From an uncultured Sutterella sp. (GTDB taxonomy: Bacteria > Pseudomonadota > Gammaproteobacteria > Burkholderiales > Burkholderiaceae_F): 64,000 bases of DNA. The notes beneath the pieces are model-generated. The model had not been told where the DNA came from and did no database searches. It saw only the letters and a list, made by a program, of their open reading frames with translations. Location of the stretch: the NCBI GenBank assembly GCA_905202595.1, contig CAJKSP010000002.1:13870-77869 (forward strand), written 5' to 3'. The translations under genes and the position numbers were made by a program. Below are positions 1 to 64,000 of this stretch, in pieces; within the stretch, counting starts at the first letter, position 1, and each line of letters opens with the position of its first letter.

Positions 1-537
1 CGAAAGCGCGCGCCGTCTTTTTGAGGGCCTTCAGCACGAGCCGGTCCTTCGTCACGAGGAGCGCGGCGCGGGCGGCGGCGCCGAGCTCGAGAAACTTCTG
101 ATCTTCCGGGTCTCGGCAGAAAATCTTGGCTGCCGAGAGCGCCGCTCTTGCCGCCTGAAGCGCCTCTTCGCTCACGGGCGAGGCGGCGGCGAGCCAGCTC
201 GAGAGCGCTTCGACGCGCTTTTCAAGCTCAGGGAGCGCCTCTTCGGAGGGCGCGCTGAAGTCGGCCTTGCGCTGGCTTCTCGCGGCGCCAAGCGAGGGCC
301 GCGAGAGCACGAGCGCGAGCTCCTGATCGCCGGCGCGGCAGCGCACGGCGCGCACGCGCCCGCCGGCGAGAAGCGCTGCAAGCGGCGCCGCAGCAGGATC
401 GCGCCAATAAAAAAGGTCGAGCACGGCATTCGTGTCGACGGCAATGACGGGCGACTTCGAGCTTGCCGCCGCGCATGCCGGCGAGAGATCGGCCTGATGG
501 GTGTCAAGAAGCGCCTGAAGGCGCGGATGAATCGGCA
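1..537 (-). CDS. PIN-domain protein (VapC-like, nucleic-acid-binding), C-terminus runs off window
   Basis: Reverse-strand ATG at 537-535 opens a frame with no stop through position 1. Translation MPIHPRLQALLDTHQADL..VIAVDTNAVLDLFYWRD...CRDPEDQKFLELGAAARAALLVTKDRLVLK shows the PIN acidic-residue pattern (DTN..D). It is not in the ORF track because no stop falls inside the window. Confidence 0.6.
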
Positions 538-802
538 TGGACAGGCGGCAGAAAAAGAAAAAATGAGGGAAAAGCGCGGATTCTCAGTCGGCCGAGCGGG
601 CCTCTTGGGGATAGTCCGAAATATCTTTGTGGTCCGAATGCCTCTGCGGCGCGCGGAACTTTGTTAAGTTTAAGAGGCCGTGCGCCTTTGAGACCGGAGG
701 CGCGGGCGGAGCGCAGCGGCTCAGACGCCGCGAGCGCCTGCCCCGCGCTTTCTGCGCCGGACCGGCGCGCCCGCCGTTTGGGCGCACCACGACTCTGCCG
801 TC

Positions 803-2407
803 ATGGACTTCCTTTTCGATCCTTCGCTCTGGGTGGGCCTCCTCACCCTTATTGTTCTTGAAATCGTTCTCGGCGTAGACAATCTTGTCTTCATCGCCAT
901 TCTTGCCAAGAAGCTGCCGGTTGCGCAGCAGGACCGCGCGCTCTACACGGGCCTCGGCCTGGCGCTCTTCATGCGCATCGGACTGCTTTCGATCATGTCG
1001 TGGCTCGTCGGGCTCACGGCGCCGCTCTTCACGCTCTTCGAGCATGCCTTCTCCGCGCGCGATCTGATTCTCATGGCGGGCGGCATCTTCCTCGTCTTCA
1101 AGGCGACGATGGAGCTGCACGAGCGCCTGGAGGCCAAGCCGCATGAAGAAGCGGCAGCCGGCGGCTCCTCGAGCTTCTGGGCCGTCATTGCGCAGATTCT
1201 CGTGCTCGATGCGGTCTTTTCCGTCGACTCGATCATCACGGCCGTCGGCATGGTCGACAACCTCGGCGTCATGGTCGCTGCGGTGATCGTTGCGATCATC
1301 GTCATGATGGCGGCGAGCCGTCCGCTCACGAACTTCGTGAACCGCCATCCCACGGTCGTCATCCTCTGCCTCTCCTTCCTGCTCATGATCGGCTGCAGCC
1401 TCATTGCCGACGGCTTGGGCTTCCACATTCCGAAGGGCTACCTCTATGCGGCGATCGGCTTCTCGATTCTCATCGAGGCCTTCAACCAGATCGGACGCCG
1501 CAACGCCGACCGCCGCGATGCGCGCCTGCCTTTCCGCGCGCGCACGACGCAGGCGATCGTGACGCTCATGGAGCGCCGTCCGGGCGGCGAAGCGCAGACG
1601 GCCGCCGAAGCCATGGCGCCCGCGAAGCCCGCCGCCTTCACGACCGAAGAGCGGCTGATGGTCGAGGGCGTGCTGTCGCTTGCTGACCGCTCGATCCGCA
1701 TGATCATGACGCCGCGCTCGGACATCGGCTGGCTCAATCTCAAAAAGCCCGTCGACGAAATCCTCGAAGACGCACAGCGCCTGAACCACAGCCTCTTTCC
1801 CGTGGGCGACGGCTCGCTTGACCGGCTCGTGGGCTTTGTGAAGGCCAAGGAGCTCATCGACATGCCGCGCGACGTGCAGATGATCCGCCGTCTCGCGCAG
1901 GCGCGCCAGGGCTTCATGGTGCCCGAGACCATCAGCGTGATCCGGCTGATGCGCGACGTGAAGAAAAGCCGCGCGCAGGTTGCGGTCGTCACGGATGAAT
2001 TCGGCGTCGTGCAGGGGCTTGTGACGTCGCATGACATTCTCGAAGCCATTGCGGGCGACTTCCCCGACGAGGGCGACCGCAATCTGCTCCTTGAAACGCC
2101 GGAAGGCTGGCTCGCGGACGGCACGGCCGACCTCGTCGTCGTGAGCCAGGCGCTCGGCGTCGATCTGTCGGGCGAGTCGGAAAACTACGTCACCGTTGCT
2201 GGACTTCTTCTCGAGCGCTTCGGACGGCTGCCGAAGGCGGGCGAATCCGTCGACGTCGCCGGCTGGCGCTTTGTCGTGAAGGCGCTCGAGCGCAACCGCA
2301 TCGCGACGGTGCTGATGACGCGCGCGCCTGAGCCTGAGGCGGCCTCTGCGGCTGAGGACGCTGAGAGCGCCGCGGCTGAAGAGGCGCCGCGCAGCGGCGG
2401 CCGCTGA
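803..2407 (+). CDS. TerC-family integral membrane protein fused to CBS pair and CorC/HlyC transporter-associated domain (YoaE-like)
   Basis: 534-aa ORF. N-terminus [34 protein letters not shown] is the TerC signature. The C-terminal half has tandem CBS-like segments and a CorC_HlyC-like tail. The antisense ORF 584..2422 is a GC artefact. Confidence 0.85.
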
Positions 2408-2429
2408 GAAAAGCCCTCTCAAAGCTGAA

Positions 2430-2519
2430 GAGCCGCCTCCCCGTCAGGGCAGGCGGCTCTTTGCAGATGAAGCGCGCGAACGGAGCTTGCTTCGGCAGGT
2501 TCCGTTCCGCGCTTTTTTG
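2430..2519. terminator. convergent terminator pair between TerC-family gene and mdh
   Basis: AGAGCCGCCT-ccccgtcagggc-AGGCGGCTCT (about 2430-2463), then GCGCGAACGGA-(15 nt)-TCCGTTC(C)GCGC followed by TTTTTTGCTTT, which ends at the mdh stop. Confidence 0.55.
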
Positions 2520-2522
2520 CTT

Positions 2523-3509
2523 TCAGTCCGCGAGCAGCGGCGCGATCGCTTCGCGCTCCGCCTCGAGCTCGAGGCGGGATTTTTCGATGCGGGCGCGCGC
2601 GAAGTCGTCAAAGCCGATGCCCTGCACGATTTCGTAGTCGCCGCCGCGGCAGACGCAGGGGAAGCCGAAGACGAGCCCCTCCGGAATGCCGTAGCTGCCG
2701 TCGGAGGGCACGCCCATCGTCGCCCATTCGCCCATCGAGCCCTGAATCCAGTTCTTCATGTGGTCGATGGCGGCGGAGGCGGCAGAGGCCGCTGAGCTCG
2801 AGCCGCGCGCCTGAATGATGGCGGTGCCGCGGCGGGCGATCGTCGGAATGAGCGTCTCTTCATACCACTTGCGGTCGACGAGCTTGAGCGCCGATTCGCC
2901 GTCGATTGTCGCGCTCGCGATGTCCGGGAAGATCGTCGGCGAGTGATTGCCCCAGATGGCGACCTGATGGATGTGCGAGACCGGCGCCCCGGTCTTCATG
3001 GCGAGCTGCGAGAGCGTGCGATTCTGATCGAGCCGCAGCATGGCGGAGAAACACTTGGGCGAGAGCGAGGGCGCGCTCTTCATCGCGATGTAGGCGTTGG
3101 TGTTGCAGGGGTTGCCGATGACGAGCACCTTCACGCTTCGCGAAGCCGATTCGTCGAGCGCGCGGCCCTGCACGCGGAAGATGCCGGCGTTGGCCTGCAG
3201 CAGGTCCGAGCGTTCCATGCCGGGGCCGCGGGGGCGGGCGCCGATGAGAAACGCGATGTCGGCGTCGAGGAAGGCCTTCTTCGGATCGGTGAAGGCGTTC
3301 ATCCCGGCGAGGAGCGGGAAGGCGCAGTCGGCAAGCTCCATCATCACGCCCTTGAGCGCCGTCTGGCTCGTCGAGTGCTCGCGCTCGAGCAGATTGAGGA
3401 TGACGGGCTGATCGGGGCCGAGCATGTCGCCCGCGGCGATGCGAAAGAGAATGGAATAGCCGATGTTGCCGGCCGGACCGGTGACGGCGACGCGAATAGG
3501 AGGCTTCAT
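2523..3509 (-). CDS. mdh: malate dehydrogenase (NAD-dependent, LDH/MDH type 2)
   Basis: [42 protein letters not shown]... is the classic MDH N-terminal Rossmann motif. AAGGA sits 9 nt upstream of the ATG at 3509. The track ORF starts 30 codons earlier (3599), which is unlikely. Confidence 0.9.
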
Positions 3510-3691
3510 AGCGAACAGTCCTTCAAAAATGGCCGTGCGGCCGCGGCCTGCGGGAGAGGCCGGCCGGGCAGGCACGGCGATGGGAAAAAAGTGTAGCAAA
3601 GGAGGATTAATGCGCTCTATTGCTTGAAGGACTGACAGTCATAGGCCCTGATCTTTCAACCAGGGCCAGATGACAATGTGAAGGTCTACTT

Positions 3692-6164
3692 TCAGAATAA
3701 ATAACTCAAGCGGCCGGACATTAGCCACGTGTCTGCCATTTTGTTGCCGACAGTGCGTTCAAGGTCAAATTGAACTTTCAAGACATTCTTCCAAGCGAAA
3801 GAGCCTCCAACGCCAAAATTGCACCACGTGTCGAGGTCGCCCCAGACTTTTTTAAGTTCATCCTGAGGTGCAAGAAATTCGGCGTTTTGACCGCTCGTAA
3901 ATTGGTGAAGAACATCGCCGCGTACATAAAACTCGCCGAACATATTTGCGCCGTTCAGCTGTTTGCCAGTTCTCAAGCCTGCACGCCCAATGAGACTCGT
4001 GTCGCTGTCGGCTTGAATTTTGATGCCGCGCTGCACGCTGTAGTCGAAGCTGTCCAAATAGGTAGCCTGGATCTGCAACTGCGGTTCAAAGAAAATGCCT
4101 GTGGCTGAGTCGGTCAGCGTATGGCCGACTTCAGCGGAGATGGACGCATAGTTTTGTTCAAACTCTCCGGATGTGCCATAGACATTGCCAACGGCACTGA
4201 TTTCGGAAGAAATGCGGCCCAGGCGACCGACAATATCAAGATAGTTTGCTCCGACAGTCAGGGTGTCATACAAGGCAAATTCGTAACGCTTCATATTGCC
4301 TGAACCTCGAACATCAAGAAGGTCCGTATCGCCTTCGGTATAGCCAAACCAAGCGCCGGCAGCGTTAGTGTCGGTCAGTTGCCTTTCAATGCCGAGTGTG
4401 ATTCCTGTGCGATCCCAGCGGTACTGATTGGCGGCGCCGGAGCTTCCGTGATTAACGCGGATCCAAAGGCCATGCAAAGGCGAGTCCGGCTGACGAATCG
4501 TTTCTGAGAGACGACGGTCGTGACGCTCCATTTCGACAGCGGCGTTGTAGCTGGCCCAACCTGCGCCCGTTATGCCTTGCGTAGCTTCAGATTCATGGAG
4601 CGTTACCCGATAGATATACCAATTTTGGCCATTTAAATAATCAGAGGGATTAACAATAAATGTTTTAGATCCATTTGGATCTTCAGCATGTTCGAGTGTA
4701 GTAGATCGCTCCCAATATTCGTTGGCTTCAATATCTTCTTCAGTAATGGTTTTGCTGGCTATGTCGAGCTCATAATTCCAAAGCCCATCTCCTTCAAGAT
4801 TTTCTTTAGAAGCAAATTTAATGTGAGAACCCTCTTTAACTAGTGCAAATGTGAGTGTATTCTCTGTGGAAATTGATTTTAGGAGATGGAGTTGATATGG
4901 TTCGAAATAATGTGTGGATTCAGTGTTGTTAATGCCTGATCCGGATTCAATAAACAGCATATCGGAATTGGCTTTGTTTTCGGCATCCAGATCCATTCTG
5001 AAAATGCCGCCGCTTCCTTGGAGATTGCCGATGATGACGTAATCATGCTTATATTCCGGATGCATTGCATAATCATATTCTCCATTATTCATTGCATCCC
5101 AGAGGCCGATTTCTTTCCAGGTATTCTGAAGATTTTCGTCAAAAAGATTGATGATTCCGCCATTTAAAGTGACTTCCGAGATTCGTTTGGGAATAGCCCA
5201 GTATGGCGTATTGTTTTTATAGCGGACATAAGCTAGAGAAAGGTAAGACCATTGAGCGCCGTCTTCAAGGGTAATGTTGAACTTGTCTCCCGCGGAAGAT
5301 CCATTGTCCCATGTGGAATTCTGCCAAGTTTTCTCATCGCCGAACCAGTAGGAATCGGTTCCGGATAGCGTTATGGAAATGGTGTTGGCAGCGTTATCGC
5401 CTGTACCTTCGCTATTCGGATCATCCATCATGTCAAAGGAGCCGACAAGCTGATTTTGGGTAGAGAGAAAAGTCACTGAAGAGCCTTTCTTGGCGCTGAT
5501 GAGATCGGGCTGACCGGCTAAAACCCAAAAACGTGCCGTGCCGCCAGCTTGTCCGATCACTGCACTAGATTGACTGCTTAAGTAAAGCCCATTGGCGCCA
5601 ATTGATGACAACTGTTCTTCATTGGAAAGGTTGTGACGAACTTCAACGGAAATATTTTTCCCTGTGATGTTCAACTGACCCTTTGAGGCGGCATATAAAG
5701 CATATGTCCCGACGTCACTTGAAAAGTTGGGACTGATGGATTCGGCAGTTATGTTGAAGTCGAGATCGTTTGTTAAATTCAGCGTGCCGCCGTTCGTTGC
5801 TTGAATAGAGAACTGGCTATGTGAGATGAGCGGCTTTTGATTAATTTTAAGTGGAGAGTTGATGGTTTCATTATTTTGAGCGCCATCAACTGTTATTAAA
5901 TTGAAACTAGGCTGGTGCTGGTGGGATGCATCTATGCCATTTCCATTGATGTGAATCCATCCATTCTGATCGGGATCAGATAAAGAAACTCCTGTGCCGA
6001 AGGAGATGGCTGCACTGCTTTCTTGAATGGCGCCAATGCTAAATAAGGCGACAAGTACTGCATGCGGGAGATGTCTATGTTTTAAGAAATGGGTTGCAGT
6101 ATGAGCTGCACGTGTGTGAAAGTGGGGGGGGGGGTATTAACGCCATATCTGAATCTGTTTTCAT
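3692..6164 (-). CDS. autotransporter (type Va) adhesin-like protein with C-terminal beta-barrel, N-terminus frameshifted at a poly-G tract (candidate phase-variable gene or pseudogene in OFF phase)
   Basis: The track ORF 3692..5674 (660 aa) ends ...TWLMSGRLSYLF, an autotransporter beta-domain with aromatic C-terminus. The same frame stays open, stop to stop, up to about 6136 with no ATG/GTG/TTG. That stretch encodes a signal-peptide-like segment (..FLKHRHLPHAVLVALFSIGAIQESSAAIS..). An ATG at 6164-6162 (MKTDSDMALIPPPP) is in the +1 frame, and the two frames meet at a run of 11 G (+ strand 6124-6134). Local GC is about 40% against about 66% genome-wide. Confidence 0.8.
6124..6134. repeat. homopolymeric G11 (C11 on coding strand) tract inside the 5' end of the autotransporter gene
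   Basis: Read directly from the sequence: ...gtgaaagtgggggggggggtattaa... On the coding strand it encodes a poly-Pro (CCC) run. Removing 1 nt or adding 2 nt would fuse the ATG at 6164 to the passenger/barrel frame. Confidence 0.75.
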
Positions 6165-6482
6165 CGAAGTAATAGGAATATGGATGCCTTAAATATACTA
6201 AGCGAATTATTTATATATCTAGCGATTAAATATTATGGGCGATCTGATTAAAAGAAGAAAGCGGATTTTTAGCGTATTCGATATTCAATGATGAAATCAA
6301 TAATCTTTTTCCTCAATTAGGTGATGTCAACAGAAATTAATTCCTGGATGGACGACTGCGGTCGCCGAGGCGTAGCATCGAAGCGGCTCGAGGCCGGCAG
6401 CCCGGGAACATGCCCGCCGCCGCGCTCGAGCGCAGCAGAATCATGACGGCGCCTCGCGCGCCGCAGAGAGGGCCTGGAAGCC

Positions 6483-7811
6483 ATGACGCAGAGCACATTC
6501 ACCGACCGGCAGCCGGCGGGCGAACCCACCGAAGCCATCCTTACGCTTAACGACGGCCGCGCGCCGATCCGCCTTCCTGTGAAGCGCGGCGAAGCCGGCG
6601 CGCCTGCCGTGGACGTCTCGTCGCTCTACAAGGCCGAGCATCTCATGACGTACGATCCGGGCTTTCAGAGCACGGCGTCCTGCGCGAGCGCCGTGAGCTA
6701 CGTCGACGGCGAGGCGGGGCTGCTCACCTACCGCGGCTATCCGATCGAAGAGCTTGCCGAGAAGTGCGACTACCTCGGCGTCTGCCAGCTTCTGCTCAAG
6801 GGAGAGCTGCCGACGCCGGACGAGGACCGCGAATTCCGCAGCATGATCCGCCGCCACACGATGGTGCATCAGCAGGTGTCGCTGCTTCTGAACGGCTTTC
6901 GCCGCGACGCGCATCCGATGTCGATTCTCGTGGGGCTCGTCGGCGCGCTCGCTGCGTTCTATCCGCTGGATCCGGCGATGAGCGAAACGGAGCAGCACCG
7001 GCTCGCCGCCATGATGATGCTCGCGAAGATGCCGACGCTGGTGGCCATGAGCTACCGCTATTCCGTGGGCTGGCCGCTCTCCTACCCGGACAACAGCCTC
7101 TCCTATGCGGCGAACTTTCTGAAGATGATGTTCGGGCTGCCCGTCGAGCCCTATGCGCCGCATCCGGCCGCCGTGAAGGCGCTCGACAAGATTCTCATTC
7201 TGCATGCCGAGCACGAGCAGAATGCCTCGACCACGACCGTGCGCCTCTGCGCGAGCGCGGGCGCCAATCCCTATCAGGCGGTGGCGGCGGGCATCGCCTG
7301 CCTCTCGGGGCCCCGGCACGGCGGCGCCAACGAGCGCGCGCTTCAGATGCTCGAGGCGCTCGAGGCCGAGGGCGGCGAAGCGGCGCTGCCGGGCTTCATC
7401 CGGCGCGTCAAGAATCATGAGGTCCGCCTCATGGGCTTCGGCCACCGCGTCTACCGCACGTACGATCCGAGAGCGAAGATCATGCGCGGGATCTGCCACG
7501 AGCTCCTTGATGCGCTCGGCCTGAAGGACGATCCGACTTTCAAGCTGGCGCTCGCGCTCGAAAAGATCGCGCTCGAGGACGAGTACTTCGTCACCCGCTA
7601 TCTCTATCCGAACGTCGACTTCTATTCGGGCATCGTGCAGCGCGCGATCGGCATCCCGACGCCGCTCTTTACGGCGATCTTCGCCATGGCGAGAACGGCC
7701 GGCTGGTTCGCTCAGAAGAACGAGCTCCTCGAGTCGTCCGATCTGAAGCTCGCGCGCCCGCGCCAGGTCTACGTCGGCTCGCCCGTGCGGCATCTGCCTT
7801 CGCGCTGCTGA
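6483..7811 (+). CDS. gltA: citrate synthase (type II)
   Basis: 442-aa ORF with MTQSTF...LTLNDGRAPIRLPV...YDPGFQSTASCASAVSYVDGEAGLLTYRGYPIEELA...LMGFGHRVY. It aligns along its full length with the GltA of E. coli. Confidence 0.95.
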   Translation: MTQSTFTDRQPAGEPTEAILTLNDGRAPIRLPVKRGEAGAPAVDVSSLYKAEHLMTYDPGFQSTASCASAVSYVDGEAGLLTYRGYPIEELAEKCDYLGVCQLLLKGELPTPDEDREFRSMIRRHTMVHQQVSLLLNGFRRDAHPMSILVGLVGALAAFYPLDPAMSETEQHRLAAMMMLAKMPTLVAMSYRYSVGWPLSYPDNSLSYAANFLKMMFGLPVEPYAPHPAAVKALDKILILHAEHEQNASTTTVRLCASAGANPYQAVAAGIACLSGPRHGGANERALQMLEALEAEGGEAALPGFIRRVKNHEVRLMGFGHRVYRTYDPRAKIMRGICHELLDALGLKDDPTFKLALALEKIALEDEYFVTRYLYPNVDFYSGIVQRAIGIPTPLFTAIFAMARTAGWFAQKNELLESSDLKLARPRQVYVGSPVRHLPSRC

Positions 7812-7994
7812 GGGCGGCCGGCCGGAAAGAACATTTGTGAGCGCTTGTTCCGGCGCCGCTTCAGACGGACGCTTCCCGCTAAGATCATGAAATAGAGCAG
7901 GCGGCCGCAGCCTGCGCCGCTCCGTCTTCGCAGCTGAAGCGGAGCGAGCGGCGCACGCCGGCGTCCGCGCATTTGTTTTTAGAGGACTTCCGAC

Positions 7995-8642
7995 ATGATC
8001 GAACCGAGCGAAGCCGTCCGCCTCATGCAGACGCGCTACACCACGAAGCACTACAGCGGCGAGAAGCTGCCGCGCGAAAAAGTCGAAGCGCTGCTTGAAG
8101 TGCTTCGCCTCTCGCCCTCGTCGGTGAATTCGCAGCCCTGGCACTTCTTCGTCGCGTCGAGCGACGCCGCGCGGGAGCGCCTTGCCGCCGCCTTTGCCGA
8201 CTTCAACCGCGAGCGCGTGACGCTTGCGAGCGACCTCATCGTCTTTGCCGTGCGCGAAAAGCTCGACGACGCCTTCCTGAAGACGCTCCTCGCGCAGGAA
8301 GTGGCTGACGGCCGCTTCACGCCGGAGACGGCGGACGATTCGAGCCGCCGCCATTTCGTGGCGCTCAATCACCGCACGCCCGAGTCGGGCCTCGCCTGGG
8401 AAAGCCGTCAGGCCTACATTGCGCTTGGCTGCCTCCTCGTCGCCGCAGAGGCCATGGGCGTCGACAGCACCTGCCTCGAGGGGGCGGACTTCGACGAGCT
8501 CGACCGGCTCCTCGGCCTTCGCGAGAAGGGACTGCGCTCAATCGTCGCCGTGAGCCTCGGCGTGCGCCGTCCGGACGACAGCAACGCCGTCCGTCCGAAG
8601 TCCCGCCTGCCGCGCGAAGCGGTCGTGACGACGGTGGAGTGA
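7995..8642 (+). CDS. nitroreductase-family protein (NfsB/NfnB-like oxygen-insensitive NAD(P)H nitroreductase)
   Basis: 215-aa ORF. ...RYTTKHYSGEKLPREKVEALLEVLRLSPSSVNSQPWHFFV is the NfsB-type FMN-binding N-terminus. Confidence 0.8.
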   Translation: MIEPSEAVRLMQTRYTTKHYSGEKLPREKVEALLEVLRLSPSSVNSQPWHFFVASSDAARERLAAAFADFNRERVTLASDLIVFAVREKLDDAFLKTLLAQEVADGRFTPETADDSSRRHFVALNHRTPESGLAWESRQAYIALGCLLVAAEAMGVDSTCLEGADFDELDRLLGLREKGLRSIVAVSLGVRRPDDSNAVRPKSRLPREAVVTTVE

Positions 8643-8683
8643 CGACGGAGCCGGCGGCAGCCCTCCGGCCTTCGCTACACTAC

Positions 8684-8722
8684 GGAGCCGCTCCGGCGGC
8701 TCCTGCTTTTCCTTTTTTTCCT
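8684..8722 (+). terminator. intrinsic terminator downstream of nitroreductase gene
   Basis: GGAGCCGC-tccg-GCGGCTCC 8-bp stem followed by TGCTTTTCCTTTTTTTCC. Confidence 0.6.
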
Positions 8723-8732
8723 TCGCTGAGCC

Positions 8733-9770
8733 ATGAAGACTTTCTCCAAGCGCATTGCCTCACTGCAGCCGGCTGCGCCGGCGCTTGCCGCCGCGCTTTC
8801 CGCGCTGCTGCTTTCGGCGCCGCTCTCGGCGGCGGACGCGCCCTCTCCGGAGGCGGCGGCCGAAGAGGCTCAGCGCGTGCTCGAGGACGACAGCTTCTTT
8901 CGCGAATGGGGGCAGGAAGGCCGCATCAAGGACGGCAAAGATGCCGCTCAGGCCCTCGATCTCGCCGACAAGGCGCTCGCGCGCGTCAAGGCGGCTGAGA
9001 AGAACATGCGCCGCTACTGCCTCTCGAAGTTTCTCGTCAATGCCTGCATTCGCGATGCGCGAGAAAAGTCGATTGACCGCGAGCGCGAAATCCGCCGCGT
9101 GATCGTTGCGGCCCAGGAAGTCGAGCGCATGGAGCGCACGCGCGAGATTACGGAAAAGCGCGAGGCTCAGGCGAACGAGCCGCCGAAGGCGCCCCTGCAG
9201 ATCAAGCCGCGGCAGGTGAAGACCGACCGGTCTGAGCCGATCAATGTGGCGCCGAAGACGCCGAGAGCGCCTTCGGAGCCTGTGAACGTTGCTCCGAAGA
9301 CGCCCCGCGAGCCCTCGGCGCCTGTCAATTGGAAGGCCAAGGAAGCGAAGGAGCCTTCGCCGCCGGTCGACTGGAAGGCCAAGGAAGTGAAGGCGCCGTC
9401 TGCGCCGACGAACTGGGAGGCAAAGTCGCCGAAGGCGCCTTCAGAGCCTGCAGGCTTGAAGCCCAAGACGCCCGGCGGGCCTGCCGAGCCGCAGAAGCTG
9501 CCTGGCGCGGAGAATGCGGCCGATGCCGCCCTCTCGCCTGAAGAGGCCCGCGCCGCCCAGGAGGCGGCCAATGAGGCGTACTACGCCGAGAAGCAGCGCG
9601 CTTACGAAGAGCGCGAGCGCGAGCGCGACGAGCGCGCCGCCAAGCGCAAGAAGGAGCGCGAGGAAAAGCAGGCGAATTTTGAAAAGAGCCTCAAGGAGCG
9701 CGGCGAAGCGCAGAAGCGCTATGAAGAGCGGCAGCAGAACCGCGACTCCGGCTTGTCGAAGTACTTTTAA
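8733..9770 (+). CDS. secreted hypothetical protein with K/P-rich imperfect tandem repeats and a charged coiled-coil tail
   Basis: Signal peptide MKTFSKRIASLQPAAPALAAALSALLLSAPLSAADA. Central repeats (VAPKTPRAPSEPVN / WKAKEAKEPSPPVD / WKAKEVKAPSAPTN / WEAKSPKAPSEP) come from about 33-42-nt nucleotide repeats at about 9229-9480. The C-terminus is highly E/R/K-rich. Confidence 0.7.
   Translation: MKTFSKRIASLQPAAPALAAALSALLLSAPLSAADAPSPEAAAEEAQRVLEDDSFFREWGQEGRIKDGKDAAQALDLADKALARVKAAEKNMRRYCLSKFLVNACIRDAREKSIDREREIRRVIVAAQEVERMERTREITEKREAQANEPPKAPLQIKPRQVKTDRSEPINVAPKTPRAPSEPVNVAPKTPREPSAPVNWKAKEAKEPSPPVDWKAKEVKAPSAPTNWEAKSPKAPSEPAGLKPKTPGGPAEPQKLPGAENAADAALSPEEARAAQEAANEAYYAEKQRAYEERERERDERAAKRKKEREEKQANFEKSLKERGEAQKRYEERQQNRDSGLSKYF
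9229..9480 (+). repeat. imperfect in-frame tandem repeats (about 33-42 nt units) within the secreted-protein gene
   Basis: Recurring ...gtg aac gtt gct ccg aag acg ccc cgc gag ccc tcg gcg cct gtc aat tgg aag gcc aag gaa... units, visible at both the DNA and protein level. Confidence 0.55.
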
Positions 9771-9878
9771 GCCGCCGCACGCGCGGCGGCAGTCTGAGTC
9801 TGCCGCGCATCCGATCTTTCCGTTCCCATTCTGCGTTTCCGCGCCGGCCCGCCCCGTCTGCCGGCGCGCCGCTTTTTC
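9771..9878 (+). terminator. two GC-rich hairpins downstream of repeat-protein gene, second followed by T5 (probable intrinsic terminator)
   Basis: GCCGCCGC-acgc-GCGGCGGC at 9771-9790, then CGGCGCGCCG palindrome at 9862-9871 followed by CTTTTTC. The next gene's RBS AAGGAGG follows. Confidence 0.4.
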
Positions 9879-9895
9879 AAGGAGGCCGAGCTTTC

Positions 9896-11992
9896 ATGGC
9901 GCAAGAGGCTCCACAGCTCGTTCGCGACCCGCTTCTTTTTGACGACTCGATTCCGCTCGTCGAGCGCGTGCGCCGCGCTTTCGGCGAATCCGGCGCGATT
10001 GCGCGCTCGAATGCGCACTTCCGGCGGCGCGACGGCCAGACGGCCTTCGCTGAAGCCGTTGCGCAGGCGCTCGAGTCGAAGGGCACGCTGGTGGCGGAAG
10101 CGGGCACCGGCACGGGCAAGACCTTCGCCTACCTCACGCCCGCTCTCCTTTCCGGCGCGACCGTCATCATCTCGACGGCCGGCAAGCCGCTGCAGGACCA
10201 GCTTTTCGAGAAGGACATTCCGCAGCTCTCCCGCGCGCTCGGCGTGCATGTGCCGACGGCCGTCCTCAAGGGGCGCGCCAACTACATCTGCCTCTACCGC
10301 CTCGAGCAGACGGAGACCGAGGGGTGGCTGCCTGAAAAGGACAGCTTTGAGAAGCTGCGCCGCATACGGCGCTTTGCCGATTCGTCGGCGACGGGCGACC
10401 GCGCCGAGCTCTCCGGCATCCCGGAGGACGATCCGCTCTGGCCGATGGTGACGAGCACGCGCGAGAGCTGCCTCGGCAGCGAGCGCTGCCCGTACTGGCA
10501 GCAGTGCTTCGTGCGCGCGGCGCGCGAAAAGGCGCTCGCGAGCCAGATCGTCGTCGTCAACCATCACCTGTACCTGAGCTCGCTCGCAGTGAAGGCCAGT
10601 GCGGGCACGGCAATCGAAGGGCTGCTGCCGGCGGCCTCCCTCACTGTGATCGACGAAGCGCATCAGCTGCCGGCGATCGCTTCGGACTTCTTCGGCACGA
10701 GCTTTTCAACCTATCAGCTCGACGACATCGCGTCCGAGGCCCGCGCGATCGGCATGAGCCGCGTGCGCGACGGCGCGAAGTGGGACGAGCTCTACACGGC
10801 TGTTCAGAAGACGGCCTACGACCTCAATCTGGCGCTGCGCGGCCTCGGACTGACAGAAGGCGAGCGCCGTGCCGTCGGCACGATCGAACGCTTCGGCGAC
10901 ATCGGTCCGGCGCTTGCCGCCGCCGTGAACGCCTTCAGGCTTCTCGTGCAGGCGCTGCAGGCCAACAAGGACCGCGACGACGAGCTCGACGCGCTGCGCG
11001 AATATGCCGAAGAGGTGGCTGACGAAGTGGCCGCCTGGGCGCCCGTTGCGGCGGAATTCGCCAAGCGCGCTGAAGCGGGCGAGCCGCCGCCGGAAGATCC
11101 CCATGGATTCGTGCGCTGGGTGTCGATTCTGAAGCTCGGCGTGCGCTTCTGCCGCACGCCGCTCTCCTTTGCCGACGACTTCCGCAAGATGCGCGAAGCC
11201 GAAGGCGGCGCCTGGGTCTTTACGTCGGCGACGCTCTCGGCAGGCGGCAAGTTCTCGCACTTCTTCGCCGAAATCGGCCTCTCGGAAAGCGAAGCGAAGG
11301 CGTTTTCGTGGCCGAGCCCCTTCAACTACTGGGAGCAGGGGTGCTTCTATCTGCCGCAGCTGCCGGCGCCCTCAGGCAACGCCGCCGAGCATGCCGAGCG
11401 CGTGGTCGAAGCGGCCTGGCCGCTCGTCAACGCCGCGGGCGGCCGCACGTTCTTTCTCTGCACGTCGCTTGCGGCCGTGGCAAGCGCTGCGGCGGCGCTG
11501 CGCGAGCGGCTCGATGCGAACGGGCTCTCCTATCCGCTGCTCGTGCAGGGCGACATGCCGAAAGCGGCGCTCATTGAAGAGTTCCGCCGGCTCGGCAACG
11601 CCATTCTCGTGGGCTCGATGAGCTTCTGGGAAGGCGTCGACGTGCGGGGCGACGCGCTGTCGCTCGTCGTGATCGACAAGCTCCCTTTCAGTCCGCCTGA
11701 CGATCCGGTGGCGGCGGCGCGCTGCAATGCGATTCGGGAGCGGGGCGGCAATCCCTTCATGGCCTATACGCTTCCGGAAGCGATCATTTCGCTCAAGCAG
11801 GGCGCAGGCCGCCTCATCCGCTCGGAGACGGACCGCGGCGTCTTCATGCTCTGCGACTCCCGAGCGGTGGAAAAGCGCTACGGGCCCCTCGTGCTGAAGA
11901 GCCTGCCGGACTTCTTCCGCACGAGGCGCATCGAAAAGGCCCTGCAGTTCTTTTCCAATCCCGAGGCGTACCTCGAGGGGCTTTACCGCTGA
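9896..11992 (+). CDS. ATP-dependent DNA helicase, DinG/YoaA (Rad3/XPD-like, DEAD_2 + helicase C_2) family
   Basis: 698-aa ORF. Walker A AEAGTGTGKTFAYL, DEAH-like VIDEAHQL, an FeS-type Cys cluster region (C..C..C) and C-terminal helicase motifs (VGSMSFWEGVD..., QGAGRLIR). Confidence 0.85.
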   Translation: MAQEAPQLVRDPLLFDDSIPLVERVRRAFGESGAIARSNAHFRRRDGQTAFAEAVAQALESKGTLVAEAGTGTGKTFAYLTPALLSGATVIISTAGKPLQDQLFEKDIPQLSRALGVHVPTAVLKGRANYICLYRLEQTETEGWLPEKDSFEKLRRIRRFADSSATGDRAELSGIPEDDPLWPMVTSTRESCLGSERCPYWQQCFVRAAREKALASQIVVVNHHLYLSSLAVKASAGTAIEGLLPAASLTVIDEAHQLPAIASDFFGTSFSTYQLDDIASEARAIGMSRVRDGAKWDELYTAVQKTAYDLNLALRGLGLTEGERRAVGTIERFGDIGPALAAAVNAFRLLVQALQANKDRDDELDALREYAEEVADEVAAWAPVAAEFAKRAEAGEPPPEDPHGFVRWVSILKLGVRFCRTPLSFADDFRKMREAEGGAWVFTSATLSAGGKFSHFFAEIGLSESEAKAFSWPSPFNYWEQGCFYLPQLPAPSGNAAEHAERVVEAAWPLVNAAGGRTFFLCTSLAAVASAAAALRERLDANGLSYPLLVQGDMPKAALIEEFRRLGNAILVGSMSFWEGVDVRGDALSLVVIDKLPFSPPDDPVAAARCNAIRERGGNPFMAYTLPEAIISLKQGAGRLIRSETDRGVFMLCDSRAVEKRYGPLVLKSLPDFFRTRRIEKALQFFSNPEAYLEGLYR

Positions 11993-11995
11993 GAA

Positions 11996-13480
11996 TCAGC
12001 GGCGCCGCAGCACGCCCACGCATTCGATGTGGCAGGCGCCCGGAAACATGTCGACTGGCTGCACGCGCTCGAGCGCGAAGCCGAGTGCTTCGAGGCGCGC
12101 CGCATCCCGCGCAAAGGCTTCGGGTCCGCAGGCGACGTAGGCGGCGGCTTCGATCGGGAGCGCTGCGAGCGCTTCAAGCGCCGCTTCGCCGAGGCCCTTG
12201 AAGGCCGGGTCGAGGATCGCCTTGGTCGGCAGCGGCCAGGACTGCGGCCGCTCGCCGCCGAAGGCCTCTTCAAGGGCCGCGTGCGCGTCGGGCGCTGCCG
12301 CCTCGCCGCGGCTCAGCGCGAGGAGCGCCGGCAGCGCCGCTTCAGCGGGCGAGGCGGCAAAGAAAGCGTTGCGAATGCCGTTTCGCGCGGCATTTCGCCG
12401 GGCGCAGGCGACCGCCTGCGGCACGGATTCAATGCCGATCGCCGCCGCGGCATGCCGGGCGCCCAAAAGCGTCATGGTGCCGACGCCGCAGCAGAGGTCG
12501 AGGAGCACGTCGCCGGGGCCGAGATCAATCGCGTCGAGCGCCGTCCGGTAGAGGACGGGCGTCTGCACGGCGTTCACCTGCAGGAACGCGTCCGGGGACA
12601 CTTCAAAGACGAGGCTGCCGATCCAGGCGTCGATCGCAGGCTTCCCGGCAAGAAGCTGCATGGCGCCGGGCGCAAAGGAGAGGACGGCATTGCCCGGCTC
12701 GGGGTGAATATTGAGGGCGAGGCTCGCGAGGCCGAGGGGCGCCGCCGCGCGCCGGATGGCCTCTTTTACGGCGGCTTCCGGCGCCTCGCGAAGCACGAAG
12801 CAGGCGAGGCGCTCGCCCGGCCCGCCGTCTTCGGTTGTGCCCTCGCGCAGCAGCAGCGCGCGAAGGCTCCCCTGCTGCGAGGCCTCGTCGTAGGGCGTCA
12901 GCATGCCGCTCGCGAGAAGCGATTCGGCCGCGCGGACGGTGTCGGCCATCCAGGCCGGCGCGAGCGGGCAGTCTTCGACGGGAACGACCTCATGGCTTCG
13001 GGTGCGGAAGAAGCCGAGGCGGCTGCTGCCGTCTTGGGCGGGATAGAGAACGGCCTTGTTGCGAAAGCGCGTGCGGCGCTCGGCCGGCTGTCCGATCGGC
13101 TCGCAGAGAAGGCCGGGCCGCAGAAGGCCGCGGCGCTCGAGCGCCTCTTCAAGGAGCGTCTTGGCCTTGAGGCGAAGTTCGGCTTCATAGGCGAGGCCCG
13201 CAAAGGGACAGCCGCCGCAGATGCCGGCGAGCGCGCACCGCGTCGAGTCGGCGTAAGGCGAGGGCGACGCTTCTTCAAAGCTTTCTGCGAGTCCCTGGCG
13301 TCCGCCGGGAAGGGGCTTGCGGTAGCGAAGCGCGCCTCGGGCGCCCGGAAGCGCGCCGGGCACGACGACGGCGAGGCCGTCGATCACGGCGATGCCGGCG
13401 CCCGAGGGCGCCAGGCGCTCGATGAGCGCATCGGAGACGAAGAGGACGGGGCGTTCAGAAGAGGAAGAGGGCTTCGGCAT
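11996..13480 (-). CDS. rlmD: 23S rRNA (uracil-5-)-methyltransferase RlmD/RumA-like (TRAM + 4Fe-4S Cys cluster + SAM MTase)
   Basis: 494-aa ORF. N-terminal TRAM-like region, Cys cluster C..GICGGC, the SAM motif LDLCCGVGTMTL, and a C-terminal catalytic region ..PVDMFP..HIECV. Confidence 0.8.
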   Translation of the reverse strand: MPKPSSSSERPVLFVSDALIERLAPSGAGIAVIDGLAVVVPGALPGARGALRYRKPLPGGRQGLAESFEEASPSPYADSTRCALAGICGGCPFAGLAYEAELRLKAKTLLEEALERRGLLRPGLLCEPIGQPAERRTRFRNKAVLYPAQDGSSRLGFFRTRSHEVVPVEDCPLAPAWMADTVRAAESLLASGMLTPYDEASQQGSLRALLLREGTTEDGGPGERLACFVLREAPEAAVKEAIRRAAAPLGLASLALNIHPEPGNAVLSFAPGAMQLLAGKPAIDAWIGSLVFEVSPDAFLQVNAVQTPVLYRTALDAIDLGPGDVLLDLCCGVGTMTLLGARHAAAAIGIESVPQAVACARRNAARNGIRNAFFAASPAEAALPALLALSRGEAAAPDAHAALEEAFGGERPQSWPLPTKAILDPAFKGLGEAALEALAALPIEAAAYVACGPEAFARDAARLEALGFALERVQPVDMFPGACHIECVGVLRRR

Positions 13481-13603
13481 GGGGAGGAACGAGAGGAAAG
13501 AGGCTTCGCGGCGAGGCGGCAGGCTCAGACAAGCGAAGCGGCGCCGGAGCGCTCGGGCTCAGACGCCGCCTGACGGTCATGGAGCGCCGGATGGCGGGAT
13601 GCG

Positions 13604-14428
13604 TCAGAGGAAGAGCTCCGGCGCCTTGGGCGCGGCGTTGGCGGCCGCGATCTTCTCCAGCATGGCTTCGAGCCGGCTCCGAACGGGCTCCGGGAAGTCG
13701 CGCGCCTGATCGGGGCAGGCCGTGATGCAGGCCCGGCAGGCGAGGCATTCTTCGGGACTCGTCACGATGAAGGTCTGCGGATCGATGATGCCGGCCGGGC
13801 ACTTCTCGGCGCACGAGCCGCAGCGGCAGCATTCCTGCGGGTCGGGCATCGGCACGGCCGGCACGCTCCCGCCAGGGCGGTAGGGGCCTTCGCCCGGAAA
13901 GGGCTTTTGAAGCGAAGTGAGCGCTTCCGTCGTCTCGGCGCTGAGGATCTTTTCAATCACGGCATTCACAAAGCGCTTCATGACGAGCTCGTCCTGGTCG
14001 CTCGGCCGGCCGGCGGCGAGCTTCGGATAGACGCTGTGCCGGGCGACGAAGGCGGCGCCCGCGGCCACGGCAAAGCCCGCCGCGCGCATCAGGTCGCCCG
14101 CTTCGCGCAGGGCGTCTTCATAGGCGCGGTTGCCGAAGACCGTCACGGGAATGCCGACGGCGCGGCTTTCCGGACGGCTCGAGAGGAAATGCCGGCCGAA
14201 GTCTTCGGCCACAAGCGTCGGCACGCGGCCGTAGTAGCAGGGCGAGGCGAAGAAGACGGCGTCGCCCTCGCCGAAGGCATGCGCTCGGGCGTGCGATTCC
14301 GGCAGCGTCAGGTCGAGCTCTTCAAGAAAGAGTCCGGTGCCGCGCGCTGCGGCGAGCATCCGCCGCATGACCCGGCGCGTGCCGCCCGTGGGGGAGAAAT
14401 AGGCGAAGAAAAGTCGCTCAAGCTTCAT
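13604..14428 (-). CDS. flavodoxin-like domain fused to 4Fe-4S dicluster ferredoxin domain (EFR1-family-like)
   Basis: The N-terminus KLERLFFAYFSPTGGTRRV has a flavodoxin-like fold. The C-terminus carries two CxxCxxCxxxCP motifs (CCRCGSCAEKCP, CLACRACITACP). Confidence 0.75.
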   Translation of the reverse strand: MKLERLFFAYFSPTGGTRRVMRRMLAAARGTGLFLEELDLTLPESHARAHAFGEGDAVFFASPCYYGRVPTLVAEDFGRHFLSSRPESRAVGIPVTVFGNRAYEDALREAGDLMRAAGFAVAAGAAFVARHSVYPKLAAGRPSDQDELVMKRFVNAVIEKILSAETTEALTSLQKPFPGEGPYRPGGSVPAVPMPDPQECCRCGSCAEKCPAGIIDPQTFIVTSPEECLACRACITACPDQARDFPEPVRSRLEAMLEKIAAANAAPKAPELFL

Positions 14429-14470
14429 GATCGCTTCCGTGATGGGGGAAAAGAGGGGACGGCATTCGCG

Positions 14471-14920
14471 CTAGAGGCCGAGAATGGCCTCGACATGCTC
14501 GCCCGCAGGGAGCATGGCGTCGTGCGCTTCGAGCCACGCTTTGAGCGCAGGGAGCGCCGCCTCGCCGCGGGCGCGGACCGCGTCGGGCGGCAGCGGCGAT
14601 TCCGGCCGCACGAAGGCGCTTCGCCCGAAGCAGTCGAAGAGATCGACGCCCTGATAGACCGCGACGTCGGCTTCGCTCGCCGTCGTCGAGAGAATGGGGC
14701 CGGGAACGAGCGGGTCGACCGTGCGGATCTGATGATCGAGAAGAATGGCGCCGAGGAGCTCGAGCGGATCGGTCGTGAAGCGCTGTCCCGGATCCTCGGG
14801 GCTTCCTTTGAGCCAGTAGTAGTGCCACCCGCGCGTGCTGCGGTGCAGCGTGCGCAGGCTCTGCACGTAATCCGTGGTGCTGATGAGGAAGTAGGTTTGT
14901 TCGGCGAGCGGGTTGGACAT
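14471..14920 (-). CDS. hypothetical protein (149 aa, soluble)
   Basis: The track ORF 14471..15400 is a composite. The plausible protein starts at the internal MSNPLAEQTYFLISTTDYVQSLRTLHRSTRGWHYYWLKG..., and the upstream 160 codons overlap the real gene 14961..15392 in another frame. I recognise no family. Confidence 0.5.
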   Translation of the reverse strand: MSNPLAEQTYFLISTTDYVQSLRTLHRSTRGWHYYWLKGSPEDPGQRFTTDPLELLGAILLDHQIRTVDPLVPGPILSTTASEADVAVYQGVDLFDCFGRSAFVRPESPLPPDAVRARGEAALPALKAWLEAHDAMLPAGEHVEAILGL

Positions 14921-14960
14921 GACGGAGAAGAAAGCCGGGGTCGATGGGGTCGGAAGGGCT

Positions 14961-15392
14961 TTACGCCGGCAGGAGCACGTTGATCGTTTCAGCCGCCATG
15001 ACGATGATGGCGATGAGGCCGATGCGCCGCAGGAGCGCGCCGCCCGCTGCATCAATGAAGGCTGAGCGCTTTTCGAAGTGCAGCGTCTCGGAAGCCTTTC
15101 GCAGGTGCCGCCAGGCGAGGGCGAAGGCAAGAAGCGCGAGCGCCGCCAGAATGAGGACGGCGTCGCAGAAGCCGGCGACAAGCGCCGCCCAGAGGGGCTC
15201 CCGGCCGGAGAAGAGGCCGGCGCCCAAAGAAGCGGCGAGAATGACGGCGCTCGCCGCGAGCCAGAGCGCGCGGTGCGCTCGCCATTCGTACCGGAGAAGG
15301 CCGGCGTAGGCGGCGTCGCCCGTCTGCGCGGGCGCGCCGGGGGGCTCCGCAGAGCCGAATGCTTCGCTGTTTTCCATAGTGAAGTCAAGCAT
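14961..15392 (-). CDS. small integral membrane protein (3 predicted TM helices), immediately downstream of the NSS transporter array
   Basis: 143-aa ORF with hydrophobic stretches ALWLAASAVILAASLGAGLF, LWAALVAGFCDAVLILAALALLAFALAW and LLRRIGLIAIIVMAAETINVLL. A 42-nt gap separates it from NSS-A. Confidence 0.6.
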   Translation of the reverse strand: MLDFTMENSEAFGSAEPPGAPAQTGDAAYAGLLRYEWRAHRALWLAASAVILAASLGAGLFSGREPLWAALVAGFCDAVLILAALALLAFALAWRHLRKASETLHFEKRSAFIDAAGGALLRRIGLIAIIVMAAETINVLLPA

Positions 15393-15434
15393 AGCGCCAT
15401 CGGGCGCTGTCGGATGCCCCCGGCAGGATTTGCG

Positions 15435-16775
15435 TCAGAAAAGACCGCCGGCCGCCACGATGAGAACGAAGACGGGCGAGACGATGCCGATCAGGATGCG
15501 CATCGTGCGCAGCTGGGCCTCGCTCAGCGGCTTGGCGCTCTCGAGCTCGCGCTTCGTCGCCGGCCAGGCCGCCCAGGCGGCGGCGAGCGCGATGCCGAAG
15601 GTCGAGGTCGGCATGCCGATGTTGGAGGTGATGAAGTCGAGAAAGTCGAAGAGGTTCTTGCCGAAGATCTTGGCGTCCGCCCACGGTCCGAAGGAGAGGT
15701 TGGCCGCGCAGGCGACGACGGCGCTGCCGGCGAGAACGAGCAGGATGGCTTTGGTGCGGGAGAGCGAAAGCTGCTGCGTGATGAGAACCGTGCACGCTTC
15801 AAGCATGGAGACGGAAGACGTGATCGCGGCGACGACGAGGCAGAGGTAGAAGCAGACGGCGAAGATCTCGCCGAAGGGCATCTGCGCGAAGATGGCCGGC
15901 ATCGTCACGAAGGTGAGGCCGGGGCCTGCCGTGGGATCGAGATGGAAGGCGAAGACGGCCGGCATCACCATGAGGCCGCCGAGAATCGACGAGAGGATGG
16001 CGAGAAAGGCGATCCAGCCGACGGACGAGGGCAGGTTGGCCTTCGGGTCGAGGTACGAGCCGTAGGTGATCATCGTTCCCGCGCCGAGCGAGAGCGAGAA
16101 GAAGCAGAAGCCCATGGCGTTGAAGAGCGCCGTGCCGTTGAAGTCTTCCCAGCGGGGCGCAAAGAGGTACTCGACGCCCGTCCAGCCGCCGGGAAGCGTC
16201 ACGCCGCGGATGATGAGCGCCACCATGAGGAGGAAGAGCAGCGGCATGAGCACCTTGGAGAGCTTCTCAATGCCCGAGGCGACGCCCTTGAAGACCACGA
16301 GTCCCGTCAGAACGAGGAAGGCGGCGAGGTAGATGAAGGAGAGCGTGCTGTCGGAGACGAAGCTGCCGAAGTAGGCGTTGAGCTTGCCCGCATCGGCGAT
16401 GATGCCCCTGCCGAAAATGGCGTCGACGGCGTACTTGAGGCACCAGCCGCCCACGACCGAATAAAACGAGAGAATCAGAAAGACGGTGAAGACGCCGATG
16501 CCGCCGAAGAGGCCCCAAGGCTTGCCGCAGACGGCATTGAGGCTGCCGACGGCGCCTCGCCGCCCGGCGCGGCCCATGGCGAATTCAGCCGTGAGGAGCG
16601 CAATGCCGACGGTGAGCGTGAAGAAGATGTAGGGCAGCATGAAGACGGCGCCGCCGTTCGTGCCTGCCATGTAGGGGAACTTCCAGATGGCGCCGAGGCC
16701 GACGGCAGAGCCGGCGGAGGCGAGGATGAAGCCGAGGCGGGAGCCCCAGCCGGAGGAACGCGAATTCTGAGACAT
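15435..16775 (-). CDS. sodium-dependent transporter, NSS/SNF (neurotransmitter:sodium symporter) family, paralog A
   Basis: 446 aa. RLGFILASAGSAVGLGAIWKFPYMAGTNGGAVF is the NSS TM1 signature. The ORF is full length (about 12 TM). Confidence 0.9.
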   Translation of the reverse strand: MSQNSRSSGWGSRLGFILASAGSAVGLGAIWKFPYMAGTNGGAVFMLPYIFFTLTVGIALLTAEFAMGRAGRRGAVGSLNAVCGKPWGLFGGIGVFTVFLILSFYSVVGGWCLKYAVDAIFGRGIIADAGKLNAYFGSFVSDSTLSFIYLAAFLVLTGLVVFKGVASGIEKLSKVLMPLLFLLMVALIIRGVTLPGGWTGVEYLFAPRWEDFNGTALFNAMGFCFFSLSLGAGTMITYGSYLDPKANLPSSVGWIAFLAILSSILGGLMVMPAVFAFHLDPTAGPGLTFVTMPAIFAQMPFGEIFAVCFYLCLVVAAITSSVSMLEACTVLITQQLSLSRTKAILLVLAGSAVVACAANLSFGPWADAKIFGKNLFDFLDFITSNIGMPTSTFGIALAAAWAAWPATKRELESAKPLSEAQLRTMRILIGIVSPVFVLIVAAGGLF

Positions 16776-16827
16776 GTAGGAAAAGCTGACGAAGGGTTTG
16801 AGTGTTGAATGAGGGTTGTCTGCCGCT

Positions 16828-18192
16828 TCAGAAGAGGCCCAGGCCTCGGGCCGCCACGAGAAGGATGACGGCAGGCGCGGCGACGCAGAGAATGAAGCGG
16901 AAGGCTTTGAGCGCGCTCTTCGGCCAATTTGCGTTGCGGCAGAGCTCCGCCGCAGCGGCGGGCCATGCCTTCACGCCCGCCACCCAGGCGATGCCGAGGC
17001 AGCCGAGCGGCATGCCGATGTTCGAGGTGGCGAAGTCGAGGAGCTCGAAGAGCGTCATGCCGAAGAGCTTCGCATCGGCAAGCGGCCCGAAGGAGAGCGC
17101 GCAGAGAATGCCGAGCAGGCCCAGAAAGGTCGAGACGCCGAGAACGGCCGAGCGCTTGGAGAGGCCGTGCTCGTCGACCCAGTACTGCGAGCTCATCTCC
17201 AGAATGGAAATCGCGCTTGTGAGCGCGGCGACGAAGAGGCACGCATAGAAGGCGACGGCGAAGGCGCCGCCGAAGGGCAGGTGGGCGAAGACCGCAGGCA
17301 TCGTTGCGAAGGTGAGGCCGGGGCCGGCATCGGGCGAGAGGCCGAAAGCGAAGACGGCGGGCATCACCATGAGGCCGCCGAGAATGGACGAGAGCACGGC
17401 GAGGAAGACGATCCAGGCGGTCGAGGCGCCGATGTTCACCTTGCTAGAGAGGTAGCTGCCGTAGTTCATCATCGAGCCGGAGCCGACTGAGAGCGAAAAG
17501 AAGGCGAAGCCGAGCGCATTCAGCAGCGCCTCGGCCGTAAAGGCGTCCGGATTGGGTTCGAAGAGGAAGGCGAGTCCGGCCGATGCGCCCGGCAGCGTCA
17601 GCCCCCGCGCGATGAGGAGGAGCATGAGCAGAAAGAGGAGCGGCATGAGGATCTTGCTCATGCGCTCGATGCCGCGCTCGATGCCGAAGAGGACGACCGC
17701 TGCGGTAGCGGCAAGAAATGCCGCGTGGCTCAGCGAGGGCGAGAGGCCCGATGAGGCGAAGGCTGAGAAGGCGTCCTTGAGCGCTGTCGGGTCGTCGGCC
17801 GCGCCGCCGCCCGTGAGCGCCTCGGCGAAATAGTGGAGGCACCAGCCGCCGACAACGGAATAAAAGCCCAGGATGAGCGTGCCGGTGAGAACGGAGATGA
17901 GGCCGAGGGGCGCCGCAGAGCGGCCGCCGAGGAGCCGGAAGGCTTTGGCGGCGCCGCCCTTGGCTGCGCGGCCCATGCACATTTCGGCGATGAGGACCGT
18001 GAGGCCGAGGCCGGCCGAGAAGACGATGTAGGGCAGCAGAAAGACGGCGCCGCCGCTGCTGCCTGCCATGTAGGGGAACTTCCAGATGGCGCCGAGGCCG
18101 ACGGCAGAGCCGGCGGAGGCGAGGATGAAGCCGAGGCGCGAGGACCAGGCGGCGCGTTCAGGGGCGGCAGTGGGGGAGCTGTCGTCGGGCAT
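16828..18192 (-). CDS. sodium-dependent transporter, NSS/SNF family, paralog B
   Basis: 454 aa with RLGFILASAGSAVGLGAIWKFPYMAGSSGGAVFLLPY. It is about 45-55% identical by eye to paralogs A, C and D. Confidence 0.9.
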   Translation of the reverse strand: MPDDSSPTAAPERAAWSSRLGFILASAGSAVGLGAIWKFPYMAGSSGGAVFLLPYIVFSAGLGLTVLIAEMCMGRAAKGGAAKAFRLLGGRSAAPLGLISVLTGTLILGFYSVVGGWCLHYFAEALTGGGAADDPTALKDAFSAFASSGLSPSLSHAAFLAATAAVVLFGIERGIERMSKILMPLLFLLMLLLIARGLTLPGASAGLAFLFEPNPDAFTAEALLNALGFAFFSLSVGSGSMMNYGSYLSSKVNIGASTAWIVFLAVLSSILGGLMVMPAVFAFGLSPDAGPGLTFATMPAVFAHLPFGGAFAVAFYACLFVAALTSAISILEMSSQYWVDEHGLSKRSAVLGVSTFLGLLGILCALSFGPLADAKLFGMTLFELLDFATSNIGMPLGCLGIAWVAGVKAWPAAAAELCRNANWPKSALKAFRFILCVAAPAVILLVAARGLGLF

Positions 18193-18208
18193 GGCAGAAG
18201 GAGCGAGG

Positions 18209-18248
18209 AAATAAAGAAAAAGATGAAGCAGGCGCGTTGGGCGCCTGC
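18209..18248 (-). terminator. intrinsic terminator between NSS-C and NSS-B
   Basis: GCAGGCGC-gttgg-GCGCCTGC hairpin at 18228-18248. On the minus strand it is followed by TTCATCTTTTTCTTTATTT. Confidence 0.6.
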
Positions 18249-18270
18249 TTTCCGAGGGCGGGCTGCTGCG

Positions 18271-19605
18271 TCAGAGCAAGCCCGAGATCAGCACGGCGAT
18301 GACGAGGATCGGCGCAATCACGCAGCAGCTGAAGCGCAGCATCCTCCGCCAGCCTTCCGAGCGGGGCGTCTCGCCCGCAATGTCGGCCGACACCTGGGGC
18401 CAGAGCTTCACGCCCGCGAGGTAGAGGATCACGAGGCCGCCGATCGGCAGCGAGATGTTGCTCGTAAAGAAGTCGAAGATGTCGAAGAAGGTCTTGCCGG
18501 CGATGGGCTTCACGTCGGCGAGCATGCCGAACGAGAGGCAGGGCAGCGCGCCCACGACGGCGAGCGCCACGGTGGAGATGACGGAGGCCTTCGGGCGGCT
18601 GTAGCCCTTTTCATCGGCGAGGTACGCGACGAGGATCTCGATGAGCGAAACCGACGACGTGATGGCGGCGACGATGAGGCAGAGGTAGAAGATCACGGCG
18701 AAGAGCTGCCCGAAGGGCATCTGCGCAAAGACGGCCGGCATCGTGATGAAGGTGAGGCCGGGGCCGGCGGTCGGCGAGAGGCCGAAGGCGAAGACCGAAG
18801 GCATCACCATGAGGCCGCCCATGATGCTCGAGACGACCGAGAGGAAGGCGATCCAGAGGCAGGCGCGCGAAACGTTCGTGCGCCGGTCGACGTAGGAGCC
18901 GTAGGTCATCATGCAGCCGCAGCCCACGCAGAGCGAGAAGAAGGTGAAGCCCATCGCCTGCAGGAGCGCGTGGAACGTGAAGGCCTCGGGGTCGAATTTG
19001 AAGAGGAATTCAAGGCCCGCTGCGGCGCCCGGCAGCATCAGTCCGCGGATGATGATCGCGAGCATCAGGAAGAAGAGGAGCGGCATGAGGATCTTGCTCA
19101 CGCGCTCGATGCCGCGCGAGACGTCGAGCGCGACGATGAGGCCGTTGAGAAGCAGGAAGAGCCACTGAAAGCCGAGCGCCATCACGGGATCGGCCGTGAA
19201 GTCTGCAAAGTGCTTGCCGAGAAGGGACTGATCGGCGATGAGTCCCTGTCCGACGAGCGCTTCGCAGAAGTAGGCGATCGTCCAGCCGCCGATGGCCGAA
19301 TAGAACGAGAGAACGAGAAAGCCCGTGAGGACGCCGAGATAGCCCGCCGGCAGAAAGGCGCGCCCGGCAAGCCGGCGGTAGGTCGTGACGATGCCGCCCT
19401 TGCCGAGGCGTCCGAGCGACACTTCGGCGATGAGGATGACGAGGCCTGCCGTGAAGGTGAGGATGATGTAGGGGAAGAGAAAAGCGCTGCCGCCGTTCGT
19501 TCCCGCCATATAGGGGAACTTCCAAATCGCGCCGAGGCCGACGGCTGCGCCGGCGCTAGCTAGCACGAATCCGATGCGGCTCGTCCAAGTGCTGCGTTCG
19601 CTCAT
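18271..19605 (-). CDS. sodium-dependent transporter, NSS/SNF family, paralog C
   Basis: 444 aa with RIGFVLASAGAAVGLGAIWKFPYMAGTNGGSAFLFPY. Confidence 0.9.
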   Translation of the reverse strand: MSERSTWTSRIGFVLASAGAAVGLGAIWKFPYMAGTNGGSAFLFPYIILTFTAGLVILIAEVSLGRLGKGGIVTTYRRLAGRAFLPAGYLGVLTGFLVLSFYSAIGGWTIAYFCEALVGQGLIADQSLLGKHFADFTADPVMALGFQWLFLLLNGLIVALDVSRGIERVSKILMPLLFFLMLAIIIRGLMLPGAAAGLEFLFKFDPEAFTFHALLQAMGFTFFSLCVGCGCMMTYGSYVDRRTNVSRACLWIAFLSVVSSIMGGLMVMPSVFAFGLSPTAGPGLTFITMPAVFAQMPFGQLFAVIFYLCLIVAAITSSVSLIEILVAYLADEKGYSRPKASVISTVALAVVGALPCLSFGMLADVKPIAGKTFFDIFDFFTSNISLPIGGLVILYLAGVKLWPQVSADIAGETPRSEGWRRMLRFSCCVIAPILVIAVLISGLL

Positions 19606-19782
19606 GGTGTTTGGTTCCTGTCATTTAGGGTTGAGGGGGAACGGCTTCAGCGTTCGGCGGCTGTTCTTTTGGGAGCGGCGCCGCTTAGAAAGCGCGCGAA
19701 GTCTCTTCAATCTTATCGAGGCTGAGACGGCATCGAGACGGAAGATGAGGAGAAAGCGCTTGTTTTCAGGGGCTGAAGCGAA

Positions 19783-19821
19783 GCGGTCCCGCCGTCCGAA
19801 CTCATCGGACGAGCGGGACCG
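19783..19821 (-). terminator. long stable hairpin about 35 nt downstream of NSS-D stop (probable terminator)
   Basis: GCGGTCCCGCCGTCCGA-actca-TCGGACGAGCGGGACCG, a stem of about 16 bp with one bulge. The U-tract on the minus strand is weak. Confidence 0.45.
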
Positions 19822-19854
19822 TTTCAAAGCCGAGCTTTCAAAAGGGAAGCAAGA

Positions 19855-21201
19855 TCAGCCGAAGAGGCCTTGGAATACCGCTACCAGCACGAGAATCGGG
19901 GCGAGGATCGCCACGAGGAAGCGAATGCAGCTCAGCACGGCTGCGCCGAAGTTGCGCGGCGTGGAGAGCTCTTCGCGGAAGGCGGGCCAGGCCTTCCAGC
20001 CCATGAGGGCCGCCACGGCGAGGCCGCCGATCGGCATCATGAAGTTCGTGCAGACGAAGTCAAGCAGGTCGAAGAAGTTGCGTCCGCCCACCGTGAAGCC
20101 GCTCCAGACCCCGAAGGAGAGCGCGGACACGGCGCCGAGGAGGAAGAGGAGCACGAAGCTCACGATCACAGCCGCTCGGCGGCTGAAGCGCCATTCGTTG
20201 TGCATGAAGGCGACCACGACTTCGAGAAGCGACACCGCGCTCGTGAGCGCCGCCGTGAGGAGGCAGATGTAGAAGAGGAACGCGAAGAGGCTGCCGAGCG
20301 GCACGTGCGAGAAGATCATCGGCACGGTCACGAAGACGAGGCCCGGGCCGCCGTTGGGCTCGAGCCCGAAGGCAAAGACGGCCGGCATGATCATGAGGCC
20401 CGCCAGCAGCGCTGCCATGTCCGCAAGAACGGCCACCCAGGCCGATGCGGTCGGAATGCAGACGTCCTGCTTCAGGTACGAGCCGTAGGTGATGAGCATG
20501 CCGCCGCCGAGCGAGAGCGAGAAGAACGTGAAGCCCATCGCGTTGAGAATCGACGAAGAGGTGACGTTTTCTAGCTTGAAGTTGAAGAGGTACTCGACGC
20601 CGGCCCAGGCGCCGTCGAGCGTGAGCGAGCGGCCGATGAGCGCGAGCATGAGGATGAAGAGCGTCGGCATCAGGTACTTCGAGAGGCGCTCGATGCCCTG
20701 TTCAACGCCGAGGACGACGGTGCCGCAGGTGATGGCTAAAAAGGCGAAGTGCCAGCCCACGTTGAGGTAGCCGTTCGAGACGAGGTCGGCGAAGTGCGCC
20801 TTGAGTCCTTCGGCGTCGGGCGAGGCTACGGAGCCGCGGATGGCATCGACGAGGTAGGCCACGCACCAGCCGCCAACAACCGAGTAGTAGGAGAGGATCA
20901 GAAAGCTCGTGAGCACGGCGAAGGTGCCGAGCGCAGCAAAGAGCTTGCCGCCGCCCACCTTGCGCATGGCCGAGACGCAGGAGCCGCGGCCGCGGCGGCC
21001 GATCGCGATTTCAGCCATGACGAGCGACAGGCCGATCGTCAGCGAGAAGACGATGTAGGGGATGATGAAGGCGGCGCCGCCGTTGGCGCCGGCCCAGAAG
21101 GGGAACTTCCAGATCGCCCCGATGCCGATCGCCGAGCCGGCTGAGGCCAGGATGAAGCCGAGTCTGGAGGTCCACTGCGCTGCTGTGGAGGTGGTTGCCA
21201 T
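19855..21201 (-). CDS. sodium-dependent transporter, NSS/SNF family, paralog D
   Basis: 448 aa with RLGFILASAGSAIGIGAIWKFPFWAGANGGAAFIIPY. RBS AAGGA lies 8 nt upstream of the ATG. Confidence 0.9.
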   Translation of the reverse strand: MATTSTAAQWTSRLGFILASAGSAIGIGAIWKFPFWAGANGGAAFIIPYIVFSLTIGLSLVMAEIAIGRRGRGSCVSAMRKVGGGKLFAALGTFAVLTSFLILSYYSVVGGWCVAYLVDAIRGSVASPDAEGLKAHFADLVSNGYLNVGWHFAFLAITCGTVVLGVEQGIERLSKYLMPTLFILMLALIGRSLTLDGAWAGVEYLFNFKLENVTSSSILNAMGFTFFSLSLGGGMLITYGSYLKQDVCIPTASAWVAVLADMAALLAGLMIMPAVFAFGLEPNGGPGLVFVTVPMIFSHVPLGSLFAFLFYICLLTAALTSAVSLLEVVVAFMHNEWRFSRRAAVIVSFVLLFLLGAVSALSFGVWSGFTVGGRNFFDLLDFVCTNFMMPIGGLAVAALMGWKAWPAFREELSTPRNFGAAVLSCIRFLVAILAPILVLVAVFQGLFG

Positions 21202-21695
21202 GAGTAATCCTTATGCGTGCAGAGGGCTTGATGTTGTGTTGGCCGAGCTCGGAAAGAAGAAGCCCCGTGCGATGCCGCCGAGCAGGCGGCTGCCGGGGAT
21301 GCGAGGGAATGCTGCTTCGAAGAGAGCCCGTTTTTTGATTGTAACCAAAGGTAGCAGTTGAAATGCCTGATGCACGGCGGCGGCTGTCATCAGGTGAGCG
21401 GCTTTCCCGATGAACGCATGCAAAATTAGGGGAACTGCTTATGAAAATGGCCTGTAGACATTGAAAAACGACAGCAAAAGCCATCCCAAATGCAGGGCTT
21501 TCGGCGGCAGTCCGGCGGAAAGAGCCGCCTTTTCACGCTGTCTTGGCTTTGCGGATTCTTTGCAAAGCTTGACGCCCGCTGCAGCTGGCCTCCGATAGGA
21601 TCGAAGAGCGGAGGTCGGCGCTTCCTGCGGCATGGATGCTGGAAGCGGCCCGCCGGACCGCGTCCGGATTTCGTGTTGTTGGGGGGAGCGCTTTC

Positions 21696-22463
21696 ATGAC
21701 GCATGCTGCTGAATTCTGCCGTCCGGCTTTCCGTACGGCTCTGCCGATGCTTGCCGCCGTCTTTGCGGCGTCCGCTTTGCTTTCATCTCCTGCCTGCGCT
21801 GTGCCCGCCGCTGCTGAAGCGGGCGCCGTCATGACGCTTTCCGCCGAAGCCAGCCGCATCGTGCCCAATGACTTCGCGACGGTGACCTTCACGACGGAGT
21901 CGCAGAAGCCGACGGCGGCTGAAGCGGCCGAAGATGTGGCGAAGGCCGGCAATGCCGCGCTCGCCGCCTTCAAGGCGCTCGGAAGCGCTGTCGAAGCGCA
22001 GACGATCGATCTTTCGACGTGGCCCGTCTACCGCGAAGCCAAGGAAGGCGAAGTTCGCACGCCCGGCGCTTGGCGGGTGCGGCAGGCGATCCGCGTGACG
22101 GTGCGGGACCTTTCGCAGCTGCCGGAAGCGCTCTCGGCGGGCGGCGCCGCCATGGACTACGACGGCATTCAGTTCGGCATTTCGCGCGAATCGCGCGAGG
22201 CGGCCGAAGACGAGCTTCTGGCCGAAGCCATCCGCAAAGCAGGCGCCCGGGCGTCGGCCGCGGCGCAAGCCATCGGCCTTGATGAGAAGCATGTGAAAAT
22301 AGAGTCGCTTTCCACGAGTGCATCCGGGCCGTCTGTACGTTATCTGGCGCTTCCGGCGGCCAACGGGCTGTCGCGCTCAGCTGCCGCAGCGGCGCCGGCG
22401 GTGAGCGCCGGCACGGGCGAAGTGACCGTGCGCGTGCAGATGACGGTTCGCATCAAGCCGTAG
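21696..22463 (+). CDS. SIMPL-domain (DUF541, YggE-like) periplasmic protein
   Basis: Likely start MTHAAEFCRPAFRTALPMLAAVFAASALLSSPACA (signal peptide), with GGGGGGAG RBS 8 nt upstream. ...LSAEASRIVPNDFATVTFTTESQKPTAAEAAEDVAKAG... resembles the SIMPL family. The track ORF starts 20 codons earlier. Confidence 0.65.
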   Translation: MTHAAEFCRPAFRTALPMLAAVFAASALLSSPACAVPAAAEAGAVMTLSAEASRIVPNDFATVTFTTESQKPTAAEAAEDVAKAGNAALAAFKALGSAVEAQTIDLSTWPVYREAKEGEVRTPGAWRVRQAIRVTVRDLSQLPEALSAGGAAMDYDGIQFGISRESREAAEDELLAEAIRKAGARASAAAQAIGLDEKHVKIESLSTSASGPSVRYLALPAANGLSRSAAAAAPAVSAGTGEVTVRVQMTVRIKP

Positions 22464-22558
22464 CGCTCTGCCGCGCGCTTATTTCCTATTCCGCAGGGAT
22501 CCGCCGCGTCTGAATGCGGGGGACGCCTGCGGGCTGTCTTTGAAGGACTTTCACGACC

Positions 22559-23275
22559 ATGGTTCAGTTTCAGATTGAAGGCGGCGTCGATCCGCTTCTC
22601 ATTGTCAGGCTGGAGAAGGGGGACGCCGTGGCGACCGAATCCAACGCCATGGTGGCCATGGACCGTTCGCTCTCGCTTCGCGGCCGCACGCGCGGAGGCT
22701 TCTTCGGGTCGCTCGCGCGCAAGCTCCTCAATGACGAAACCTTCTTTCAGCAGTGGATTGATGCGCCGGACGGGCCCGGCGAAGCGGTGCTCGCCCCCAA
22801 TCTTCCGGGCGGCATCGAGCTGCTCGAGGTCGGCGAGCGGCAGTACTGCCTCTCGGACGGCGCCTTTCTGGCGAGCACCGACGGCATCGAAATCGAAACG
22901 CAGGCGCAGGGCCTCGGCAAGGCGATCTTCGGCGGCAACGGCGGGCTCTTCATCATGAAGACCTCCGGCAGCGGAACGCTCGCCGTGTCGGGTTTCGGCC
23001 ACGTGCGCGCGATGAAGGTGGCGCCGGATCGCCCCATTCTTGTCGACAACGGTCATCTCGTTGCGTGGGATGCGTCGCTCGAGCACGAGCTCTCGATCAA
23101 TACGAGCCGCTCCGGACTGCTCGGCAAGCTTGTGCAGAGCCAGATTACGGGCGAAGGCGTCGTTATGAAGTTCAAGGGCGACGGGCTTGTCTACATCTGC
23201 TCGCGCAACAAGGGAACGTTCCTCAATTGGATCTTTTCGCAGCAGCCTCAGGAGAAGGTCCCGCAAAACGGCTAG
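22559..23275 (+). CDS. AIM24-family protein (DUF124/TIGR00266)
   Basis: 238 aa. MVQFQIEGGVDPLLIVRLEKGDAVATESNAMVAMD... and ...ILVDNGHLVAWDASLEHELS... are typical of AIM24/TIGR00266 beta-rich proteins. Confidence 0.7.
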   Translation: MVQFQIEGGVDPLLIVRLEKGDAVATESNAMVAMDRSLSLRGRTRGGFFGSLARKLLNDETFFQQWIDAPDGPGEAVLAPNLPGGIELLEVGERQYCLSDGAFLASTDGIEIETQAQGLGKAIFGGNGGLFIMKTSGSGTLAVSGFGHVRAMKVAPDRPILVDNGHLVAWDASLEHELSINTSRSGLLGKLVQSQITGEGVVMKFKGDGLVYICSRNKGTFLNWIFSQQPQEKVPQNG

Positions 23276-23306
23276 CGTATAGAAGCGATCCGCTAGAATT
23301 CAGCCG

Positions 23307-23345
23307 TGCCGCTCCAAAAGCGGGGCGCTCTTTTTTCTTTTGCTT
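23307..23345 (+). terminator. intrinsic terminator downstream of AIM24-family gene
   Basis: CCGC-tccaaaa-GCGG / GC-rich hairpin followed by CTCTTTTTTCTTTTGCTTTT. Confidence 0.5.
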
Positions 23346-23362
23346 TTATCCTGAGGCTTCCC

Positions 23363-24010
23363 TTGCAGAACCGCTCAACGATCTATCCCATCATTGCCCG
23401 CGAAGGCTGGCCCATCATCGGCGCCGGCGTCGTCGTGACGCTTGCCTTCTGGATCCTCGACTGGGAGCTGCTGGCGTTCCTCGCGCTTGTCTTTACGGCG
23501 TTCAGCCTCAATTTCTTCCGCGATCCCGTGCGTCCTGAGCCGCAGGATCCCCGCGACGTCGTGAGTCCTGTGGACGGCCGAGTCTGCAAGGTGCAGAAAG
23601 CGGTGAATCCGGAGACGGGCGAAGAGGCGATTCAGATTTCAATCTTCATGAACGTCTTCGACGTGCACAGCCAGAAGGCGCCGGTGGCGGGCGTCATTGA
23701 AAAAATCACCTACACGCCAGGACTTTTCCTGTCGGCCGATCTTGACAAGGCGTCGACCGACAACGAGCGCAATGCCGTGACGGTGCGCATGGCCGACGGC
23801 CGCCGGGTGACTTTCATTCAGGTGGCGGGCCTCGTGGCTCGTCGCATTCTCTGCCATGCAGCCGTGGGCGAGACGCTTCGGCGCGGCGAGCGCTACGGCT
23901 TCATCCGCTTCGGCAGCCGCGTCGATGTGTATCTGCCGCCCGAGGCTGAGGTGAAGTGCGTGATCGGCGAGAAGGTAGCCGGCGTGCTCTCCACCATTGC
24001 AAGGCTTTAA
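23363..24010 (+). CDS. psd: phosphatidylserine decarboxylase (short Asd/archaeal-type Psd proenzyme)
   Basis: ...RSTIYPIIAREGWPIIG...PVDGRV...GERYGFIRFGSRVDVYLP shows PSD motifs, including the FGS self-cleavage region. The track start 23306 would place the upstream terminator inside the CDS. A TTG at about 23363, preceded by GAGG, is preferred. Confidence 0.8.
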   Translation: MQNRSTIYPIIAREGWPIIGAGVVVTLAFWILDWELLAFLALVFTAFSLNFFRDPVRPEPQDPRDVVSPVDGRVCKVQKAVNPETGEEAIQISIFMNVFDVHSQKAPVAGVIEKITYTPGLFLSADLDKASTDNERNAVTVRMADGRRVTFIQVAGLVARRILCHAAVGETLRRGERYGFIRFGSRVDVYLPPEAEVKCVIGEKVAGVLSTIARL

Positions 24011-24115
24011 TCCGCTGAGCGCGCTGCGCCCGCTGTGAGCTTCTCGGGCCGTCCGGCTTCAGGCTGGAGGGCCCATTTTCATAGGCGCGGCGGCGTAGCC
24101 GTCAGCCGCAGGGAC

Positions 24116-25339
24116 TCAAGGCGTCTTTTTCCCTCGAGGCCGGCAGACGACGCGACGGTTTTCGATTTCAATCGAATCCTCAGGGATCCAAGGAAAGCGC
24201 TGCGCAGGCAGCGCGGCTTCGCCGCCATGGCCGTCTTGGCTGCCGCGAGGCTCGGCAGCGCCTTCCGGCGCAGCAGAGGCTGCAGCCTCAGCGCCATTGG
24301 CCGGCGCCGAAGCGACAACGGCTTTTTCCGACTTGAGGATCGATTGCCGGCGCATGGCGAGCCAGCCGTCGAGCAGGAGCGAGTCCTCGAGCGTCGCAGC
24401 GATTGTCCAGCGCGAGGGCTTGCCGTTTGAGCCGAGCGCCGCAGGCTCGATCTGCTGCGTGCTGTTGAAGGGGGTTTCGCGAAGATTCTGAACGAGCGCC
24501 GGATCGTCGGTCAGCAGCGTCAGGCGCACCGTGCGGCCCTGCGCATAGTTGAAGGGTGCGCGCGCCGTGTAGTCCTCGAGGTCGAAGTCCGCGGGCCGCT
24601 CGAAGTCGAAGGCGGTGACCCGCGCCGACTCAATGCGGTGAAGCGCCAGGTGGCGGCAGTCGCTGAAGCCTTCAAAGCGGCAGACGAGGTAAGTGCGCAC
24701 ATCCTGCTGCACGAGGCCGAGCGGCATGACGCGCGCCTCCGTGATCTTGCCGCGGGCGCTGCGGTAGCGAACGGCGAGGAACCGGTCAAGGAAAAGCGCT
24801 TCGGTGACGTTCTCGAAGACGTTCTGACGGATGACGGGCGGCATGAAGGGCATGCCGGGGCTCACGACCTTCACCTTTCTCAGCCACGAGCAGGCCTTGC
24901 TGCGGGAGCCGGCCTTCTCGTCAAGCTGCACCTGCTGCTTGGCATCGCGAAAGAGGGGCTTGAGGCTTTGAAGAATGCCCGCCGGCAGCTGAAAGCGCAG
25001 GTGCTCTTCGGCAAGCCGCAGCAGCAGCGTTTCCTGGGGCGTCAGCGCCGGCAGGTGAAGGCCCTTGGAGGCTGTGCTCCACTGCACGCGGTAAGGCCTG
25101 GCGCTGGCGTCGACGGTGACGGGAAAGACGTCAGCGTGCTCGCGGATGGTCTTGAGATAGCGCTGCAGCGTCCGGCGGTGCATGGCAATGCCTTCGCCGG
25201 CAAGCGCCGCTTCAATTTCCCGCACGGTTGTCCATCGGCGCTGCGGAATGAGCTGCAGGATGCGCAGCAGCGTCACGGCATTTTCAAAAAGTCCGGCGCC
25301 GCTTTCGTCGACGGCCGGCCGGTCATTGCGCTTCGGCAT
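24116..25339 (-). CDS. WYL-domain transcriptional regulator (N-terminal HTH + WYL + WCX; YafY/PafBC/BrxR-like architecture)
   Basis: Likely start MPKRNDRPAV.. at 25339. HTH is TVREIEAALAGEGIAMHRRTLQRYLKTI. The WYL core is RYRSARGKITEARVMPLGLVQQDVRTYLVCRFEGFSDCRHLALHRI, with a C-terminal extension. The track ORF extends 19 codons further upstream. Confidence 0.8.
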   Translation of the reverse strand: MPKRNDRPAVDESGAGLFENAVTLLRILQLIPQRRWTTVREIEAALAGEGIAMHRRTLQRYLKTIREHADVFPVTVDASARPYRVQWSTASKGLHLPALTPQETLLLRLAEEHLRFQLPAGILQSLKPLFRDAKQQVQLDEKAGSRSKACSWLRKVKVVSPGMPFMPPVIRQNVFENVTEALFLDRFLAVRYRSARGKITEARVMPLGLVQQDVRTYLVCRFEGFSDCRHLALHRIESARVTAFDFERPADFDLEDYTARAPFNYAQGRTVRLTLLTDDPALVQNLRETPFNSTQQIEPAALGSNGKPSRWTIAATLEDSLLLDGWLAMRRQSILKSEKAVVASAPANGAEAAASAAPEGAAEPRGSQDGHGGEAALPAQRFPWIPEDSIEIENRRVVCRPRGKKTP

Positions 25340-25409
25340 GATGAAGGGACTCCTTGATGCGCTCGGCGGGGCAAGGCGCGGCGCCGTGCAGGACAAACAG
25401 CGCGCAAAG

Positions 25410-25444
25410 CAAAGCCTCGGCGGCTACACGGCGCCGAGGCTTTG
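25410..25444 (-). terminator. strong hairpin downstream of pssA (probable terminator)
   Basis: CAAAGCCTCGGCG-gctacacgg-CGCCGAGGCTTTG, a perfect 13-bp stem. The minus strand continues CTTTGCGCGCTGTTTGT. Confidence 0.55.
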
Positions 25445-25498
25445 AATTCCAGCGAAGGCGGCGGCATGCAGGCGCAGCCGCGCTCTGCAGCGGCCGCG

Positions 25499-26362
25499 CT
25501 AGTGCTGAGCGGCGTTCGCTTCGGCAGCTTCGGCTTCCTCAAGCGCCTTCTGCTGCGCCGCAAGGTCGGCCTGAATCGGATTCGGGCGGCCGCGCCACCA
25601 GCACCAGAACTCGTAGACGTAGCCCGAGAGCGCATAGATGCAGAAGAGAACGAAGATCGAGAGCGACGGATTGCTCGAAATGACGATGAAGGCGAGCGCC
25701 GCGACGACGATGACCCAGAAGGGAATGGTGCGCACGACGGCGTAGCTCTTGCCGGAGAAGAACGGCGCGTTGCTCACCATGGTGAGGCCGGCGTAGAGCG
25801 TCACGACGAAGGCAATGTCGCTGCGATAGACCGCAAGCCAGTCCGGGAGCTTGTTTTCGACGGCAAGCCAAACGAAGCCGCAGACGAGCGCGGCGGCGGC
25901 CGGGCTCGGCAGGCCTTGGAAGTAGTTCTTGCTCACGACGCCGACATTGCAGTTGAAGCGCGCAAGGCGCAGGATCGCGCAGAAGGCGTAGATGAAGGCG
26001 ACAGCCCAGCCGAGCTTGCCGAGCTCGACGAGCGAGTATTCGTAGACGATGAGTGCAGGAGCGACGCCGAAGCTCACGGCGTCGGCGAGGCTGTCCATCT
26101 GCACGCCGAATTCCGACTGCGTGTGGGTGAGGCGCGCCACGCGTCCGTCCATGCCGTCAAAGAGCATGGAGAAGAAGACCGCGATGGCTGCGGCGGAAAA
26201 GGAGCCGTTCATCGCCTGAATGATGCCGTAGAAGGCGGCAAAGAATGCGGCTGCCGTAAAGGCGTTCGGCAAAACGTAGATGCTTTTTGAGCGGACGGCC
26301 TGAAGCCGGCGCTGGCCGATGCTCGCGAGGCTTTCGCGGCGGGGAGCGTTGCTGTTAGTCAT
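25499..26362 (-). CDS. pssA: CDP-diacylglycerol--serine O-phosphatidyltransferase (CDP-alcohol phosphatidyltransferase family)
   Basis: 287 aa. ...NAFTAAAFFAAFYGIIQA...FFSMLFDGMDGRVARL... carries the D-G-x2-A-R...G...D...D CDP-alcohol transferase motif and is multi-TM. Confidence 0.85.
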   Translation of the reverse strand: MTNSNAPRRESLASIGQRRLQAVRSKSIYVLPNAFTAAAFFAAFYGIIQAMNGSFSAAAIAVFFSMLFDGMDGRVARLTHTQSEFGVQMDSLADAVSFGVAPALIVYEYSLVELGKLGWAVAFIYAFCAILRLARFNCNVGVVSKNYFQGLPSPAAAALVCGFVWLAVENKLPDWLAVYRSDIAFVVTLYAGLTMVSNAPFFSGKSYAVVRTIPFWVIVVAALAFIVISSNPSLSIFVLFCIYALSGYVYEFWCWWRGRPNPIQADLAAQQKALEEAEAAEANAAQH

Positions 26363-26648
26363 ATTTTTTGCTTAGGGGCGCAGGTGGTTTTCCGCGGCGC
26401 GGACCAGCGTGCATTTTAGCGGCGTCGCCGCTCAGGTTGAACCGCGAGAATTTTCTTAGCGCGATTGCGATTGCATCAGAAGTTTGCCGGCGGCCGGCCC
26501 GCCCCTTGCCGCTGCGGCGCGCCGAGGCGCCGGAAGGGCGCGTCGTACAATGCCGGAGTTTTGCAAATTCATTCATTCAGCGTCTGCCGCTTAGGCGTCA
26601 GATGCTGCAGCGATCGGTCCGGCACCCTCCCGGGCCATTGGAGCCGTC

Positions 26649-27308
26649 ATGTCATTTCTCTTTGCGCCAGCACAGCTGCCGGTGATTCCGGTTCAGGACG
26701 AGCGCTACCTCTTTTTCCCGGTCCGCCGGCTTTGGTGCACGAAAGGCGCCTGCGGCGAAGGCGCCAGCGCCGACCCGAAGTCGCTCTCGTTCTTTCTGCG
26801 TCCGACGGATGCGCTGCAGCCGGTGACGGATGCGGCGGCGGCGATTCTGCCGGCCGGAGAATCCGGCATGGGGCTTTCGGCGGGCGTGGAAGTGGCGGCA
26901 TGCCTCTCGGAGGGCGGGCGCTGCTGGTCGCGCGAAGAGGCTGAGGCGGCTGTCTGGGGCTGGTGCACGGCAGTGACCTTCACGCGCTTGGGCGCGCCGC
27001 TCTCTGAAGCCGCGCTGGCCGGTCCCGTGCCGGTTTCGCATCTGAGGCCCGCTTATCGCACGCCGCTGCCGGGCTCGTGCGACATGTTCCTCTATCTCAA
27101 CAATGCCAAGCGCCAGGCAGGCAACACGGCCCGCGCGGCCGTTGATCCGATAGGCGTGCTCTGCGAGCTCTCGCGCCGAGCGGAGCTCGAACCCGGCGAC
27201 GTCGTGCTCTTCGGCACTCCTGAAGGCGCGGCGGCCGTTCGGGCGGGCGACGCCGTCATGGCGGGCGTGAACGGCGTGGGCACCTTTACGGTGCAGGCTG
27301 TCGCCTGA
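26649..27308 (+). CDS. fumarylacetoacetate hydrolase (FAH) family protein
   Basis: 219 aa. The N-terminus ...LFFPVRRLWCTKGACGEGASADPKS..FFLRPTDAL and C-terminus ...PGDVVLFGTPEGAAAVRAGD... match the FAH fold. Confidence 0.7.
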   Translation: MSFLFAPAQLPVIPVQDERYLFFPVRRLWCTKGACGEGASADPKSLSFFLRPTDALQPVTDAAAAILPAGESGMGLSAGVEVAACLSEGGRCWSREEAEAAVWGWCTAVTFTRLGAPLSEAALAGPVPVSHLRPAYRTPLPGSCDMFLYLNNAKRQAGNTARAAVDPIGVLCELSRRAELEPGDVVLFGTPEGAAAVRAGDAVMAGVNGVGTFTVQAVA

Positions 27309-27324
27309 AGCGCTCCCGGCGAAA

Positions 27325-27372
27325 AGAAAGCCGCCGTTCCGGCGCTCGGGCCGGACGGCGGCTTTGCTTTGG
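27325..27372. terminator. bidirectional hairpin between convergent FAH-family and DMT genes
   Basis: AAAGCCGCCGT(T)CCGG-cgctcggg-CCGGACGGCGGCTTT, flanked by A- and T-containing stretches. Confidence 0.4.
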
Positions 27373-27390
27373 CTGTCTATTGCGCGCGGC

Positions 27391-28428
27391 TCAGCGGCCT
27401 GCTTCGCCGCTCTGCGCGAAGGACTTCTGAGGCGCGCCTGCGCCGAGAAGATGCGCTTCTTGGCGGCTCTCCGACCGGGCGCCGTCAAGCGGCATGCGGA
27501 AGGCACGAAGCGACCCGAGCACGCCCGCAAGGAGAATGACGAAGCCTGCCGCCATCGTGGGCGTCGGCAGCTCGCCGCGGTAGATGAGCGCATAAATCAC
27601 GGCGAAGATCGATTCAAAGACGATGAGCTGGCCGCCGAGCGCAGAGGGCAGGCGCTGGCTCATTTGGTTCCAGCAGATCATCGCCGCCCACGAGCAGAGA
27701 AGCCCCACCATGAAAGCGACGCCGAGGAATCGTGCAGGCGCGTCGCCGAAAAGGCCCGCTTCCGTATGCATGAAGCCGACCGGCCAGGCCAGCAGCGCGA
27801 AGAGCGCCGCGGCGGCGGGCAGAATCGTCACGCCCTGCAGCGCCGTCCAGGCGCTTGCCGAATGCTTGGGGTGCTTGAGCAGCCACTCAGCGTTGAAGAT
27901 CGAAAACCAGGTCCAGGCAGCGACGGCCGAGAGGCCGAAGCCTGCGCCGATCCAGAAGTTCGATCCGCCTGCGGCGCTCGAACGGCTGATGAGCTCGAAC
28001 TCGGACCAGTTGGCAATGACCAGGCCGGCGACGATGACGGCCAGGGGCGGCAGCACGCGCCGCCAGGGCGCCGCTCGGCCTTCCTTCTGGTAGCGGATGT
28101 TGGAGGCGACGGCGACGAGCACCGGGATCACGGCCATGAGCATGCCGGCAAGCGGTGCGCCCGCCAGACGGATGCAGATGGTGAGCAGGCAGTAGAAGAC
28201 GACGTTGCCGAAGAAGGCCAGCCGGAAGGCCTCAAAGACATGCGCTCGGGTGAATTTCGAGAGCTCTCGGCGCAGCGGCCAGAGAAATGGGAGAGACACG
28301 AGGCCGAAGGCCACGAAGCGGCCGAGGGCCACCAATACAGGGTTGTAGGAAGGGACGAGCAGGGGCGCAATGTAGATGAGGCCCCAGAGCGCGCCTGCGG
28401 CAATGCCGAGGAGAACGCCGGTAAGCAT
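27391..28428 (-). CDS. DMT-superfamily (EamA-like) membrane transporter
   Basis: 345 aa and highly hydrophobic (10 TM), with two EamA-like halves. Confidence 0.75.
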   Translation of the reverse strand: MLTGVLLGIAAGALWGLIYIAPLLVPSYNPVLVALGRFVAFGLVSLPFLWPLRRELSKFTRAHVFEAFRLAFFGNVVFYCLLTICIRLAGAPLAGMLMAVIPVLVAVASNIRYQKEGRAAPWRRVLPPLAVIVAGLVIANWSEFELISRSSAAGGSNFWIGAGFGLSAVAAWTWFSIFNAEWLLKHPKHSASAWTALQGVTILPAAAALFALLAWPVGFMHTEAGLFGDAPARFLGVAFMVGLLCSWAAMICWNQMSQRLPSALGGQLIVFESIFAVIYALIYRGELPTPTMAAGFVILLAGVLGSLRAFRMPLDGARSESRQEAHLLGAGAPQKSFAQSGEAGR

Positions 28429-28860
28429 GGCGGGAGAATCTTCTTTCCAGTGCGGCTCCGCCTTTCACCCGGAGCCAGACTTCAGAGGCGCAGCCCGAAA
28501 GAAGGAGCGTGAGCGGCGCCGTCTTGCCGGATGTTCTCTTCGCGCTCCGAGGTGAAGCGCTGGTCTTGAAGAGTCCAGGCCGGCCGGGCGCGCTGCATTG
28601 AGGCGCGCTCGGCCCGCAGCCAGACGAAGGCGCTGCAATGCGGACGCCCAAAGAAGGGAGGCGGCGTCCCGGCGCGGCCGGCTCCTCCGGCGCACCCATT
28701 GCAGCGCTTCAGCTGCAGGCAAGATGATCTTAACAGCGAGGTATTTCTACGCATAGCCCCCTTGCGGGTTTTCGAGAGGGTCCGGCTGCGTATGACGGGC
28801 TGGAGGCGGCGTTCCGGCGTCTCTTCTGCAGAAAGGCAGAAGAGACGTAAGCAATAACAC

Positions 28861-30060
28861 TTACTTCTTCGTCTCGGAGGTCTGGCTTGCGCCGGCAACG
28901 GCGCTTTGGGCGCCGCCGGCCTTTTCCTCTCTCGCGTCTTCTGCCTTCATGCGCGCCTCGAGTTCATAGGCGAGGAGCGTGACGGCCGAGGCATAGAAGT
29001 AGCTGCGGTTGTAGCGCAGGATTGCCGCAAAGGAATCCGTGCCGATGAAGTAGTCGGTGCCGCGCGTGTTGTCGCGCTGTATCCAGGGCAGGTCAACGAG
29101 CATGGCGGGATCGCTTGCCTTGAGGGGAAGCTTTCCGATCGGCTTCACGCCGGCTTCGAGCAGGGCGCCCACCGTCGTGTGGGTCTTGATGCCGCCCGAG
29201 CGGGTCTTTCTGAAGATGTCGTCTGACGCTTCGACTGGGTAGAGGGGCCGTTCGCCGCGCGCCCAGCCGTGCACCTTGAGGAAGTTCGCCACCGATGCGA
29301 TGCCGTCCGGCTCGCTCTTCACGATGTCGATTTTGCCGTCGCCGTCGCCGTCCCGGCCGTAGGCGTTGAGGCTCGCCGGCATGAACTGTCCCAGGCCGAG
29401 CGCGCCGGCAAAGGAGCCCGTCACCGAGACGGGCTTCACCTGCTGCCGCCAGCAGAAGTCGAGGAAGCTCTCGAGTTCGCTGCGGTAGTACTTGGCGCGG
29501 CGCGTGTAGTCGAAGGAGAGCGTCATGAGGGCGTCGAGCACGCGGAAGCGTCCCATGTTGCGGCCGTAGATCGACTCGATGCCGATGATGGCCGTCACGG
29601 CCCAGAGGCTGACGCCCGTTTCCTGCTCGATGCGTTCAAGAACGCTCCGGTTGCGCTCGATGAAGTCGATGCCGTGCTCGATGCGGTCGGCGTTGACGAG
29701 ATTGCGCCGATAGAGAAGGAAGTTCTTGTCGGGCGTCGTCTTTTTGTTCGCCTTGGGTTTGGGCGTCGTGTACTTTTCGGAGAGGGGCGAGTAGCGTGCG
29801 ACAGCCACTTCATCCTTGAGCCAGTCAAGCGGGATTTTCTTGTCCTGAGCCACGGCTTCAAGAAATTCGATCACCTCAGGGCGGGAGAGGTAGTCGGACG
29901 CCGTCTGGTTCTTCAGTGCAGCCTGAGGCGCCTCGGCTGCGGCGCCTGCGGGCTGCTTGGCCGCGCTTTCCGCGGCCGCAGAGGCGGCTTCGGGAAGGAA
30001 TAGGCTGAGCGAGCAGGCAAAGGCAAGAGCGCAAAGACGGCGGGAGAGGCGTTCGTTCAT
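28861..30060 (-). CDS. mltB: lytic murein transglycosylase B
   Basis: 399 aa with signal peptide. ...ETGVSLWAVTAIIGIESIYGRNMGRFRVLDALMTLSFDY...FAGALGLGQFMPAS... are MltB motifs. Confidence 0.85.
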   Translation of the reverse strand: MNERLSRRLCALAFACSLSLFLPEAASAAAESAAKQPAGAAAEAPQAALKNQTASDYLSRPEVIEFLEAVAQDKKIPLDWLKDEVAVARYSPLSEKYTTPKPKANKKTTPDKNFLLYRRNLVNADRIEHGIDFIERNRSVLERIEQETGVSLWAVTAIIGIESIYGRNMGRFRVLDALMTLSFDYTRRAKYYRSELESFLDFCWRQQVKPVSVTGSFAGALGLGQFMPASLNAYGRDGDGDGKIDIVKSEPDGIASVANFLKVHGWARGERPLYPVEASDDIFRKTRSGGIKTHTTVGALLEAGVKPIGKLPLKASDPAMLVDLPWIQRDNTRGTDYFIGTDSFAAILRYNRSYFYASAVTLLAYELEARMKAEDAREEKAGGAQSAVAGASQTSETKK

Positions 30061-30304
30061 TACAAAAAGTTCCGAAAAGCGCGCAGCCGGACCGATGAGC
30101 GCGAGGGCTCAGCGCCGGACCGCGTCAGAATTCTTGTGCTCGATTCTAGCGGGAGCCGGCAGGCCGCTTTGCTGCATGAAGCCGGGAAAATCCTTCCAAC
30201 GCCGTCGAGGCGCTACAGTATTCTTCTGAACTCCCGGCGCACTGAGCTTTCTTGGAATCGCGCTCGGGTCTCTTCCTGTTTCAGCGTCCCCGCTTCAAGA
30301 GCCT

Positions 30305-31330
30305 ATGACCGAGGACATGCCGCTTCTTCAATTCGCTGCTGCTGCCGCACAAGGCGCTGCGCAGGCGCAGCTGCGCCTGCCGACAGGCTATTTCACGCAT
30401 CCGTTCGTCGAACGGCCGAGCCCTCAGTCCGAGTCGCCCGATCAGCCTCCCCGCATTGAAGCGCTTGAAGAGCGCCTCATTGCTTCGGGGATCGACGCGC
30501 ATCTGAGGCGCGTGGAGTGCGGACTGGCGCAGAGGCGCGACGTCTGCCTTGCGCATGATGCCGACTACATCGACCGGCTGGAGCGCGCAAGCGCAGGCGA
30601 CGCAGAGGCGATGGCGAGCTTTGACGCTCCTGATGCGCCGGTGGGCCCCGACACCTTTGCCTGCGCGATGGCCAGTGCAGGCGCTGTCGTCGCTGCGGTC
30701 GACGAAGTCTTCGCCCGCCGCATTCGAAACGCCTTCTGCGCCGTGCGTCCGCCCGGACACCACGCAGGGCGCCGCCGCGCCGCGGGGTTCTGCTACATCA
30801 ACAACATCGCCGTCGGCGCGCTGCATGCGATCGAGCGCTGGGCGCTGGACCGCGTTGCGATCCTCGACTTCGACGCGCATCACGGCGACGGCACGGAGGA
30901 GATCGTGGCGGGCAATCCGCACATTCGCTTCTTTTCTCTTTTTCAGTGGCCGCTCTATCCGAATCGGCGCCTCGAGCCGCAGCCGGAAAACGTCGTGGCG
31001 ACGCCGCTCGCAGCGGGGGCAGACGGTGCGGCGCTTCGGCGCATCGTTGATGAAGTGTGGCTGCCGGCGCTCAGCGCCTGGCAGCCGCAGGCCATTCTCC
31101 TCTCTGCGGGCTTCGACGCGCATGTCGAGGAGCGCATGGCGCAGCTCAAAGCCAGCGAAGTCGACTTTGCCTACATCACGCGCCGTCTGGTGGAAGCGGG
31201 CGGCTCGCTCTGCGGCGGCCGACTCGTGAGCGTGCTTGAAGGCGGCTATGCGGTGAGAAGCCTCTCTAGGAGCGTGCTCACGCATCTGCAGATGCTCTGC
31301 CGTCCGACGGCAGAGGAGGTGCAGTCATGA
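30305..31330 (+). CDS. histone-deacetylase-superfamily amidohydrolase (AcuC/acetylpolyamine amidohydrolase-like)
   Basis: 341 aa with ...FCAVRPPGHHAGRRRAAGFCYINNIAV...ILDFDAHHGDGTEEI...SAGFDAH...LEGGY, the canonical HDAC-fold zinc site. Confidence 0.8.
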   Translation: MTEDMPLLQFAAAAAQGAAQAQLRLPTGYFTHPFVERPSPQSESPDQPPRIEALEERLIASGIDAHLRRVECGLAQRRDVCLAHDADYIDRLERASAGDAEAMASFDAPDAPVGPDTFACAMASAGAVVAAVDEVFARRIRNAFCAVRPPGHHAGRRRAAGFCYINNIAVGALHAIERWALDRVAILDFDAHHGDGTEEIVAGNPHIRFFSLFQWPLYPNRRLEPQPENVVATPLAAGADGAALRRIVDEVWLPALSAWQPQAILLSAGFDAHVEERMAQLKASEVDFAYITRRLVEAGGSLCGGRLVSVLEGGYAVRSLSRSVLTHLQMLCRPTAEEVQS

Positions 31331-32643
31331 AGCGCGACGCGCTGCAGCCGGGCGTCTCGCCCCGGGAAGTCTGGGCCTGGGCCGCATTCGACTTCGCCAA
31401 TTCGGGCTATACGACCGTGGTGCTCACGGCGGTCTTCAATGCGTACTTCGTCTCAGTGGTGTGCGGCGGCGCCGACTGGGCCACTTTTGCCTGGACCTGC
31501 GTCGTGGCGGCGTCCAACGCCGTCGGCATGGCGGCGATGCCGCTGATCGGCGCGCTGGCCGATGCCAAGGCGCAGAAGAAGCGCTGGCTCTTTGCCGCAA
31601 CGGCACTCTGCATTGCCGGCACCGTCGGCCTCGCATTCTCTGGTCCCGGCACCATTGCGTGGGCGGCCGCGATGGTCGTCGTCTCCAACCTCGGCTACAA
31701 CGTGGGAGAGACGCTTAATTCGGCCTTTCTGCCTGAGCTCGCCAAGCCGCAGACCGTGGGCAAGGTGTCGGGCTGGGGCTGGTCCTTCGGCTACTGCGGC
31801 GGCATCGTTACGCTGGGCCTTTCGCTGCTGCTCGTCATCGGCGCGGAGCGCTTCGGCCTCACGGCGCAGGAAGCCGTTTCAGGCACGCTTCTCATTACAG
31901 CGGCGGTTTTTGCCGCCGCCGCGGCGCCGCTCTTTCTCTGGGTGAAGGAGCGCTCCGCGCCCCGGGAGAGCGCGTCCGGCTGTGCGGGCGTCCTCAGCGC
32001 CGGCCTTCAGAGCTTTCGCGACGTCGCGCATACGCTCAAGAGCCTGCCGCGCTTTCGGGACTTTGCCTGCCTGGCAGTCTGCGGCTTCTGCTATCAGTGC
32101 GGGGTTGCTGTCGTGATCACGCTCTCGGCGGTCTATGCTGCGGCTGTGATGGGATTTACGACCGAAGATACGATTCGGCTCGTTTTTCTCGTCAACATCA
32201 CGGCAGCGGTCGGCGCCTTCGGCTTCGGCTATCTGCAGGACAGGCTCGGCCACAAGCTCACGCTGGCGCTGACGCTCTGCCTCTGGCTCGCCATGATCGC
32301 CGCGGCGGCGCTCGCCGAAGGCCGAGGGCTCTTCTGGGCGGCGGCCAATCTTGCGGGCCTCGCCATGGGCTCGTCCCAGTCTGCCGGGCGCGCCATGGTG
32401 GCGCTCCTTGCGCCGAAGAAGCGCCTCGCGGAATTCTTCAGCTTTTGGAACATGATGCTGTGGGCGGCCGCCATCGTCGGTCCGCTCTTCTATGGCGCCG
32501 TCTCCTGGTCGGTGGGCAACAACCATCGGCTCGCGCTTTGGGCGACCGGCCTCTTCTTTGCGGCGGCGCTTCTCATGCTCGCGCCTCTCGATCTGGCGCG
32601 CGGAAAGCGGGCGGCTCAGGCCGCGGATGCCGAAGCGGGTTGA
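31327..32643 (+). CDS. MFS transporter, UMF1 (Atg22-like) family
   Basis: 438 aa with 12 TM. The N-terminus WAWAAFDFANSGYTTVVLTAVFNAYF is the UMF1 signature. The start overlaps the HDAC-like stop (ATGA), which suggests an operon. Confidence 0.8.
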   Translation: MKRDALQPGVSPREVWAWAAFDFANSGYTTVVLTAVFNAYFVSVVCGGADWATFAWTCVVAASNAVGMAAMPLIGALADAKAQKKRWLFAATALCIAGTVGLAFSGPGTIAWAAAMVVVSNLGYNVGETLNSAFLPELAKPQTVGKVSGWGWSFGYCGGIVTLGLSLLLVIGAERFGLTAQEAVSGTLLITAAVFAAAAAPLFLWVKERSAPRESASGCAGVLSAGLQSFRDVAHTLKSLPRFRDFACLAVCGFCYQCGVAVVITLSAVYAAAVMGFTTEDTIRLVFLVNITAAVGAFGFGYLQDRLGHKLTLALTLCLWLAMIAAAALAEGRGLFWAAANLAGLAMGSSQSAGRAMVALLAPKKRLAEFFSFWNMMLWAAAIVGPLFYGAVSWSVGNNHRLALWATGLFFAAALLMLAPLDLARGKRAAQAADAEAG

Positions 32644-32663
32644 TCGGCTCGGCTGGGGATGAA

Positions 32664-32703
32664 AAGAGGCTCCGCGCCGCACCGGCGAAGAGCCTCTTTT
32701 TTT
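32664..32703 (+). terminator. intrinsic terminator downstream of MFS gene
   Basis: AAGAGGCTC-cgcgccgcaccggcgaa-GAGCCTCTT followed by TTTTTTTAG. Confidence 0.6.
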
Positions 32704-32721
32704 AGTTCGCAGCGCTTCGCA

Positions 32722-32988
32722 TCAAGCGCTCGGGCGCTCCGTGCGGGCCGCCGCTTCGCGCTCGGCGCGGATCTGCTCGAAGAGCGTCGGATTCTTGTCC
32801 TTGTAGGAGAGCCAGCGGCTGTCGCGGTAGGCGGCTACGGCTCTGCGGCAGCGCTGCTGCTTTTCCGGATCGCGCGCGCCCGCCCAGTCGCTGTAGAGGC
32901 GCTGATATTCAGGATCAGCCGAGAGAAGCGTCTCTTCAATCAAATGGGGACGCCGCCTGCTGCCGTAGAGGTTGAACATTTCTGCCAT
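32722..32988 (-). CDS. small hypothetical protein (about 88 aa)
   Basis: Plausible start MAEMFNLYGSRRRPHLIEETLLSADPEYQRLYSDWAGARDPEKQQRCRRAVAAYRDSRWLSYKDKNPTLFEQIRAER... I recognise no family. Confidence 0.45.
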   Translation of the reverse strand: MAEMFNLYGSRRRPHLIEETLLSADPEYQRLYSDWAGARDPEKQQRCRRAVAAYRDSRWLSYKDKNPTLFEQIRAEREAAARTERPSA

Positions 32989-33210
32989 GGCTTCATGCCT
33001 CCTTGCGCGATGCCGCTTGATGGGTGGCGCAGCGCTCTGCCGCGCCCATGTCTTCACGCTAAGCGTTCAGCCTCCGTCGAGCTATCCCCGCTGCAGTCGC
33101 TTTGAGTGACGCGTTCCAAAAATCGAAACGCTTCTCTCCTGACGCTGCGGTTCGCAGAGGCCATTGGCTGGCTGGTCGGGCGCGGCGAGCCGACGCGCAC
33201 GGAACTGGGC

Positions 33211-33247
33211 GAAAAGAAAGCCCGCGCAGGGCAAGGCGCGGGCTTTC
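33211..33247 (-). terminator. intrinsic terminator downstream of bamD
   Basis: AAAGCCCGCGC-agggcaag-GCGCGGGCTTT, a perfect 11-bp stem. The minus strand continues TTCTTTTCGCC. Confidence 0.6.
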
Positions 33248-33285
33248 TGAGGAATGGCGGCGGGTCGTCAGCGCCCGTCCGGCTT

Positions 33286-34032
33286 TCAATTGGCTTTCTT
33301 ATCCGGCTGATTCAGCTCAATGACGCGGCGGACGTCCGCAGCATATTCGGGCATCTTGAGCTCGTCGTAGCATTTGGCGATGAGCTCAAGAGCGTCGTCG
33401 CGCATCGGCGTGTTTTGGAATTCCTTGACGACGTGCTGCGCGCGGTCGATTGCGGCGATGTAGGCGTGGCGAACGTAGTAGTAGTTCGCCGTGTTGAGCT
33501 CATGCTCAGCCTGTGCGAGAACGAGCTCGTGCATGCGGCGGCGCGCTTCCGGCGCAAAGCGGCTGTTCGGGTAGCGCAGCACCAGCTCCTTGAAGGTGTC
33601 GAAGGCTTCGCGCGAGGCATTCGGATCGCGCTCGGCCAGGTCTTCAGCGGCCAGGATGTTGAACCAGCTGTCCGTCTGATTGAGCGTGGCGAGCGCCTTC
33701 AGATACATGACGTAGTCGCTGTTCTGATGATTCGGGTACGAGCGCAGGAAGCGGTCGGCGGCCTGCACGGCGGAAGCGGCGTCGCCGTCCTTCCATGTCG
33801 CGTAGATGAGCTCGATCTGGGCCTGCTGCGCATATTGTCCGAAGGGATAGCGCGCCTCAAGCTTCTGGTAGTAGTCCTTTGCCTGCGTCCAGTTGCTATC
33901 ATCAAGCGCCGAGCGCGCTTCGGTATAAAGCTTGTCGGCCGGCCAGTCGATGGTGGGATCCTTGTCCAGGCTCTGCAGCCATGAGCAGGAAGCCGTCGCG
34001 AGCGTGACTGCAACAAGCGCAGAAGCGCGCAT
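33286..34032 (-). CDS. bamD: outer membrane protein assembly factor BamD (YfiO/ComL lipoprotein)
   Basis: Lipoprotein signal MRASALVAVTLATASC plus TPR-like repeats. The track start at 34065 (MNFRIPLKRIL-) is also possible. bamD sits divergent to rluD, as in E. coli. Confidence 0.85.
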   Translation of the reverse strand: MRASALVAVTLATASCSWLQSLDKDPTIDWPADKLYTEARSALDDSNWTQAKDYYQKLEARYPFGQYAQQAQIELIYATWKDGDAASAVQAADRFLRSYPNHQNSDYVMYLKALATLNQTDSWFNILAAEDLAERDPNASREAFDTFKELVLRYPNSRFAPEARRRMHELVLAQAEHELNTANYYYVRHAYIAAIDRAQHVVKEFQNTPMRDDALELIAKCYDELKMPEYAADVRRVIELNQPDKKAN

Positions 34033-34063
34033 CAGAATCCGTTTGAGAGGAATGCGAAAGTTC

Positions 34064-35173
34064 ATGACGAGCAGAGTCGATAGCAGTGTCGAAGAGGCCG
34101 CCCGCGGCGGCGCCGCAGAGGCCGAAGCCGCGCTCGATTATAGCGGCGAGGTCTTTGAGGATGAGGCCCTGGAAGGCGACACTTTACCAACTTTCACCGT
34201 CGAGGGCTTTTGGGGAGAACGCTTGGACAAAGTCCTCGCTTCGCTCGTCCCGGAAGCGTCGCGCGCGAGGCTGCAGAAGCTTATTGAGAAAGGCGCCGTG
34301 CTGCTGAACGGCGAGCCCTGCCTCAAGGTGCGCGAAAAGGTGGCCGAGGGCGACGTCATCCGGCTCCTCGAGGAGCCCCGCCTCGACGAGTCGCTCGACT
34401 TCACGCCTGAGGAAGGCGTGGACTTCGATGTCGTCTACGAGGATCAGGACATCCTCATCTGCAACAAGCCTGCCGGACTTGTCGTTCATCCGGGCGCAGG
34501 GAACCATTCGGGCACGATGCTCAACGGCCTCCTCTGGCGCTATCCGGAGCTCAAGGACGTGCCCCGCGCCGGCATTGTGCATCGGCTCGACCGCGACACG
34601 ACGGGCCTGATGGTCGTGGCGAGGACGCTCGCCGCGCAGACGAACCTTGTGCGGCAGCTCCAGGCGCGCACCGTCAAGCGCGAGTACTGGGCCATCACCA
34701 TCGGTTCGGCCGCTCCCGACTTCGTGGTCGACGTGCCGATCGGCCGCGATCCCAAGAGCCGCACGCGCTTCCGCGGCTTCCCGGGCTCGACGGGCGTGCG
34801 CGCCAAGCCGGCGCGCACCCGCGTGCGGGCGATCGACTGGACGAGCGCCGAAGGCATTCCGCTCACCTGGGTCGCCTGCCGGCTCGACACGGGCCGCACG
34901 CATCAGATCCGCGTGCATCTCACGGGCGAGGACCTGCCGCTTCTGGGCGACCAGGTCTATCGCGGCCGTGCGCCGGGCATCGCCGTCAAGATGGAGAATC
35001 TCTTCGACTTTCATCGCCAGGCGCTCCATGCGTCCCGTCTGGGGCTCATTCATCCGAGAACGGGCGAAGAGATGCAGTGGTTCGTGCCTGCGCCCGACGA
35101 CATGGCCGCGCTGATGGACGAGCTCGGCTTCGGGCCGACCGACGAGCCGGCGACCGTCTTCGACAAGGCCTGA
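34064..35173 (+). CDS. rluD: 23S rRNA pseudouridine(1911/1915/1917) synthase RluD
   Basis: S4 domain plus ...HRLDRDTTGLMVVART... (RluA-family catalytic Asp motif). The ATG at 34064 shares a CATG with the bamD upstream ATG. A start at 34052 is an alternative. Confidence 0.85.
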   Translation: MTSRVDSSVEEAARGGAAEAEAALDYSGEVFEDEALEGDTLPTFTVEGFWGERLDKVLASLVPEASRARLQKLIEKGAVLLNGEPCLKVREKVAEGDVIRLLEEPRLDESLDFTPEEGVDFDVVYEDQDILICNKPAGLVVHPGAGNHSGTMLNGLLWRYPELKDVPRAGIVHRLDRDTTGLMVVARTLAAQTNLVRQLQARTVKREYWAITIGSAAPDFVVDVPIGRDPKSRTRFRGFPGSTGVRAKPARTRVRAIDWTSAEGIPLTWVACRLDTGRTHQIRVHLTGEDLPLLGDQVYRGRAPGIAVKMENLFDFHRQALHASRLGLIHPRTGEEMQWFVPAPDDMAALMDELGFGPTDEPATVFDKA

Positions 35174-35227
35174 CGAGCGCCTGCCGCCGTCTTTTTTGTC
35201 TTTGATAACGAATCGGAAGTCATCGAT

Positions 35228-36043
35228 ATGCCGGATTTCTTCAAGCCTGAGCTCGAGCGCGTCTCGCCCGAGTGGACGCCCGATGCGCCGGAGCGCGTCG
35301 GCGCCTTCTTCACCTGCCGCACCGGCGGCGTGTCGAGCGGCCCCTGGGGCGGCCCGGAAGGCATCATGGGCTTCAATCTCGCCGACCACACGGGCGACAA
35401 CGCCTCGTGCGTGCGCATGAACCGGAGCATCCTCGCGCAGATGCTGCCCGCCGAGCCCAAGTGGCTGCGGCAGGTGCACGGCGCTGCGGTGGTCTGCGCC
35501 GACGGCATTGATCCCGCGCAGCCGCCAGAAGCCGATGCCTCATACACGAAGACGCCTGGCGTCGTCTGCTGCGTGATGACGGCAGACTGCCTGCCGGTGC
35601 TGCTCGCCGACAAGCGCGGCCGCATCGTGGCGGCAGTCCATGCGGGCTGGCGCAGCCTTGCCGCAGGCGTAATCCAGAAGACCGTCGAGGCCATGCGCGC
35701 CGAAGTGCCGGATCTGGCGCTTCGCGCCTGGCTCGGCCCCCGCATCGGCGCTGACGACTTCGAGGTGGGCCCGGAAGTCCGAGACGCAATGCTCAAGACG
35801 CTTCCGGGCGCCGCGTCCGCTTTCCGGCCGGCGCCGGCAGAGGGCAAGCTTCTCGGCGATCTTGCCGCGCTGGCCCGCGAAGCGCTCGCGCAGGCTGGCG
35901 TGCCTGCCGCCTCGGCGGCGGACTGCGGACTCTCGACCTATGCTGATCGGGCGCGCTTCTACAGCTTCCGGCGCGACGGCGAAAAATCCGGCAGGCATGC
36001 GGCCGTGATCTGGATCGAGCCTGCAGCTGCGCAGGCCGCCTAG
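35228..36043 (+). CDS. pgeF: peptidoglycan editing factor PgeF / YfiH (polyphenol oxidase-like, DUF152)
   Basis: 271 aa with ...CVMTADCLPVLLAD...AAVHAGWRSLAAGV.. YfiH motifs. Gene order yfiO-rluD-yfiH is conserved. Confidence 0.85.
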   Translation: MPDFFKPELERVSPEWTPDAPERVGAFFTCRTGGVSSGPWGGPEGIMGFNLADHTGDNASCVRMNRSILAQMLPAEPKWLRQVHGAAVVCADGIDPAQPPEADASYTKTPGVVCCVMTADCLPVLLADKRGRIVAAVHAGWRSLAAGVIQKTVEAMRAEVPDLALRAWLGPRIGADDFEVGPEVRDAMLKTLPGAASAFRPAPAEGKLLGDLAALAREALAQAGVPAASAADCGLSTYADRARFYSFRRDGEKSGRHAAVIWIEPAAAQAA

Positions 36044-36145
36044 TTCGGCGCAGGCTCGGCGCGTCGCGTTCGGGCCTGCACTTCGCTATCATCGCGGCCT
36101 TTCTTTCCTTTTCCTCCAGTTTTTCAGACCCTCTGGCGCATCCCC

Positions 36146-37489
36146 ATGACCCAAAAGATTCCCGTTGTCGGCTTCGTTTCGCTCGGCTGTCCGAAGGCGC
36201 TCGTCGATACAGAGCGCATCGTGACGGAGCTTCGCGCGCGCGGCTACCGCATCGGCAGCACCTACAAGGAAGCCGATCTCGTCGTCGTCAATACCTGCGG
36301 CTTCATCAATGAAGCGGTGGCTGAGAGCCTGCAGGCGATTTCCGAAGCGCTTGAAGAGAACGGGCGCGTCATCGTCTGCGGCTGCCTCGGCGGCAAGAAG
36401 GAGGCGGACGGCTCGAACTACCTTGCCAAGCGCTTCCCGAAGGTGCTTGGCGTGACGGGGCCCGACAGCGTCGACGAAGTGATGCGCATGGTCGACGAGG
36501 CGCTGCCCCGTCCGCATGATCCTTGGGACGATCTGGTGCCGGCGGCCGGCGTGCGCCTGACGCCCAAGCACTACGCGTACCTCAAGATCAGCGAAGGCTG
36601 CAACCATCACTGCACCTTCTGCATCATTCCGAAGCTGCGCGGCGAGCTTAAGAGCCGTCCGATCGGCGACATCGTGCGCGAAGCGGAAAACCTCAAGGCC
36701 GCCGGCGTGAAGGAGCTCCTCGTCATCAGCCAGGACACCGCCGCCTACGGCCTCGACAAGCGCTACAAGCTCGACTTCGCGGGCGGACGCCCGGTGCATA
36801 CGAATCTGGTCGACCTCTGCCGCGAGCTCGGCCGGCTCGGGCTCTGGACGCGCCTGCACTATGTCTATCCGTATCCGAGCGTGGACGAGGTCATTCCGCT
36901 CATGGCCGAGGGGCTGATCCTGCCCTATCTCGACGTGCCCTTCCAGCATGCGCATCCGCGGATCCTGAAGCTCATGAAGCGTCCGGCATCGGCGGAGAAG
37001 AATCTCGAGCGCATTGCCGCCTGGCGCGCCGTCTGTCCCGACATCACCATCCGCTCCACTTTCATTGCCGGCTTCCCCGGCGAGACGGAAGAGGAGTTTG
37101 AATACCTGCTCGACTTTCTGCGCGAGGCGCAGCTCGACCGCGTGGGCTGCTTTGCCTATTCGCCCGTTGACGGCGCCGCGGCCAACGAGCTGCCCGGGCA
37201 GCTGCCTGACGAGGTGCGCGAAGAGCGCCGCCGCCGCTTTATGGAAGTGCAGGCGGAGATTTCGCTCGCGAAGCTCGCTAAGAAGATCGGCACCGTGCAG
37301 AAGGTGCTGATCGACGAGGCGCCTGATGAAGACGGCGTGGCTGTCGGCCGCACGACGGCTGATGCGCCCGACATCGACGGCGTCTGCTACGTCACGACTG
37401 ACCGCCACCTCGAGCCTGGCGACTTTGTGAACGTGAGAATCACGGCGAATCAGGAGCACGACCTCATCGGCCGCGAGGTCGTCGACTGA
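36146..37489 (+). CDS. rimO: ribosomal protein S12 methylthiotransferase RimO
   Basis: 447 aa. The N-terminus [23 protein letters not shown], radical-SAM CNHHCTFC and a C-terminal TRAM domain. Confidence 0.9.
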
Positions 37490-37515
37490 GGCGGCTGCCG
37501 AGCCTGCTGAAAGGC

Positions 37516-37565
37516 AAAAAGGAAGCGGGGGTTCGGAACAGTCCGAACCCCCGCTTCCTTTTGTT
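37516..37565. terminator. bidirectional intrinsic terminator between convergent rimO and ABC ATPase genes
   Basis: AAAAA-GGAAGCGGGGGTTCGGA-acag-TCCGAACCCCCGCTTCC-TTTTGTT, a perfect 17-bp stem. A second hairpin GCGGCGCGC-agcggat-GCGCGCCGC follows at about 37571-37595. Confidence 0.7.
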
Positions 37566-37610
37566 GAGACGGCGCGCAGCGGATGCGCGCCGCTCTTCTC
37601 CTCGCGGCGC

Positions 37611-38360
37611 TTAGAGCACGCGCTTCAGGAAGGCGCGGGTGCGCTCTTCCTTCGGATTGACGAGGATGTCCTTCGGCGAGCCCTGCTCGATGATGTGGCC
37701 GCCGTCCATAAAGACGACGCGGTCGGCCACTTCGCGGGCAAAGCCGATTTCATGTGTGACGACGATCATGGTCATGCCCGTTTCGGCGAGCTTCGTCATG
37801 ACGGCGAGCACTTCGCCCACGAGCTCCGGGTCGAGTGCCGAGGTGGGCTCATCAAAGAGCATCACCTTCGGATCCATGGCAAGAGCGCGCGCAATGGCGA
37901 CGCGCTGCTGCTGGCCGCCGGAGAGGCGGGCCGGATAGTCGTCGGCGCGCTCCTTGAGGCCCACCTGGTCGAGCAGGCGGAGCGCCACTTCCTTGGCTTG
38001 CGCCGCGCCGCGCTTCATCACGATCATCTGCGCGAGCATGACGTTTTCGAGCACCGTCTTGTGCGGCCAGAGGTTGAAGCGCTGGAACACCATGCCGAGA
38101 TGCTCGCGCAGGCGGTTGATGTCCGTCTTGGGGCTCGTCACTTCCATGCCGCCCACGATGATCGTGCCGCCGCTCACGTCTTCGAGCGCGTTGATGCAGC
38201 GCAGCATCGTCGACTTGCCGGATCCGGAAGGACCGAGCACGACGACCTTTTCGCCCGGGTAGACCGAGAAGTCGATGTGGTCGAGCACGCGGTGCTCGCC
38301 GAAGTCCTTCACCAGGCCCTTGATTTCAACGATGGGCTTCTGATTCTTGTCTGCTGTCAT
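37611..38360 (-). CDS. polar amino acid ABC transporter ATP-binding protein (GlnQ/ArtP-like)
   Basis: 249 aa with Walker [10 protein letters not shown], signature [15 protein letters not shown], Walker [12 protein letters not shown] and the H-loop. Confidence 0.9.
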
Positions 38361-39112
38361 TTGAGTCCCTCATCGCCCTTGCCGAGATGGGCTTCAAGCT
38401 TGCGGATGCCGAAGGCGAGGAGCAGCGTCATCGCCCAGTAGACCAGAGAAATCGTGATGTAAGGCTCCCAGTAGCGGGCGGATGCGCCGGCAACCGTGCG
38501 GGCGGCGTAGGCGAGTTCGGCAAGGCCGATGGCCGACACCAGCGACGAGTCCTTCAGAATGGAGATGGCGTTGTTGCCGAGGGCGGGCAGCATGCGGCGG
38601 AAGGCCTGCGGCAGGATGATGTGGCGCATGGCCTGCCAGAACGTCATGCCGAGGCTGCGCGCGCTCTCCATCTGTCCCTTGTCGAGCGACTGAATGCCGG
38701 CGCGGAAGACTTCCGACATGTAGGCGCCGGCATTGAGCGTGATCGCCGTGACGCCGGCGAGGAAGGCGCCGTAGTTGGCGCGCAGCTCGCGGGCGAGCGC
38801 GCCGTCAATGAGCAGGCCGTCCACCGGGTGGATGAAGACCGGCAGCACGGCAAAGTGCATGAGGAAGATCTGCACGAAGAGCGGCGTGCCGCGGAAGAAG
38901 CTCACGTAGACCGCAATCGGCCAGCGCACGCACACGTGCAGGATCCGGTTGAGCGAATGGCTGCGGGCGCCGGCGAGGCGGCCCATGCCGAGCAGCATGC
39001 CGAGAATGACGCCGAGCACCACGCAGATGACGGTGATTTCCACTGTCATCTCTGCGCCATGCACGAAGAGCGGCCAGTATTCGACGATTACGTCGGAGCG
39101 AAAGCCTGACAT
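38357..39112 (-). CDS. polar amino acid ABC transporter permease (His/Glu/Gln/Arg/opine family)
   Basis: Start [16 protein letters not shown]... at 39112. The EAA-loop-like ...[22 protein letters not shown].. is present. The start overlaps the ATPase gene by 4 nt. The track ORF upstream extension is a GC artefact. Confidence 0.85.
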
Positions 39113-39211
39113 CAGTGAATCCCTAGGCGGTTGATGTTGGAGAAAAGAGGGGAGGAGGAATAACACAGGGAGCGGCTTCTCTGAAAGAGCCGCCGCCGAA
39201 TATGCCGACGC

Positions 39212-39271
39212 CGGATGTCCATCCGCTGCAGGATGTGCATCCGGCGCCGCAGGCGCTCTCGTAAGAGCGCC
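39212..39271. repeat. cluster of REP-like palindromes in the SBP-permease intergenic region
   Basis: CGGATG-tc-CATCCG, then CTGCAG, then GGATG-tg-CATCC, then GGCGCTCT-cgta-AGAGCGCC (perfect 8-bp stem). There are no T-tracts. Confidence 0.4.
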
Positions 39272-39293
39272 TGAGAATACAGAATGGCTTGGT

Positions 39294-40064
39294 TTACGGG
39301 AGCTTCGGAGCTTCGCCGCCGAACCACTTCTTGTAAACTTCAGCGTAGGCGCCGGAATCAATGGCCTTCTGGAGGCCGAGATTCACGTCGTCGAGCACCT
39401 TCTTGTTGCCCTTGCGCACGCCAATGCCGAAGTACTGCTCCTGGAAGCTCGGATCGCGGCACTGATTGAACTGCTTGTCGGGATTCTGCGTTACATAGTA
39501 CTGCAGGACGCCGACGTCGCCGATCATGGCGTCCACGCCGCCGTTGAAGAGCTCTTCAATGGCGAGCGGCGTGTTGTCGAAGCGGCGGATGTTGGGCGAG
39601 GCCTTGCCGAAGGCGTTCGAAGCGGCGATGTCGCCAGCCGAGGCGTTCACGACGGCGATGAGCTTGCCCTTGAGCTCGGCGAGCGAGTTGATCTTGAGGT
39701 TCTTGTTCGTCAGGATCAGCTGATGCGCGAGGAAGTAGGGCTTGGAGAAGTCGACTTCGGCCTTGCGCTGGTCGGTGATCGTAATGCCCGACATGATGAT
39801 GTCGCGGTCGCCGTTCTTCACGGTGTTGAAGATGCCGTCCCACGGGGTGTTGATGAACTTCACCTCAAAGCCGGCTTCCTTGGCGATGGCCTTCATCAGG
39901 TCGACGTCAAAGCCCACGAGCTCCTTGTTGGGCGTTTCAAACTCAAACGGACGATACGTCGCGCCAGTGCCGACGATGTAGGTCGTCGCGGCGGCGGCGA
40001 GGCTGGACGCAAAGGCGCCGGCAACAATGGCGGCAACCGCGGCGGACTTGACGAACTTGAACAT
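39294..40064 (-). CDS. polar amino acid ABC transporter substrate-binding protein (GlnH-like)
   Basis: Signal peptide MFKFVKSAAVAAIVAGAFASSLAAA, then ...YIVGTGATYRPFEF..VGFDVDLMKAIA... is the SBP_bac_3 fold. Confidence 0.85.
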   Translation of the reverse strand: MFKFVKSAAVAAIVAGAFASSLAAAATTYIVGTGATYRPFEFETPNKELVGFDVDLMKAIAKEAGFEVKFINTPWDGIFNTVKNGDRDIIMSGITITDQRKAEVDFSKPYFLAHQLILTNKNLKINSLAELKGKLIAVVNASAGDIAASNAFGKASPNIRRFDNTPLAIEELFNGGVDAMIGDVGVLQYYVTQNPDKQFNQCRDPSFQEQYFGIGVRKGNKKVLDDVNLGLQKAIDSGAYAEVYKKWFGGEAPKLP

Positions 40065-40482
40065 GTCGTGCTCTCCAGTGTTCAAAAGCATGTGTAGGGA
40101 GGCTCATTCCGAGCCCGCAAAGATTGTCATGATTTTCTTCGGCGCGGTCCACAGCAGAAGGCCTTAGCGGAAAAAAGAAAAAAGAGCGTCCGAGGCAAAG
40201 GCCAAATTGGGTACAAGCATTTGCCTAATTGCTGATTTTTGGCGACAAATGCATTGAAAATGGCGATGTTGGCGCCATCAGGATGGTAGCTTCAGACAAA
40301 TGGCTGAGCTGTTGCATCCGCAGAGGTAATCCCAAAGAAGAGTCTGCTTGAAGGAGTGCGCGGGGTTGCAAGCCTGTAGCATGAGGACCCGTAATTTTTT
40401 GAAGCGCCGCACGCTTCTTTTTGAGCTGATTTTCCCGCCTGAACGCGCGCCGCTTTGATGCAGATCTTTGGAGGAGCTTTTC

Positions 40483-41298
40483 ATGGCTAACGATGCGCCG
40501 TCGACGGATGCCTATACGCCTGCGCAGGTAACGGAAAAGGTGCTCGGGCTTGCTGCGAGCAAGACCGCGCTTACTTGGCAGCGGCAGCTGCCGCTCACGG
40601 CGCTTGCCGGCGCTTACATCGGCATTGCCGCCCTTTTCTCCTCGCTCGTTTCCGGGGAAGCTGCTTTTCCTTATGCGGCGCAGAAGCTTGCAGCCGGTGC
40701 GGTCTTCTCCGTCGGGCTTCTTCTCGTCGTCGTGGCGGGTGCAGAGCTCTTCACCGGCAACGCCATGATTGCGGCCGGCGCTGCCGACGGGCGCATCAGC
40801 TGGCGCACCGCCGCCGGGAACTGGGTGCGAGTCTGGCTCGGCAATCTTCTCGGCGCGCTCGTTCTTGTGGCGCTCGTCTACTTCTCGCACATCGCCGACG
40901 GCGGCAATGTGGGGCGCGGCCTGCTTTCAACCGCTGCGGCCAAGGTCTCGGCGGGATGGGGCGCCATCTTCTTCAAGGGCATTCTCTGCAACCTGCTCGT
41001 CTGCCTTGGCGTCTGGATGAGCTACGCCGCTCGGGGCGTGGCGGACAAGATGGCGGCCGTCTTTCTTCCGGTGACGGCCTTTGTGGCGCTCGGCTTCGAG
41101 CACTGCGTCGCCAATATGTTCTTCCTGCCGATGGCGTATTTGGTGAAGCTTTCGGGCTTTGCGCCCGAAGGGATCAATACGGCGGCAATTACGATCGGCG
41201 CGATTCTGAAGAATCTTTCTGCGGCCACGCTCGGCAATCTCGTGGCGGGCGCCGCGCTGGCGCTCCTTTACCGCGCGGCCTACGTGGTGAAGCGCTGA
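40483..41298 (+). CDS. formate/nitrite transporter (FNT family, FocA/NirC-like)
   Basis: Start MANDAPSTDAY (GGAGGAG RBS 7 nt upstream). ...LVVVAGAELFTGN... and ...CNLLVCLGVWM... are FNT signature regions. Confidence 0.85.
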   Translation: MANDAPSTDAYTPAQVTEKVLGLAASKTALTWQRQLPLTALAGAYIGIAALFSSLVSGEAAFPYAAQKLAAGAVFSVGLLLVVVAGAELFTGNAMIAAGAADGRISWRTAAGNWVRVWLGNLLGALVLVALVYFSHIADGGNVGRGLLSTAAAKVSAGWGAIFFKGILCNLLVCLGVWMSYAARGVADKMAAVFLPVTAFVALGFEHCVANMFFLPMAYLVKLSGFAPEGINTAAITIGAILKNLSAATLGNLVAGAALALLYRAAYVVKR

Positions 41299-41439
41299 TC
41301 TCGAAGAGCTTCGCAGCAGCGGCAAGGCGGACGCAAACGCGTCCGCCTTTTGCCGTTTGGGGCAAGCTGCCGATCTGTCGAGCGTCCTTCATTTCTGCGA
41401 AGATTTCGACTTCAAGCATTTTCATCCGTATCCCCCTTC

Positions 41440-42369
41440 ATGCCTTCGATTGACTTTCATCCGCTTAGCTTTGACGATCTGACGCTCCTGCGCCGCTATC
41501 TGCCGCATTACGGTACTGGAGACTGCAATCTCTCGCTGGCTTCGCTTCTGATGCGCGGTCCGCAGCGGGGCGTGCAGATCGCCGAATGGCAGAATCACCT
41601 TTTCATCGACTGGACGCCGATCGGCTTTGACGAAGGCTTCCGAGCGATGCAGTTTCCGCTCGGGTGCTGCGCGAGCGCGGAGCTTCTCGCCGCGCTTGAA
41701 GCCCAGGCGCTGAACGCAGGCCGTCCGCTGCGCCTCTACGGCATCATTCCCGACATTCTCCTCTGGCTGCAGAAGCTCGCGCCGGAGCGCAGCTTCCGCA
41801 TTGAATGCGCATCGGCGGGCTGGGACTATCTCTATCGGCGCGAAGCGATTGAAAGGCTGGAAGGCCGGCCTCTCGCGAAGAAGCGCAACTTTGCGCGCCG
41901 CTACCGCGCGGCGAATCCGACGCACGACTTCGTCGCGCTGTCCCGAGAGACCATCCCCATGGCAGGCGAACTTCTTGAGCGCTGGTACGCAGAGGAGCCG
42001 GGCGGCATGACGCCGTCGCTCGAAGAGGAGCGCCGCGCCATTCGAGTTGCTTTTGCACATTGGGAAGATCTCGGGCTCCTCGGCGGCCTGCTCATCTCGG
42101 AGGGCCGCGTCGACGGCCTGACCTTCGGCGCCATGGCGTCGCCGCAGGTTTTTGCCGTTCATATCGAGAAGGCCAGGCGCGAGGTTACGGGCGCTTATCA
42201 GGCGCTTGCCTCTGAACTTGCGGCAAGCCTGCCGGCGGAAGCCGTTTTCCTCAATCGCGAGGAGGATCTGGGCATTCCAGGCCTCAGAAAGGCCAAGCTC
42301 TCCTGGGCGCCCTGCGGCATGCTGCAGAAGGGCGTTGTGACGCTCGATCCGGAGCAGGCTCGGCGCTAA
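41440..42369 (+). CDS. DUF2156-domain protein (MprF C-terminal/LPG-synthase-C-like fold), standalone
   Basis: Start MPSIDFHPLSFDDLTLLRRYLPHYG... It is about 309 aa and soluble. The family assignment is from memory and is of moderate certainty. Confidence 0.5.
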   Translation: MPSIDFHPLSFDDLTLLRRYLPHYGTGDCNLSLASLLMRGPQRGVQIAEWQNHLFIDWTPIGFDEGFRAMQFPLGCCASAELLAALEAQALNAGRPLRLYGIIPDILLWLQKLAPERSFRIECASAGWDYLYRREAIERLEGRPLAKKRNFARRYRAANPTHDFVALSRETIPMAGELLERWYAEEPGGMTPSLEEERRAIRVAFAHWEDLGLLGGLLISEGRVDGLTFGAMASPQVFAVHIEKARREVTGAYQALASELAASLPAEAVFLNREEDLGIPGLRKAKLSWAPCGMLQKGVVTLDPEQARR

Positions 42370-42438
42370 GCGGCCAAGCTTGCTCGAAGCACCGGCTGGC
42401 AGTCCTTGAAAGGCTTGCCGGCCCAAGCCGCCCGCTAG

Positions 42439-43374
42439 TCAGCCGGCGGCTTTTTTCTTTTGCAGCGCCCGCACGCCTCGGCCGGTGGCATCCCAGCAGA
42501 GGAGCGAGCCGGCAACGACGAGCACCACGCCCGACCAGAAGCTTGAATCGAGCTCGGCGTGGATCCAGAACATGGCGAAGATGCAGGAAAGGACGGGCGT
42601 GAAGTACGAGGCGGCTGCGAGAATCGTCATGTTGCCCTTCGTCATGCCGCGGGTCCAGGCGGCGTAGGCTGCGCCGACGGCAAGTCCGCCGAATGCGACG
42701 GAAAGCAGTCCCTTGAGATCGGGGGACGCAGGGCCTTCGCCGACGCCGAAGAGCCAGAGCAGGCCGAAGACGATCGTGTCGATCAAAAAGATGAGGGTGC
42801 AGGGATTGGAGAGGCCGCCCCAAGCCTTCGTCATGCTCGAATAGGCCGACCAGGTCACTGCGGCCGAAAGGCCGAGCAGATACGACAGCGGGTTCTCGAG
42901 AAAGCGTGAGGCAAAGCCCGTGAGCGAAAAGCCGCTGCCGCCGCTCAGAATGACGACGATGCCGGCAAAGGCAAGCGCGATGCCGGGGAAAAGCCACCAG
43001 CGCGTGCGCACGCCGTTGAAGACGACGGCAAAGAGAATCGTGAGCGCCGGCCAAAGATAGTTGACCATGCCGACTTCCATCGTTTGCGCGCCGCCCGTGG
43101 AGGTGAAGATCGCGAGGCAGAACGAGAGCGAGCTCAGGTTTGCCGTCGGAATGCCGATGAAGAGGTAGCGCTTGTCCATCTTGCGCAGATCAGGCAGTCC
43201 GACCATGAGGAAGACGCAGACCGTCGCGACGACATAAAGAAGGAACTGTCCCATCGCCATGCCGAAGCCTTCTGCAATGCCTCGCACGAGCGAGACGGAC
43301 ATGCCCCAGCAGACGGGGGCGAAGAGACCGATCAGCGTGGCGCGGCGAACCTCGGCGTCGGCAGTGGCAGACAT
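42439..43374 (-). CDS. DMT-superfamily (EamA-like) membrane transporter
   Basis: 311 aa, 10 TM, with two EamA-like repeats. Confidence 0.75.
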   Translation of the reverse strand: MSATADAEVRRATLIGLFAPVCWGMSVSLVRGIAEGFGMAMGQFLLYVVATVCVFLMVGLPDLRKMDKRYLFIGIPTANLSSLSFCLAIFTSTGGAQTMEVGMVNYLWPALTILFAVVFNGVRTRWWLFPGIALAFAGIVVILSGGSGFSLTGFASRFLENPLSYLLGLSAAVTWSAYSSMTKAWGGLSNPCTLIFLIDTIVFGLLWLFGVGEGPASPDLKGLLSVAFGGLAVGAAYAAWTRGMTKGNMTILAAASYFTPVLSCIFAMFWIHAELDSSFWSGVVLVVAGSLLCWDATGRGVRALQKKKAAG

Positions 43375-43517
43375 GATGGAAGCGTCCTTTCAGCAAGCGG
43401 ATAGGGGGAGTGCAGAAGGCGCCGCGTCCTTTCAGGAGGCGGCGCCTTCGCAGCGTGCAGCCATTCTAGCGGCGCCGTGCCGCGTTTTCCGCTGCCGCCT
43501 CAGAGCCTGCCGCGTGC

Positions 43518-44168
43518 TTAAAGGCGGCCTTCAAGACGGTCGTTGGCCGCTCGCAGGAATTGGCGGCGCTTCTGTGCTTCGCCGGACCACCGGCCTTCGA
43601 GCAGCGGCGCCGAGCGGTCGATGAGCGCGATGACGCGTTCGTTTTCCTGCCGGTCGATGAGGCCGCCGAATTCAAAGATTGCAAAGGCGCGCGCGAGGAG
43701 CCCGCCGCGCTTGTTCCCGGCAGCTTCCTCTTCCAGCGCATGCGCTTCAAAGGCCTTGAAGAGCGCCTCCCGCGCGTCGGCGGTGCGGGCTTCATCGAGC
43801 AGCGCGCACCAGCCCGCCTCTTCGAAGTCGCAGGGCGGCTCGAGGCCGGCGGCAGCGCTTTCGCTGGCGATGAGGTCGTTGGCTTCGGCGACGAGCCGAA
43901 GCGCATCGAGCGGCGAGAGCAGACGGCCGGCATCGGCCGCAGCGGCGGCGAAGCGCTCTTCAAAGGCTGGCTTTTCGCCGTAGAAGAGCGCCGAGAGGGT
44001 CGGCAGCGCCTCGGCGCCGGCTGGGCTCTTCGCCGAGGCTTCGGCCTTTTCGTCCGCCAGCGCATCGGCAAGCTCGGCGATGCGCTGTCCAAGGTCGCGA
44101 GCAATGCGCGAGACTTCTTCAAGAAGGGCGCCTCTGGCGCCGTGAGCGGGGCAGGCGGTATCCGTCAT
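43518..44168 (-). CDS. hypothetical acidic protein
   Basis: 216 aa, Ala/Glu-rich and predicted helical. I recognise no family. Confidence 0.5.
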   Translation of the reverse strand: MTDTACPAHGARGALLEEVSRIARDLGQRIAELADALADEKAEASAKSPAGAEALPTLSALFYGEKPAFEERFAAAAADAGRLLSPLDALRLVAEANDLIASESAAAGLEPPCDFEEAGWCALLDEARTADAREALFKAFEAHALEEEAAGNKRGGLLARAFAIFEFGGLIDRQENERVIALIDRSAPLLEGRWSGEAQKRRQFLRAANDRLEGRL

Positions 44169-44408
44169 GGTGATCCTGCAAATGGAGAGAACTGTCTGGG
44201 ACGCCGGCAGCCCCGCCGGAGCTGGGCGGCCGAATGTTCAAGCATAGCGGGGCGGGCGCTGCCGCCACAATCAGCACGCTGGCGCTCGGCATCGCCGCCG
44301 GGGGAAAGAGAAGGAACCCGGCGCGGCCTGCTGTATGATCAGGCCATTCATTCTCATTCGATCAGGACCGGTTCGGCGCGAGGCCGCGCCGCGCCCGCAG
44401 TGTGAAGC

Positions 44409-46703
44409 ATGCTTCTGAGCTTCGTGACGAAATGCGCCGGGAAGGTCCCGCGCAAGCCGGTGCGCCAGGCAGTGCGCCGCTCTACTCTCTGCGCCGCCTT
44501 AGCGCCGGCGCTTTTTGCTGCGGCGTCGCTTGCCGCTGAAGCGGCGTCGGCCGTTTCGCTGGGCAGCCTGACGGTGCAGAGCAGGCCGGGCGAGCCGCTC
44601 AATGCGGTGCTGGAGATCAACGATGTTGATCTCACCGTGTCGCCGCTTCTGGTTCGCGTGGCGCCTCCCGCCACATATCTGCGGCAGGGCGTGAGCTGGC
44701 CCGAACAGGCGCAGGATCTTCGCATCACGCGCGACGGCGCCAACAGCGGCGTCCGCGTTCGGGTGGTCGGCGAAGAGAGCTTCCAGGGCGGCTTTCCGCT
44801 GCTGATTGAGCTCAATGCGGGCGGCGTCGTGACCGTTCGCGAATATGCGATCGAGCCGCAGGACGGACGCTACGTCGTCACAGCTTCAGCTGAGCATACG
44901 ACGGTGTCCGCTGAAGCCGTGCAGGCCGCGAAAGAGGCCGCTGCGAGGCGCGAAGCGGCGGCGGCCGGAAAGCCTGCCGTGCCTATGGCGCCGGCTCCAC
45001 GCTTCTCCGAGGCTGAACCCGCATCTGCGCGGGCCCTGGCGTCGCCGGCGTCGGCCGAGGCGGACGACTCTTCCAAGCCTGCGGCTGCGCCGCAGCGCCG
45101 CGGCCGCTTTGCGCCCAATGTCGTGAAGGAGTACGTGGCGCTCAACGGCTTTGATGCTGAAAAGCCCTTTGTCGTGCAGCGCGACATGACCCTTTGGTCC
45201 ATCGCGAAGCTCTACTGGCCAAGCTACCCGGGCGCGACGCTCGAGCAGCTCGCTCTCGCGCTCACCGACCGCAATCCCAATGCGTTCGTCGACGGCAGTC
45301 CGGCGCATATAGTCGTCGGGGAGAAGCTGGAGGCGCCGTCTTCCACGCTCGTCTTCTCGACGGACGCGCTCTCGTCCTTCCGCACCATGCACGGCGAGAA
45401 GACGGCGGTGCCGCTCCCGACGCAGAATCTCATTGATGCACAGGCGGTTTCGCGCGAATGCGCCGAAGCCGTGGCCAACGCGCAGAACGCAGCGAAGAGC
45501 GGCGGCGCGAGCGTAGAAGCCGTGGGCGAAGCCGGCCGCAAGGCGCTGGCTGACTGGAAGGCGAAGGCGGCCGAAGAGGCTGCTCCCGCTTCGGGCGGCG
45601 CGCCGGCCGCAAGCGCTTCAGCGGCTGATGCCGCTCCGGCGCCAAGCGCCGCAGCGGCGGATGCAGCCTCGTCTGTTGAGCCTGCCTCGCCTGCCGACCC
45701 TGTCGAGCCGTCCGCTGCCGAAACGTCTGCTCCGACGCTGGCTTCCGATGCGGAGCCGTCCGCCGCTTCCGCAGGCGGGACGGCGGCGCCTTCAGGCGCA
45801 GAAAGCGGCTTTTTGAATGGCCGGCTTGGCATGGCGGCGGTTGTCGTGCTCTGCCTTATTGCGCTCATGGCCTGGCTGCGCAGAAGCCGCAAGAGCCGCG
45901 ATGAGGACAAATCGTCCGGCAAGACGCCCGCATCCGGCCGAGTGGCCTTCCAGAAGACAGTGGCGCCCTCGACGGCCGCGCAGCTTCAGGCTGTTGACGC
46001 GGCGGTGAGCGAAGCGGTGAAGAACGGCACGACGGCCGGCGCCATGGGCGCAGGGACGGCAGCCTATGTCCGCGCGCAGATGGCTGAGGACAAAAAGGCC
46101 GCATCGGCTGAGAAAGCTGTCGACAAGTCCGAAGCGCAGGCACAAGACAGCGGCGCACCCGCAGCGGCAGAGAGCGCGGCTGCGCCGGCAGATCAGCCCT
46201 GGCTCAGCCCCGACGACGACGAACTGCCGCCGCTCGATCCAGAGGAGGCGGCGCAGAAGAGCGGTCCTCAAGGCCTTCAGTCTGCAGAGGAGATTCTGAA
46301 GAGCGTCGACCTCTCGCTTGAAGCCGACGATTCGGCCAAGGCTGCCCTCGCGGCGGAAGCGGGCCTTGCCGCTGCGGCAGCGCCCGGCAAGCCTGGCGCT
46401 GAGCATGTGCCGCCTCTCGAATCCGTTTCCATTGAAGGCGAGGCTGCGCCGGCTGCTCAGTCGCAGGCCGCAGAAGCGGCGCCTGCGCCTGCGCCTGCCG
46501 AGCCGCCGAAGTCCCTCCAGGCGCAGAAGGAAGAGGCGCAGAATCAGGCGCTTGAAGCCAAGCTCAAGCTTGCCGGCTCCTTCATCGGACTCGGCGCCGT
46601 AAAGGAGGCGCGCGAGCTGCTTCTTGAAGTCCGCCGTCAAGGCACGCCCGAGCAGCGCGAACGCGCGCTCGCACTCGAATCGAAGCTGGAGAGCGCCTCG
46701 TGA
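44409..46703 (+). CDS. fimV: FimV/HubP-family protein (LysM-like domain, single TM, acidic linker, FimV C-terminal motif)
   Basis: 764 aa with signal/TM, a LysM-like VVQRDMTLWSIAKLYWPSY, mid-protein TM AAVVVLCLIALMAWL, a long A/E/P-rich low-complexity region and the C-terminal ..LKLAGSFIGLGAVKEARELLLEV.. motif. truA sits immediately downstream, which is the canonical fimV-truA arrangement. Confidence 0.8.
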   Translation: MLLSFVTKCAGKVPRKPVRQAVRRSTLCAALAPALFAAASLAAEAASAVSLGSLTVQSRPGEPLNAVLEINDVDLTVSPLLVRVAPPATYLRQGVSWPEQAQDLRITRDGANSGVRVRVVGEESFQGGFPLLIELNAGGVVTVREYAIEPQDGRYVVTASAEHTTVSAEAVQAAKEAAARREAAAAGKPAVPMAPAPRFSEAEPASARALASPASAEADDSSKPAAAPQRRGRFAPNVVKEYVALNGFDAEKPFVVQRDMTLWSIAKLYWPSYPGATLEQLALALTDRNPNAFVDGSPAHIVVGEKLEAPSSTLVFSTDALSSFRTMHGEKTAVPLPTQNLIDAQAVSRECAEAVANAQNAAKSGGASVEAVGEAGRKALADWKAKAAEEAAPASGGAPAASASAADAAPAPSAAAADAASSVEPASPADPVEPSAAETSAPTLASDAEPSAASAGGTAAPSGAESGFLNGRLGMAAVVVLCLIALMAWLRRSRKSRDEDKSSGKTPASGRVAFQKTVAPSTAAQLQAVDAAVSEAVKNGTTAGAMGAGTAAYVRAQMAEDKKAASAEKAVDKSEAQAQDSGAPAAAESAAAPADQPWLSPDDDELPPLDPEEAAQKSGPQGLQSAEEILKSVDLSLEADDSAKAALAAEAGLAAAAAPGKPGAEHVPPLESVSIEGEAAPAAQSQAAEAAPAPAPAEPPKSLQAQKEEAQNQALEAKLKLAGSFIGLGAVKEARELLLEVRRQGTPEQRERALALESKLESAS

Positions 46704-47527
46704 CGGCGGCGCTTTCTATGCCGGCCGACGCAGGCGGCGCGCAGAGCTACGCGCTCGGGATTGAGTATCGCGGCACGGACTTCAACGGCTGGCAGGTGCA
46801 GCCTGACCGCCCCACTGTTCAGGCCGCGCTGGAGTCGGCGCTCTCTAGCTTTCTCTGCGAGCCTGTGGCGACGATCTGCGCCGGGCGCACCGATGCGGGC
46901 GTGCATGCAACGCACCAGGTCGTGAGCTTTTCGACGAGCGCGAAGCGGCCCGCCCGAAGCTGGATCCGGGGCGTGAACCGCTACTTGCCGAAGACGGTGG
47001 CGGTGCGCTGGGCGCGCGAGGTGCCGCCGGACTTTCATGCGCGCTTCAGCGCGCGCTCCCGCACCTACGAGTATTGGATTCTCAACGACGCCGTCCGCTC
47101 GCCTGTTCTTGAAGACATGACGGGCTGGGTATGGCGTCCGCTCGACGTCGAGCTCATGCGCGAGGGCGCGAAGTGGCTCATCGGCGAGCATGACTTCACG
47201 AGCTTCCGGGCGGCGGAATGCCAGGCGGCGACGCCCGTGAGAACCGTGAAGGCGCTTCAGATCGCGCGTCTCGGGCGCTTAGTCGGCGTGCGCATTCAGG
47301 CCAACGCCTTCCTGCAGCACATGGTGCGCAACATCGTCGGCGCGCTCATCTATGTCGGCACCGGCCGCGAAAAGCCGCTCTGGATCAAGGAGGCCCTCGA
47401 GGCCAAAGCCCGGTCGGCTGCGGCGCCTACCTTCAGCCCGTCGGGCCTCTATCTGACGGGGGTCGACTATCCGGATTCGGATCTGCCGCAGGAAACGGGC
47501 GGCCCCTTCGGCGACGTCTTTTCCTGA
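46700..47527 (+). CDS. truA: tRNA pseudouridine(38-40) synthase TruA
   Basis: 275 aa with ...YALGIEYRGTDFNGWQVQ..GRTDAGVHATHQVVSF..., the TruA catalytic Asp motif. The start overlaps the fimV stop by 4 nt. Confidence 0.9.
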   Translation: MTAALSMPADAGGAQSYALGIEYRGTDFNGWQVQPDRPTVQAALESALSSFLCEPVATICAGRTDAGVHATHQVVSFSTSAKRPARSWIRGVNRYLPKTVAVRWAREVPPDFHARFSARSRTYEYWILNDAVRSPVLEDMTGWVWRPLDVELMREGAKWLIGEHDFTSFRAAECQAATPVRTVKALQIARLGRLVGVRIQANAFLQHMVRNIVGALIYVGTGREKPLWIKEALEAKARSAAAPTFSPSGLYLTGVDYPDSDLPQETGGPFGDVFS

Positions 47528-47724
47528 GCGGCGCCGGACTGAGGGCGGCCTTCCTTTCTTCCGCCGTACGGCCTAGCGCCTCGATGAGGCCGAGAGCCGG
47601 CGGGCGGCGGAGGCTGCGGCCGTATAATTGCGCCGACAAATCAGAATGGGGAGCCGCCTCCCCGCGGAGGCGCGTGCCGAACGCGCGCGCTGATCCGCGA
47701 TTGCATAGCTAGCAAGGATTTTGA

Positions 47725-48597
47725 ATGAGCTGGATCAACCACATTCTTCCGAAGATCAAGCGCGAGGACGAGCCCCGCAAGACGAGTCCGGTGCCTGAAG
47801 GCGTCTGGACGAAGTGTCCGGGCTGCGATCAGGTGCTTTACACCGAAGAGCTCGAGCGCTGCCTCAAGGTCTGCCCGAAGTGCGGCTACCATTTCCGCCT
47901 CGGCGCCCGCGTGCGGCTCCTCTCGTTCCTTGATCCGGGCACGGCGGTGGAGATCGGCTCGGAGATCCGCGCGAAGGATCCGCTCGGCTTCAACGACAGC
48001 AAGCCCTATCCGCAGCGCCATGCCGCCGCCGAGGCGAAGACGCATGAAACGGATGCGCTGCTTGTGATGGCGGGCGAGCTGCGCCGCGAGCCCGTTGTGG
48101 CGGCGGCCTTTGAATTCGGCTTCATGGGCGGCTCGATGGGCTCCGTTGTGGGCGAACGCTTCGCGCTCGGCGTCGACGAGGCCATCCGGCGCGCGTGCCC
48201 CTACATCGTCTTCTGCGCATCGGGCGGCGCCCGCATGCAGGAAGGCCTGGTGTCGCTCTATCAGATGGCGAAGACGAACGCCGCGGCGGCCCGCCTTTCG
48301 AAGGCGCATCTGCCGTTCGTGACGGTTCTCACGGATCCGACGATGGGCGGCGTTTCGGCCTCCTTCGCCTTCCTCGGCGACGTGGTGCTCGCCGAGCCTA
48401 AGGCGCTCATCGGCTTTGCCGGCCCGCGAGTGATCGAGCAGACGGTGCGCGAGAAGCTCCCCGAGGGCTTCCAGCGCTCCGAGTACCTCATGAAGACGGG
48501 GCAGATCGATCAAATCGTCGATCGGCGCGATTTGCGGGCGCGCATTTCCATCATCACGCAGCTTCTCATGAAGAAGCGTCCGGTGAACGGCGTCTAG
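47725..48597 (+). CDS. accD: acetyl-CoA carboxylase carboxyltransferase subunit beta
   Basis: 290 aa with N-terminal Zn-ribbon [16 protein letters not shown] and the CT domain. A TATAAT sits at about 47628 upstream. Confidence 0.9.
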
Positions 48598-48754
48598 GCG
48601 CCGCGCATTCGCCTCGCTTCAGCTGAAGCTGATTGTCCGGCAGGCGCGCTCCGGCGCTCTGCTGTCTCGTCCGTCCGCCGCACGGGCCGCAGGGCCCCGG
48701 CGGACGCCGTCATTTTGAAGCGCTCTATTTCGAGTGCGAAGGACTTAAGTAAGC

Positions 48755-50077
48755 ATGTCTACTGAAGAACTGAAGACGCTTGACGACTGGCTCGGCTTCA
48801 TCGAACGGCTGCATGACAAGCCGATCGACCTCGGCCTCGGCCGCATGAAGACGATGATCGAGCGCATGGGCATTCACTTCGACTGCCCCGTGATCACCGT
48901 TGCGGGCACGAACGGCAAGGGCTCGACCTGCGCCATGCTCGAGCGCATCTATCGCGAAGCGGGCTACCGCACCGGCATGCACACCTCGCCGCACCTCCTT
49001 CGCTTCAACGAGCGCGCCGTGATCTGCGGGCGCGAAGCGACGGATGATGAGCTCATTGCCGCCTTCCGCAAGGTGGAGGCGGCTCGCGACGGCCTTTCGC
49101 TTTCCTACTTCGAATACACGGGGCTTGCCGTCCTGAAGCTTTTCCAGGATGCGGCGCTTGACGTCGTGATTCTCGAAATCGGCCTCGGCGGCCGGCTCGA
49201 TGCGATGAATTCGATCGACGCCGACGTCTCCGTCATCGCTGCCGTCGGCATTGACCACACTGCCTTCCTCGGGCCGACGCGCGAGCTGATCGGCATTGAA
49301 AAGGCGCACATCTACCGCCCGGGCCGACCGGCCGTCTGTTCGGATCCTGAGCCGCCGGCCACCGTGCCGGAATTCGCGCACAAGATCGGCGCGCGCTACT
49401 TCGGCCTCGGCCGCGAGTTCTCAATCGACGAGCATGCCGACGGCACGTTCGGCTTTCGGATCGGCGATCTGGTCTGGGATCCGCTGCCGAAGCCTTCGCT
49501 TGCGGGCGAAAACCAGTACCGCAATGCGGCGGGCGCGCTGGCTGCCGCAGCGCTTCTGCGAGATCGGCTCCCGCTGACGCAGGATGCCGTTTCCCGCGCG
49601 CTAGCCGATACGCACATCACCGCCCGCTTCGAATGCGTGACGAAGGATCCCTGCCCGACGATTCTCGACGTCGGCCACAATCCGCAGGCGGCCGGCGTTC
49701 TGGCGGACAATCTCCGCCGCTCGAAGCGTCCGGGCGAATGGACGATTGCGGTCTTCGGCATGCTGGTCGACAAGGACCGTCCGTCCGTCTGCCGCGCCGT
49801 GAAGGGCGAGATCGACGAGTGGTACATGTCGGGCCTGCCGACGGCGCGCGGCTGCAGCGGCGATCTGCTCTGGGCCTCCATGGAGGAGGCGGGCATCAAC
49901 ATGACGCGTGTCACGCGCACGGAGAGCGTCGCCGCATCGCTTGCGGCAGCGCGAGCCGCCGCGCAGAAGCGTCTCGCCGAGCATCCGGAGCAGCCTGTTA
50001 GAATCATCGTATTCGGCTCTTTTGTCACCGTGACGGGCGCGCTTGAAGCGCTTGCCGCAGAGGGCATCCGCCGATAA
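48755..50077 (+). CDS. folC: bifunctional folylpolyglutamate synthase / dihydrofolate synthase
   Basis: 440 aa with P-loop VITVAGTNGKGST and Mur-ligase middle and C-terminal domains. Confidence 0.9.
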   Translation: MSTEELKTLDDWLGFIERLHDKPIDLGLGRMKTMIERMGIHFDCPVITVAGTNGKGSTCAMLERIYREAGYRTGMHTSPHLLRFNERAVICGREATDDELIAAFRKVEAARDGLSLSYFEYTGLAVLKLFQDAALDVVILEIGLGGRLDAMNSIDADVSVIAAVGIDHTAFLGPTRELIGIEKAHIYRPGRPAVCSDPEPPATVPEFAHKIGARYFGLGREFSIDEHADGTFGFRIGDLVWDPLPKPSLAGENQYRNAAGALAAAALLRDRLPLTQDAVSRALADTHITARFECVTKDPCPTILDVGHNPQAAGVLADNLRRSKRPGEWTIAVFGMLVDKDRPSVCRAVKGEIDEWYMSGLPTARGCSGDLLWASMEEAGINMTRVTRTESVAASLAAARAAAQKRLAEHPEQPVRIIVFGSFVTVTGALEALAAEGIRR

Positions 50078-50121
50078 TGCGCTGATGGCGCGCAGCGTGC
50101 GCGCCGCCGATTTTTCTCAAG

Positions 50122-51594
50122 GTGAGCGACATGTCGTTCTTCAATCCTTTCCGGAAAAACGCCGTCAAGCCTCAGGACGAACGTCAGGAGCCGACAGCGG
50201 GCGACATGCCGGGCGCCGAAGCGCCGCAGGCGCCGGCTGAGCCTTCGGGCCAGCCGGAAAGCGGCGCCGCGAAGGTGCCGCCGCCCTGGGCGCAGACAGA
50301 GGCGCCGGCCTTCGAGCCGGCTGGCGCTGAGAGAAAAGAGCCCTTGATGGGCTCAGGTCTGGCAAAGTCCGCCGACGATGAAGGCGCTGCCGGCGTCGGG
50401 TCTGGCAGCGCTGCTGCATCAGCGGCGCCGCCGGCCTTTGAGGAGGTTTCCTCCTCTTCCGAAGGGACCTACGATCCGTACGGCATTGCCGCACAGGCGC
50501 GCGCAAAGCGCGAAGCCGAGGAAGCGGCCGAAGCCAGAGAAAAGGAAAGGGCGGCTGCTCAAGCCGCCCGCGCTGCAGAAGAAGCGGCGAATCAAGCCCG
50601 CGCCGTACAGGCTGCTGCTGAAAAGGCTCAGGCGGACCGCGAGGCCCGCGCCCGAACTGCAGAAGCGCAGGCTCAGGCCGAAGCGGCGCGCCGCGAAGCG
50701 CGCGAGCGCGAAAAGCGGGCTTCGCTTGCGGCGGCCGAAGCTGCCGCGTCGGAATCCGTCGAGCCCGAAGAGCCGGTGATGGCCCCGGTGCCCCGCGAAG
50801 AAGCGGCGGGCGCGACGCCAAAGCCCGGCAAGCGGCTGCGCGCTGCGCCTGTGCCGCCGATGCGCGAGCTGACGGACGAGGAGCTGCTGGCGCGCCGCCG
50901 CACGAAGCATCGCCTCATCGGCGCGGCAATTCTGCTCATGGCTGTCGTGGTGGCGGCGCCCTTTGTGCTTGACAGCGAGAAGAGCTTCAAGGATGTTCCG
51001 TTCGATACGGCGATTCCTGACGTGTCGGACAATTCGACGACTTTGAAGATTCCGCCTGTGCCGTCCGCGCGAAAGGAAAGCGGCGATCTGGATGTGGCGG
51101 ATTCGACGATTTCGGAAGAAGGCGCAACCGCGAAGGCGAATCTTGCGCTTGATGCCAATGCGCCTGTGAAGGCGGCTGCCTCGGCTGAGAAGCCGGCTGC
51201 GAAGGCGCAGGAGAAAGCCGCTGCGGCGCCGCAGCAGAAGCCGGCCGCAGAGGCGAAGAAGCCTGAAGCAAAGGCGGAGGCCGCGAGCAAGACCGAGAAG
51301 GTCCAGAAGGAAGAGCAGGCGCCGGCCGTGAAAAGCGTCGGCATTGCGCCGCCGACCGGGAGCGGCTACTACATTCAAGTGATGGCGACGAGCTCGGAAC
51401 GGGAGGCTGAAAAGGCGGTCAAGCGTCTGACGCTGCTCGGACTGCCGGCCTACCGCGTGGCGCTCGAGCGCAAGGCGGCGACGCTCTGGCGCGTGCGCAT
51501 CGGCCTCTACAAGACGAGCAAGGAAGCCGAGGGCGTCGTGGGCACGCTCGTTCTCAACGGCTTCACGGCGAAGCCCTTCATTTCGAAGCAGTAG
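50122..51594 (+). CDS. SPOR-domain cell-division protein (DedD/FtsN-like)
   Basis: 490 aa with an A/E-rich cytoplasmic N-terminus, TM LIGAAILLMAVVVAAPFVL and a C-terminal SPOR domain ..YYIQVMATSSEREAEKAVKRLTLLGLPAY..WRVRIGLYKTSKEAE... Its position between folC and cvpA matches E. coli dedD. Confidence 0.75.
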   Translation: MSDMSFFNPFRKNAVKPQDERQEPTAGDMPGAEAPQAPAEPSGQPESGAAKVPPPWAQTEAPAFEPAGAERKEPLMGSGLAKSADDEGAAGVGSGSAAASAAPPAFEEVSSSSEGTYDPYGIAAQARAKREAEEAAEAREKERAAAQAARAAEEAANQARAVQAAAEKAQADREARARTAEAQAQAEAARREAREREKRASLAAAEAAASESVEPEEPVMAPVPREEAAGATPKPGKRLRAAPVPPMRELTDEELLARRRTKHRLIGAAILLMAVVVAAPFVLDSEKSFKDVPFDTAIPDVSDNSTTLKIPPVPSARKESGDLDVADSTISEEGATAKANLALDANAPVKAAASAEKPAAKAQEKAAAAPQQKPAAEAKKPEAKAEAASKTEKVQKEEQAPAVKSVGIAPPTGSGYYIQVMATSSEREAEKAVKRLTLLGLPAYRVALERKAATLWRVRIGLYKTSKEAEGVVGTLVLNGFTAKPFISKQ

Positions 51595-51817
51595 CGGGAT
51601 GCTTCTCGGCGAGCAAATGCCTTTACGTTAAGATGATTCCTCTTCGAGCCGCCTCAGCGCGGCTCGCCTCTTCGAATAGAATAGGCGCGCATTCGGCAGG
51701 GCGGTCCAGAAGCCCGTTCTGCCGCCAGGCCTCGCTTTTGCTGCGCCCAAGAGGACTCAGGCCTTGCGGCCGCCTTTTCCCGTCCGACGCAATCCCCTAT
51801 ATTCTCGGCTCCGCGCC

Positions 51818-52333
51818 ATGACTGAAATCGACTGGATCATCATCGCTCTGCTCTTCCTCTCCACGGCAGTGGGGGTGGTGCGCGGCGTCATGCGCGAGAT
51901 CCTGGCGCTTGCCGGCTGGGTGGCGGGCATTCTCCTTGCCATGAATTTTGCCGGAGAGCTCGCAGAGGCCATTCCGCTCGAGAGCATCGGCTATCTGCCG
52001 CGAGTGATGATTGCGGCGGTGCTGATTCTCGTTGCGGCGCTTTTCCTCTGCGGCCTTCTCGGACTGCTGCTCCGCCGTCTCATTGAAGTCGCCTCCATTT
52101 CTTTTGAAGACCGCGCGCTCGGCGCGTGCTTCGGCCTCGTGCGCGGCATCATCGTCGCCTGCGCCTGCGTCTTTCTCTTCGGCCTGCCCGATTCCATTCA
52201 CTCGAGCCGCATGTGGCGGCAGTCAATCCTCGTGGGGCCGGCGGAGTCCATCATCGAATGGTCGCTGCCGTATCTGCCGGACTGGCTTGCCGACATGCAT
52301 CGCAGCTACCGCCGCGGTTCGGGAACGCTCTGA
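51818..52333 (+). CDS. cvpA: colicin V production protein CvpA
   Basis: Start MTEIDWIIIALLFLSTAVGVVRGVMREILALAGWV... with 4 TM. It sits upstream of purF, as in E. coli. Confidence 0.85.
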   Translation: MTEIDWIIIALLFLSTAVGVVRGVMREILALAGWVAGILLAMNFAGELAEAIPLESIGYLPRVMIAAVLILVAALFLCGLLGLLLRRLIEVASISFEDRALGACFGLVRGIIVACACVFLFGLPDSIHSSRMWRQSILVGPAESIIEWSLPYLPDWLADMHRSYRRGSGTL

Positions 52334-52535
52334 GGCGGACCCGAAAGCAAGACGCTGTTCGACACGCCATGACCGCCTGCGCCGTCCGCCGCCGACTTTC
52401 CCTGAGAGCCTCTGCGCGCGCCTGCTGCCGGCTGAAGCGCATGGCCGAGGCGTCCGCCGGCCGAACCCTCTTTTTTCGTTCTAATCTGGACGCGGCAGAA
52501 GCGCCCGTCCGTCGTCATTCCTGAGGACCTCACTC

Positions 52536-54056
52536 ATGTGCGGCATCATTGCCCTTCTTTCCAACGAGCCCGTCAACCAGCGCCTCTACGATGCGCTTCT
52601 CCTGCTGCAGCATCGCGGGCAGGACGCAGCAGGCATTGCAACGCTTGACGGCTTGCAGTTCCATGTGCACAAGGCCATGGGACTCGTGACGGAAGTTTTC
52701 CGCACGAGGAACATGCGCGACCTTACAGGCAACATGGGCATCGGCCATGTGCGCTATCCGACGCAGGGCTGCGCGGGCTCGAACCAGGAGTCCCAGCCCT
52801 TCTATGTGAATGCGCCCTACGGCATCATGTTTGCCCACAACGGCAACCTCATCAATGCCGAGGCCCTGAAGCAGGAGCTCTACGAGGAAGATCACCGCCA
52901 CATCAACACGACGAGCGATTCCGAAGTGCTCCTCAATGTGCTCGCTGACGAGCTTTCCCGCGTCTCGAACGGCAAGCGCCTCACGGACGAAGGCGTCTTC
53001 GAGGCGGTGCGCGGCGTGCACAGGCGCGTGCGCGGCTCCTACGCGGTCGTGGCGCTCATTGCCGGCAAGGGCCTGCTCGCCTTCCGCGATCCGCACGGCA
53101 TCCGCCCGATCTGCTTCGGCTCGAACGTCACGGCGTCGGGCGAGAAGGAGTGGATGGTGAGCTCGGAATCCGTCACGATGATCGGCCTCGGCTTCAAGGT
53201 CGAGCGCGATCTCGAGCCGGGCGAAGCGCTTTGGATCGACATGCAGGGCAACCTCAGCACGGCGCAGTGCGCCGAACACCCCGAGCACAATCCCTGCGCC
53301 TTCGAGTACGTCTACTTCGCCCGTCCAGATTCTACGATCGACGGCATCAACGTCTACGGCGCCCGCCTTCGCCTTGGCGAATACCTCGCTGAAACGGTGA
53401 AGCAGAAGCTCGACCTCTCGCAGATTGACGTCGTCATGCCGATTCCGGACAGCTCTCGTCCGATTGCGCAGCAACTTGCCGAGAAGCTTCATCTGCCGTA
53501 TCGCGAAGGCTTCATCAAGAACCGCTACGTCGGCCGCACCTTCATCATGCCGGGACAGGCGGTGCGCAAGAAGAGCGTGCGCCAGAAGCTCAATGCCATG
53601 CCGGTGGAGTTCGAGGGCAAGAATCTGCTGCTTGTCGACGACTCGATTGTGCGCGGCACGACGATGACGGAAATTCTGCGCATGGCGCGCGAGTCCGGCG
53701 CCAAGAAGGTATTTGTGGCATCGGGCGCCCCGCGCGTGATGTTCCCGAATGTCTACGGCATCGACATGCCGACGAAGGCCGAACTCATCTGCGGCGACGG
53801 CAAGAGCGAAGAAGAGGTGGCGAAGGTCATCGGCGCTGACGCCGTCGTCTTCCAGACGCTTGACGGCCTGAAGAATGCGCTGCACGACATGAATCCGTCG
53901 ATTCCTCGCTTCGACTGCTCGTGCTTTGACGGCGTCTATGTGACGGGCGATGTGACGGAAGAGTACCTCGCGTCGCTCAGCCGCAAGCCGGCTGCGCCCA
54001 AGAAGGCGGAGGCGGACGGCGCCGACGAAAGCGAGCCGCAGGATCAGGTTCAGTAA
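52536..54056 (+). CDS. purF: amidophosphoribosyltransferase
   Basis: 506 aa. MCGIIALLS gives the N-terminal nucleophile Cys. A PRTase domain and a C-terminal Cys cluster are present. Confidence 0.95.
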   Translation: MCGIIALLSNEPVNQRLYDALLLLQHRGQDAAGIATLDGLQFHVHKAMGLVTEVFRTRNMRDLTGNMGIGHVRYPTQGCAGSNQESQPFYVNAPYGIMFAHNGNLINAEALKQELYEEDHRHINTTSDSEVLLNVLADELSRVSNGKRLTDEGVFEAVRGVHRRVRGSYAVVALIAGKGLLAFRDPHGIRPICFGSNVTASGEKEWMVSSESVTMIGLGFKVERDLEPGEALWIDMQGNLSTAQCAEHPEHNPCAFEYVYFARPDSTIDGINVYGARLRLGEYLAETVKQKLDLSQIDVVMPIPDSSRPIAQQLAEKLHLPYREGFIKNRYVGRTFIMPGQAVRKKSVRQKLNAMPVEFEGKNLLLVDDSIVRGTTMTEILRMARESGAKKVFVASGAPRVMFPNVYGIDMPTKAELICGDGKSEEEVAKVIGADAVVFQTLDGLKNALHDMNPSIPRFDCSCFDGVYVTGDVTEEYLASLSRKPAAPKKAEADGADESEPQDQVQ

Positions 54057-54070
54057 ATAATGTTGCCGAA

Positions 54071-54164
54071 GCGCCTTCATGCTCATGAGGCGCTTTGATT
54101 CTGCAGAGCAAGATACGCTTTGAAATGTCCCCAGAAAGCGAGACGCTTTCTGGGGCATTTTTTT
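54071..54164 (+). terminator. tandem intrinsic terminators after purF
   Basis: Hairpin 1 is GCGCCT(T)CATG-ctc-CATGAGGCGC plus TTTGATT (54071-54100). Hairpin 2 is CCCCAGAAAGCG-aga-CGCTTTCTGGGG plus CATTTTTTT (54129-54164), a perfect 12-bp stem with T7. Confidence 0.75.
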
Positions 54165-54550
54165 GAACGGGCCAATTTCGGCGGAAATTCGTCTTCAAGC
54201 TTCTTCAGGACCTTTCGGCTTTGCAAAGCTGAAGCTGCATGTGCAAGCGGCAAAGCGAGGAGACTTCTATTTTCGGCAAGAAGAGGAACGTGCAGCTTTT
54301 GTAGCCAAATGTCACATAGCCTCAAGTTTTGTTAAGGCGTCTCCAGTGCGGGTTAAGAGCAGTAAACATCGCTCGGTTCCCTAGGTCGCACCTAAGTTTC
54401 GCTTCCTACACTGAAATCTCCAGAGAGCGCAGTGCATCGGCTTTTGCGGGTGCCGAGCCCATCGGCAGGACCGGACGCGCTCTGAACAAAAATCACGGCA
54501 GGATCTGGCTGCTCGCGTCAAGGAGCCTGCTGAAATAAAAGGAGAATTTC

Positions 54551-55882
54551 ATGAAGCGCATTATTTTCGGCTTTGCCGGCCTGACCGTCGCCGCATGGCT
54601 GTTTGGACTTTGGGCCAATCCTCCCGCTTGGAACGGCCGAGCGCTGAGTCATGAAGTCTTCTATCTCAACGGCGTGCTGGCTTTCGGCCTGATGGCCATC
54701 GCCGTCATCATTGCTGCGCGTCCGGCATGGATTGAGCGCGTGGCAGGCGAGCCGCTGGACGAGCTCTACCGCAGTCACCGCACGATCGGCTTTTGGGCGA
54801 TCGGGCTGTCGGTCTTTCACATTTTTACGAAGGACGTCATGGCGCCTTTCTTCTCGCTGCTGACGCTGGAGCCGGCCACGAAGCCTGTGCCTGCCGAGCC
54901 CGTGACGTGGCTTGACGCCTTCTGGCAGCAGCTTCGTCCCTTTGCCGTGACGTCGTCCTGGGTCGTGTCTGCCGCCGGCCTCATCCTGGCAGTTCTCATC
55001 TTTGTGCCGCAGGTGCGCTATGCGCTCTGGGCTAAGCTGCATGCGCTTTTTTCCGTCATCTTCATCGTGCTCGCCGTGCACGCCGTGCGCCTGATGGATG
55101 CGGCCGATCTGACGCTGCCGCTCGGCTGGATCAATCTTGCCGTGACGATTGTCGGCACGTGGTACAGCGTGAAGCTTCTCGCCGTCGGCCCGGGCCGCAG
55201 CAAGACCTTTGCCGCCTCGGTGGATGCCGTGGAAAAGCATCCCGGCGCGACGATCGTGGTGGTGAAGCCCGCAGCGGCGGACGCGCCCCGCTTCAAGGGC
55301 GGCCAGTTTGCCTTCCTTCGCGCCAAGGGCGCAGAGAAGCATCCCTTCTCCGTGACGCAGCAGCTGCCTGACGGCCGCATCGTCTTCTCGATCAAGTCCT
55401 TCAGCGGCTGGACGAAGAGCGGTGCGCCGAATCTGAAGGCGGGCGATCCCGTCGAGGTCGAAGGCCCCTGGGGCGCCTTCTGCCCGGACTTCAATGCCAG
55501 AGAGCAGGTCTGGGTGGCGGCAGGCATCGGCATTGCGCCCTTCTGCGCCTGGATGGCAACGGCTGCTGAACGCCGCCGCGCTCAGGGCGGCCAGGCGTCC
55601 GACGAACCCCGCATTCAGCTCAACTGGTGCATCAAGAGCCGCGATGCGGAGCCGCTTCTCGAGCGTGCGGTCTCGCTGGCGAAGGCGGCCGGGATTGAGC
55701 TGCGCATCTTCGAATCGAAGAGCGAGCGCCTCGACCCGAAGCGCCTCTTTGAGAAGGGGATTCCTGAACGGCTCGCGCTCTGTGCCGGCGGCCGGCTCGC
55801 CGGCTCCGTCTGCGACGCCTTCGCCCAGGCAGGCGGCGCGCCTGAGAAGATTCAGCGCGAGTACTTCGTCTGGCGCCGTTAA
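54551..55882 (+). CDS. ferric-reductase-like transmembrane (bis-heme) domain fused to FAD- and NAD(P)-binding domains (bacterial NOX/FRE-type flavocytochrome)
   Basis: 443 aa. The N-terminal 6-TM region has paired His residues 13-14 residues apart (HRTIGFWAIGLSVFH; HALFSVIFIVLAVHAV). FAD motif is KHPFSVT and NAD motif is VWVAAGIGIAPF. RBS AAAGGAG. Confidence 0.7.
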   Translation: MKRIIFGFAGLTVAAWLFGLWANPPAWNGRALSHEVFYLNGVLAFGLMAIAVIIAARPAWIERVAGEPLDELYRSHRTIGFWAIGLSVFHIFTKDVMAPFFSLLTLEPATKPVPAEPVTWLDAFWQQLRPFAVTSSWVVSAAGLILAVLIFVPQVRYALWAKLHALFSVIFIVLAVHAVRLMDAADLTLPLGWINLAVTIVGTWYSVKLLAVGPGRSKTFAASVDAVEKHPGATIVVVKPAAADAPRFKGGQFAFLRAKGAEKHPFSVTQQLPDGRIVFSIKSFSGWTKSGAPNLKAGDPVEVEGPWGAFCPDFNAREQVWVAAGIGIAPFCAWMATAAERRRAQGGQASDEPRIQLNWCIKSRDAEPLLERAVSLAKAAGIELRIFESKSERLDPKRLFEKGIPERLALCAGGRLAGSVCDAFAQAGGAPEKIQREYFVWRR

Positions 55883-55902
55883 GCCGCCGAAGTGACGCGG
55901 CG

Positions 55903-55948
55903 AAAAAGCGAGGGCGCCCCCGGAATGCGCTTCCAGGGGCGCCCTCGC
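55903..55948 (-). terminator. terminator between convergent NOX-like and threonine-synthase-like genes
   Basis: GAGGGCGCCCC-(15 nt)-GGGGCGCCCTC, a perfect 11-bp stem, followed on the minus strand by GCTTTTTCGCC. Confidence 0.6.
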
Positions 55949-55976
55949 CGACTGTGCGGCAGCGCCTGACGCGCTC

Positions 55977-57071
55977 TCAGTGATCGGACTTGATGCCCGC
56001 GCCGCACATCGTGATGAGCGTGTCGGGCGTGCGGCCGTGCTTCTCGCAGTAGGCGAGGTAGGCGGCGTAGTTCGCTGCGGTCGTGTGCTCGCAGTAGACG
56101 CCTCGGAGGGCGATGGCCTTGCGGGCGGCGAGGATCTTGTCTTCAGGCGCCGTCACAAATTCAATTTTGTGGCGCCGGGCCATCTCGAGGATCTCATGGC
56201 CTCGCATCGGCACGCCGATCGCGATCCCTTCGGCCATCGTGGGCTCGGGCTTCACGGCGGCGGGCTCCGAAGCATGCGCCAGCGCGGCGCGGTAGAGTGG
56301 GTCGCAGCGCTCGCTCTGCAGCGCAATGATCTGCGGGAACTTGTCAATGGCGCCCGACGCTTCGAGGTGTTCGAGCGCCTTCACGGCGCCGATGAAGAGC
56401 GTGCCGTTTCCCACAGGGATGACGATGTGGGCGGGCATGCGGCCAAGCTGCTCGAAGGTCTCGTAGATGTAGGCCTTCATGCCTTCGTAGAAGAAGGGGT
56501 TGTAGACATGATTGGCGTAATAGGCGCCTTCATCGCGGACCTTGGCGCGGCAGACGTCCGCGCAGTGGTCGCGGGAGCCCGGAACGACGTGAGCGACGGC
56601 GCCGTGCGCTTCAATCATGCGGATCTTCGACGGACTCGTGCCTTCCGGCACGAAGATCTCGCACTTGATGCCCGCCCGCGCGGCGTAGGCGGCGACGGCA
56701 TTGCCGGCGTTGCCGCTCGAGTCCTGCACGCAGCTCTTCACGCCGATCGACTTCATGTGGGCGACGAGCGTGGCGGCGCCGCGGTCCTTGAAGGAGAGGG
56801 TCGGCATGAGGTAGTCCATCTTGAGCATCACGTCGTCGTCAAGCTTGATGATCGGCGTGCGGCCTTCGCCCATGGTCACGTCCTTCCAGGCGTCTCCGTC
56901 AAGCGCCATGAAGCGGCGGTAGCGGAACTGGCTCCATTCCTTCTGGTCGATGAGCGAGGCGTCCCATTTCGGGGGCGTGAAGTCCAGCTCAAAAAGTCCG
57001 CCGCATTCGCAGCAGGGCGCCATGGTTGTGACGGGCGTGCGCTTGCCGCACTTGGTGCAGATGAAGTCCAT
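55977..57071 (-). CDS. threonine-synthase-family PLP-dependent enzyme with N-terminal Cys4 zinc ribbon
   Basis: 364 aa. CTKCG...CCECGG are the N-terminal Cys pairs. The PLP lysine motif is ...TLSFKDRGAATLV... with a fold-type II core. The specific substrate is not assignable. Confidence 0.65.
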   Translation of the reverse strand: MDFICTKCGKRTPVTTMAPCCECGGLFELDFTPPKWDASLIDQKEWSQFRYRRFMALDGDAWKDVTMGEGRTPIIKLDDDVMLKMDYLMPTLSFKDRGAATLVAHMKSIGVKSCVQDSSGNAGNAVAAYAARAGIKCEIFVPEGTSPSKIRMIEAHGAVAHVVPGSRDHCADVCRAKVRDEGAYYANHVYNPFFYEGMKAYIYETFEQLGRMPAHIVIPVGNGTLFIGAVKALEHLEASGAIDKFPQIIALQSERCDPLYRAALAHASEPAAVKPEPTMAEGIAIGVPMRGHEILEMARRHKIEFVTAPEDKILAARKAIALRGVYCEHTTAANYAAYLAYCEKHGRTPDTLITMCGAGIKSDH

Positions 57072-57109
57072 GGGTGAAAGGCCTCCTTGTAGAGTGTGAT
57101 GCAGACGGC

Positions 57110-57496
57110 TCAGTCCGCGTCGTCCACTTCGGCGACGGCTTCGATTTCAACGAGGCAGCCGAAATGCAGATCCGTCGTCGAGACGATGACGCGGCCGGGC
57201 TTGTGCTCGCCGAAGAATTCGGCATAGACCTGATTGATGGCGTTCCAATATTTCACGTCCGGCGTGTAGATGCGGCAGAAGACGACGCGGTCTCGGGTCG
57301 TGCCGGCCGCCTGAAGGACGCGGTCCACGTTGGAGAGCGCCAAGCGCGTGTGGTCGAAGATGTCTCCGTGGGCTACCTCGCGGGTGTCAGGATCAATCGA
57401 GAGCTGTCCTGATACGTAGAGCATGCCCCGAGAGATGACGCCTGGGCTGTAATGGCCTTTGTTTTCGCCTTTGAAGTGGGGATCGACAAGCTTCAT
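57110..57496 (-). CDS. ridA: RidA-family (YjgF/TdcF) enamine/imine deaminase
   Basis: 128 aa with ...SPGVISRGMLYVSGQLSIDPDT...RIYT...PGRVIVSTTDL..VEIEAVA, conserved RidA motifs. Confidence 0.85.
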   Translation of the reverse strand: MKLVDPHFKGENKGHYSPGVISRGMLYVSGQLSIDPDTREVAHGDIFDHTRLALSNVDRVLQAAGTTRDRVVFCRIYTPDVKYWNAINQVYAEFFGEHKPGRVIVSTTDLHFGCLVEIEAVAEVDDAD

Positions 57497-57709
57497 AGAA
57501 ATACCTCAGGAAACCTCCGCCTTCATTCAGACGGAGGAGGAATGAGGTGCGAGGCAAAGCCACGCATGCCCCTATCCAGGGGTCCGAGTCTGACGCCGGC
57601 CTGATATAGGCCGACAAGGCATTATCCGCCCGAACGGACGCAGCGGAGCGGGTGCGCTTAAGGCTTTTCGGCGGCGGCTCCCAGCGCTCTGCCTGTCGGC
57701 TTTCTACGT

Positions 57710-57745
57710 AAAAAAAAGGCCGCCGTCTCGAAGGAGACAGGCGGC
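57710..57745 (-). terminator. intrinsic terminator downstream of the pbpC-operon small gene
   Basis: GCCGCC-GTCTC-gaag-GAGAC-a-GGCGGC hairpin, followed on the minus strand by TTTTTTTT. Confidence 0.7.
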
Positions 57746-57836
57746 AAACAAGGGGAGAACAAAGGAAAGAAAGCCGGTGCAGTGCAAGCAAGGCCAGCGG
57801 CAAAAGACTCAGAAAAGCCGCCAGGCCGCTCGCTCG

Positions 57837-58277
57837 CTACATCGGGGGAGCCGGCGGTTCGGTCGGGCTCGTTCCCATGATGATCGTCCAGGGCACCGGA
57901 CAGGTGGCGACGCCCGGGTAGTAGCCTTTCGCCGTGCTGCACCAGTACCAGGCGTGCTGTGCGGCTGGGGCTGGCGCGGCAGGCTGGGCCGGCACCGGAA
58001 CCGGATAGGGAACGGGCACTTCTACGCGTTCAGGGCGCGAATAAAGTTCGGCGCCGACGATCAGTCCGCCGAGCGCAAGCGGCGCCACCCAGCCCCAATT
58101 GCGGTGGTGATGCGGACGGTAGTAGCGCGGCGGAGGCGGTGGCGGCGGCCGGTGAAAGCCAGGGCCGCCCCAGCCGGGAGGCGGCGCAGGCGGCCGCGCA
58201 TAGGCTGCGGCCGACGAGAGCCCGATCAGAAGCGCCGAAGCCAGTGCGGCGGCGCGGGCAAAGCGGATGCTGAGCAT
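57837..58277 (-). CDS. small secreted proline-rich protein with C-terminal W/Y/C-rich motif
   Basis: 146 aa. Signal peptide MLSIRFARAAALASALLIGLSSAAAYA, then PPAPPPGWGGPGFHRPPPPPPPRYYRPHHHRNWGW..., then ..WYWCSTAKGYYPGVATCPVPW. No family assigned. Confidence 0.55.
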   Translation of the reverse strand: MLSIRFARAAALASALLIGLSSAAAYARPPAPPPGWGGPGFHRPPPPPPPRYYRPHHHRNWGWVAPLALGGLIVGAELYSRPERVEVPVPYPVPVPAQPAAPAPAAQHAWYWCSTAKGYYPGVATCPVPWTIIMGTSPTEPPAPPM

Positions 58278-58424
58278 ATCTGACTGACCTCCATGGATGC
58301 CTTTCTACATGAAGCCAAGGTAGCACGGGCATGCGTCAAAAGCCGTCACAAAGCGTGAATGCTGCGCAAATATCTGCGTCCGCATTGCAACGAAACATTG
58401 CTTGCGGCCGTCCGCTTGCAAGAG

Positions 58425-60932
58425 CTAGGGCGCCTTCACCGTCACGATGATGCGCGAAGCGCGGCCGCGGTCGTCCACGGCGGTGATCGCATGCCGGCCC
58501 GGCGGGAGCGCCGTCTGCGTCTTGGCGCCGCTTGCCGATGCGCCTAGAAAGCGGCTGCCTTCGAACCAATAGACGACTTCGGCATCCGGTTCGGTGCCGG
58601 CTTCCAGGATGACGACGGCGCGGTCGATGCCGGCAGTGCCCGTGAAGTAGTCGGCGCCGCTTCGAGGCGACACGATGGCCGGCGCTCGGCCGGGCGCCGC
58701 CTCAAATCCCCAGCGGCCTGCCGTGCAGCCGGGTTCATAGGGCGGCGGCGGGCGCTTCACAATGCCGGCGGCGAGAAAGACGGCCTGAAAGTGCGTGGGC
58801 CAGAATTCCCATGCTTTCTTTTCCGTGCGGCCGGGCTGCCAGCGGCAGGCGCGTAGCCCGGTTTCGCGGTCGATCCAGATTTCCCTGAAGACGCCCGAGT
58901 CGCGCACAGGCGACTTCCCCGGAATGAACCACGCCTGCGTCTTCTCTCGGCAGAGCGGCTGTCCGATATCGCCGGTCGCACGGCAGACGGATTCCCGCGA
59001 GACTCGAAGCCCTTCCGGAACGGCATCGGGCCGGGCGGGTGCCGGCCAGTCGAGCGAGGGATCGGCAGTCAGGCGCGCGGCGGCGGCGCGAAAGAGGGGC
59101 GCAGCAAGCCTTGCGCCCTGAAGAAATGCATTGGGGCGGCCGCTGAAGTCGCCGAGCCAGACGACGATGACGTAGGGGCCGACGGAGCCGGCGGTCCACG
59201 CATCGCGAAAGCCGTTGCTCGTGCCTGTCTTGTAGAGGAGCGGATAGCGCGCGCCGCCTGCCGAGAGGTATTCGCCGCGCGCTTCGAGCATCTTGCCGAC
59301 GATGAAGGCGGCCTCGGGAGAGAGCATCATCCGCGAGGGCGTCCGGACGGCCGTTTCGTCCCGGGTGACGGCGACAGGCCGCAGCAGTCCGCCGTTCAGC
59401 AGCATGGAATAGAGCGATGCGATCTCCTCCATCGACACTTCAGCGCCGCCGAGCACGATGGAGAGTCCATAGTGGCTTCTGGGGTAGGGAAGGCGGACGC
59501 CCGCCTTCTCCAGAAAGCTGTAGAGGTCCGGCTGGAGCTTCTTCGCGAGTTCGACCGCCGGAATGTTGCGGCTTGCAATGAGCGCTTCGGTGGCGCTCAC
59601 CGGGCCTCGGAAGCGGCCGTCGGCATTTTCGGGCGCATAGCCTCCGAAGCTCTTCGGGCTGTCGATGAGAACCGTCTTCGAGTGGATGAGCCCCTGATCG
59701 AGCGCGAGGCCGTAGATGAAGGTCTTGAGAAGCGAGCCGGGACTCCGCCGGGCGAGATATCCGTCCACTTCGCCCGCGATGGCGTCGCTGGCGAAGTCGG
59801 CGCTTCCGACGTGGGCGATGAGCGCATTGGTGCGGCTGTCGACGACGGCAAGCGCGGCATTCTTCACGCCCCACGGACGAAGTCGGGCGATAGTTTCGCG
59901 GACAAGCGCCTCAAGCCGGCGCTGAAGGGAATAGCGCAGGGTGCCTGCGGAAGCGGCGCCGGGGTGGCGGTGCTCGACGAGGCGCGTGTAATGCGGGGCG
60001 AGGAAAGGCAGATCGGCCGGATTGGCGACGTCAAGCGGACCGGAGAGCGAGGCGGCGAGGCGGGCGGGAAAGACGCCTTCAGCCACGGCTTCGCGGGCGA
60101 CGCGGATGCGTGCGCCGTCAAAGTCAGGTCCCGTCCACGGACGGCGCTTGACTGGGTTCTGCGGCACAACAGCGAGCGCGAGCGCCTCAGCGGGCGTGAG
60201 CTCGTCGGCGCGCTTGCCGAAATAGGCGAGCGCTGCGGCGCCGACGCCTTCGATATTGCCGCCGTAGGGGGCGAGATTGAGGTAGGCCTCGAGGAGCTCA
60301 TCCTTCGAGTAGTGCGCTTCGTAGCGCATCGCCTCCATGATCTGCTGCACCTTGCCCGAAAGCGTTCTCGAGTCGATGTGAAGCCGCATGCGCGCGATCT
60401 GCATCGTGAGCGTCGAGGCGCCGATCGGGCGCGATCCGGCGAGCGTGGCGGCGGCAGCGCGCGCGAGCGCCATCGGATCAAAGCCGATGTGGCTGCGGAA
60501 GCGGCGGTCCTCGTAGAAGATCGTCGCGGCGGCTGCGTCGGGCGAGATCGCGGCAAGCGGCGTGCGAAGCCGGTAGATGCCGTCGTCGGCTGCGGCCAGG
60601 TGCAGAAGGCGGCCTTCGGCCGAAAAGACGGCGGCAGAGAAGGGAATCCCGTCGAGAAGCGGCGGCGCGGGGAGGCGCTTGGCGGCTTCATGCCAGGCGA
60701 AAAGCGCGCCCGCTGCGAGCGCAAAGACGGCGGCGGCGGTTCCGGCAAGAAGCCGGACGGCGCGCCAGATGAGCGAGCGGCGCTTTTTCGGCTGCGGGGC
60801 CGCAGCGCCTGCCGCGCGCTGAGGTGCGGCGCCGCTTCGAGTCGTGTTGCTGCTGTCTTGGGTCATGGCGCACCTGTCAAAAGCCTCTAGCCGGCGGCTC
60901 GGCACGGATTCTGCCGAGCCGCCCGCCGTCAC
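58425..60932 (-). CDS. pbpC: penicillin-binding protein 1C (glycosyltransferase + transpeptidase + PbpC C-terminal domain)
   Basis: 835 aa. The GT51 motif region is ..EDRRFRSHIGFDP...TLTMQIARM.. The TP active site is ..SPGSLLKTF.. followed by a C-terminal beta domain. The start overlaps the upstream a2m-like gene stop by 4 nt. Confidence 0.9.
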   Translation of the reverse strand: MTAGGSAESVPSRRLEAFDRCAMTQDSSNTTRSGAAPQRAAGAAAPQPKKRRSLIWRAVRLLAGTAAAVFALAAGALFAWHEAAKRLPAPPLLDGIPFSAAVFSAEGRLLHLAAADDGIYRLRTPLAAISPDAAAATIFYEDRRFRSHIGFDPMALARAAAATLAGSRPIGASTLTMQIARMRLHIDSRTLSGKVQQIMEAMRYEAHYSKDELLEAYLNLAPYGGNIEGVGAAALAYFGKRADELTPAEALALAVVPQNPVKRRPWTGPDFDGARIRVAREAVAEGVFPARLAASLSGPLDVANPADLPFLAPHYTRLVEHRHPGAASAGTLRYSLQRRLEALVRETIARLRPWGVKNAALAVVDSRTNALIAHVGSADFASDAIAGEVDGYLARRSPGSLLKTFIYGLALDQGLIHSKTVLIDSPKSFGGYAPENADGRFRGPVSATEALIASRNIPAVELAKKLQPDLYSFLEKAGVRLPYPRSHYGLSIVLGGAEVSMEEIASLYSMLLNGGLLRPVAVTRDETAVRTPSRMMLSPEAAFIVGKMLEARGEYLSAGGARYPLLYKTGTSNGFRDAWTAGSVGPYVIVVWLGDFSGRPNAFLQGARLAAPLFRAAAARLTADPSLDWPAPARPDAVPEGLRVSRESVCRATGDIGQPLCREKTQAWFIPGKSPVRDSGVFREIWIDRETGLRACRWQPGRTEKKAWEFWPTHFQAVFLAAGIVKRPPPPYEPGCTAGRWGFEAAPGRAPAIVSPRSGADYFTGTAGIDRAVVILEAGTEPDAEVVYWFEGSRFLGASASGAKTQTALPPGRHAITAVDDRGRASRIIVTVKAP

Positions 60933-63900
60933 TGCCGAATCGTAATGCGGCCTGAAACGCCGCTCGCCTGGACGCCTGGCGCCGAGATGGAGGCGGCTTC
61001 AGCCGGCGGCGCGGCGAAGATGCCTGGCGTGACGGCGCGCACGCGGTAAGTGACGGTCGCTTCGCCGAGGGGCATTTCCGGCGCGATGAACTGCATGCGG
61101 TCTTCGCCGCGCATGAAGGCCTTGGCGCCGGAAGGCCCCGTGCCCGGCGGGTCGGCGAGCTCAAAGCCGCCAGGAAGCAGATCTGTCACCGAAAGGTCGT
61201 CGAGTCCGCCGCCCGATTCAGAGAGGAAGCTCCGCAGCCGGATCTTCACGGTGACGAGCTCGCCCGTTCGGAACGAGGTGGCCGCTCGGCCGTCTGCACC
61301 GATGTACTCGCGGGAGATGGAAATGCCCGAAGAGCGCGCAGCCGTCTGCGGCACGGCGCTCGCCCCCGTCTGCGAGGCCTGCCAGAACCAGTCGCGAAGG
61401 CTGCCCGAAGCGAGGCTCGCGCGGTAGGCGAGGCAGCCCGGCGCTGAAAGCTTCGCGGCGCCTGCCGCCTGCGTGAGCACGTCCTGATCCGTCGGAAAGC
61501 CTGGAGCGCGCCGCGTGCAGACGAGCTTGAGGCTGGCGGCGCCGGCGCTGTCCTCCATGGCGGCTTGGCCGGCCAGTACGGCGGCTCGTCCTGCCGCTGC
61601 GGCGTAGACGGGCGAAAGCGGCGCGCCGGCGGCTAGAGTCGATTCGAGGTCGTCAAGCATCAGGCGCTGCCAGAATCGCGCTTCGGCATGATCGGCCAGA
61701 CCGCTCGCCGGGAAGACGGCTGCGGCGAGCGCCGCGGCCGATTCGGGCGACCAGGGGTAGCCGGCGCGCGCCGTCGAGATGCGGCCCTTCAGCAGCGCAT
61801 CGGCTTCGTCCTTGAGGCGCAGGATCTGATAGGCGCCTGCGAGGAAGATGGCTGCCGGGTCCTTCTTCCATTCGGGGAAGCGCTCGTCCATATAGGCGCG
61901 CAGCGCTTCGATCCGCGAGGTGGCGACTTCGCCCGAACGCGTCAGCACCCAGAGCGCGTAGGCGGCTGTTCGCGCTTCGTCCATCGTCGCCGGCGTGCCC
62001 GGTGCGGCGCGGGCGATCGCCTGCGACAGGCGCTGCGCGAGCTCGACGGGAACGCCGCCGTACGTGCCGGCCGTGAGGAGGTAGTCCTCAGCAAAGGCCG
62101 TGAGGAAGAGATCGGCGTCGAGCGTCGGGAAGAGGCGCACGCCGTCCCAGCCAGTGGCGCGGGAGATGGCGGCAACGGCCGCGTTCTGGCGCTTCGCAGC
62201 TTCAGCGAGGACGCTTGACGCATCTTCGCCGAGCTGCACGGCCGCTTCCGGATGCTGCGCGAGGAGCGCATAGGGCATCGCGGCGGCAATGCGGTCGAGA
62301 ACGCTTGCCCAGGGGGCGTCGGCAAAGGGGCGCGCAAGCTCGGCGGCAAGGGGCAGCGGGAGCGCCGTCACGGTGAAGACGGTGCGCTCGCCCGTCGGGT
62401 AAAGGGGCGAGCCTGCCGCCACGTCATAGGCGGTCTGATCGGCTTTGAAGCGGCCGCCGAAGAGGCGCGTCTTCGGCAGCGATGCCGGACGCACGCTGAG
62501 GCTTTCTCGGCGTTCGGCGGCGAGCGGCTGAACCGGTGCTGCCGAGGCGTCTTCCTGCGGCGCCGGCTCGGCGCCTGCTGCCTGCGGCTTCTCCGTCTCC
62601 TCCAGCTTGGCTCGGAAGACGAATTCCGCCGTCATCGGCGCTGAAGGCGCCGTGAAGTCGGCCGCTGCCGAAGCGCCGCCTGCGTCGCCGAAGACGAGCG
62701 CAAGGGGCATGGCCGTGAGGGGCTGGAAGCCCAGCGGCGTCTCGATGTCGAGCGCGCCGCGGCCGCCCGGCCGGCTTTCGGCGGGCGAAACGGCAGCGGC
62801 TGCTCGGAAGACGTCGCCGGGCGCAACGGCGCGCGGCAGCATCGGCTCGATCGCGAGCGCAGGCCGCACGACGGCCGGCTCGTCGGCCGAACCGACGCGG
62901 GTGAGAGAAGCGCCTGCCGCCATGACGCGCACGCGGCCGGCAAAGCCCTCGGGGAGCGTCATCATGACCGTTTTCGGCGCAGGCCCCGCTTCCATGAGGC
63001 CGCCCCACCAGACGGCGGAAGCCTCGGCGCGGCGCGGGAAGGGATTCTGCATGGCGGATCGGCCTGCCGCGAGCTTGAGCGAGGCGTCGAAGTCGCCGCC
63101 GAAGGGCGAGAGCGCGCCGGCAATGGCCGCCGCATCAGGCATCAGCCGATCGAGCACCTGCCTCGTCTCAACCTGCAGCGCGCGGTCATCAAGGATCGCC
63201 TTGGCCGGGTCGGGCGTTCGATAGTCAGTGAGCGAGAGAATGCCGTCGTCGGCCGCCCAGAGGAAGACGCGCGAGGGTTCGGACGCGGTGATCGTGACGG
63301 GAACTGCACGTCCGTCCGGGCTTGTTTCCGGCACGTCGATCCGGATGCCGAGCTCATGCGGCTTGCGCGCAATCGAGACCGGAATCACCGTTTCGGCATA
63401 CCCCTCGAGGAAGCGGTTGGCGTCGCCTTGCCCGCGGATAAGCGAGAGGTGCAGGTAGGCGCGTCCGGATACGCCGTCCGGGATGACGATGGAGGCCTCG
63501 TTCTCGCCGGGCTTCACGGCAATCCAGACAGAGGCGTCCACGCCGCGGGACTCGAGCGTGAGCAGGCCGAATCCTTCAAAGGGGGAGAGGATCGAGACGC
63601 GCGCCGCTTCGCCGGCTTCATAGGCAGCCTTGTCGGCGCTCGCGCGCACTTCAGCGGCAGGCAGCGACGGCGAGAGCCCCTGCTTCAGCTCGTTGCCGCT
63701 CAGGTGGTAGGGCAGCTCGAGGAGCGTCTTGCCGGCGCTGTCTCGAATCGTCACGAGCCAGTCGCCCGGCAGCGCTGTTTCGAGCGGGAGCCTCACAAGG
63801 CCCGAAGCGTCCGTTTCAAGCGTCATCTCCTTCACGGGCTCTGCCACAGCGCTTTCGCGGTATTGCGGCTTGCCGGAAGCGTCGCTTGCGAGCTCCGTCA

Positions 63901-64000
63901 CGTAGCGCTGCTTCGAGAAGGACGCTTTGAGGGGCATCTGCGCCAGGGGCTCCAGCGCTTGGCTGAGCGCCACGGCCTCGATTTCTGCAGGTCGGCCGGC
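60929..64000 (-). CDS. alpha-2-macroglobulin-family protein (YfhM-like), N-terminal part beyond window end
   Basis: The frame is open from 60929 to the window edge (more than 1014 codons) with MG-like beta-sandwich repeats and a C-terminal receptor-binding-like domain. Position immediately upstream of pbpC matches the yfhM-pbpC pair. Confidence 0.8.
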   Translation of the reverse strand, partial: AGRPAEIEAVALSQALEPLAQMPLKASFSKQRYVTELASDASGKPQYRESAVAEPVKEMTLETDASGLVRLPLETALPGDWLVTIRDSAGKTLLELPYHLSGNELKQGLSPSLPAAEVRASADKAAYEAGEAARVSILSPFEGFGLLTLESRGVDASVWIAVKPGENEASIVIPDGVSGRAYLHLSLIRGQGDANRFLEGYAETVIPVSIARKPHELGIRIDVPETSPDGRAVPVTITASEPSRVFLWAADDGILSLTDYRTPDPAKAILDDRALQVETRQVLDRLMPDAAAIAGALSPFGGDFDASLKLAAGRSAMQNPFPRRAEASAVWWGGLMEAGPAPKTVMMTLPEGFAGRVRVMAAGASLTRVGSADEPAVVRPALAIEPMLPRAVAPGDVFRAAAAVSPAESRPGGRGALDIETPLGFQPLTAMPLALVFGDAGGASAAADFTAPSAPMTAEFVFRAKLEETEKPQAAGAEPAPQEDASAAPVQPLAAERRESLSVRPASLPKTRLFGGRFKADQTAYDVAAGSPLYPTGERTVFTVTALPLPLAAELARPFADAPWASVLDRIAAAMPYALLAQHPEAAVQLGEDASSVLAEAAKRQNAAVAAISRATGWDGVRLFPTLDADLFLTAFAEDYLLTAGTYGGVPVELAQRLSQAIARAAPGTPATMDEARTAAYALWVLTRSGEVATSRIEALRAYMDERFPEWKKDPAAIFLAGAYQILRLKDEADALLKGRISTARAGYPWSPESAAALAAAVFPASGLADHAEARFWQRLMLDDLESTLAAGAPLSPVYAAAAGRAAVLAGQAAMEDSAGAASLKLVCTRRAPGFPTDQDVLTQAAGAAKLSAPGCLAYRASLASGSLRDWFWQASQTGASAVPQTAARSSGISISREYIGADGRAATSFRTGELVTVKIRLRSFLSESGGGLDDLSVTDLLPGGFELADPPGTGPSGAKAFMRGEDRMQFIAPEMPLGEATVTYRVRAVTPGIFAAPPAEAASISAPGVQASGVSGRITIRQ

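Follow-up and report, generated by a model that had tools for sequence, protein, structure and literature searches.

A poly-C tract of variable length as a probable ON/OFF switch of an autotransporter gene in an uncultured Sutterella

The window, i.e. the whole 64-kb stretch of DNA analysed here, carries on its minus strand a gene for a predicted autotransporter which, together with its upstream region, is the sole content of a small accessory island (Table 1). The GC content of the gene is 0.47 against 0.66-0.67 in the flanks, in agreement with the low-GC gene described in an earlier note on this DNA. In the sister strains L112, L114, L115, L116, L117 and L123 the site is empty, a GC-rich palindromic spacer of 56-57 bp standing in place of the island. 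With regard to the hallmarks of mobile elements, neither a target-site duplication nor repeats are visible at the junctions, and the island seems more likely to have arrived by allelic replacement, through homology of the flanks, than by transposition. Outside the island, none of the window's ORFs of at least 200 aa has a tblastn match in the other loci.

Table 1 Features of the autotransporter locus, in positions of the window
Feature	Position	Strand	Basis
Low-GC (0.47) accessory island, 2,736 bp, with only this autotransporter gene and its upstream region	3603..6338		GC profile, sister-strain comparison
Alpha-helical linker and C-terminal autotransporter beta-barrel, end ...SGRLSYLF, stop 3692-3694	3692..4573	-	Pfam, TIGR01414, Foldseek
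Passenger domain, predicted right-handed parallel beta-helix, about 478 aa	4574..6007	-	AF2 pLDDT 89.4; Foldseek
Predicted signal-peptide coding region, main frame	6008..6123	-	Hydropathy and inspection by eye
Three transversions (6055, 6074, 6092)	6055..6092		Window vs sister assemblies
Short OFF-state ORF ending at TAG 6077-6075; 29 aa if begun at ATG 6164, 23 aa if at ATG 6146	6075..6164	-	Sequence and ORF list
C11 homopolymeric tract (G11 on the plus strand), putative hypermutable switch	6124..6134	-	Sequence read; sister assemblies C10, C11, C9
Pair of in-frame ATGs (6164-6162, 6146-6144) and short leader	6144..6164	-	Sequence read
Weak match to a sigma-70 promoter (TAGATA-18-TATATT), in AT-rich DNA 5' of both ATGs	6192..6221	-	9/12 consensus match

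The main frame stays open over 815 codons, from 6136 to the stop, as had been claimed for the -1 frame (about 6136 to 3692). The signal-peptide-like segment pointed out near its beginning, FLKHRHLPHAVLVALFSIGAIQESSAA followed by IS, is present and reads as a predicted signal peptide with a basic n-region (HFHTRAAHTATHFLKHRH), an h-region (AVLVALFSIGAI, about 6026-6061), the c-region QESSAA and cleavage before ISFG. Its hydrophobic core has 12 residues, the hydrophobic segment lying at residue 17 after the tract; the N-terminus of the AF2 model has a pLDDT below 50. The passenger has no Pfam match and no PDB sequence match. The best PDB matches of its model in Foldseek are pertactin (E=3.8e-4, TM 0.32-0.42), Ag43, the Hbp stalk and UpaB, and all such resemblances are weak (TM 0.2-0.42, 11-14% identity). 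In the model, helix 516-533 precedes the barrel, which is matched by PF03797 (E=1.5e-29, spanning about 3761-4456 in Pfam) and by TIGR01414 (E=2.2e-33), and which resembles in Foldseek the translocators of EspP, BrkA, Hbp, NalP and AIDA-I (target TM about 0.8). A PF03797 barrel with a terminal aromatic residue (...RLSYLF), together with a predicted signal peptide, a beta-helix passenger and a helical linker, is what characterises the type Va (classical monomeric) autotransporters, and the predicted product has them all. A protease passenger of the S8 subtilisin or S6 chymotrypsin-like kind, as in NalP/MspA or the SPATE/IgA proteases, was considered and rejected: Pfam finds the barrel only, there is no PDB sequence match, and the beta-helix model is uninterrupted; Hbp, IgA1 protease and Hap match the passenger through their beta-helix stalks only. 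The gene had also been called a surface adhesin; the autotransporter part of this description stands, and the adhesin part is suggested by the beta-helix fold alone.

Exactly where the earlier note had placed a G11 run, between an ATG and the autotransporter body, the minus strand reads 11 C's (6134-6124). The ATGs upstream share one frame into the tract, GCG TTA ATA standing between the nearer of them and the first C. This frame, translated as MKTDSDMALIPPPPLSHTCSSYCNPFLKT, comes to a stop soon after the tract, as had been said, its length from ATG 6164 being 29 aa instead of the 28 codons given. The main frame is closed directly 5' of the tract by TAA at 6139-6137. Frame arithmetic makes C10 or C13 the ON lengths and C9, C11 or C12 the OFF lengths, the signal peptide being joined to a start codon in C10 and C13 alleles only. 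With C10 either ATG reads CCC-CCC-CCC (Pro-Pro-Pro) into an 823-aa preprotein, and with C9, C11 or C12 translation is over after 23-29 codons. The fusion of the ATG to the full-length protein by 10 C's, which had been foreseen, is borne out by the 823-aa gene call of the C10 sister assemblies. Because of its 11 C's the window's copy is OFF in consensus; "currently OFF" thus describes the assembly consensus, not necessarily every cell. Gene callers have given three products for this one gene, of 579, 788 and 823 aa.

The tract is the sole G/C run of at least 7 in the 64-kb window. Run length by itself is only mildly improbable at 65% GC; for a G9 pattern, 0.34 matches are expected per composition-preserving shuffle, and three or more were found in 2 of 100 shuffles. 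The position of the tract is not chance: it lies in a local stretch of 41% GC, with the start codon on one side and the signal peptide directly on the other, and is kept in homologues. As for the signals around it, no clear Shine-Dalgarno sequence precedes ATG 6164 or ATG 6146 in the window sequence, which counts against reading the tract as a switch. A promoter and terminator scan returned only the weak site at 6221-6192, a further point on that side; it is at most suggestive of a promoter, such sites being no more frequent than shuffles lead one to expect. No structured RNA or riboswitch appears around the tract, the whole window being devoid of Rfam matches at the gathering threshold.

The start itself deserves comment. 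ATG 6164, taken as the start in the earlier note, is indeed in frame with the tract, yet ATG 6146 (MALIPPP...) is the likelier start since the sister strain L109 has CTG at 6164 and keeps ATG 6146; the choice between the two leaves the frame logic unaffected. A different matter would be a mis-placed start, with translation beginning downstream of the tract and tract length irrelevant to expression. In the strain L001 a gene caller did choose a GTG within the hydrophobic core as start (P0001, MIVALFSIG...), but the window has GTA-CTT there. A downstream in-frame start keeping the signal peptide was looked for and none exists: the first ATG, GTG or TTG of the main frame is TTG 5674, 154 codons in, in line with the claim that the first 150 codons hold no such codon, and nothing that could start translation precedes the hydrophobic segment. 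Later starts would drop the signal peptide required by an autotransporter, and another start between tract and hydrophobic core, always TTG, occurs in just 8 of 67 family loci (6 distinct alleles). A start beyond the tract is therefore extremely improbable.

The same locus in sister assemblies gives evidence on tract length, all lengths being those of assembly consensus, in which homopolymers of 10-11 are error-prone. C10 is read in L107/L113/L121 (ENA ERZ1309949, 22x coverage) and in L108 (Logan ERR1430432); C11 is read in L126 (ENA ERZ27266122), which over 5.5-6.8 kb agrees with the C10 assemblies at every other base; and C9, an OFF length, is read in L001, a strain 99.0% identical. The proposal of a phase-variation candidate is thereby supported, a fixed length being ruled out by C9, C10 and C11 at the exact tract and by C10 and C11 on otherwise identical DNA. 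Here, I find what is typical of simple-sequence-repeat contingency loci, namely a G/C homopolymer beyond 7-8 whose change by one base toggles between full-length and truncated product, and whose length is polymorphic among identical or nearly identical genomes.

A simpler account would be a homopolymer miscount, the organism truly having C10 and an intact, constitutively readable gene, with the window's C11 as a sequencing or assembly artefact. Two sister assemblies do read C10, one base off the window at the tract. The spot is also hard to assemble: contig L109 stops at the first C of the tract, contig L110, in which the run has 12 residues, stops at a distance of 37 nt, and the window's only substitutions against its sisters over 5.5-12 kb are the three transversions, all 32-79 nt from the tract, which hint at lower local sequence quality. 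The contig breaks may also be taken as a sign of switching within the population, though only as a hint. Against a miscount, the independent assembly L126 also reads C11, and does so without the three substitutions; the OFF allele's truncated 579-aa product has been called on 3 contigs, as many as the 823-aa ON product; and the window is not generally indel-prone, the tract being its only indel against L113 in 12 kb. Moreover, even a miscount in the window would leave the tract length-polymorphic across strains and family. Some of the near-identical assemblies may come from related or the same read sets, and C10 versus C11 may be partly the assembler's choice; in that case the reads would still be mixed or ambiguous. 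Plain sequencing error, which had been named as a possible refutation, is accordingly less likely, although for the window itself it keeps a small probability.

A frameshift in an accessory gene also calls to mind a decaying pseudogene, that is, a one-way inactivation in a recently acquired gene under loss. Several sister strains lack the gene, two of the three observed lengths (C9 and C11) are OFF, and lineage-specific autotransporter decay has been documented in Campylobacter (PMC7168839). Yet no allele seen has any damage in the other 815 codons, identical backgrounds carry both ON and OFF alleles, and paralogues with 36-70% protein identity have kept the tract in their DNA against codon usage, the opposite of neutral decay. 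Decay is thus very unlikely, more so than a miscount.

The earlier note had suggested looking for the same tract in homologues, and it is found there on a large scale. In about 80 homologous loci from human-gut Sutterellaceae the corresponding position is occupied by C7-C12 or G7-G11. In 67 of them an ATG and a short leader (1-10 codons before the tract, in the family layout) are followed by C7-C12 and then by the signal peptide, with 32 alleles ON and 35 OFF; at least 11 further loci have G7-G11 in the 5' end or just upstream of it. The poly-C counts are those of a first tract classification, and from a second, automated one only the poly-G group was used, several ON alleles having been mis-scored there as tract-less because their ORFs stay open far upstream. 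Cases in point are the near-identical pairs that differ in tract length and in state: L031/L032, L042/L043, L045/L047, L048/L050, L065/L066, L036/L054 and L019/L096. In 676 kb of family loci, 71 of the 83 G/C runs of at least 8 lie at the 5' end of autotransporter genes. Elsewhere in the family genes CCC makes up 24% of 889 Pro codons, and none of 20 Pro-Pro dicodons is CCC-CCC; it is therefore the homopolymer itself that is conserved, not a PPP motif. In some members (e.g. L023 and L005, G10-11) the poly-G lies upstream of the ATG, and others have two out-of-frame ATGs (ATGCGATATG-Cn), by which two of the three tract phases would become ON. A scan of genome contigs for the autotransporter family returned Sutterellaceae MAGs only, with identities of at most 52%.

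The preferred explanation, held with high probability, is a contingency locus, in which a type Va autotransporter gene is toggled ON and OFF by slipped-strand mispairing at its poly-C tract. One C would be gained or lost at replication, frequently and reversibly, as in Neisseria NalP/MspA, Bordetella bapC/tcfA and Campylobacter capD. A C10 (or C13) cell would make the 823-aa preprotein, with its signal peptide, pertactin-like beta-helix passenger, linker helix and outer-membrane barrel; a C9, C11 or C12 cell would meet an early stop, the remaining gene lacking a start that retains the export signal. By analogy with the same systems, a clonal population would always be a mix of cells with and without the surface protein, among which host pressure (antibody, phage, niche) might select. 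Gene and switch lie on the 2.7-kb low-GC island, present in some strains of a 66% GC gut bacterium and absent in others, and the island gene is one member of a large human-gut Sutterellaceae autotransporter family, nearly all of which carry such a 5' tract.

A further rival is a leaky OFF state. Transcriptional slippage can arise on long homopolymers, A/T runs being the best-documented case; slippage of RNA polymerase, or ribosomal frameshifting, on the C-run would restore the frame in some transcripts, so that the tract would tune the level of expression instead of acting as a strict ON/OFF switch. That about half of the family alleles are nominally OFF would suit such tuning. It is not required by any of the data, however, and NalP protein is detectable solely at in-frame tract lengths (PMC3723659); leakiness is therefore judged as improbable as decay, and the all-or-none toggle is retained.

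What is new here is the taxon, a family of human-gut bacteria that has received little study, and the family-wide scale of the tracts; for Sutterella, a literature search turned up no publication on phase variation by repeats, nor any on autotransporters. Mucosal pathogens (Neisseria, Haemophilus, Campylobacter, Bordetella) supply most known examples of repeat-driven switching, and phase variation in gut commensals is known chiefly as invertible promoters in Bacteroides. The present data point to a whole set of repeat-switched autotransporters in Sutterellaceae-type gut bacteria. With somewhat better than even confidence, the human-gut Sutterellaceae and their relatives may be credited with an undescribed phasome, the tract in the window being one visible copy: paralogous autotransporters, at least 2-4 copies per genome, with a start-proximal C or G homopolymer nearly everywhere, selected at the DNA level against codon usage and with two ATGs in some members, would generate surface variation in combination, and the switch would have been transferred with its gene into a 66% GC host. 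If so, a prevalent lineage of commensals with links to mucosal immunity would possess combinatorial, heritable surface variation, and a switch would move along with its gene in horizontal transfer. In human gut metagenomes about as many alleles are ON as OFF, and gene-presence calls from such data would overstate the expressed set. Sequencing reads could directly reveal the ON/OFF state of each strain, for comparison with IgA coating, inflammation or phage pressure. Annotation will frequently present such genes, wrongly, as truncated or as pseudogenes; the frameshift of the window should be neither "corrected" nor annotated as a dead gene.

A homopolymer switch had been thought notable in a high-GC proteobacterium. 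It is not unusual, the mechanism being classical, as in Neisseria NalP and in Bordetella pertussis bapC, which is annotated with an out-of-frame G11, is OFF in Tohama I, and has its frame restored by a one-base contraction (PMC1891110). The resemblance to bapC (and tcfA) is close, both cases concerning a classical autotransporter of high-GC Burkholderiales with a 5' coding G/C homopolymer and an out-of-frame 11-mer. The protein family and passenger are different, though, and a tract between start and signal peptide is not a family-wide rule in Bordetella. Furthermore, the Bordetella genes are core virulence genes of native GC, unlike the low-GC island described here, and their variation within cultures has been shown by experiment, the bapC tract varying between strains and within single colonies (PMC1891110), whereas that of the Sutterellaceae is known from assemblies alone.

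Likewise, NalP/MspA of Neisseria meningitidis is an autotransporter switched by poly-C in the coding sequence and ON at every third length; NalP is expressed only with 7, 10 or 13 C's (PMC3723659), the same phase as here. Across isolates its tract has 6-15 residues, about half of the isolates are OFF, some strains lack the gene, and the tracts sometimes break contigs (PMC3723659). The passengers there are serine proteases and the hosts nasopharyngeal pathogens, whereas the present passenger is a bare beta-helix without protease domain and the hosts are gut commensals. Campylobacter capC/capD are families of autotransporter paralogues each with poly-G, which in capD is part of the coding sequence and in capC precedes the start, with intact and inactive copies by lineage (PMC7168839). 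Both tract placements recur in the Sutterellaceae, although the Campylobacter proteins form an unrelated sequence family in Epsilonproteobacteria, and inactivation of capC did not track tract length. Finally, the pertactin/Ag43/UpaB type shares the predicted right-handed parallel beta-helix passenger, and the barrel matches those of EspP, BrkA, NalP and AIDA-I; the structural similarity of the passengers is, however, the weak one given above, with no match to Pfam or PDB sequences, and the phase variation of Ag43 depends on Dam/OxyR instead of a repeat.

On the minus strand of the window, an AT-rich upstream stretch is followed by ATG 6164, ATG 6146, the codons GCG TTA ATA and eleven C's, and re-reading the sequence found every coordinate of the earlier note to be correct. 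Translation from either ATG gives ...MALIPPPPLSHTCSSYCNPFLKT and terminates at TAG 6077-6075, 29 codons from ATG 6164 where that note counted 28. The neighbouring frame is shut by TAA 6139-6137 and then stays open for 815 codons, up to the stop at 3692-3694, its earliest canonical start being TTG 5674, 154 codons in; an in-frame start downstream of the tract was rejected as a candidate, there being no such codon over this distance. Immediately past the tract, the residues of the main frame have the outline of a signal peptide: basic ones come first, then a hydrophobic core of 12 residues (AVLVALFSIGAI), then QESSAA/ISFG. Since the two ATGs share one frame, the choice between them leaves unaffected the ON/OFF logic (ON being a tract length that fuses the ATG frame to the full-length protein, OFF one at which that frame ends early). 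ATG 6146 (MALIPPP...) appears the likelier start, because another assembly of the locus (L109) has CTG at the position of ATG 6164 while keeping ATG 6146, and because the family layout is usually an ATG, 1-10 codons (typically 3-5) and then the tract, as in MIKIAPPP, MLIATPPP and MIDTPPP. No clear Shine-Dalgarno sequence lies ahead of either ATG.

Features of the switch region, assemblies of the same locus and loci of the family
Feature	Locus or source	Position	Tract and state
Start codons, common frame	window, sequence	ATG 6164-6162 and ATG 6146-6144, minus	
Homopolymer	window, sequence	6134-6124	C11 on minus, G11 on plus strand
Short OFF-state ORF	window	6075..6164, minus	29 aa
Low-GC island	window	3603-6338, 2,736 bp	GC 0.47; 56-57 bp spacer in sisters (L112 4289-4345)
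Same locus	L107/L113/L121, ENA ERZ1309949, 124-kb contig, 22x coverage		C10, ON, 823-aa gene call
Same locus	L108, Logan ERR1430432		C10, ON, 823-aa gene call
Same locus	L126, ENA ERZ27266122		C11, OFF, like window
Same locus	L001, Logan ERR13267592, 99.0% identical		C9, OFF, opposite wrong frame
Same locus	L109, ENA ERZ1304526	contig stops at tract's first C (window 6134)	unreadable
Same locus	L110, ENA ERZ27266119	contig stops 37 nt from tract (window 6087)	12-run via T-to-G at 6135
Near-identical pair	L031 / L032		C9 ON / C10 OFF
Near-identical pair	L043 / L042		C9 ON / C8 OFF
Near-identical pair	L045 / L047		C9 ON / C10 OFF
Near-identical pair	L048 / L050		C10 ON / C9 OFF
Near-identical pair	L066 / L065		C8 ON / C9 OFF
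Near-identical pair	L036 / L054		C10 ON / C9 OFF
Near-identical pair	L096 / L019		C9 ON / C10 OFF
Two-start subgroup	L057, L086, L097		C9, frame of first ATG
Two-start subgroup	L049, L079, L089, L104		C10, frame of second ATG, giving MPPPQ...
Poly-G 5' ends	L053, L058, L061, L069, L071, L072, L076, L081, L090, L103; also L007, L060, L077		
Runs outside 5' ends (examples)	L090; L053; L055; L076	5466-5477; 5675-5683; 5567-5576; 5299-5307	
Runs outside 5' ends (examples)	L077; L047; L042	5281-5289; 7105-7115; 892-901	

Besides the tract, no G/C run of 7 or more occurs across the 64-kb window. Because the window is 65% GC and its shuffles yield G9 matches (mean 0.34, with at least 3 in 2/100 shuffles), tract length alone is indecisive; what is decisive is the position, in a local 41% GC stretch and exactly between export signal and start codon. 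The best explanation, which I consider highly probable, is a slipped-strand mispairing switch: mispairing would alter the tract by one base, C10 or C13 would put the ATG in frame with the signal peptide so that the protein is exported and displayed, and at all other lengths translation would be aborted after 23-29 codons. The rate of switching, its reversibility and its link to expression are steps that I infer. Slippage during transcription or translation, giving leaky expression, is a very improbable account of the tract.

Assemblies of the same locus were recovered by exact-protein look-ups with the flanking citrate synthase, nitroreductase and malate/lactate dehydrogenase and the truncated product. 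The tract is not of one fixed length; 9, 10 and 11 were all found, each as an assembly consensus from read sets of uncertain independence. In the C10 assemblies the gene call is the product predicted for ON, which bears out the claim that a tract of 10 fuses the ATG to the full-length protein. Given lengths 10 and 11 on an identical background (between the C11 assembly L126 and the C10 assemblies a single C is the sole difference over 5.5-6.8 kb), together with 9, the polymorphism is what a slipped-strand switch would be expected to produce; it is not proof of switching within a clone. It is possible, though improbable, that the window is miscounted and truly C10; L126 reads C11 too, and no further indels separate the window from L113 across 12 kb. 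Over 5.5-12 kb, three substitutions (6055, 6074 and 6092) are all that sets the window apart from L113, L121, L108 and L126. Each is a transversion located 32-79 nt from the tract, downstream of it in the coding direction, and two replace an amino acid of the signal peptide (R/S, L/I). Local hypermutation could lie behind this cluster, as could recombination over a short patch or a sequencing artefact close to the homopolymer. Assemblies also break or are miscalled at the tract (L109, L110), as they are reported to do at those of nalP and mspA (PMC3723659). Public collections hold the gene (3692-6164) as calls of 823 aa (ON), 788 aa (starting at a GTG within the signal peptide), 579 aa (starting at ATG 5431; the window's truncated call, on record from three contigs) and, as a fragment, 121 aa; the switch is hidden by automated annotation.

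A protein search returned 304 relatives, many with PPP or xPP just ahead of the signal peptide, and DNA of homologous loci was drawn from genome scans (25 loci, all Sutterella, Duodenibacillus or Aphodousia MAGs) and human-gut metagenomes (80 loci). The same tract at the same position, in the order ATG, short leader, C7-C12 and signal peptide, recurs in 67 loci (window and L001 counted, and including a handful of identical contigs from both collections), with a modal length of C9; 32 of them are in frame and the other 35 are not. A tract of G7-G11, within the 5' end or a short way ahead of it, is present in at least 11 other loci, 10 of which form one orthologous group that by itself spans 7, 8, 9, 10 and 11. 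Between the members of seven near-identical allele pairs, a difference in tract length toggles the state. An alternative start between hydrophobic core and tract exists in 8/67 loci (6 distinct alleles), TTG every time. Over 676 kb of family loci, 71 of the 83 G/C runs of 8 or more lie at autotransporter 5' ends. Since CCC is scarce elsewhere in the family genes (24% of 889 proline codons) and CCC-CCC absent (0/20 Pro-Pro pairs), what is conserved at the DNA level is the homopolymer and not a polyproline motif. One-way gene decay is contradicted by this conservation, by the intact ORFs and by identical backgrounds carrying both ON and OFF alleles. Frame logic, length polymorphism and family-wide conservation are all read directly from sequence. 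Single MAGs or contigs hold 2-4 such genes in mixed states; L032 and L057 share one contig, and L052, L083, L092 and L101 occur in one sample at equal coverage.

The other 12 runs (8-12 long) lie outside autotransporter 5' ends, several at a conserved spot ~0.7-0.9 kb past the stop codon of the gene; no convincing gene was found at the L090 run, which is spanned only by a 136-aa minus-strand ORF. Variants of the tract itself also occur. In a few loci it is interrupted and presumably locked; examples are L012 and L051 (ACCCTCCCCC), where near relatives (L026, L010) carry C8 or C10, and this may be a "locked ON" form. In one subgroup the tract is preceded, ~10 nt upstream, by two ATGs that differ in frame (ATGCGATATG-Cn); because C9 and C10 each fit one of the two, the tract is nominally ON in two of its three phases, and the switch may have three levels rather than two. 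In a further sub-family, coding-strand poly-G replaces poly-C at the same position (ATGACCAAACGATATTACCC..Gn..), near-identical alleles showing lengths 7, 8, 9, 10 and 11, with the tract shortened or interrupted in L055, L075, L082 and L084. Finally, G10-G11 precedes the start codon by ~60-130 nt in L005 (2891-2900) and L023 (2808-2818), an arrangement that, by analogy with Campylobacter capC, may switch expression through the promoter or the 5' UTR.

In six sister assemblies whose flanks are 98-99% identical (L112, GCA_964314545.1; L114, GCA_902497235.1; L115, L116, L117 and L123), the site is empty and the dehydrogenase gene directly adjoins citrate synthase, so sister strains are polymorphic for the presence of the autotransporter gene. 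The sister spacer is GC-rich and partly palindromic, and no target-site duplication is visible in the comparison of island and empty site. Elsewhere, family genes lie 3-9 GC points (median about 5) under their flanks in 14/16 loci measured, L007 and L017 being level with theirs; the gap in the window is about 19 points, and the surroundings of the nearest homologues (65-67% identity) are at 57-62% GC. These empty sites, and a GC gap beyond the family norm, support the description of an imported low-GC gene: the gene is accessory and compositionally foreign, and the switch would have come along with it.

The product matches the autotransporter beta-domain (Pfam PF03797, E=1.5e-29) and TIGR01414 (NCBIfam, E=2.2e-33). 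In an AlphaFold model (42 homologues; mean pLDDT 84.5) the N-terminus is disordered and leads into a long passenger rich in beta structure; a helix (516-533) and the C-terminal barrel follow. For the barrel, Foldseek retrieves the EspP, BrkA, Hbp, NalP and AIDA-I translocators (target TM about 0.8). Modelled alone, the passenger is a right-handed beta-helix (pLDDT 89.4), its top structural matches, all weak, being pertactin, Ag43, the Hbp stalk and UpaB; no solved structure matches it in sequence, and Pfam and structure-sequence searches found no protease domain. On these matches and models, the product is an autotransporter of the classical type Va, its passenger being adhesin-like in predicted fold.

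The slipped-strand mechanism is textbook. In the literature searched, neither a report of repeat-driven phase variation nor an autotransporter study was found for Sutterella and relatives, and what appears new is the family-level extension to this group, which would be of interest to gut-microbiome research. Campylobacter capC/capD autotransporter families have poly-G upstream of, or within, the coding sequence (PMC7168839). Neisseria NalP is expressed only at 7, 10 or 13 C's (PMC3723659), a poly-C autotransporter that is ON at 10 and 13, like the phase predicted here. A high-GC host, which had been thought to make the switch notable, is no novelty, because bapC of Bordetella pertussis, a Burkholderiales host of 67% GC, is a precedent: an autotransporter gene annotated with an out-of-frame G11, its frame is regained by a one-base contraction and its tract varies inside single colonies (PMC1891110). 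The window gene shares with it an out-of-frame G/C tract of 11, an autotransporter product and a high-GC Burkholderiales host.

Follow-up and report, generated by a model that had tools for sequence, protein, structure and literature searches.

Four genes lying in a row on the minus strand of the window (the whole stretch of 64 kb of Sutterella DNA that was analysed) are predicted to encode functional importers of the inner membrane that belong to the short MhsT type with 11 helices. Judging from the sequences, we favour, with a probability of roughly 0.55, four specialised importers of old serial tandem origin that are driven through the Na2 site only. Each paralog would probably have its own subset of amino acids, or of compounds closely derived from them, as substrates, because the residues of the side-chain pocket differ. 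Genes of this kind are ordinary; their remodelled Na1 site represents a variant not yet characterised.

Four NSS genes in one array

The array starts with paralog D (19855-21201, 448 aa, Pfam SNF E 4.9e-50), which is also the most divergent copy, and continues with C (18271-19605, 444 aa, E 2.9e-56) and B (16828-18192, 454 aa, E 4.5e-47) to the last gene, A (15435-16775, 446 aa, E 6.8e-50), all on the minus strand. Coordinates and lengths are exactly those given in the initial annotation for four full-length NSS genes on one strand. All four open reading frames are intact, each with an ATG start and a TGA stop, and no further NSS gene was found in the 64-kb window. By full-length profile matches the proteins belong to the NSS/SNF family (Pfam PF00209, TC 2.A.22, SLC6-like), with E-values of 5e-47 to 3e-56 and scores of 161-192 bits (cut-off 27). 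They also match NCBIfam NF037979, 'sodium-dependent transporter' (116-125 bits, cut-off 50). The TM1 signature G(F/V)(I/V)LASAG(S/A)A(V/I)G(L/I)GAIWKFP(Y/F), noticed earlier, was seen in all four sequences of the alignment.

The proteins show the unwound TM6 and the TM1 G-x-G-L-G substrate/ion motif of the LeuT fold. The label 'LeuT-like' has nevertheless to be replaced, as the closest relative, and the closest solved structure, is not LeuT but MhsT, an 11-helix transporter of hydrophobic amino acids. Residues 4-441 of A align to MhsT residues 8-446 (E 1.4e-82). An AF2 model of A (pLDDT 86.6, pTM 0.86) contains 11 long helices with a break of TM6 at 228-233. Its top five structural matches in Foldseek are MhsT entries (TM score 0.92-0.95, rmsd 1.8-2.0 Å), and the values for LeuT are 0.83-0.85. 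TM1 is drawn as a single continuous helix with a pLDDT of only 61-71, so the model is uninformative on the unwinding of TM1. With about 450 aa, no TM12 and end-to-end similarity the proteins fall into the MhsT-like 11-helix subfamily, but they depart from its TM6 motif G-M-G or (G/A/C)-hydrophobic-G, the flanking glycines being kept and the centre changed.

Conservation and origin of the array

Pairs of paralogs share 45.6-53.1% identity at the protein level, which agrees with the 45-55% estimated by eye, and 60.0-64.7% at the nucleotide level (54-61% at third codon positions). The same four-gene array occurs on 12 contigs (e.g. GCA_964314545.1, ERZ1309949), which were assembled separately and stem from different sequencing runs. 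Near-identical copies and a duplication by assembly, the two objections raised beforehand, are thereby excluded. Differences in the array between samples comprise 33 synonymous and 3 non-synonymous changes (summed over comparisons that overlap).

The order D-C-B-A with one-to-one orthologues was found in about 29 complete loci of Sutterella and Candidatus Aphodousia. The array is thus syntenic and conserved at the level of the genus and not peculiar to the source genome. It consists of adjacent homologues on the same strand with their own orthologues in related genomes, as is characteristic of an ancient tandem array. Trees were calculated by neighbour-joining only. Each paralog has its own orthologue group across both genera (bootstrap A 100, B 100, C 96-98, D 100; whole family 100), confirming that the duplications are old and do not reflect a recent amplification. 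The topology (D,(C,(B,A))), with bootstraps of 97 for (B,A) and 82 for (C,(B,A)), matches the gene order, and this coincidence points to old serial tandem duplication in the ancestor of Sutterella and Ca. Aphodousia. Accordingly ordered, D would have split first, C next, then B and A. Each copy has been kept by purifying selection as a separate orthologue lineage. Group A is the most conserved one and the sole group present at the locus in Duodenibacillus and Mesosutterella.

A 79-nt tract in the TM1-coding part of A (16661-16739, minus strand) recurs without any mismatch in B (18060-18138). In 29 other arrays, exact matches between paralogs reach at most 12-50 nt, and the stretch shared by A and B is probably a short gene-conversion tract. 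Concerted evolution among the paralogs is confined to this one tract.

Spacers and putative transcription units

Hairpins had been described after D (19783-19821) and after C (18209-18248), and both are real. The one after C (18209-18250, minus strand, fold z -3.3), found in a terminator scan, is a canonical intrinsic terminator that combines a G+C-rich stem of 10 bp (18250-18226, 7 GC pairs) with a loop of 5 nt and a U-rich tail; the stem is followed by CAUCUUUUUCUUUAUUU. The strong hairpin after D (19783-19821, minus strand) begins 34 nt past the stop codon. The 95-nt segment containing it folds with -42.6 kcal/mol (z = -4.8), a stability reached by 0 of 200 shuffled sequences, and stable hairpins are common in the D-C spacer genus-wide. 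Since only a poor U-tract follows (GCUUCGCUUC), it is not a textbook terminator; a terminator, an attenuator or an mRNA-stabilising element are possible functions. Folding of the 52-nt B-A spacer revealed no structure (z = -0.1), and B and A are therefore probably co-transcribed.

Likely transcription units are D, C and B-A, given the hairpin that follows D, the true terminator downstream of C and the lack of structure between B and A. The earlier proposal of at least three units thus stays plausible as judged from hairpins alone; of the two, only that of C is a canonical terminator, and promoters for these units were not identified. The 434-nt intergenic region (21202-21635) between D and a divergently transcribed SIMPL gene is presumed to serve the four genes as promoter and regulatory region. 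It contains no match to the sigma-70 consensus or to Rfam.

Sodium and proton sites

The initial annotation had made functional diversification dependent on conserved Na1 and Na2 residues. This holds for Na2. The residues equivalent to LeuT Gly20, Val23, Ala351, Thr354 and Ser355 are present in A-D (Ile for Val23 in D) and nearly invariant among 186 family members. With this site intact, Na+ most likely drives transport by way of Na2, with a predicted stoichiometry of 1 Na+ : 1 substrate.

For Na1, the side-chain ligands taken as reference were LeuT Asn27, Thr254 and Asn286 and MhsT Asn31, Thr231 and Asp263. In LeuT, the side chains of Asn27 and Thr254 bind the ion; for MhsT, an H+ site has been proposed at Asp263 (PMC4894957). 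Of these ligands, Thr254 alone has a conservative substitute, Ser in every family member. The position of LeuT Asn27 is Ala in 186/186 members (Ala29 in A, Ala35 in B, Ala26 in C, Ala29 in D). That of MhsT Asp263, equivalent to LeuT Asn286, is Ala, Gly, Ser or Thr in the family (Ala259 in A, Ala265 in B, Ser256 in C, Ala260 in D). The alignment of the Na1 region is ungapped between the anchors TYGSY and PAVFA. A negative charge beside Na1, i.e. a carboxylate at Glu290 (LeuT) or Asp263 (MhsT/Tyt1 type) or a Cl- site (Tyr47, Gln250, Ser/Thr254, Asn286 and the Ser290-equivalent), is missing too. The Cl- ligand position Gln250 is Phe in the array proteins, and both carboxylate positions lack an acidic residue, save a species-specific Asp261 in D of the window. 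Na1 thus appears to be dismantled clade-wide, and the H+ counter-transport site proposed for LeuT/MhsT would likewise be missing.

The canonical pair Asn31 and Asp263 is kept in 124 of the 150 nearest cluster representatives at 50% identity. Only six columns conserved to at least 80% in this canonical group are systematically replaced in the clade, and four of them are N31, D263, T264 and A267. Through the replacement A267S the clade has acquired a Ser at the Glu290-equivalent turn, which places a hydroxyl one helical turn away from the missing Asp. The loss of Na1 is older than the duplications and common to the whole clade, so the diversification reading stands; with its side-chain ligands gone, canonical LeuT-type symport with 2 Na+ is not to be assumed.

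A weaker or remodelled cation site may exist at Na1, because main-chain carbonyls, the Thr254-equivalent Ser, the substrate carboxylate and the A267S hydroxyl could contribute to it. Taken further, the paralogs might be ordinary hydrophobic amino-acid transporters working like MhsT or LeuT with 2 Na+, the Na1 ion being held by these groups and water. The conserved overall fold and substrate-backbone residues, the conservative Thr254 to Ser exchange in all members, the extra hydroxyl near the lost Asp and the public database name 'sodium-dependent transporter' would fit. We regard this as unlikely, as the side chains of Asn27 and Asn286/Asp263 and the only nearby negative charge are gone, and Gln250 is replaced by Phe. 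Na+ binding and transport of LeuT are already strongly impaired by N27S and N286S, far milder exchanges, as well as by T254A (summarised in PMC10707687). Furthermore, the replaced columns are specifically those of the Na1 shell, which looks like coordinated loss and not like drift.

Substrate pocket

Recognition of the alpha-amino acid backbone is kept in all four proteins (TM1 G-L-G, Tyr108, Phe253, Ser256, which is Cys in C, Glu62 and the gating Lys-Asp pair). The unwound TM6 reads G-A-G-T in A, G-S-G-S, a polar motif, in B and G-G-G-M in D of the window. In C it reads SLCVGCGC with three cysteines (Cys226, Cys229 and Cys231), conserved in 41/44, 31/44 and 44/44 members of group C, respectively. 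The centre of the motif (MhsT 236) is thus Ala in A, Ser in B, Cys in C and Gly in D of the window, with Ala in most D orthologues. The range described for this position in SLC6 proteins is Leu to Trp, and the exchange M236F of the central residue in the G-M-G motif of MhsT abolishes aromatic transport (both bioRxiv 10.1101/2020.04.03.022970). Further pocket differences in A/B/C/D are T/S/C/M at MhsT 238, M/I/L/L at 328 and A/M/I/V at 331; the position of MhsT Val331 is Ala327 in A and Met333 in B.

A total of 119 alignment columns were conserved in all four groups. Only three columns (MhsT 228, 238 and 331) were conserved to at least 85% within each group yet showed at least three states between groups, and two of them are MhsT pocket residues as listed in bioRxiv 10.1101/2020.04.03.022970. 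Among within-group-conserved columns, group-specific residues were found in 5/15 pocket compared to 10/104 non-pocket columns (Fisher p 0.023 at the 85% threshold; p 0.06 at 65%). Their concentration in the substrate pocket of MhsT (TM8 and the unwound part of TM6) modestly supports specialisation, and the suggestion that the four transporters are specialised for different substrates is plausible at this level of support. The amino-acid-scavenging lifestyle that the initial annotation connected with such arrays stays an inference.

Alternatively, the four copies might be redundant, transporting the same substrates and being kept for dosage or differential regulation. The separate intergenic hairpins and terminators, which suggest independent regulation, and the identical backbone-binding residues are in line with this, and MhsT is broad in specificity (bioRxiv 10.1101/2020.04.03.022970), so that a single transporter could serve many substrates. 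We consider redundancy quite unlikely, however, since the four lineages had separated before the split of Sutterella and Ca. Aphodousia and have stayed apart, with only the 79-nt tract homogenised, and the few columns fixed differently among them lie in or beside the side-chain pocket (MhsT 228, 233, 236, 238, 328, 331 and 393), where one substitution at the TM6 motif centre alters MhsT specificity. Substrates without a free carboxylate (amines, decarboxylated or otherwise modified amino acids), to whose head group a site lacking Na1 and its carboxylate contact might be suited, are improbable. In their favour, the carboxylate directly binds Na1 in LeuT/MhsT (PMC4894957), so that its need is relaxed by the loss, the residue at the TM6 centre (A, S, C or G) is smaller than usual, and docking to TuriSERT hinted at an amine that reaches into the Na1 site (PMC10707687). 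On the other hand, two partners of the carboxylate, Tyr108 and the amide region of Gly30 in TM1, do not vary, Gly is invariant where monoamine transporters carry Asp, and nothing points to any particular substrate of this sort.

Comparison with known transporters

The preferred reading, four specialised Na2-driven importers, can be set against several known proteins. MhsT of Bacillus halodurans (PDB 4US3, 4US4, 6YU2-6YU7), an NSS protein with 11 helices that transports hydrophobic L-amino acids, shows 37-38% identity in full-length alignment and is of the same length class (about 450 aa). The TM1 G-x-G-L-G core, Tyr108, Phe229/230, Ser233, Glu66, the Na2 residues and the TM6 glycine flanks are shared. 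In contrast, Asn31 is replaced by Ala, Asp263 by Ala or Ser, Gln227 by Phe, Arg34 by Lys, Ala267 by Ser and the central Met236 by Ala, Ser, Cys or Gly in the Sutterella paralogs, and the pocket residues 238, 328 and 331 are changed and vary among the four as well.

The 12-helix NSS prototype LeuT of Aquifex aeolicus (PDB 2A65) has family and fold in common with the array proteins (E ~1e-36). The Na2 site (G20, V23, A351, T354, S355), Tyr108, Phe253, Leu25 and Trp8 are conserved. Unlike LeuT, the paralogs lack TM12 and the long EL2 and EL4 insertions, Asn27, Gln250, Asn286 and the Glu290 carboxylate are replaced, and a small residue stands in place of Phe259.

Uncharacterised proteins named 'sodium-dependent transporter' in Rheinheimera, Alteribacter and Macrococcus (P0122, P0135 and P0144, each one representative cluster in the comparison) form one 14-leaf clade with the Sutterellaceae proteins, in which the LeuT Asn27 position is Ala or Ser and the MhsT Asp263 position never Asp. 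Rheinheimera is sister to the Sutterellaceae family (bootstrap 94). Alteribacter and Macrococcus keep Gln at LeuT Gln250, and their deeper placement is weak (bootstrap 30-36).

For TuriSERT, an NSS protein of Turicibacter sanguinis, Na+ was proposed to bind at Na2 only, with a 1:1 ratio of Na+ to substrate (PMC10707687). TuriSERT keeps Na1-type residues (Asn25, Ser230, Asp262) that are absent in the Sutterella proteins, and its exclusive use of Na2 was deduced from mutagenesis. Compared by published description, this is the same behaviour as predicted for the Sutterella proteins.

Identity and authenticity of the array

Four open reading frames on the minus strand make up the array of Na+:solute symporter (NSS) paralogs, in the order of transcription D (19855-21201, 448 aa), C (18271-19605, 444 aa), B (16828-18192, 454 aa) and A (15435-16775, 446 aa). 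The ORF listing reproduced coordinates and lengths exactly as they had been given in the initial annotation. All four match the Pfam family PF00209 (SNF, E 5e-47 to 3e-56) and NCBIfam NF037979 ("sodium-dependent transporter"), and the TM1 signature quoted in the initial annotation was found in each of them. No NSS genes besides these four were found within the 64 kb window.

The paralogs are not near-identical at nucleotide level. Pairwise identities are 60.0-64.7% for DNA, 54-61% at third codon positions and 45.6-53.1% for protein. An exact-protein look-up retrieved 12 contigs with the same array, all of them from independent assemblies and sequencing runs, and the differences between samples were overwhelmingly synonymous (33 synonymous versus 3 non-synonymous, summed over overlapping comparisons). 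The array is therefore real, and both assembly duplication and recent amplification are ruled out by these 12 contigs together with a DNA identity of 60-65%. Pseudogenes are ruled out, too, by the intact ORFs, a GC3 of 88-91% in each of the four, the mostly synonymous polymorphism and the conservation across the genus.

In the TM1 coding region A and B are identical over 79 nt (window 16661-16739 versus 18060-18138), whereas their third codon positions are overall only 61% identical. The longest exact inter-paralog match in the arrays of 29 other species is 12-50 nt. Judged from these matches, the tract looks like a recent short gene conversion. For the same species, Logan contigs built from short reads stop exactly where B begins, probably because of this repeat.

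Conservation and origin

A tandem transporter array as such is ordinary, and bacteria often retain several NSS paralogs. Scanning species-representative genomes with paralog B yielded 69 matching loci, nearly all of them in Sutterella, Candidatus Aphodousia, Duodenibacillus, Parasutterella, Mesosutterella and Turicimonas (Sutterellaceae, Burkholderiales). Every NSS ORF was taken from these loci, giving a family set of 186 near-full-length sequences. In about 29 of the loci there are four NSS genes with the same orientation, and in each of these gene 1 is nearest to D, gene 2 to C, gene 3 to B and gene 4 to A. The cultured S. wadsworthensis DSM 14016 (L011) also has this four-gene array. The array is thus a genus-level conserved locus and no peculiarity of the window genome. 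A homologue search of proteins returned only close A orthologues.

Neighbour-joining (NJ) with 100 bootstraps recovered the Sutterellaceae family with a support of 100, as it did the orthologue groups A, B and D (100 each); group C reached 96-98. The topology was (D,(C,(B,A))), in which (B,A) received 97 and (C,(B,A)) 82. The groups branch in the same order as the genes are arranged along the DNA, as expected from serial tandem duplication. Parasutterella and Turicimonas loci contain two NSS genes, the second of which joins group C (bootstrap 98), and Duodenibacillus and Mesosutterella loci contain an A orthologue only. With orthologue groups at bootstrap 96-100 and duplications that all predate the Sutterella-Aphodousia split, the proposed old age of the duplications was borne out.

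In some related-genome loci of Sutterella and Ca. Aphodousia (L007, L035, L036, L041, L043, L048 and L074), the C and B orthologues are separated by an inserted segment of about 3-4.6 kb. By eye, it comprises ABC-transporter-like genes in L035 and a 990-aa membrane protein in L007. The D-C and B-A pairs are therefore separable.

Sutterella are common asaccharolytic gut bacteria. The A-D array is a stable hallmark locus of this genus, which makes it a candidate route of amino-acid uptake.

Flanking genes and transcription

The array is flanked upstream by SIMPL and AIM24 genes in same-species contigs and downstream by a flavodoxin/4Fe-4S gene in 14 other Sutterella loci. These shared flanks and a G+C content that matches the surroundings give no support to a mobile or horizontally acquired island. 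Two small ORFs are situated directly downstream of A (window 14471-15392, minus strand). One, of 143 aa, is predicted to be a membrane protein, matches DUF4231 weakly and below threshold, and occurs in only 4 of the other Sutterella loci; the other, of 149 aa, matched no family and occurs in none. This rules them out as components of the array and indicates an insertion, variable among loci, that separates the array from the conserved flavodoxin/4Fe-4S gene. Elsewhere in the window, a 660-aa autotransporter gene (3692-5674, minus strand; Pfam PF03797, E 1e-29) lies in a region of 46% G+C, compared to roughly 65% for the rest of the window, with ORFs on either side that by eye resemble a malate dehydrogenase and a citrate synthase. 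It may have been acquired horizontally.

A canonical terminator follows C, and the hairpin 3' of D is very stable without a good U-tract. Across the genus, the D-C and C-B spacers often contain stable hairpins. The 52-nt B-A spacer is unstructured, and no significant hairpin was found 3' of A. For the at least three transcription units proposed initially, a division into D, C and B-A is reasonable as a hypothesis. The sigma-70 scan detected no promoter for the array; it returned a single site, within the coding region of D, at chance level (1 found versus 0.7 expected). No riboswitch or leader RNA was found in the 434-nt upstream region or the 249-nt D-C spacer, where an Rfam scan gave chance-level matches only (E 0.13 or worse).

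Fold and substrate pocket

Among solved structures, the nearest is that of MhsT from Bacillus halodurans, aligning end to end with an E-value of 1.4e-82 (LeuT: about 1e-36). An AlphaFold2 model of A, built from an input alignment of 50 sequences, reached a mean pLDDT of 86.6 and a pTM of 0.86. It comprises 11 long helices, with TM6 broken at residues 228-233, and resembles the MhsT structures (TM-score 0.92-0.95, rmsd 1.8-2.0 Å) and LeuT (TM-score 0.83-0.85). TM1 was modelled as a single continuous helix at low confidence, so that the model is uninformative on TM1 unwinding.

The substrate pocket was compared using the residues listed for MhsT, i.e. Ile104, Phe229, Phe230, Ser233, Met236, Ala238, Ser324, Ser327, Leu328, Val331 and Leu393, as well as backbone 26-30 and Tyr108 (bioRxiv 10.1101/2020.04.03.022970). 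Residues that bind the substrate backbone do not vary; those of the side-chain pocket vary by orthologue group. Position 233 (MhsT numbering) is Cys in C and Ser in the other groups, and position 393 is Leu in C and Met in the others. In A, B, C and D, respectively, position 236 is Ala, Ser, Cys (in a minority Ser) and Ala (Gly in the window); position 238 is Thr, Ser, Cys and Ile (Met in the window); position 328 is Met or Ile, Ile, Met (Leu in the window) and Leu; and position 331 is Ala, Met, Ile and Val. Only columns 228, 238 and 331 are at least 85% conserved within every group with at least three states between groups. Two of them lie in the pocket, and the remaining one is next to Phe229.

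At the centre of the TM6 G-x-G motif, A-D all have a small residue. The range described for this position is Leu to Trp, and in MhsT the exchange M236F alone abolished aromatic uptake (bioRxiv 10.1101/2020.04.03.022970).

Against all columns, group-specific residues are enriched in the pocket with a Fisher p between 1e-4 and 9e-3. Within-group-conserved columns are the fairer background, and here the enrichment amounts to 5/15 versus 10/104 non-pocket columns (p 0.023) at a threshold of 85%, and to p 0.06 at 65%. The substrate specialisation suggested in the initial annotation is plausible and modestly supported by this enrichment.

The unwound TM6 of C (residues 226-231, window 18913-18930) reads S-L-C-V-G-C-G-C. 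Its three pocket cysteines are kept in 41/44, 31/44 and 44/44 of the group C sequences, forming an unusual thiol-rich putative substrate site.

Sodium sites

LeuT and MhsT residues were mapped onto the family alignment, and the MhsT chain-to-native numbering reproduces the residues named in the literature. That the residues of both sodium sites are kept held for Na2 but not for Na1. Na2 is intact in A-D (Gly20, Val23, which is Ile in D, Ala351, Thr354 and Ser355) and almost invariant across the 186 sequences. At Na1, LeuT Asn27 (MhsT Asn31) is Ala in 186/186, Asn286 (MhsT Asp263) is Ala, Gly, Ser or Thr, and Thr254 is Ser. The Asp263 assignment is robust, since the alignment with MhsT in the TM6-TM7 region runs without gaps from the TYGSY to the PAVFA anchor. 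Furthermore, the family has Phe for Gln250, the Cl- ligand in eukaryotic NSS, Ser or Ala in the turn equivalent to Glu290, and Lys for the outer-gate Arg30, whose partner Asp404 is retained.

Directly after the Ala replacing MhsT Asp263, window D has an aspartate (Asp261, 20419-20421). The other 29 D orthologues carry Ile, Thr, Val or Leu here, and with Asp261 this species may have regained a carboxylate close to the former Na1 site.

In LeuT, N27S, N286S and T254A had profound effects on transport and Na+ affinity, and a negative charge at Na1 was called a unifying feature of all NSS transporters (PMC10707687). The counter-transported H+ is proposed to be carried by a buried carboxylate, Glu290 in LeuT and Asp263 in MhsT (PMC4894957). 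From these replacements we infer that A-D would be driven through Na2 only, without an H+ site of the LeuT/MhsT type. Alternatively, a remodelled weak cation site may be formed by the Ser at the Thr254 position and the one newly present at A267, together with backbone carbonyls and the carboxylate of the substrate.

A four-paralog profile served to search 1.84 billion cluster representatives at 50% identity, which gave 19,118 hits at E 0.001 or better. Canonical Asn31 and Asp263 were present in 124 of the best 150. Six columns only (N31, P61, D263, T264, A267 and L296) are at least 80% conserved in the canonical and systematically replaced in the non-canonical group, and four of them lie in or immediately beside the Na1 shell. 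The non-canonical sequences nearest to the window form one 14-leaf clade in the NJ tree, which includes clusters from Rheinheimera, Alteribacter and Macrococcus, with "sodium-dependent transporter" as sole annotation. In a subset NJ tree, Rheinheimera is the sister of the Sutterellaceae family (bootstrap 94), and Alteribacter and Macrococcus are placed with poor support (30-36).

Outside the window, a separate group of representatives (P0130, P0139, P0171, P0188, P0198 and P0239) has Lys at the LeuT Thr254 position. Thr354/Ser355 of Na2 are Gly-Ala in four of them, and Ser-Val and Thr-Ala in the other two. ApcT-type transporters have a lysine in place of a sodium ion, and by analogy this lysine might replace one, too.

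Significance and comparison with known transporters

The Na1-less, charge-less MhsT-like clade is an uncharacterised variant of a well-known family. We consider it possible, with a probability of about 30%, that it represents a previously undescribed natural NSS lineage which lost Na1 and the counter-charge, also the proposed H+-antiport residue, and kept Na2. This lineage may consist of the Sutterellaceae proteins and scattered ones from Rheinheimera, Alteribacter and Macrococcus. A limited literature search found neither papers on a natural NSS clade without Na1 residues nor studies of Sutterella NSS genes. To our knowledge, the SLC6/NSS field takes a pair of Na+ sites with a negative charge beside them as universal, and the role of Na1 as against Na2 is still debated there.

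If the proposed loss of Na1 is true, these proteins would be obligate 1 Na+ : 1 substrate symporters without an H+ return step, or carriers of carboxylate-free substrates. They would provide a natural Na1 knock-out to tell apart what Na1 and Na2 each do in SLC6-type transport, and the Sutterella radiation would comprise four pocket variants of it, C with a conserved three-cysteine pocket. With these variants, an operon-sized locus and a close crystallisable relative, the clade would be a ready-made test system and is the part of the finding that merits experiment.

For TuriSERT, Na2-only use was argued from mutagenesis and presented as novel for the NSS family (PMC10707687). TuriSERT keeps Na1-type residues, unlike the Sutterellaceae NSS proteins, which lost them.

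Follow-up and report, generated by a model that had tools for sequence, protein, structure and literature searches.

A genus-specific wHTH-WYL-WCX regulator beside pssA in Sutterella, probably a stand-alone sensor that is not dedicated to phosphatidylethanolamine synthesis

In the genus Sutterella, common commensals of the human gut, a transcription factor gene of the YafY/DriD/CapW/BrxR type lies between psd and pssA, two genes of phosphatidylethanolamine (PE) synthesis, and this position raises the question of whether the regulator serves the pathway beside which it is found. We addressed it in a stretch of 64,000 nucleotides from an uncultured Sutterella sp. (the window), where the regulator gene occupies 24116..25339 on the minus strand, as identified by its ORF, Pfam, AlphaFold/Foldseek and orthologues. 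The genes on either side each pass curated equivalog models: psd, encoding the phosphatidylserine decarboxylase proenzyme (23306..24010, plus strand; PF02666; NF003680, 290.8 vs 262 bits), and pssA, encoding CDP-diacylglycerol-serine O-phosphatidyltransferase (25499..26362, minus strand; PF01066; TIGR00473, 121.5 vs 107 bits). The regulator follows pssA on the same strand after a gap of 159 nt and is convergent with psd across 105 nt; psd and pssA are themselves convergent here and therefore cannot be co-operonic. Since psd begins 30 nt past an AIM24-family gene, the two are probably co-transcribed. The neighbours between 17.8 and 31.3 kb comprise two SNF transporters, SIMPL, AIM24, an FAA-family hydrolase, EamA, an SLT_2 transglycosylase and a deacetylase, and the absence of nearby defence genes that had been predicted was confirmed in this interval, none lying within about 8 kb. 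The window and seven related loci gave no tRNA, and an Rfam search of 22.0-27.5 kb at a permissive E-value returned no RNA family.

The ORF is present where it had been placed and encodes 407 amino acids plus a stop codon, the predicted length of 408 having arisen because the stop codon was counted. A TTG at 25396 is another possible start and would give 426 aa, but the ATG at 25339 is favoured because orthologues begin at an equivalent MP(K/R) and an AAGGAG lies 10 nt upstream. The gene has a host-like composition (GC 0.654, GC3 0.79), which argues for long residence, and its ORF is intact in all 12 Sutterella species. Homologues were collected in an alignment of 28 sequences (A1), which was too diverse for a genome scan, and the 15 closest sequences (A2) were used for that purpose; approximately 60 positions are invariant over these 15, including HTH recognition-helix residues and WYL-domain arginines. 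No NCBIfam model matches the regulator. Its homologues in Sutterella are named in databases as 'YafY family protein' or 'helix-turn-helix transcriptional regulator', YafY family being the NCBI name for HTH-WYL proteins, generic and without functional content, and the homologues in phage records are only distant (25-27% identity).

The predicted architecture of an HTH, a WYL domain and a C-terminal WCX domain was borne out by the Pfam WYL match, the AlphaFold model, Foldseek and WCX matches among homologues, and the regulator is a wHTH-WYL-WCX transcription factor of an already known family. In HMM searches of the protein itself, WYL passes its cut-off (PF13280, E = 2.5e-12, 47.1 bits vs 21.8, aa 174-241) but the other two domains go undetected by Pfam: the HTH models gave just a sub-threshold HTH_Tnp_Tc3_2, and PF25583 (WCX) gave no match. 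PF13280 is matched by 115/115 aligned homologues and PF25583 by 47 of them. The AlphaFold2 model, predicted as a monomer (pLDDT 80), contains a wHTH at aa 15-87, WYL at 172-245 and WCX at 254-341. According to this model the N-terminus is a winged HTH (25079..25297, minus strand; pLDDT 90-95) composed of three helices and a beta-wing (H15-30, H39-48, H55-67, E74-77, E84-87), in which R56, Q59 and R60 are invariant or almost so across homologues; Foldseek alignments cover the HTH of DriD, CapW and BrxR. Between HTH and WYL lies a helical linker (aa 101-153; 24881..25039, minus strand; AlphaFold helices 101-117, 120-125, 127-142 and 148-153, pLDDT 60-77). The equivalent region makes the domain-swapped dimer crossing in solved relatives, and by analogy with the CapW structures we infer the same role for it here (PMC11662680). 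The Sm-like WYL domain (aa 172-245; 24605..24826, minus strand; PF13280, AlphaFold), the ligand-sensing part, carries the motif R215-T-Y-L. The WCX region (aa 254-341; 24317..24580, minus strand; pLDDT about 90) is a confident alpha/beta domain superposing on DriD in AlphaFold and Foldseek, and with the family profile the DriD WYL and C-terminal domains align as far as profile position 328 (PDB profile match 1e-8). With the whole model, Foldseek ranked full-length DriD first (E = 7e-14 over 332 columns), followed by PafBC, CapW and BrxR.

Within the WYL domain, Y192, R215, Y217, R229 and R235 are invariant or nearly so family-wide. We mapped these residues by hand from the DriD profile alignment and published residue lists (PMC9186387, PMC11662680): Y192, Y217, R229 and R235 correspond to DriD Y168, Y192, R204 and R210, and R215 to CapW R164. 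The residues known to contact ssDNA include DriD Y168, Y192 and R204 and CapW R164 (PMC9186387, PMC11662680). By the same hand mapping, DriD R176, R178, W206 and R207 are not conserved and are T200, A202, L231 and A232 here. The WYL strand reads V-R215-T-Y-L-V-C, and the RWHVR motif of CapW/BrxR (defined in PMC11662680) is not present on it, being replaced by RTYLV. Because several DriD ssDNA-contact residues have changed and RWHVR is absent, it is possible that the ligand is something other than ssDNA; by analogy with DriD, PafBC and CapW, ssDNA is our best guess and most likely the ligand of the WYL/WCX cleft.

How the gene came to its present place can be read from related loci. That it was inserted into a psd/pssA pair, as predicted, is confirmed by three more distant Sutterellaceae (the outgroups L086-L088), in which psd, pssA and the FAA hydrolase gene follow one another, adjacent and co-directional, with no regulator. 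Within Sutterella, the gap between pssA and the WYL gene is 113-208 nt and is kept in 12/12 loci, including those with a disrupted psd side. A neighbourhood of ~14 kb is collinear throughout the genus, and adjacency is thus no peculiarity of the regulator and pssA. Three further loci, which fall outside the WYL-bearing clade in an unbootstrapped neighbour-joining tree of neighbour genes, record loss or decay in sister lineages. L089 holds in this slot a 225-aa, WCX-less relic of the regulator (hhalign probability 96.7%, E = 3e-10), L090 has a Sutterella-type backbone without the regulator in which pssA leads to psd, and L091 has such a backbone with a 413-nt gap in the regulator's place. As far as these sequences tell, the regulator is a gain at pssA/psd of the Sutterella lineage only.

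Whether relatives keep the gene beside psd and pssA depends on the relatives that are considered. True orthologues do so in 11/11 Sutterella species recovered, with pssA and the WYL gene convergent with psd, whereas the homologues at ~40% identity stand beside unrelated genes; those at 38-44% identity are never beside pssA or psd, and some lie among housekeeping genes. The nearest relatives (~40% identity) form WYL-recC-recB-recD operons in six loci of sister Sutterellaceae, which tie the local family to DNA-end processing. RecBCD is an enzyme that generates ssDNA, and such an operon, found in related loci only, would let an ssDNA sensor govern that enzyme. recC is not in the 64-kb window, a word-based protein search for the recC of Sutterella proper reached low-GC relatives only, and a literature search combining WYL and recC yielded no title or abstract describing a WYL-recC operon.

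We favour, at a probability of roughly 0.6, the reading that this is a stand-alone sensor-regulator with ssDNA as the likely ligand, that it came to lie between pssA and psd by historical accident and that it is not a dedicated PE regulator. The WYL/WCX cleft would bind a nucleic-acid ligand, likely ssDNA; binding would move both winged HTH domains of the presumed dimer, and the shift would alter transcription of the regulator's own gene and/or of unlinked targets. As for its history, a Sutterella ancestor would have rearranged the ancestral psd-pssA-FAA block, the WYL gene would have landed in a rearrangement-prone slot downstream of pssA, and it would then have been passed down vertically in the genus with its collinear neighbourhood. 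The original prediction called a WYL regulator in a membrane-lipid locus, with defence genes absent from its surroundings, atypical, which is overstated, given that DriD, PafBC and DdaA are likewise stand-alone chromosomal WYL regulators (PMC9186387, PMC6789036, PMC12392091); even among BrxR homologues just 48-61% lie near known defence systems (PMC9122601).

A different origin, which we consider unlikely, is that of an orphaned BrxR/CapW-like island regulator, which would have come in downstream of pssA at the head of a mobile cassette of defence or accessory genes; that cargo would since have disappeared or been exchanged, leaving a regulator that persists by autoregulation or controls defence genes elsewhere. 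Such a history would agree with the contexts of several relatives, for instance the homologue P0028 (43% identity), which stands at the head of two GmrSD_N genes and has a gene for an AAA_15/21 ATPase near it on the opposite strand, and P0103 and plasmid homologues, which have island-like surroundings (DUF2779/NERD-UvrD/SNF2; a radical-SAM operon carried by an IncFII plasmid). It would also agree with the tRNA-3'-end-like fragment in the empty slot of L091 and with a gene content that varies among species at precisely the site immediately downstream of the regulator, where LysR+MFS+lipoprotein genes, an M20 peptidase or a glycosyltransferase separate the regulator from psd in some of them. However, among the species with extra DNA at that position these genes are ordinary, none is recognisable as defence, and several are on the opposite strand. 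PADLOC matched the regulator only to generic WYL/Cas-associated models, the protein lacks the repressor motif RWHVR, and in structure it is nearer to the activator DriD. Further, the composition is host-like, the functional residues are conserved across the genus, and no integrase, transposase or repeat boundaries were found in the window.

The C-terminal tail of the protein invites another idea. A low-complexity linker that is predicted to be disordered (aa 342-385; 24185..24316, minus strand; AlphaFold pLDDT 44-65) ranges in orthologues from ~15 to 120 aa and is highly variable in sequence (A1 columns 401-500), with a GC3 of 0.60 vs 0.83 for the remainder of the gene. It leads to a clade-specific motif, E387-DSIEIENRRV-V398 (24146..24181, minus strand; orthologue alignment, AlphaFold), which is predicted to form a beta-hairpin and has the consensus [DE]xLx[VI]x[ND]R[RK][ILV]V. 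This motif is kept in 11/12 pssA-linked orthologues and missing from the ~40%-identity relatives; its pLDDT is ~91 for residues 391-400 of the window protein and ~80 for the hairpin region of the orthologue P0007, and a search of the motif profile against PDB sequences found nothing meaningful. To our knowledge, a conserved tethered C-terminal hairpin occurs in no characterised WYL family member. The Sutterella clade may have added a new regulatory appendage, a hypervariable disordered tether with a conserved beta-hairpin that acts as a pseudo-ligand or recruits a partner, although we hold this to be quite doubtful. In one version the hairpin could dock on the protein's own WYL/WCX cleft as a tethered pseudo-ligand and cause autoinhibition; in the other it could bring in a partner, perhaps from the membrane or the PE pathway, and this would account for the gene staying beside pssA. 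If true, the appendage would give the wHTH-WYL-WCX family a kind of input not described before.

That the regulator controls pssA and/or psd, coupling PE synthesis to a small-molecule or nucleic-acid signal, was the central suggestion of the original prediction, and we found no support for it and now regard it as improbable. Such control could run through an autoregulated pssA-WYL transcript or through convergent transcription into psd. The adjacency of pssA and the WYL gene in 12/12 Sutterella loci speaks for it, and its persistence over 12 species despite repeated disruption of the other side could reflect selection and not inertia. In the window, a terminator-like hairpin after pssA (25410..25444, minus strand; 13-nt perfect arms and a 9-nt loop, then GCTTTGCG) has a weak T-run and no clear promoter after it, so that read-through from pssA, and with it partial co-transcription of the regulator, is possible. 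A scan of 22.4-26.8 kb for sigma-70 promoters, the pssA-regulator gap included, gave no site. The 105 nt between regulator and psd showed no terminator, so their convergent transcripts could overlap. Against this, terminator-like hairpins follow pssA in most Sutterella species, with clear T-runs in L001-L005, L008 and L011. L001, L002 and L008 have -10-like elements of their own upstream of the regulator. The sole conserved block in an alignment of the FAA-pssA intergenic region from 13 loci is TAAAAT (26413..26418, minus strand, within GCTAAAATGCA), on this evidence the probable -10 of the pssA promoter, and it is identical in L089-L091, which lack an intact regulator. Nor did we find a shared operator. 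Mismatch k-mer enumeration upstream of the regulator in 10 species gave just GC-rich or terminator words, inverted repeats in the three intergenic regions amounted to the terminator hairpin and short GC palindromes with no conserved operator among them, and comparison within species of the region upstream of the regulator with those upstream of pssA or psd revealed no common motif, nothing recurring but a generic -10-like TAAAATGCA in L001. An obvious inverted repeat is likewise missing from about 44% of BrxR homologues (PMC9122601). The pathway operates without the regulator in outgroups and sister lineages, the slot between the regulator and psd is filled with unrelated genes in some species, the adjacency is unspecific in a neighbourhood that is collinear as a whole, and a literature search found no paper linking WYL regulators to phosphatidylserine synthase. 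The place beside pssA should therefore not count as evidence for lipid regulation.

That the gene is a decaying or functionless remnant kept only by inertia is hardly credible: the truncated, highly diverged copy in L089, the lack of a copy in L090 and L091 and an identity among loci far below that of pssA (45-63% vs 84-92%) would fit such a fate, but the ORF is intact in 12/12 species with its ~60 invariant positions in A2, both structure models (window protein and P0007) are confident, the neighbouring FAA hydrolase has diverged at least as much (40-46% identity), and the short C-terminal motif is kept despite the hypervariable linker.

For the window, the outcome is a routine improvement of annotation, a genus-specific WYL regulator in Sutterella; the recC-linked homologue and the tethered C-terminal hairpin are the two features that could repay work by researchers on WYL sensors.

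Among known systems, DriD of Caulobacter crescentus (PDB 8TP8/8TPK/7TZV), an ssDNA-activated wHTH-WYL-WCX transcription activator, is both the best structural match (Foldseek) and the best sequence-profile match among solved structures. The two proteins agree in the order of their three domains and in having a degenerate WYL motif (NYL in DriD, TYL in the Sutterella regulator), and each is encoded by a stand-alone chromosomal gene that is not in a defence island. They share just ~19-20% identity, however, and DriD, whose regulon (didA and others) and DNA box are established, is without the disordered C-terminal tail and terminal hairpin of the Sutterella protein. CapW and BrxR, wHTH-WYL-WCX repressors heading CBASS, BREX and other defence islands, resemble the regulator in architecture (Foldseek E = 1e-7 to 1e-6) and in that its ~40%-identity relatives are also the first gene of a cassette. 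The Sutterella regulator differs from them in having no defence system within about 8 kb, RTYLV in place of RWHVR and no inverted-repeat operator found upstream, and it is ~110 aa longer because of its tail. PafBC of actinobacteria and DdaA of Moraxellaceae are WYL global activators of the DNA-damage response, chromosomal, unlinked to their regulons and with a WYL-based sensor (PMC6789036, PMC11804915, PMC12392091). PafBC, too, is a Foldseek match (1e-10); it is built as a double module, either fused or heterodimeric. The likeness to PafBC and DdaA extends to genomic context, where the sister-lineage homologue opens a recC-recB-recD cluster, a DNA-repair setting.

The open frame of the regulator covers 24116..25396 on the - strand in a six-frame ORF table. 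Translation likely starts at the ATG at 25339, giving a protein of 407 aa, since the orthologues open with the equivalent 'MP(K/R)...' and an AAGGAG lies 10 nt upstream. The original prediction was right about an ORF (24116-25339) between psd and pssA, while its length of 408 aa had counted the stop codon. Its naming of the flanking genes is borne out by curated models, with psd (23306-24010, + strand) passing NCBIfam equivalog NF003680 (290.8 vs 262 bits) and pssA (25499-26362, - strand) passing TIGR00473 (121.5 vs 107 bits). A 159-nt gap separates pssA from the regulator, which follows it in the same direction and is convergent with psd across a 105-nt gap. psd and pssA are convergent in this genome and therefore cannot share a transcript. 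As had also been predicted, Pfam revealed no defence genes among the neighbours at 17.8-31.3 kb of the window, which encode two SNF-family transporters, an EamA transporter, a SIMPL protein, an AIM24-family protein, an FAA-family hydrolase, an SLT_2 lytic transglycosylase and a deacetylase. The SNF-family (sodium:neurotransmitter symporter) genes are tandem paralogues of ~47% identity (18271-21201, - strand), kept beside the locus as a pair across the genus and as a triplet in the related loci L090 and L091. Elsewhere in the window, a 660-aa autotransporter gene (PF03797 beta-domain; 3692-5674, - strand) sits between malate/lactate dehydrogenase and citrate synthase genes within a 2-kb block with a GC of 0.46 vs a background of ~0.65, and was probably horizontally acquired.

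To find orthologues, we scanned GTDB at one genome per species, using the 15 closest homologues as query, and compared the window's neighbour genes by tblastn with the 80 loci obtained. The regulator was present at 45-63% identity in 11 loci, all from Sutterella (including S. seckii, S. massiliensis, S. wadsworthensis DSM 14016 and eight MAGs). Every one of these (11/11) has the order of the window, FAA hydrolase (opposite strand), pssA, regulator and convergent psd, which argues against random placement in relatives, the refuting condition set with the original prediction. By these loci, the named homologues and a neighbour-gene tree, the window probably comes from a Sutterella species. Collinearity extends over the whole neighbourhood in these loci (deacetylase, transglycosylase, EamA, FAA, pssA ... 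psd, AIM24, SIMPL, SNF, SNF), and adjacency to pssA is therefore no more informative than adjacency to any other neighbour.

The predicted HTH-WYL-WCX architecture was recovered by direct HMM search for its WYL domain (PF13280, aa 174-241, E = 2.5e-12, 47.1 bits vs a gathering score of 21.8), beyond which Pfam gives only a sub-threshold HTH_Tnp_Tc3_2 match; the HTH and WCX assignments come from predicted structure and profile homology, with no direct Pfam match. NCBIfam has no model for the protein, and in PADLOC only generic Cas-associated WYL models match. Among 5.8 billion proteins searched, we found 385 homologues; those with names are 'YafY family protein' or 'helix-turn-helix transcriptional regulator' from Sutterella. 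In an alignment of 115 sequences, Pfam detects WYL in 115/115 and WCX (PF25583) in 47/115. Among solved structures, the profile of this alignment matches the WYL and C-terminal domains of the characterised WYL regulator DriD (7U02/7TZV; E = 1e-8, to profile position 328) as well as full-length DriD, PafBC and BrxR. An AlphaFold2 model from the same alignment (mean pLDDT 80.3) contains a confident winged HTH (aa 15-87), linker helices (aa 101-153), a WYL beta-barrel (aa 172-245) and a WCX domain (aa 254-341). In a Foldseek search of the PDB, full-length DriD ranked first (E = 7e-14, 332 aligned columns), followed by PafBC (1e-10), CapW (7e-8) and BrxR (3.5e-7). Membership of the wHTH-WYL-WCX class is established.

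The WYL family senses ssDNA and controls damage responses, as in DriD (PMC9186387), PafBC (PMC11804915) and DdaA (PMC12392091), or defence islands, as in BrxR (PMC9122601, PMC9122589) and CapW (PMC9122588, PMC11662680). We transferred published ssDNA contacts to the regulator by hand from the alignment of the 115-sequence profile to solved structures. Equivalents of DriD Y168, Y192 and R204 and of CapW R164 are kept as Y192, Y217, R229 and R215, which are invariant or nearly so among the aligned homologues, whereas those of the DriD contacts R176, R178, W206 and R207 are not conserved. On these sequence grounds a nucleic-acid ligand is plausible. In the WYL strand, R215-T-Y-L-V of the regulator is nearer to S-N-Y-L-V of DriD than to RWHVR, the mark of the CapW/BrxR repressors (PMC11662680).

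Lower-identity pssA homologues gave six further contexts for inspection (L086-L091). In L086-L088 (pssA 58-63% identity; a similar protein bears the name Duodenibacillus), psd, pssA and the FAA hydrolase gene are adjacent and co-directional in that order without the regulator. Such an arrangement, presumably ancestral, supports the original prediction that the regulator was inserted between psd and pssA. Loci L089-L091 (pssA matches of ~78-81% identity) have a Sutterella-type backbone and differ only in the slot downstream of pssA, which is unstable. In L091 pssA is followed by a 413-nt gap without genes and convergent psd, and in L090 pssA and psd are co-directional. L089, from a very abundant Sutterella-like species (1751 index blocks), has a 225-aa ORF (6911-7588) whose product is HTH-WYL without WCX and with a degenerate WYL strand. 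Profile-profile comparison (hhalign) gave a probability of 96.7% (E = 3e-10) over HTH and WYL, and pairwise BLASTP detected only the HTH (2e-4); the protein is an orthologue in decay or else a minimal variant with two domains. In an NJ tree of pssA+psd+FAA (no bootstrap), L089 and then L090+L091 fall outside the regulator-bearing clade. From these contexts and the tree, the regulator was lost, decayed or never gained in these lineages, whose pssA and psd are intact. The regulator is orthologous across the genus, inserted in a formerly contiguous psd-pssA pair and dispensable in sister lineages. Its base composition is host-like (GC 0.654, GC3 0.79), so the insertion is old. The positional association with the PE genes is real and genus-specific, and is best explained by history.

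The orientation of psd is opposite in L090 (7040-7687) vs L091 (7263-7910), two close lineages whose flanks are otherwise the same; this is a single-gene inversion. Gene order is psd then pssA in more distant Sutterellaceae vs pssA then psd in L090/L091. The L091 slot (6849-7263) holds a fragment resembling a tRNA 3' end (reverse complement GTCGGGTTCGAATCACTCCTTCTCCGCCA) and three copies of a GTTCACGA-N5-6-AGGAA-like repeat, a possible scar left by an element that integrated there; no complete tRNA was found in L091 by ARAGORN.

In a tree of the regulators, those linked to pssA form a monophyletic clade, with other Sutterellaceae homologues (38-44% identity) as its sister group; the settings of those homologues are varied. 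A WYL-recC-recB-(HAD)-recD cluster is headed by the homologue in L012, L013, L015, L019, L026 and L096, with a gap to recC of only 3-10 nt in most; in L018 it adjoins recB/recD/dnaB, and the more distant L095 has recCBD after rpsF-priB-rpsR-rplI without a regulator homologue. The recC-linked homologues are 38-42% identical to the regulator, with clusters at 5971-10428 in L012 and 4011-13540 in L096. These clusters suggest a probable ssDNA sensor controlling RecBCD genes, an arrangement for which our literature search found no description in titles and abstracts. The homologue P0028 is part of a defence-like cassette, upstream of two GmrSD_N genes and close to an AAA_15/21 ATPase gene encoded on the other strand; P0103 and a Diaphorobacter plasmid homologue are in DUF2779/NERD-helicase/SNF2 islands; a Raoultella IncFII plasmid homologue is upstream of a radical-SAM/PHP operon; and P0048 and P0053 are among housekeeping genes. 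Plasmids from several orders carry homologues of ~40% identity, and phage records hold only distant ones. The Diaphorobacter plasmid has three WYL genes in 6 kb, and Candidatus Aphodousia faecipullorum (L014) has tandem WYL-regulator paralogues (4630-5637 and 5712-6707). Within Sutterella, the regulator's other side holds nothing in the window and six loci, and elsewhere a lipoprotein gene (L001), an M20 peptidase gene (L003), a glycosyltransferase gene (L006) or LysR, MFS and lipoprotein genes (S. massiliensis), with no defence genes among this cargo. That the regulator is an orphan from an island is unlikely, and such settings do occur among its relatives. The varied contexts of relatives agree with published work on the family, in which just 48-61% of BrxR homologues lie close to known defence genes (PMC9122601). 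There is thus nothing unusual in finding a WYL regulator at a housekeeping locus, contrary to the original view of this placement as atypical.

Genuine control of pssA/psd by the regulator is quite improbable. A terminator-like hairpin follows pssA (25410-25444; 13-nt perfect arms, then GCTTTGCG), and equivalent GC-rich hairpins lie 3' of pssA in most Sutterella loci, with clear T-runs in L001-L005, L008 and L011. In L001, L002 and L008, -10-like elements (TAAAAT/TACAAT) lie between hairpin and regulator start. Mostly set apart from pssA in this way, the regulator thus forms a transcription unit of its own in most cases. The window itself has a weak T-run, and we found no sigma-70-like promoter between pssA and the regulator, so read-through from pssA is possible. 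No candidate operator emerged from motif enumeration in ten species, inverted-repeat scans or within-species comparison of three promoter regions; since an operator may be short and evolve quickly, the power of such searches is limited. Only one block, GCTAnAATGCA, is conserved in the alignment of the FAA-pssA intergenic region; it is probably the -10 (26413-26418) and is equally present in L089-L091. psd is probably co-transcribed with the AIM24-family gene, since it starts 30 nt after it, and no Rfam family matches the region. The proposed link to lipid synthesis thus gains no positive evidence and has the hairpin, the lack of a candidate operator and the L089-L091 pssA -10 against it. A functionless remnant is barely credible. 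The regulator's identity to the window protein in Sutterella loci is below that of pssA (84-92%) and psd (~70%) but no lower than that of the FAA hydrolase (40-46%).

Homologues of at least 45% identity end in a tail composed of a low-complexity linker (about 15-120 aa, very variable) and a short conserved motif, [DE]xLx[VI]x[ND]R[RK][ILV]V (E387-DSIEIENRRV-V398 in the window protein). Linker and motif occupy aa 342-398 (window 24146-24316). AlphaFold predicts a beta-hairpin at 388-401 (block 391-400, pLDDT ~91) after a disordered stretch (pLDDT < 50), and again, at pLDDT ~80, in the orthologue P0007, whose linker is much shorter. Of 12 pssA-linked orthologues, 11 have the motif and that of S. 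wadsworthensis has a diverged form; a profile of the motif matched nothing meaningful among PDB sequences.

We favor, at a probability of roughly 0.6, a stand-alone wHTH-WYL-WCX regulator whose position is historical and which is a probable nucleic-acid sensor. It would act as a dimer, with a nucleic-acid ligand, most probably ssDNA from damage or phage replication, binding in the WYL/WCX cleft. Binding would turn the HTH pair and change how the regulator's own gene and unlinked targets are transcribed. The protein may be a DriD-like activator, as favored by structural rank and motif, or a repressor, as favored by the operon-head position of relatives. The wHTH-WYL-WCX type is already known and the regulator adds a member to it. 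A more novel reading, and a rather unlikely one, would make the tethered C-terminal hairpin a new regulatory input, autoinhibitory or partner-docking. The ~40%-identity relatives and all characterised WYL regulators lack the linker and motif, and this hairpin is the sole feature of the regulator without precedent among its characterised relatives.
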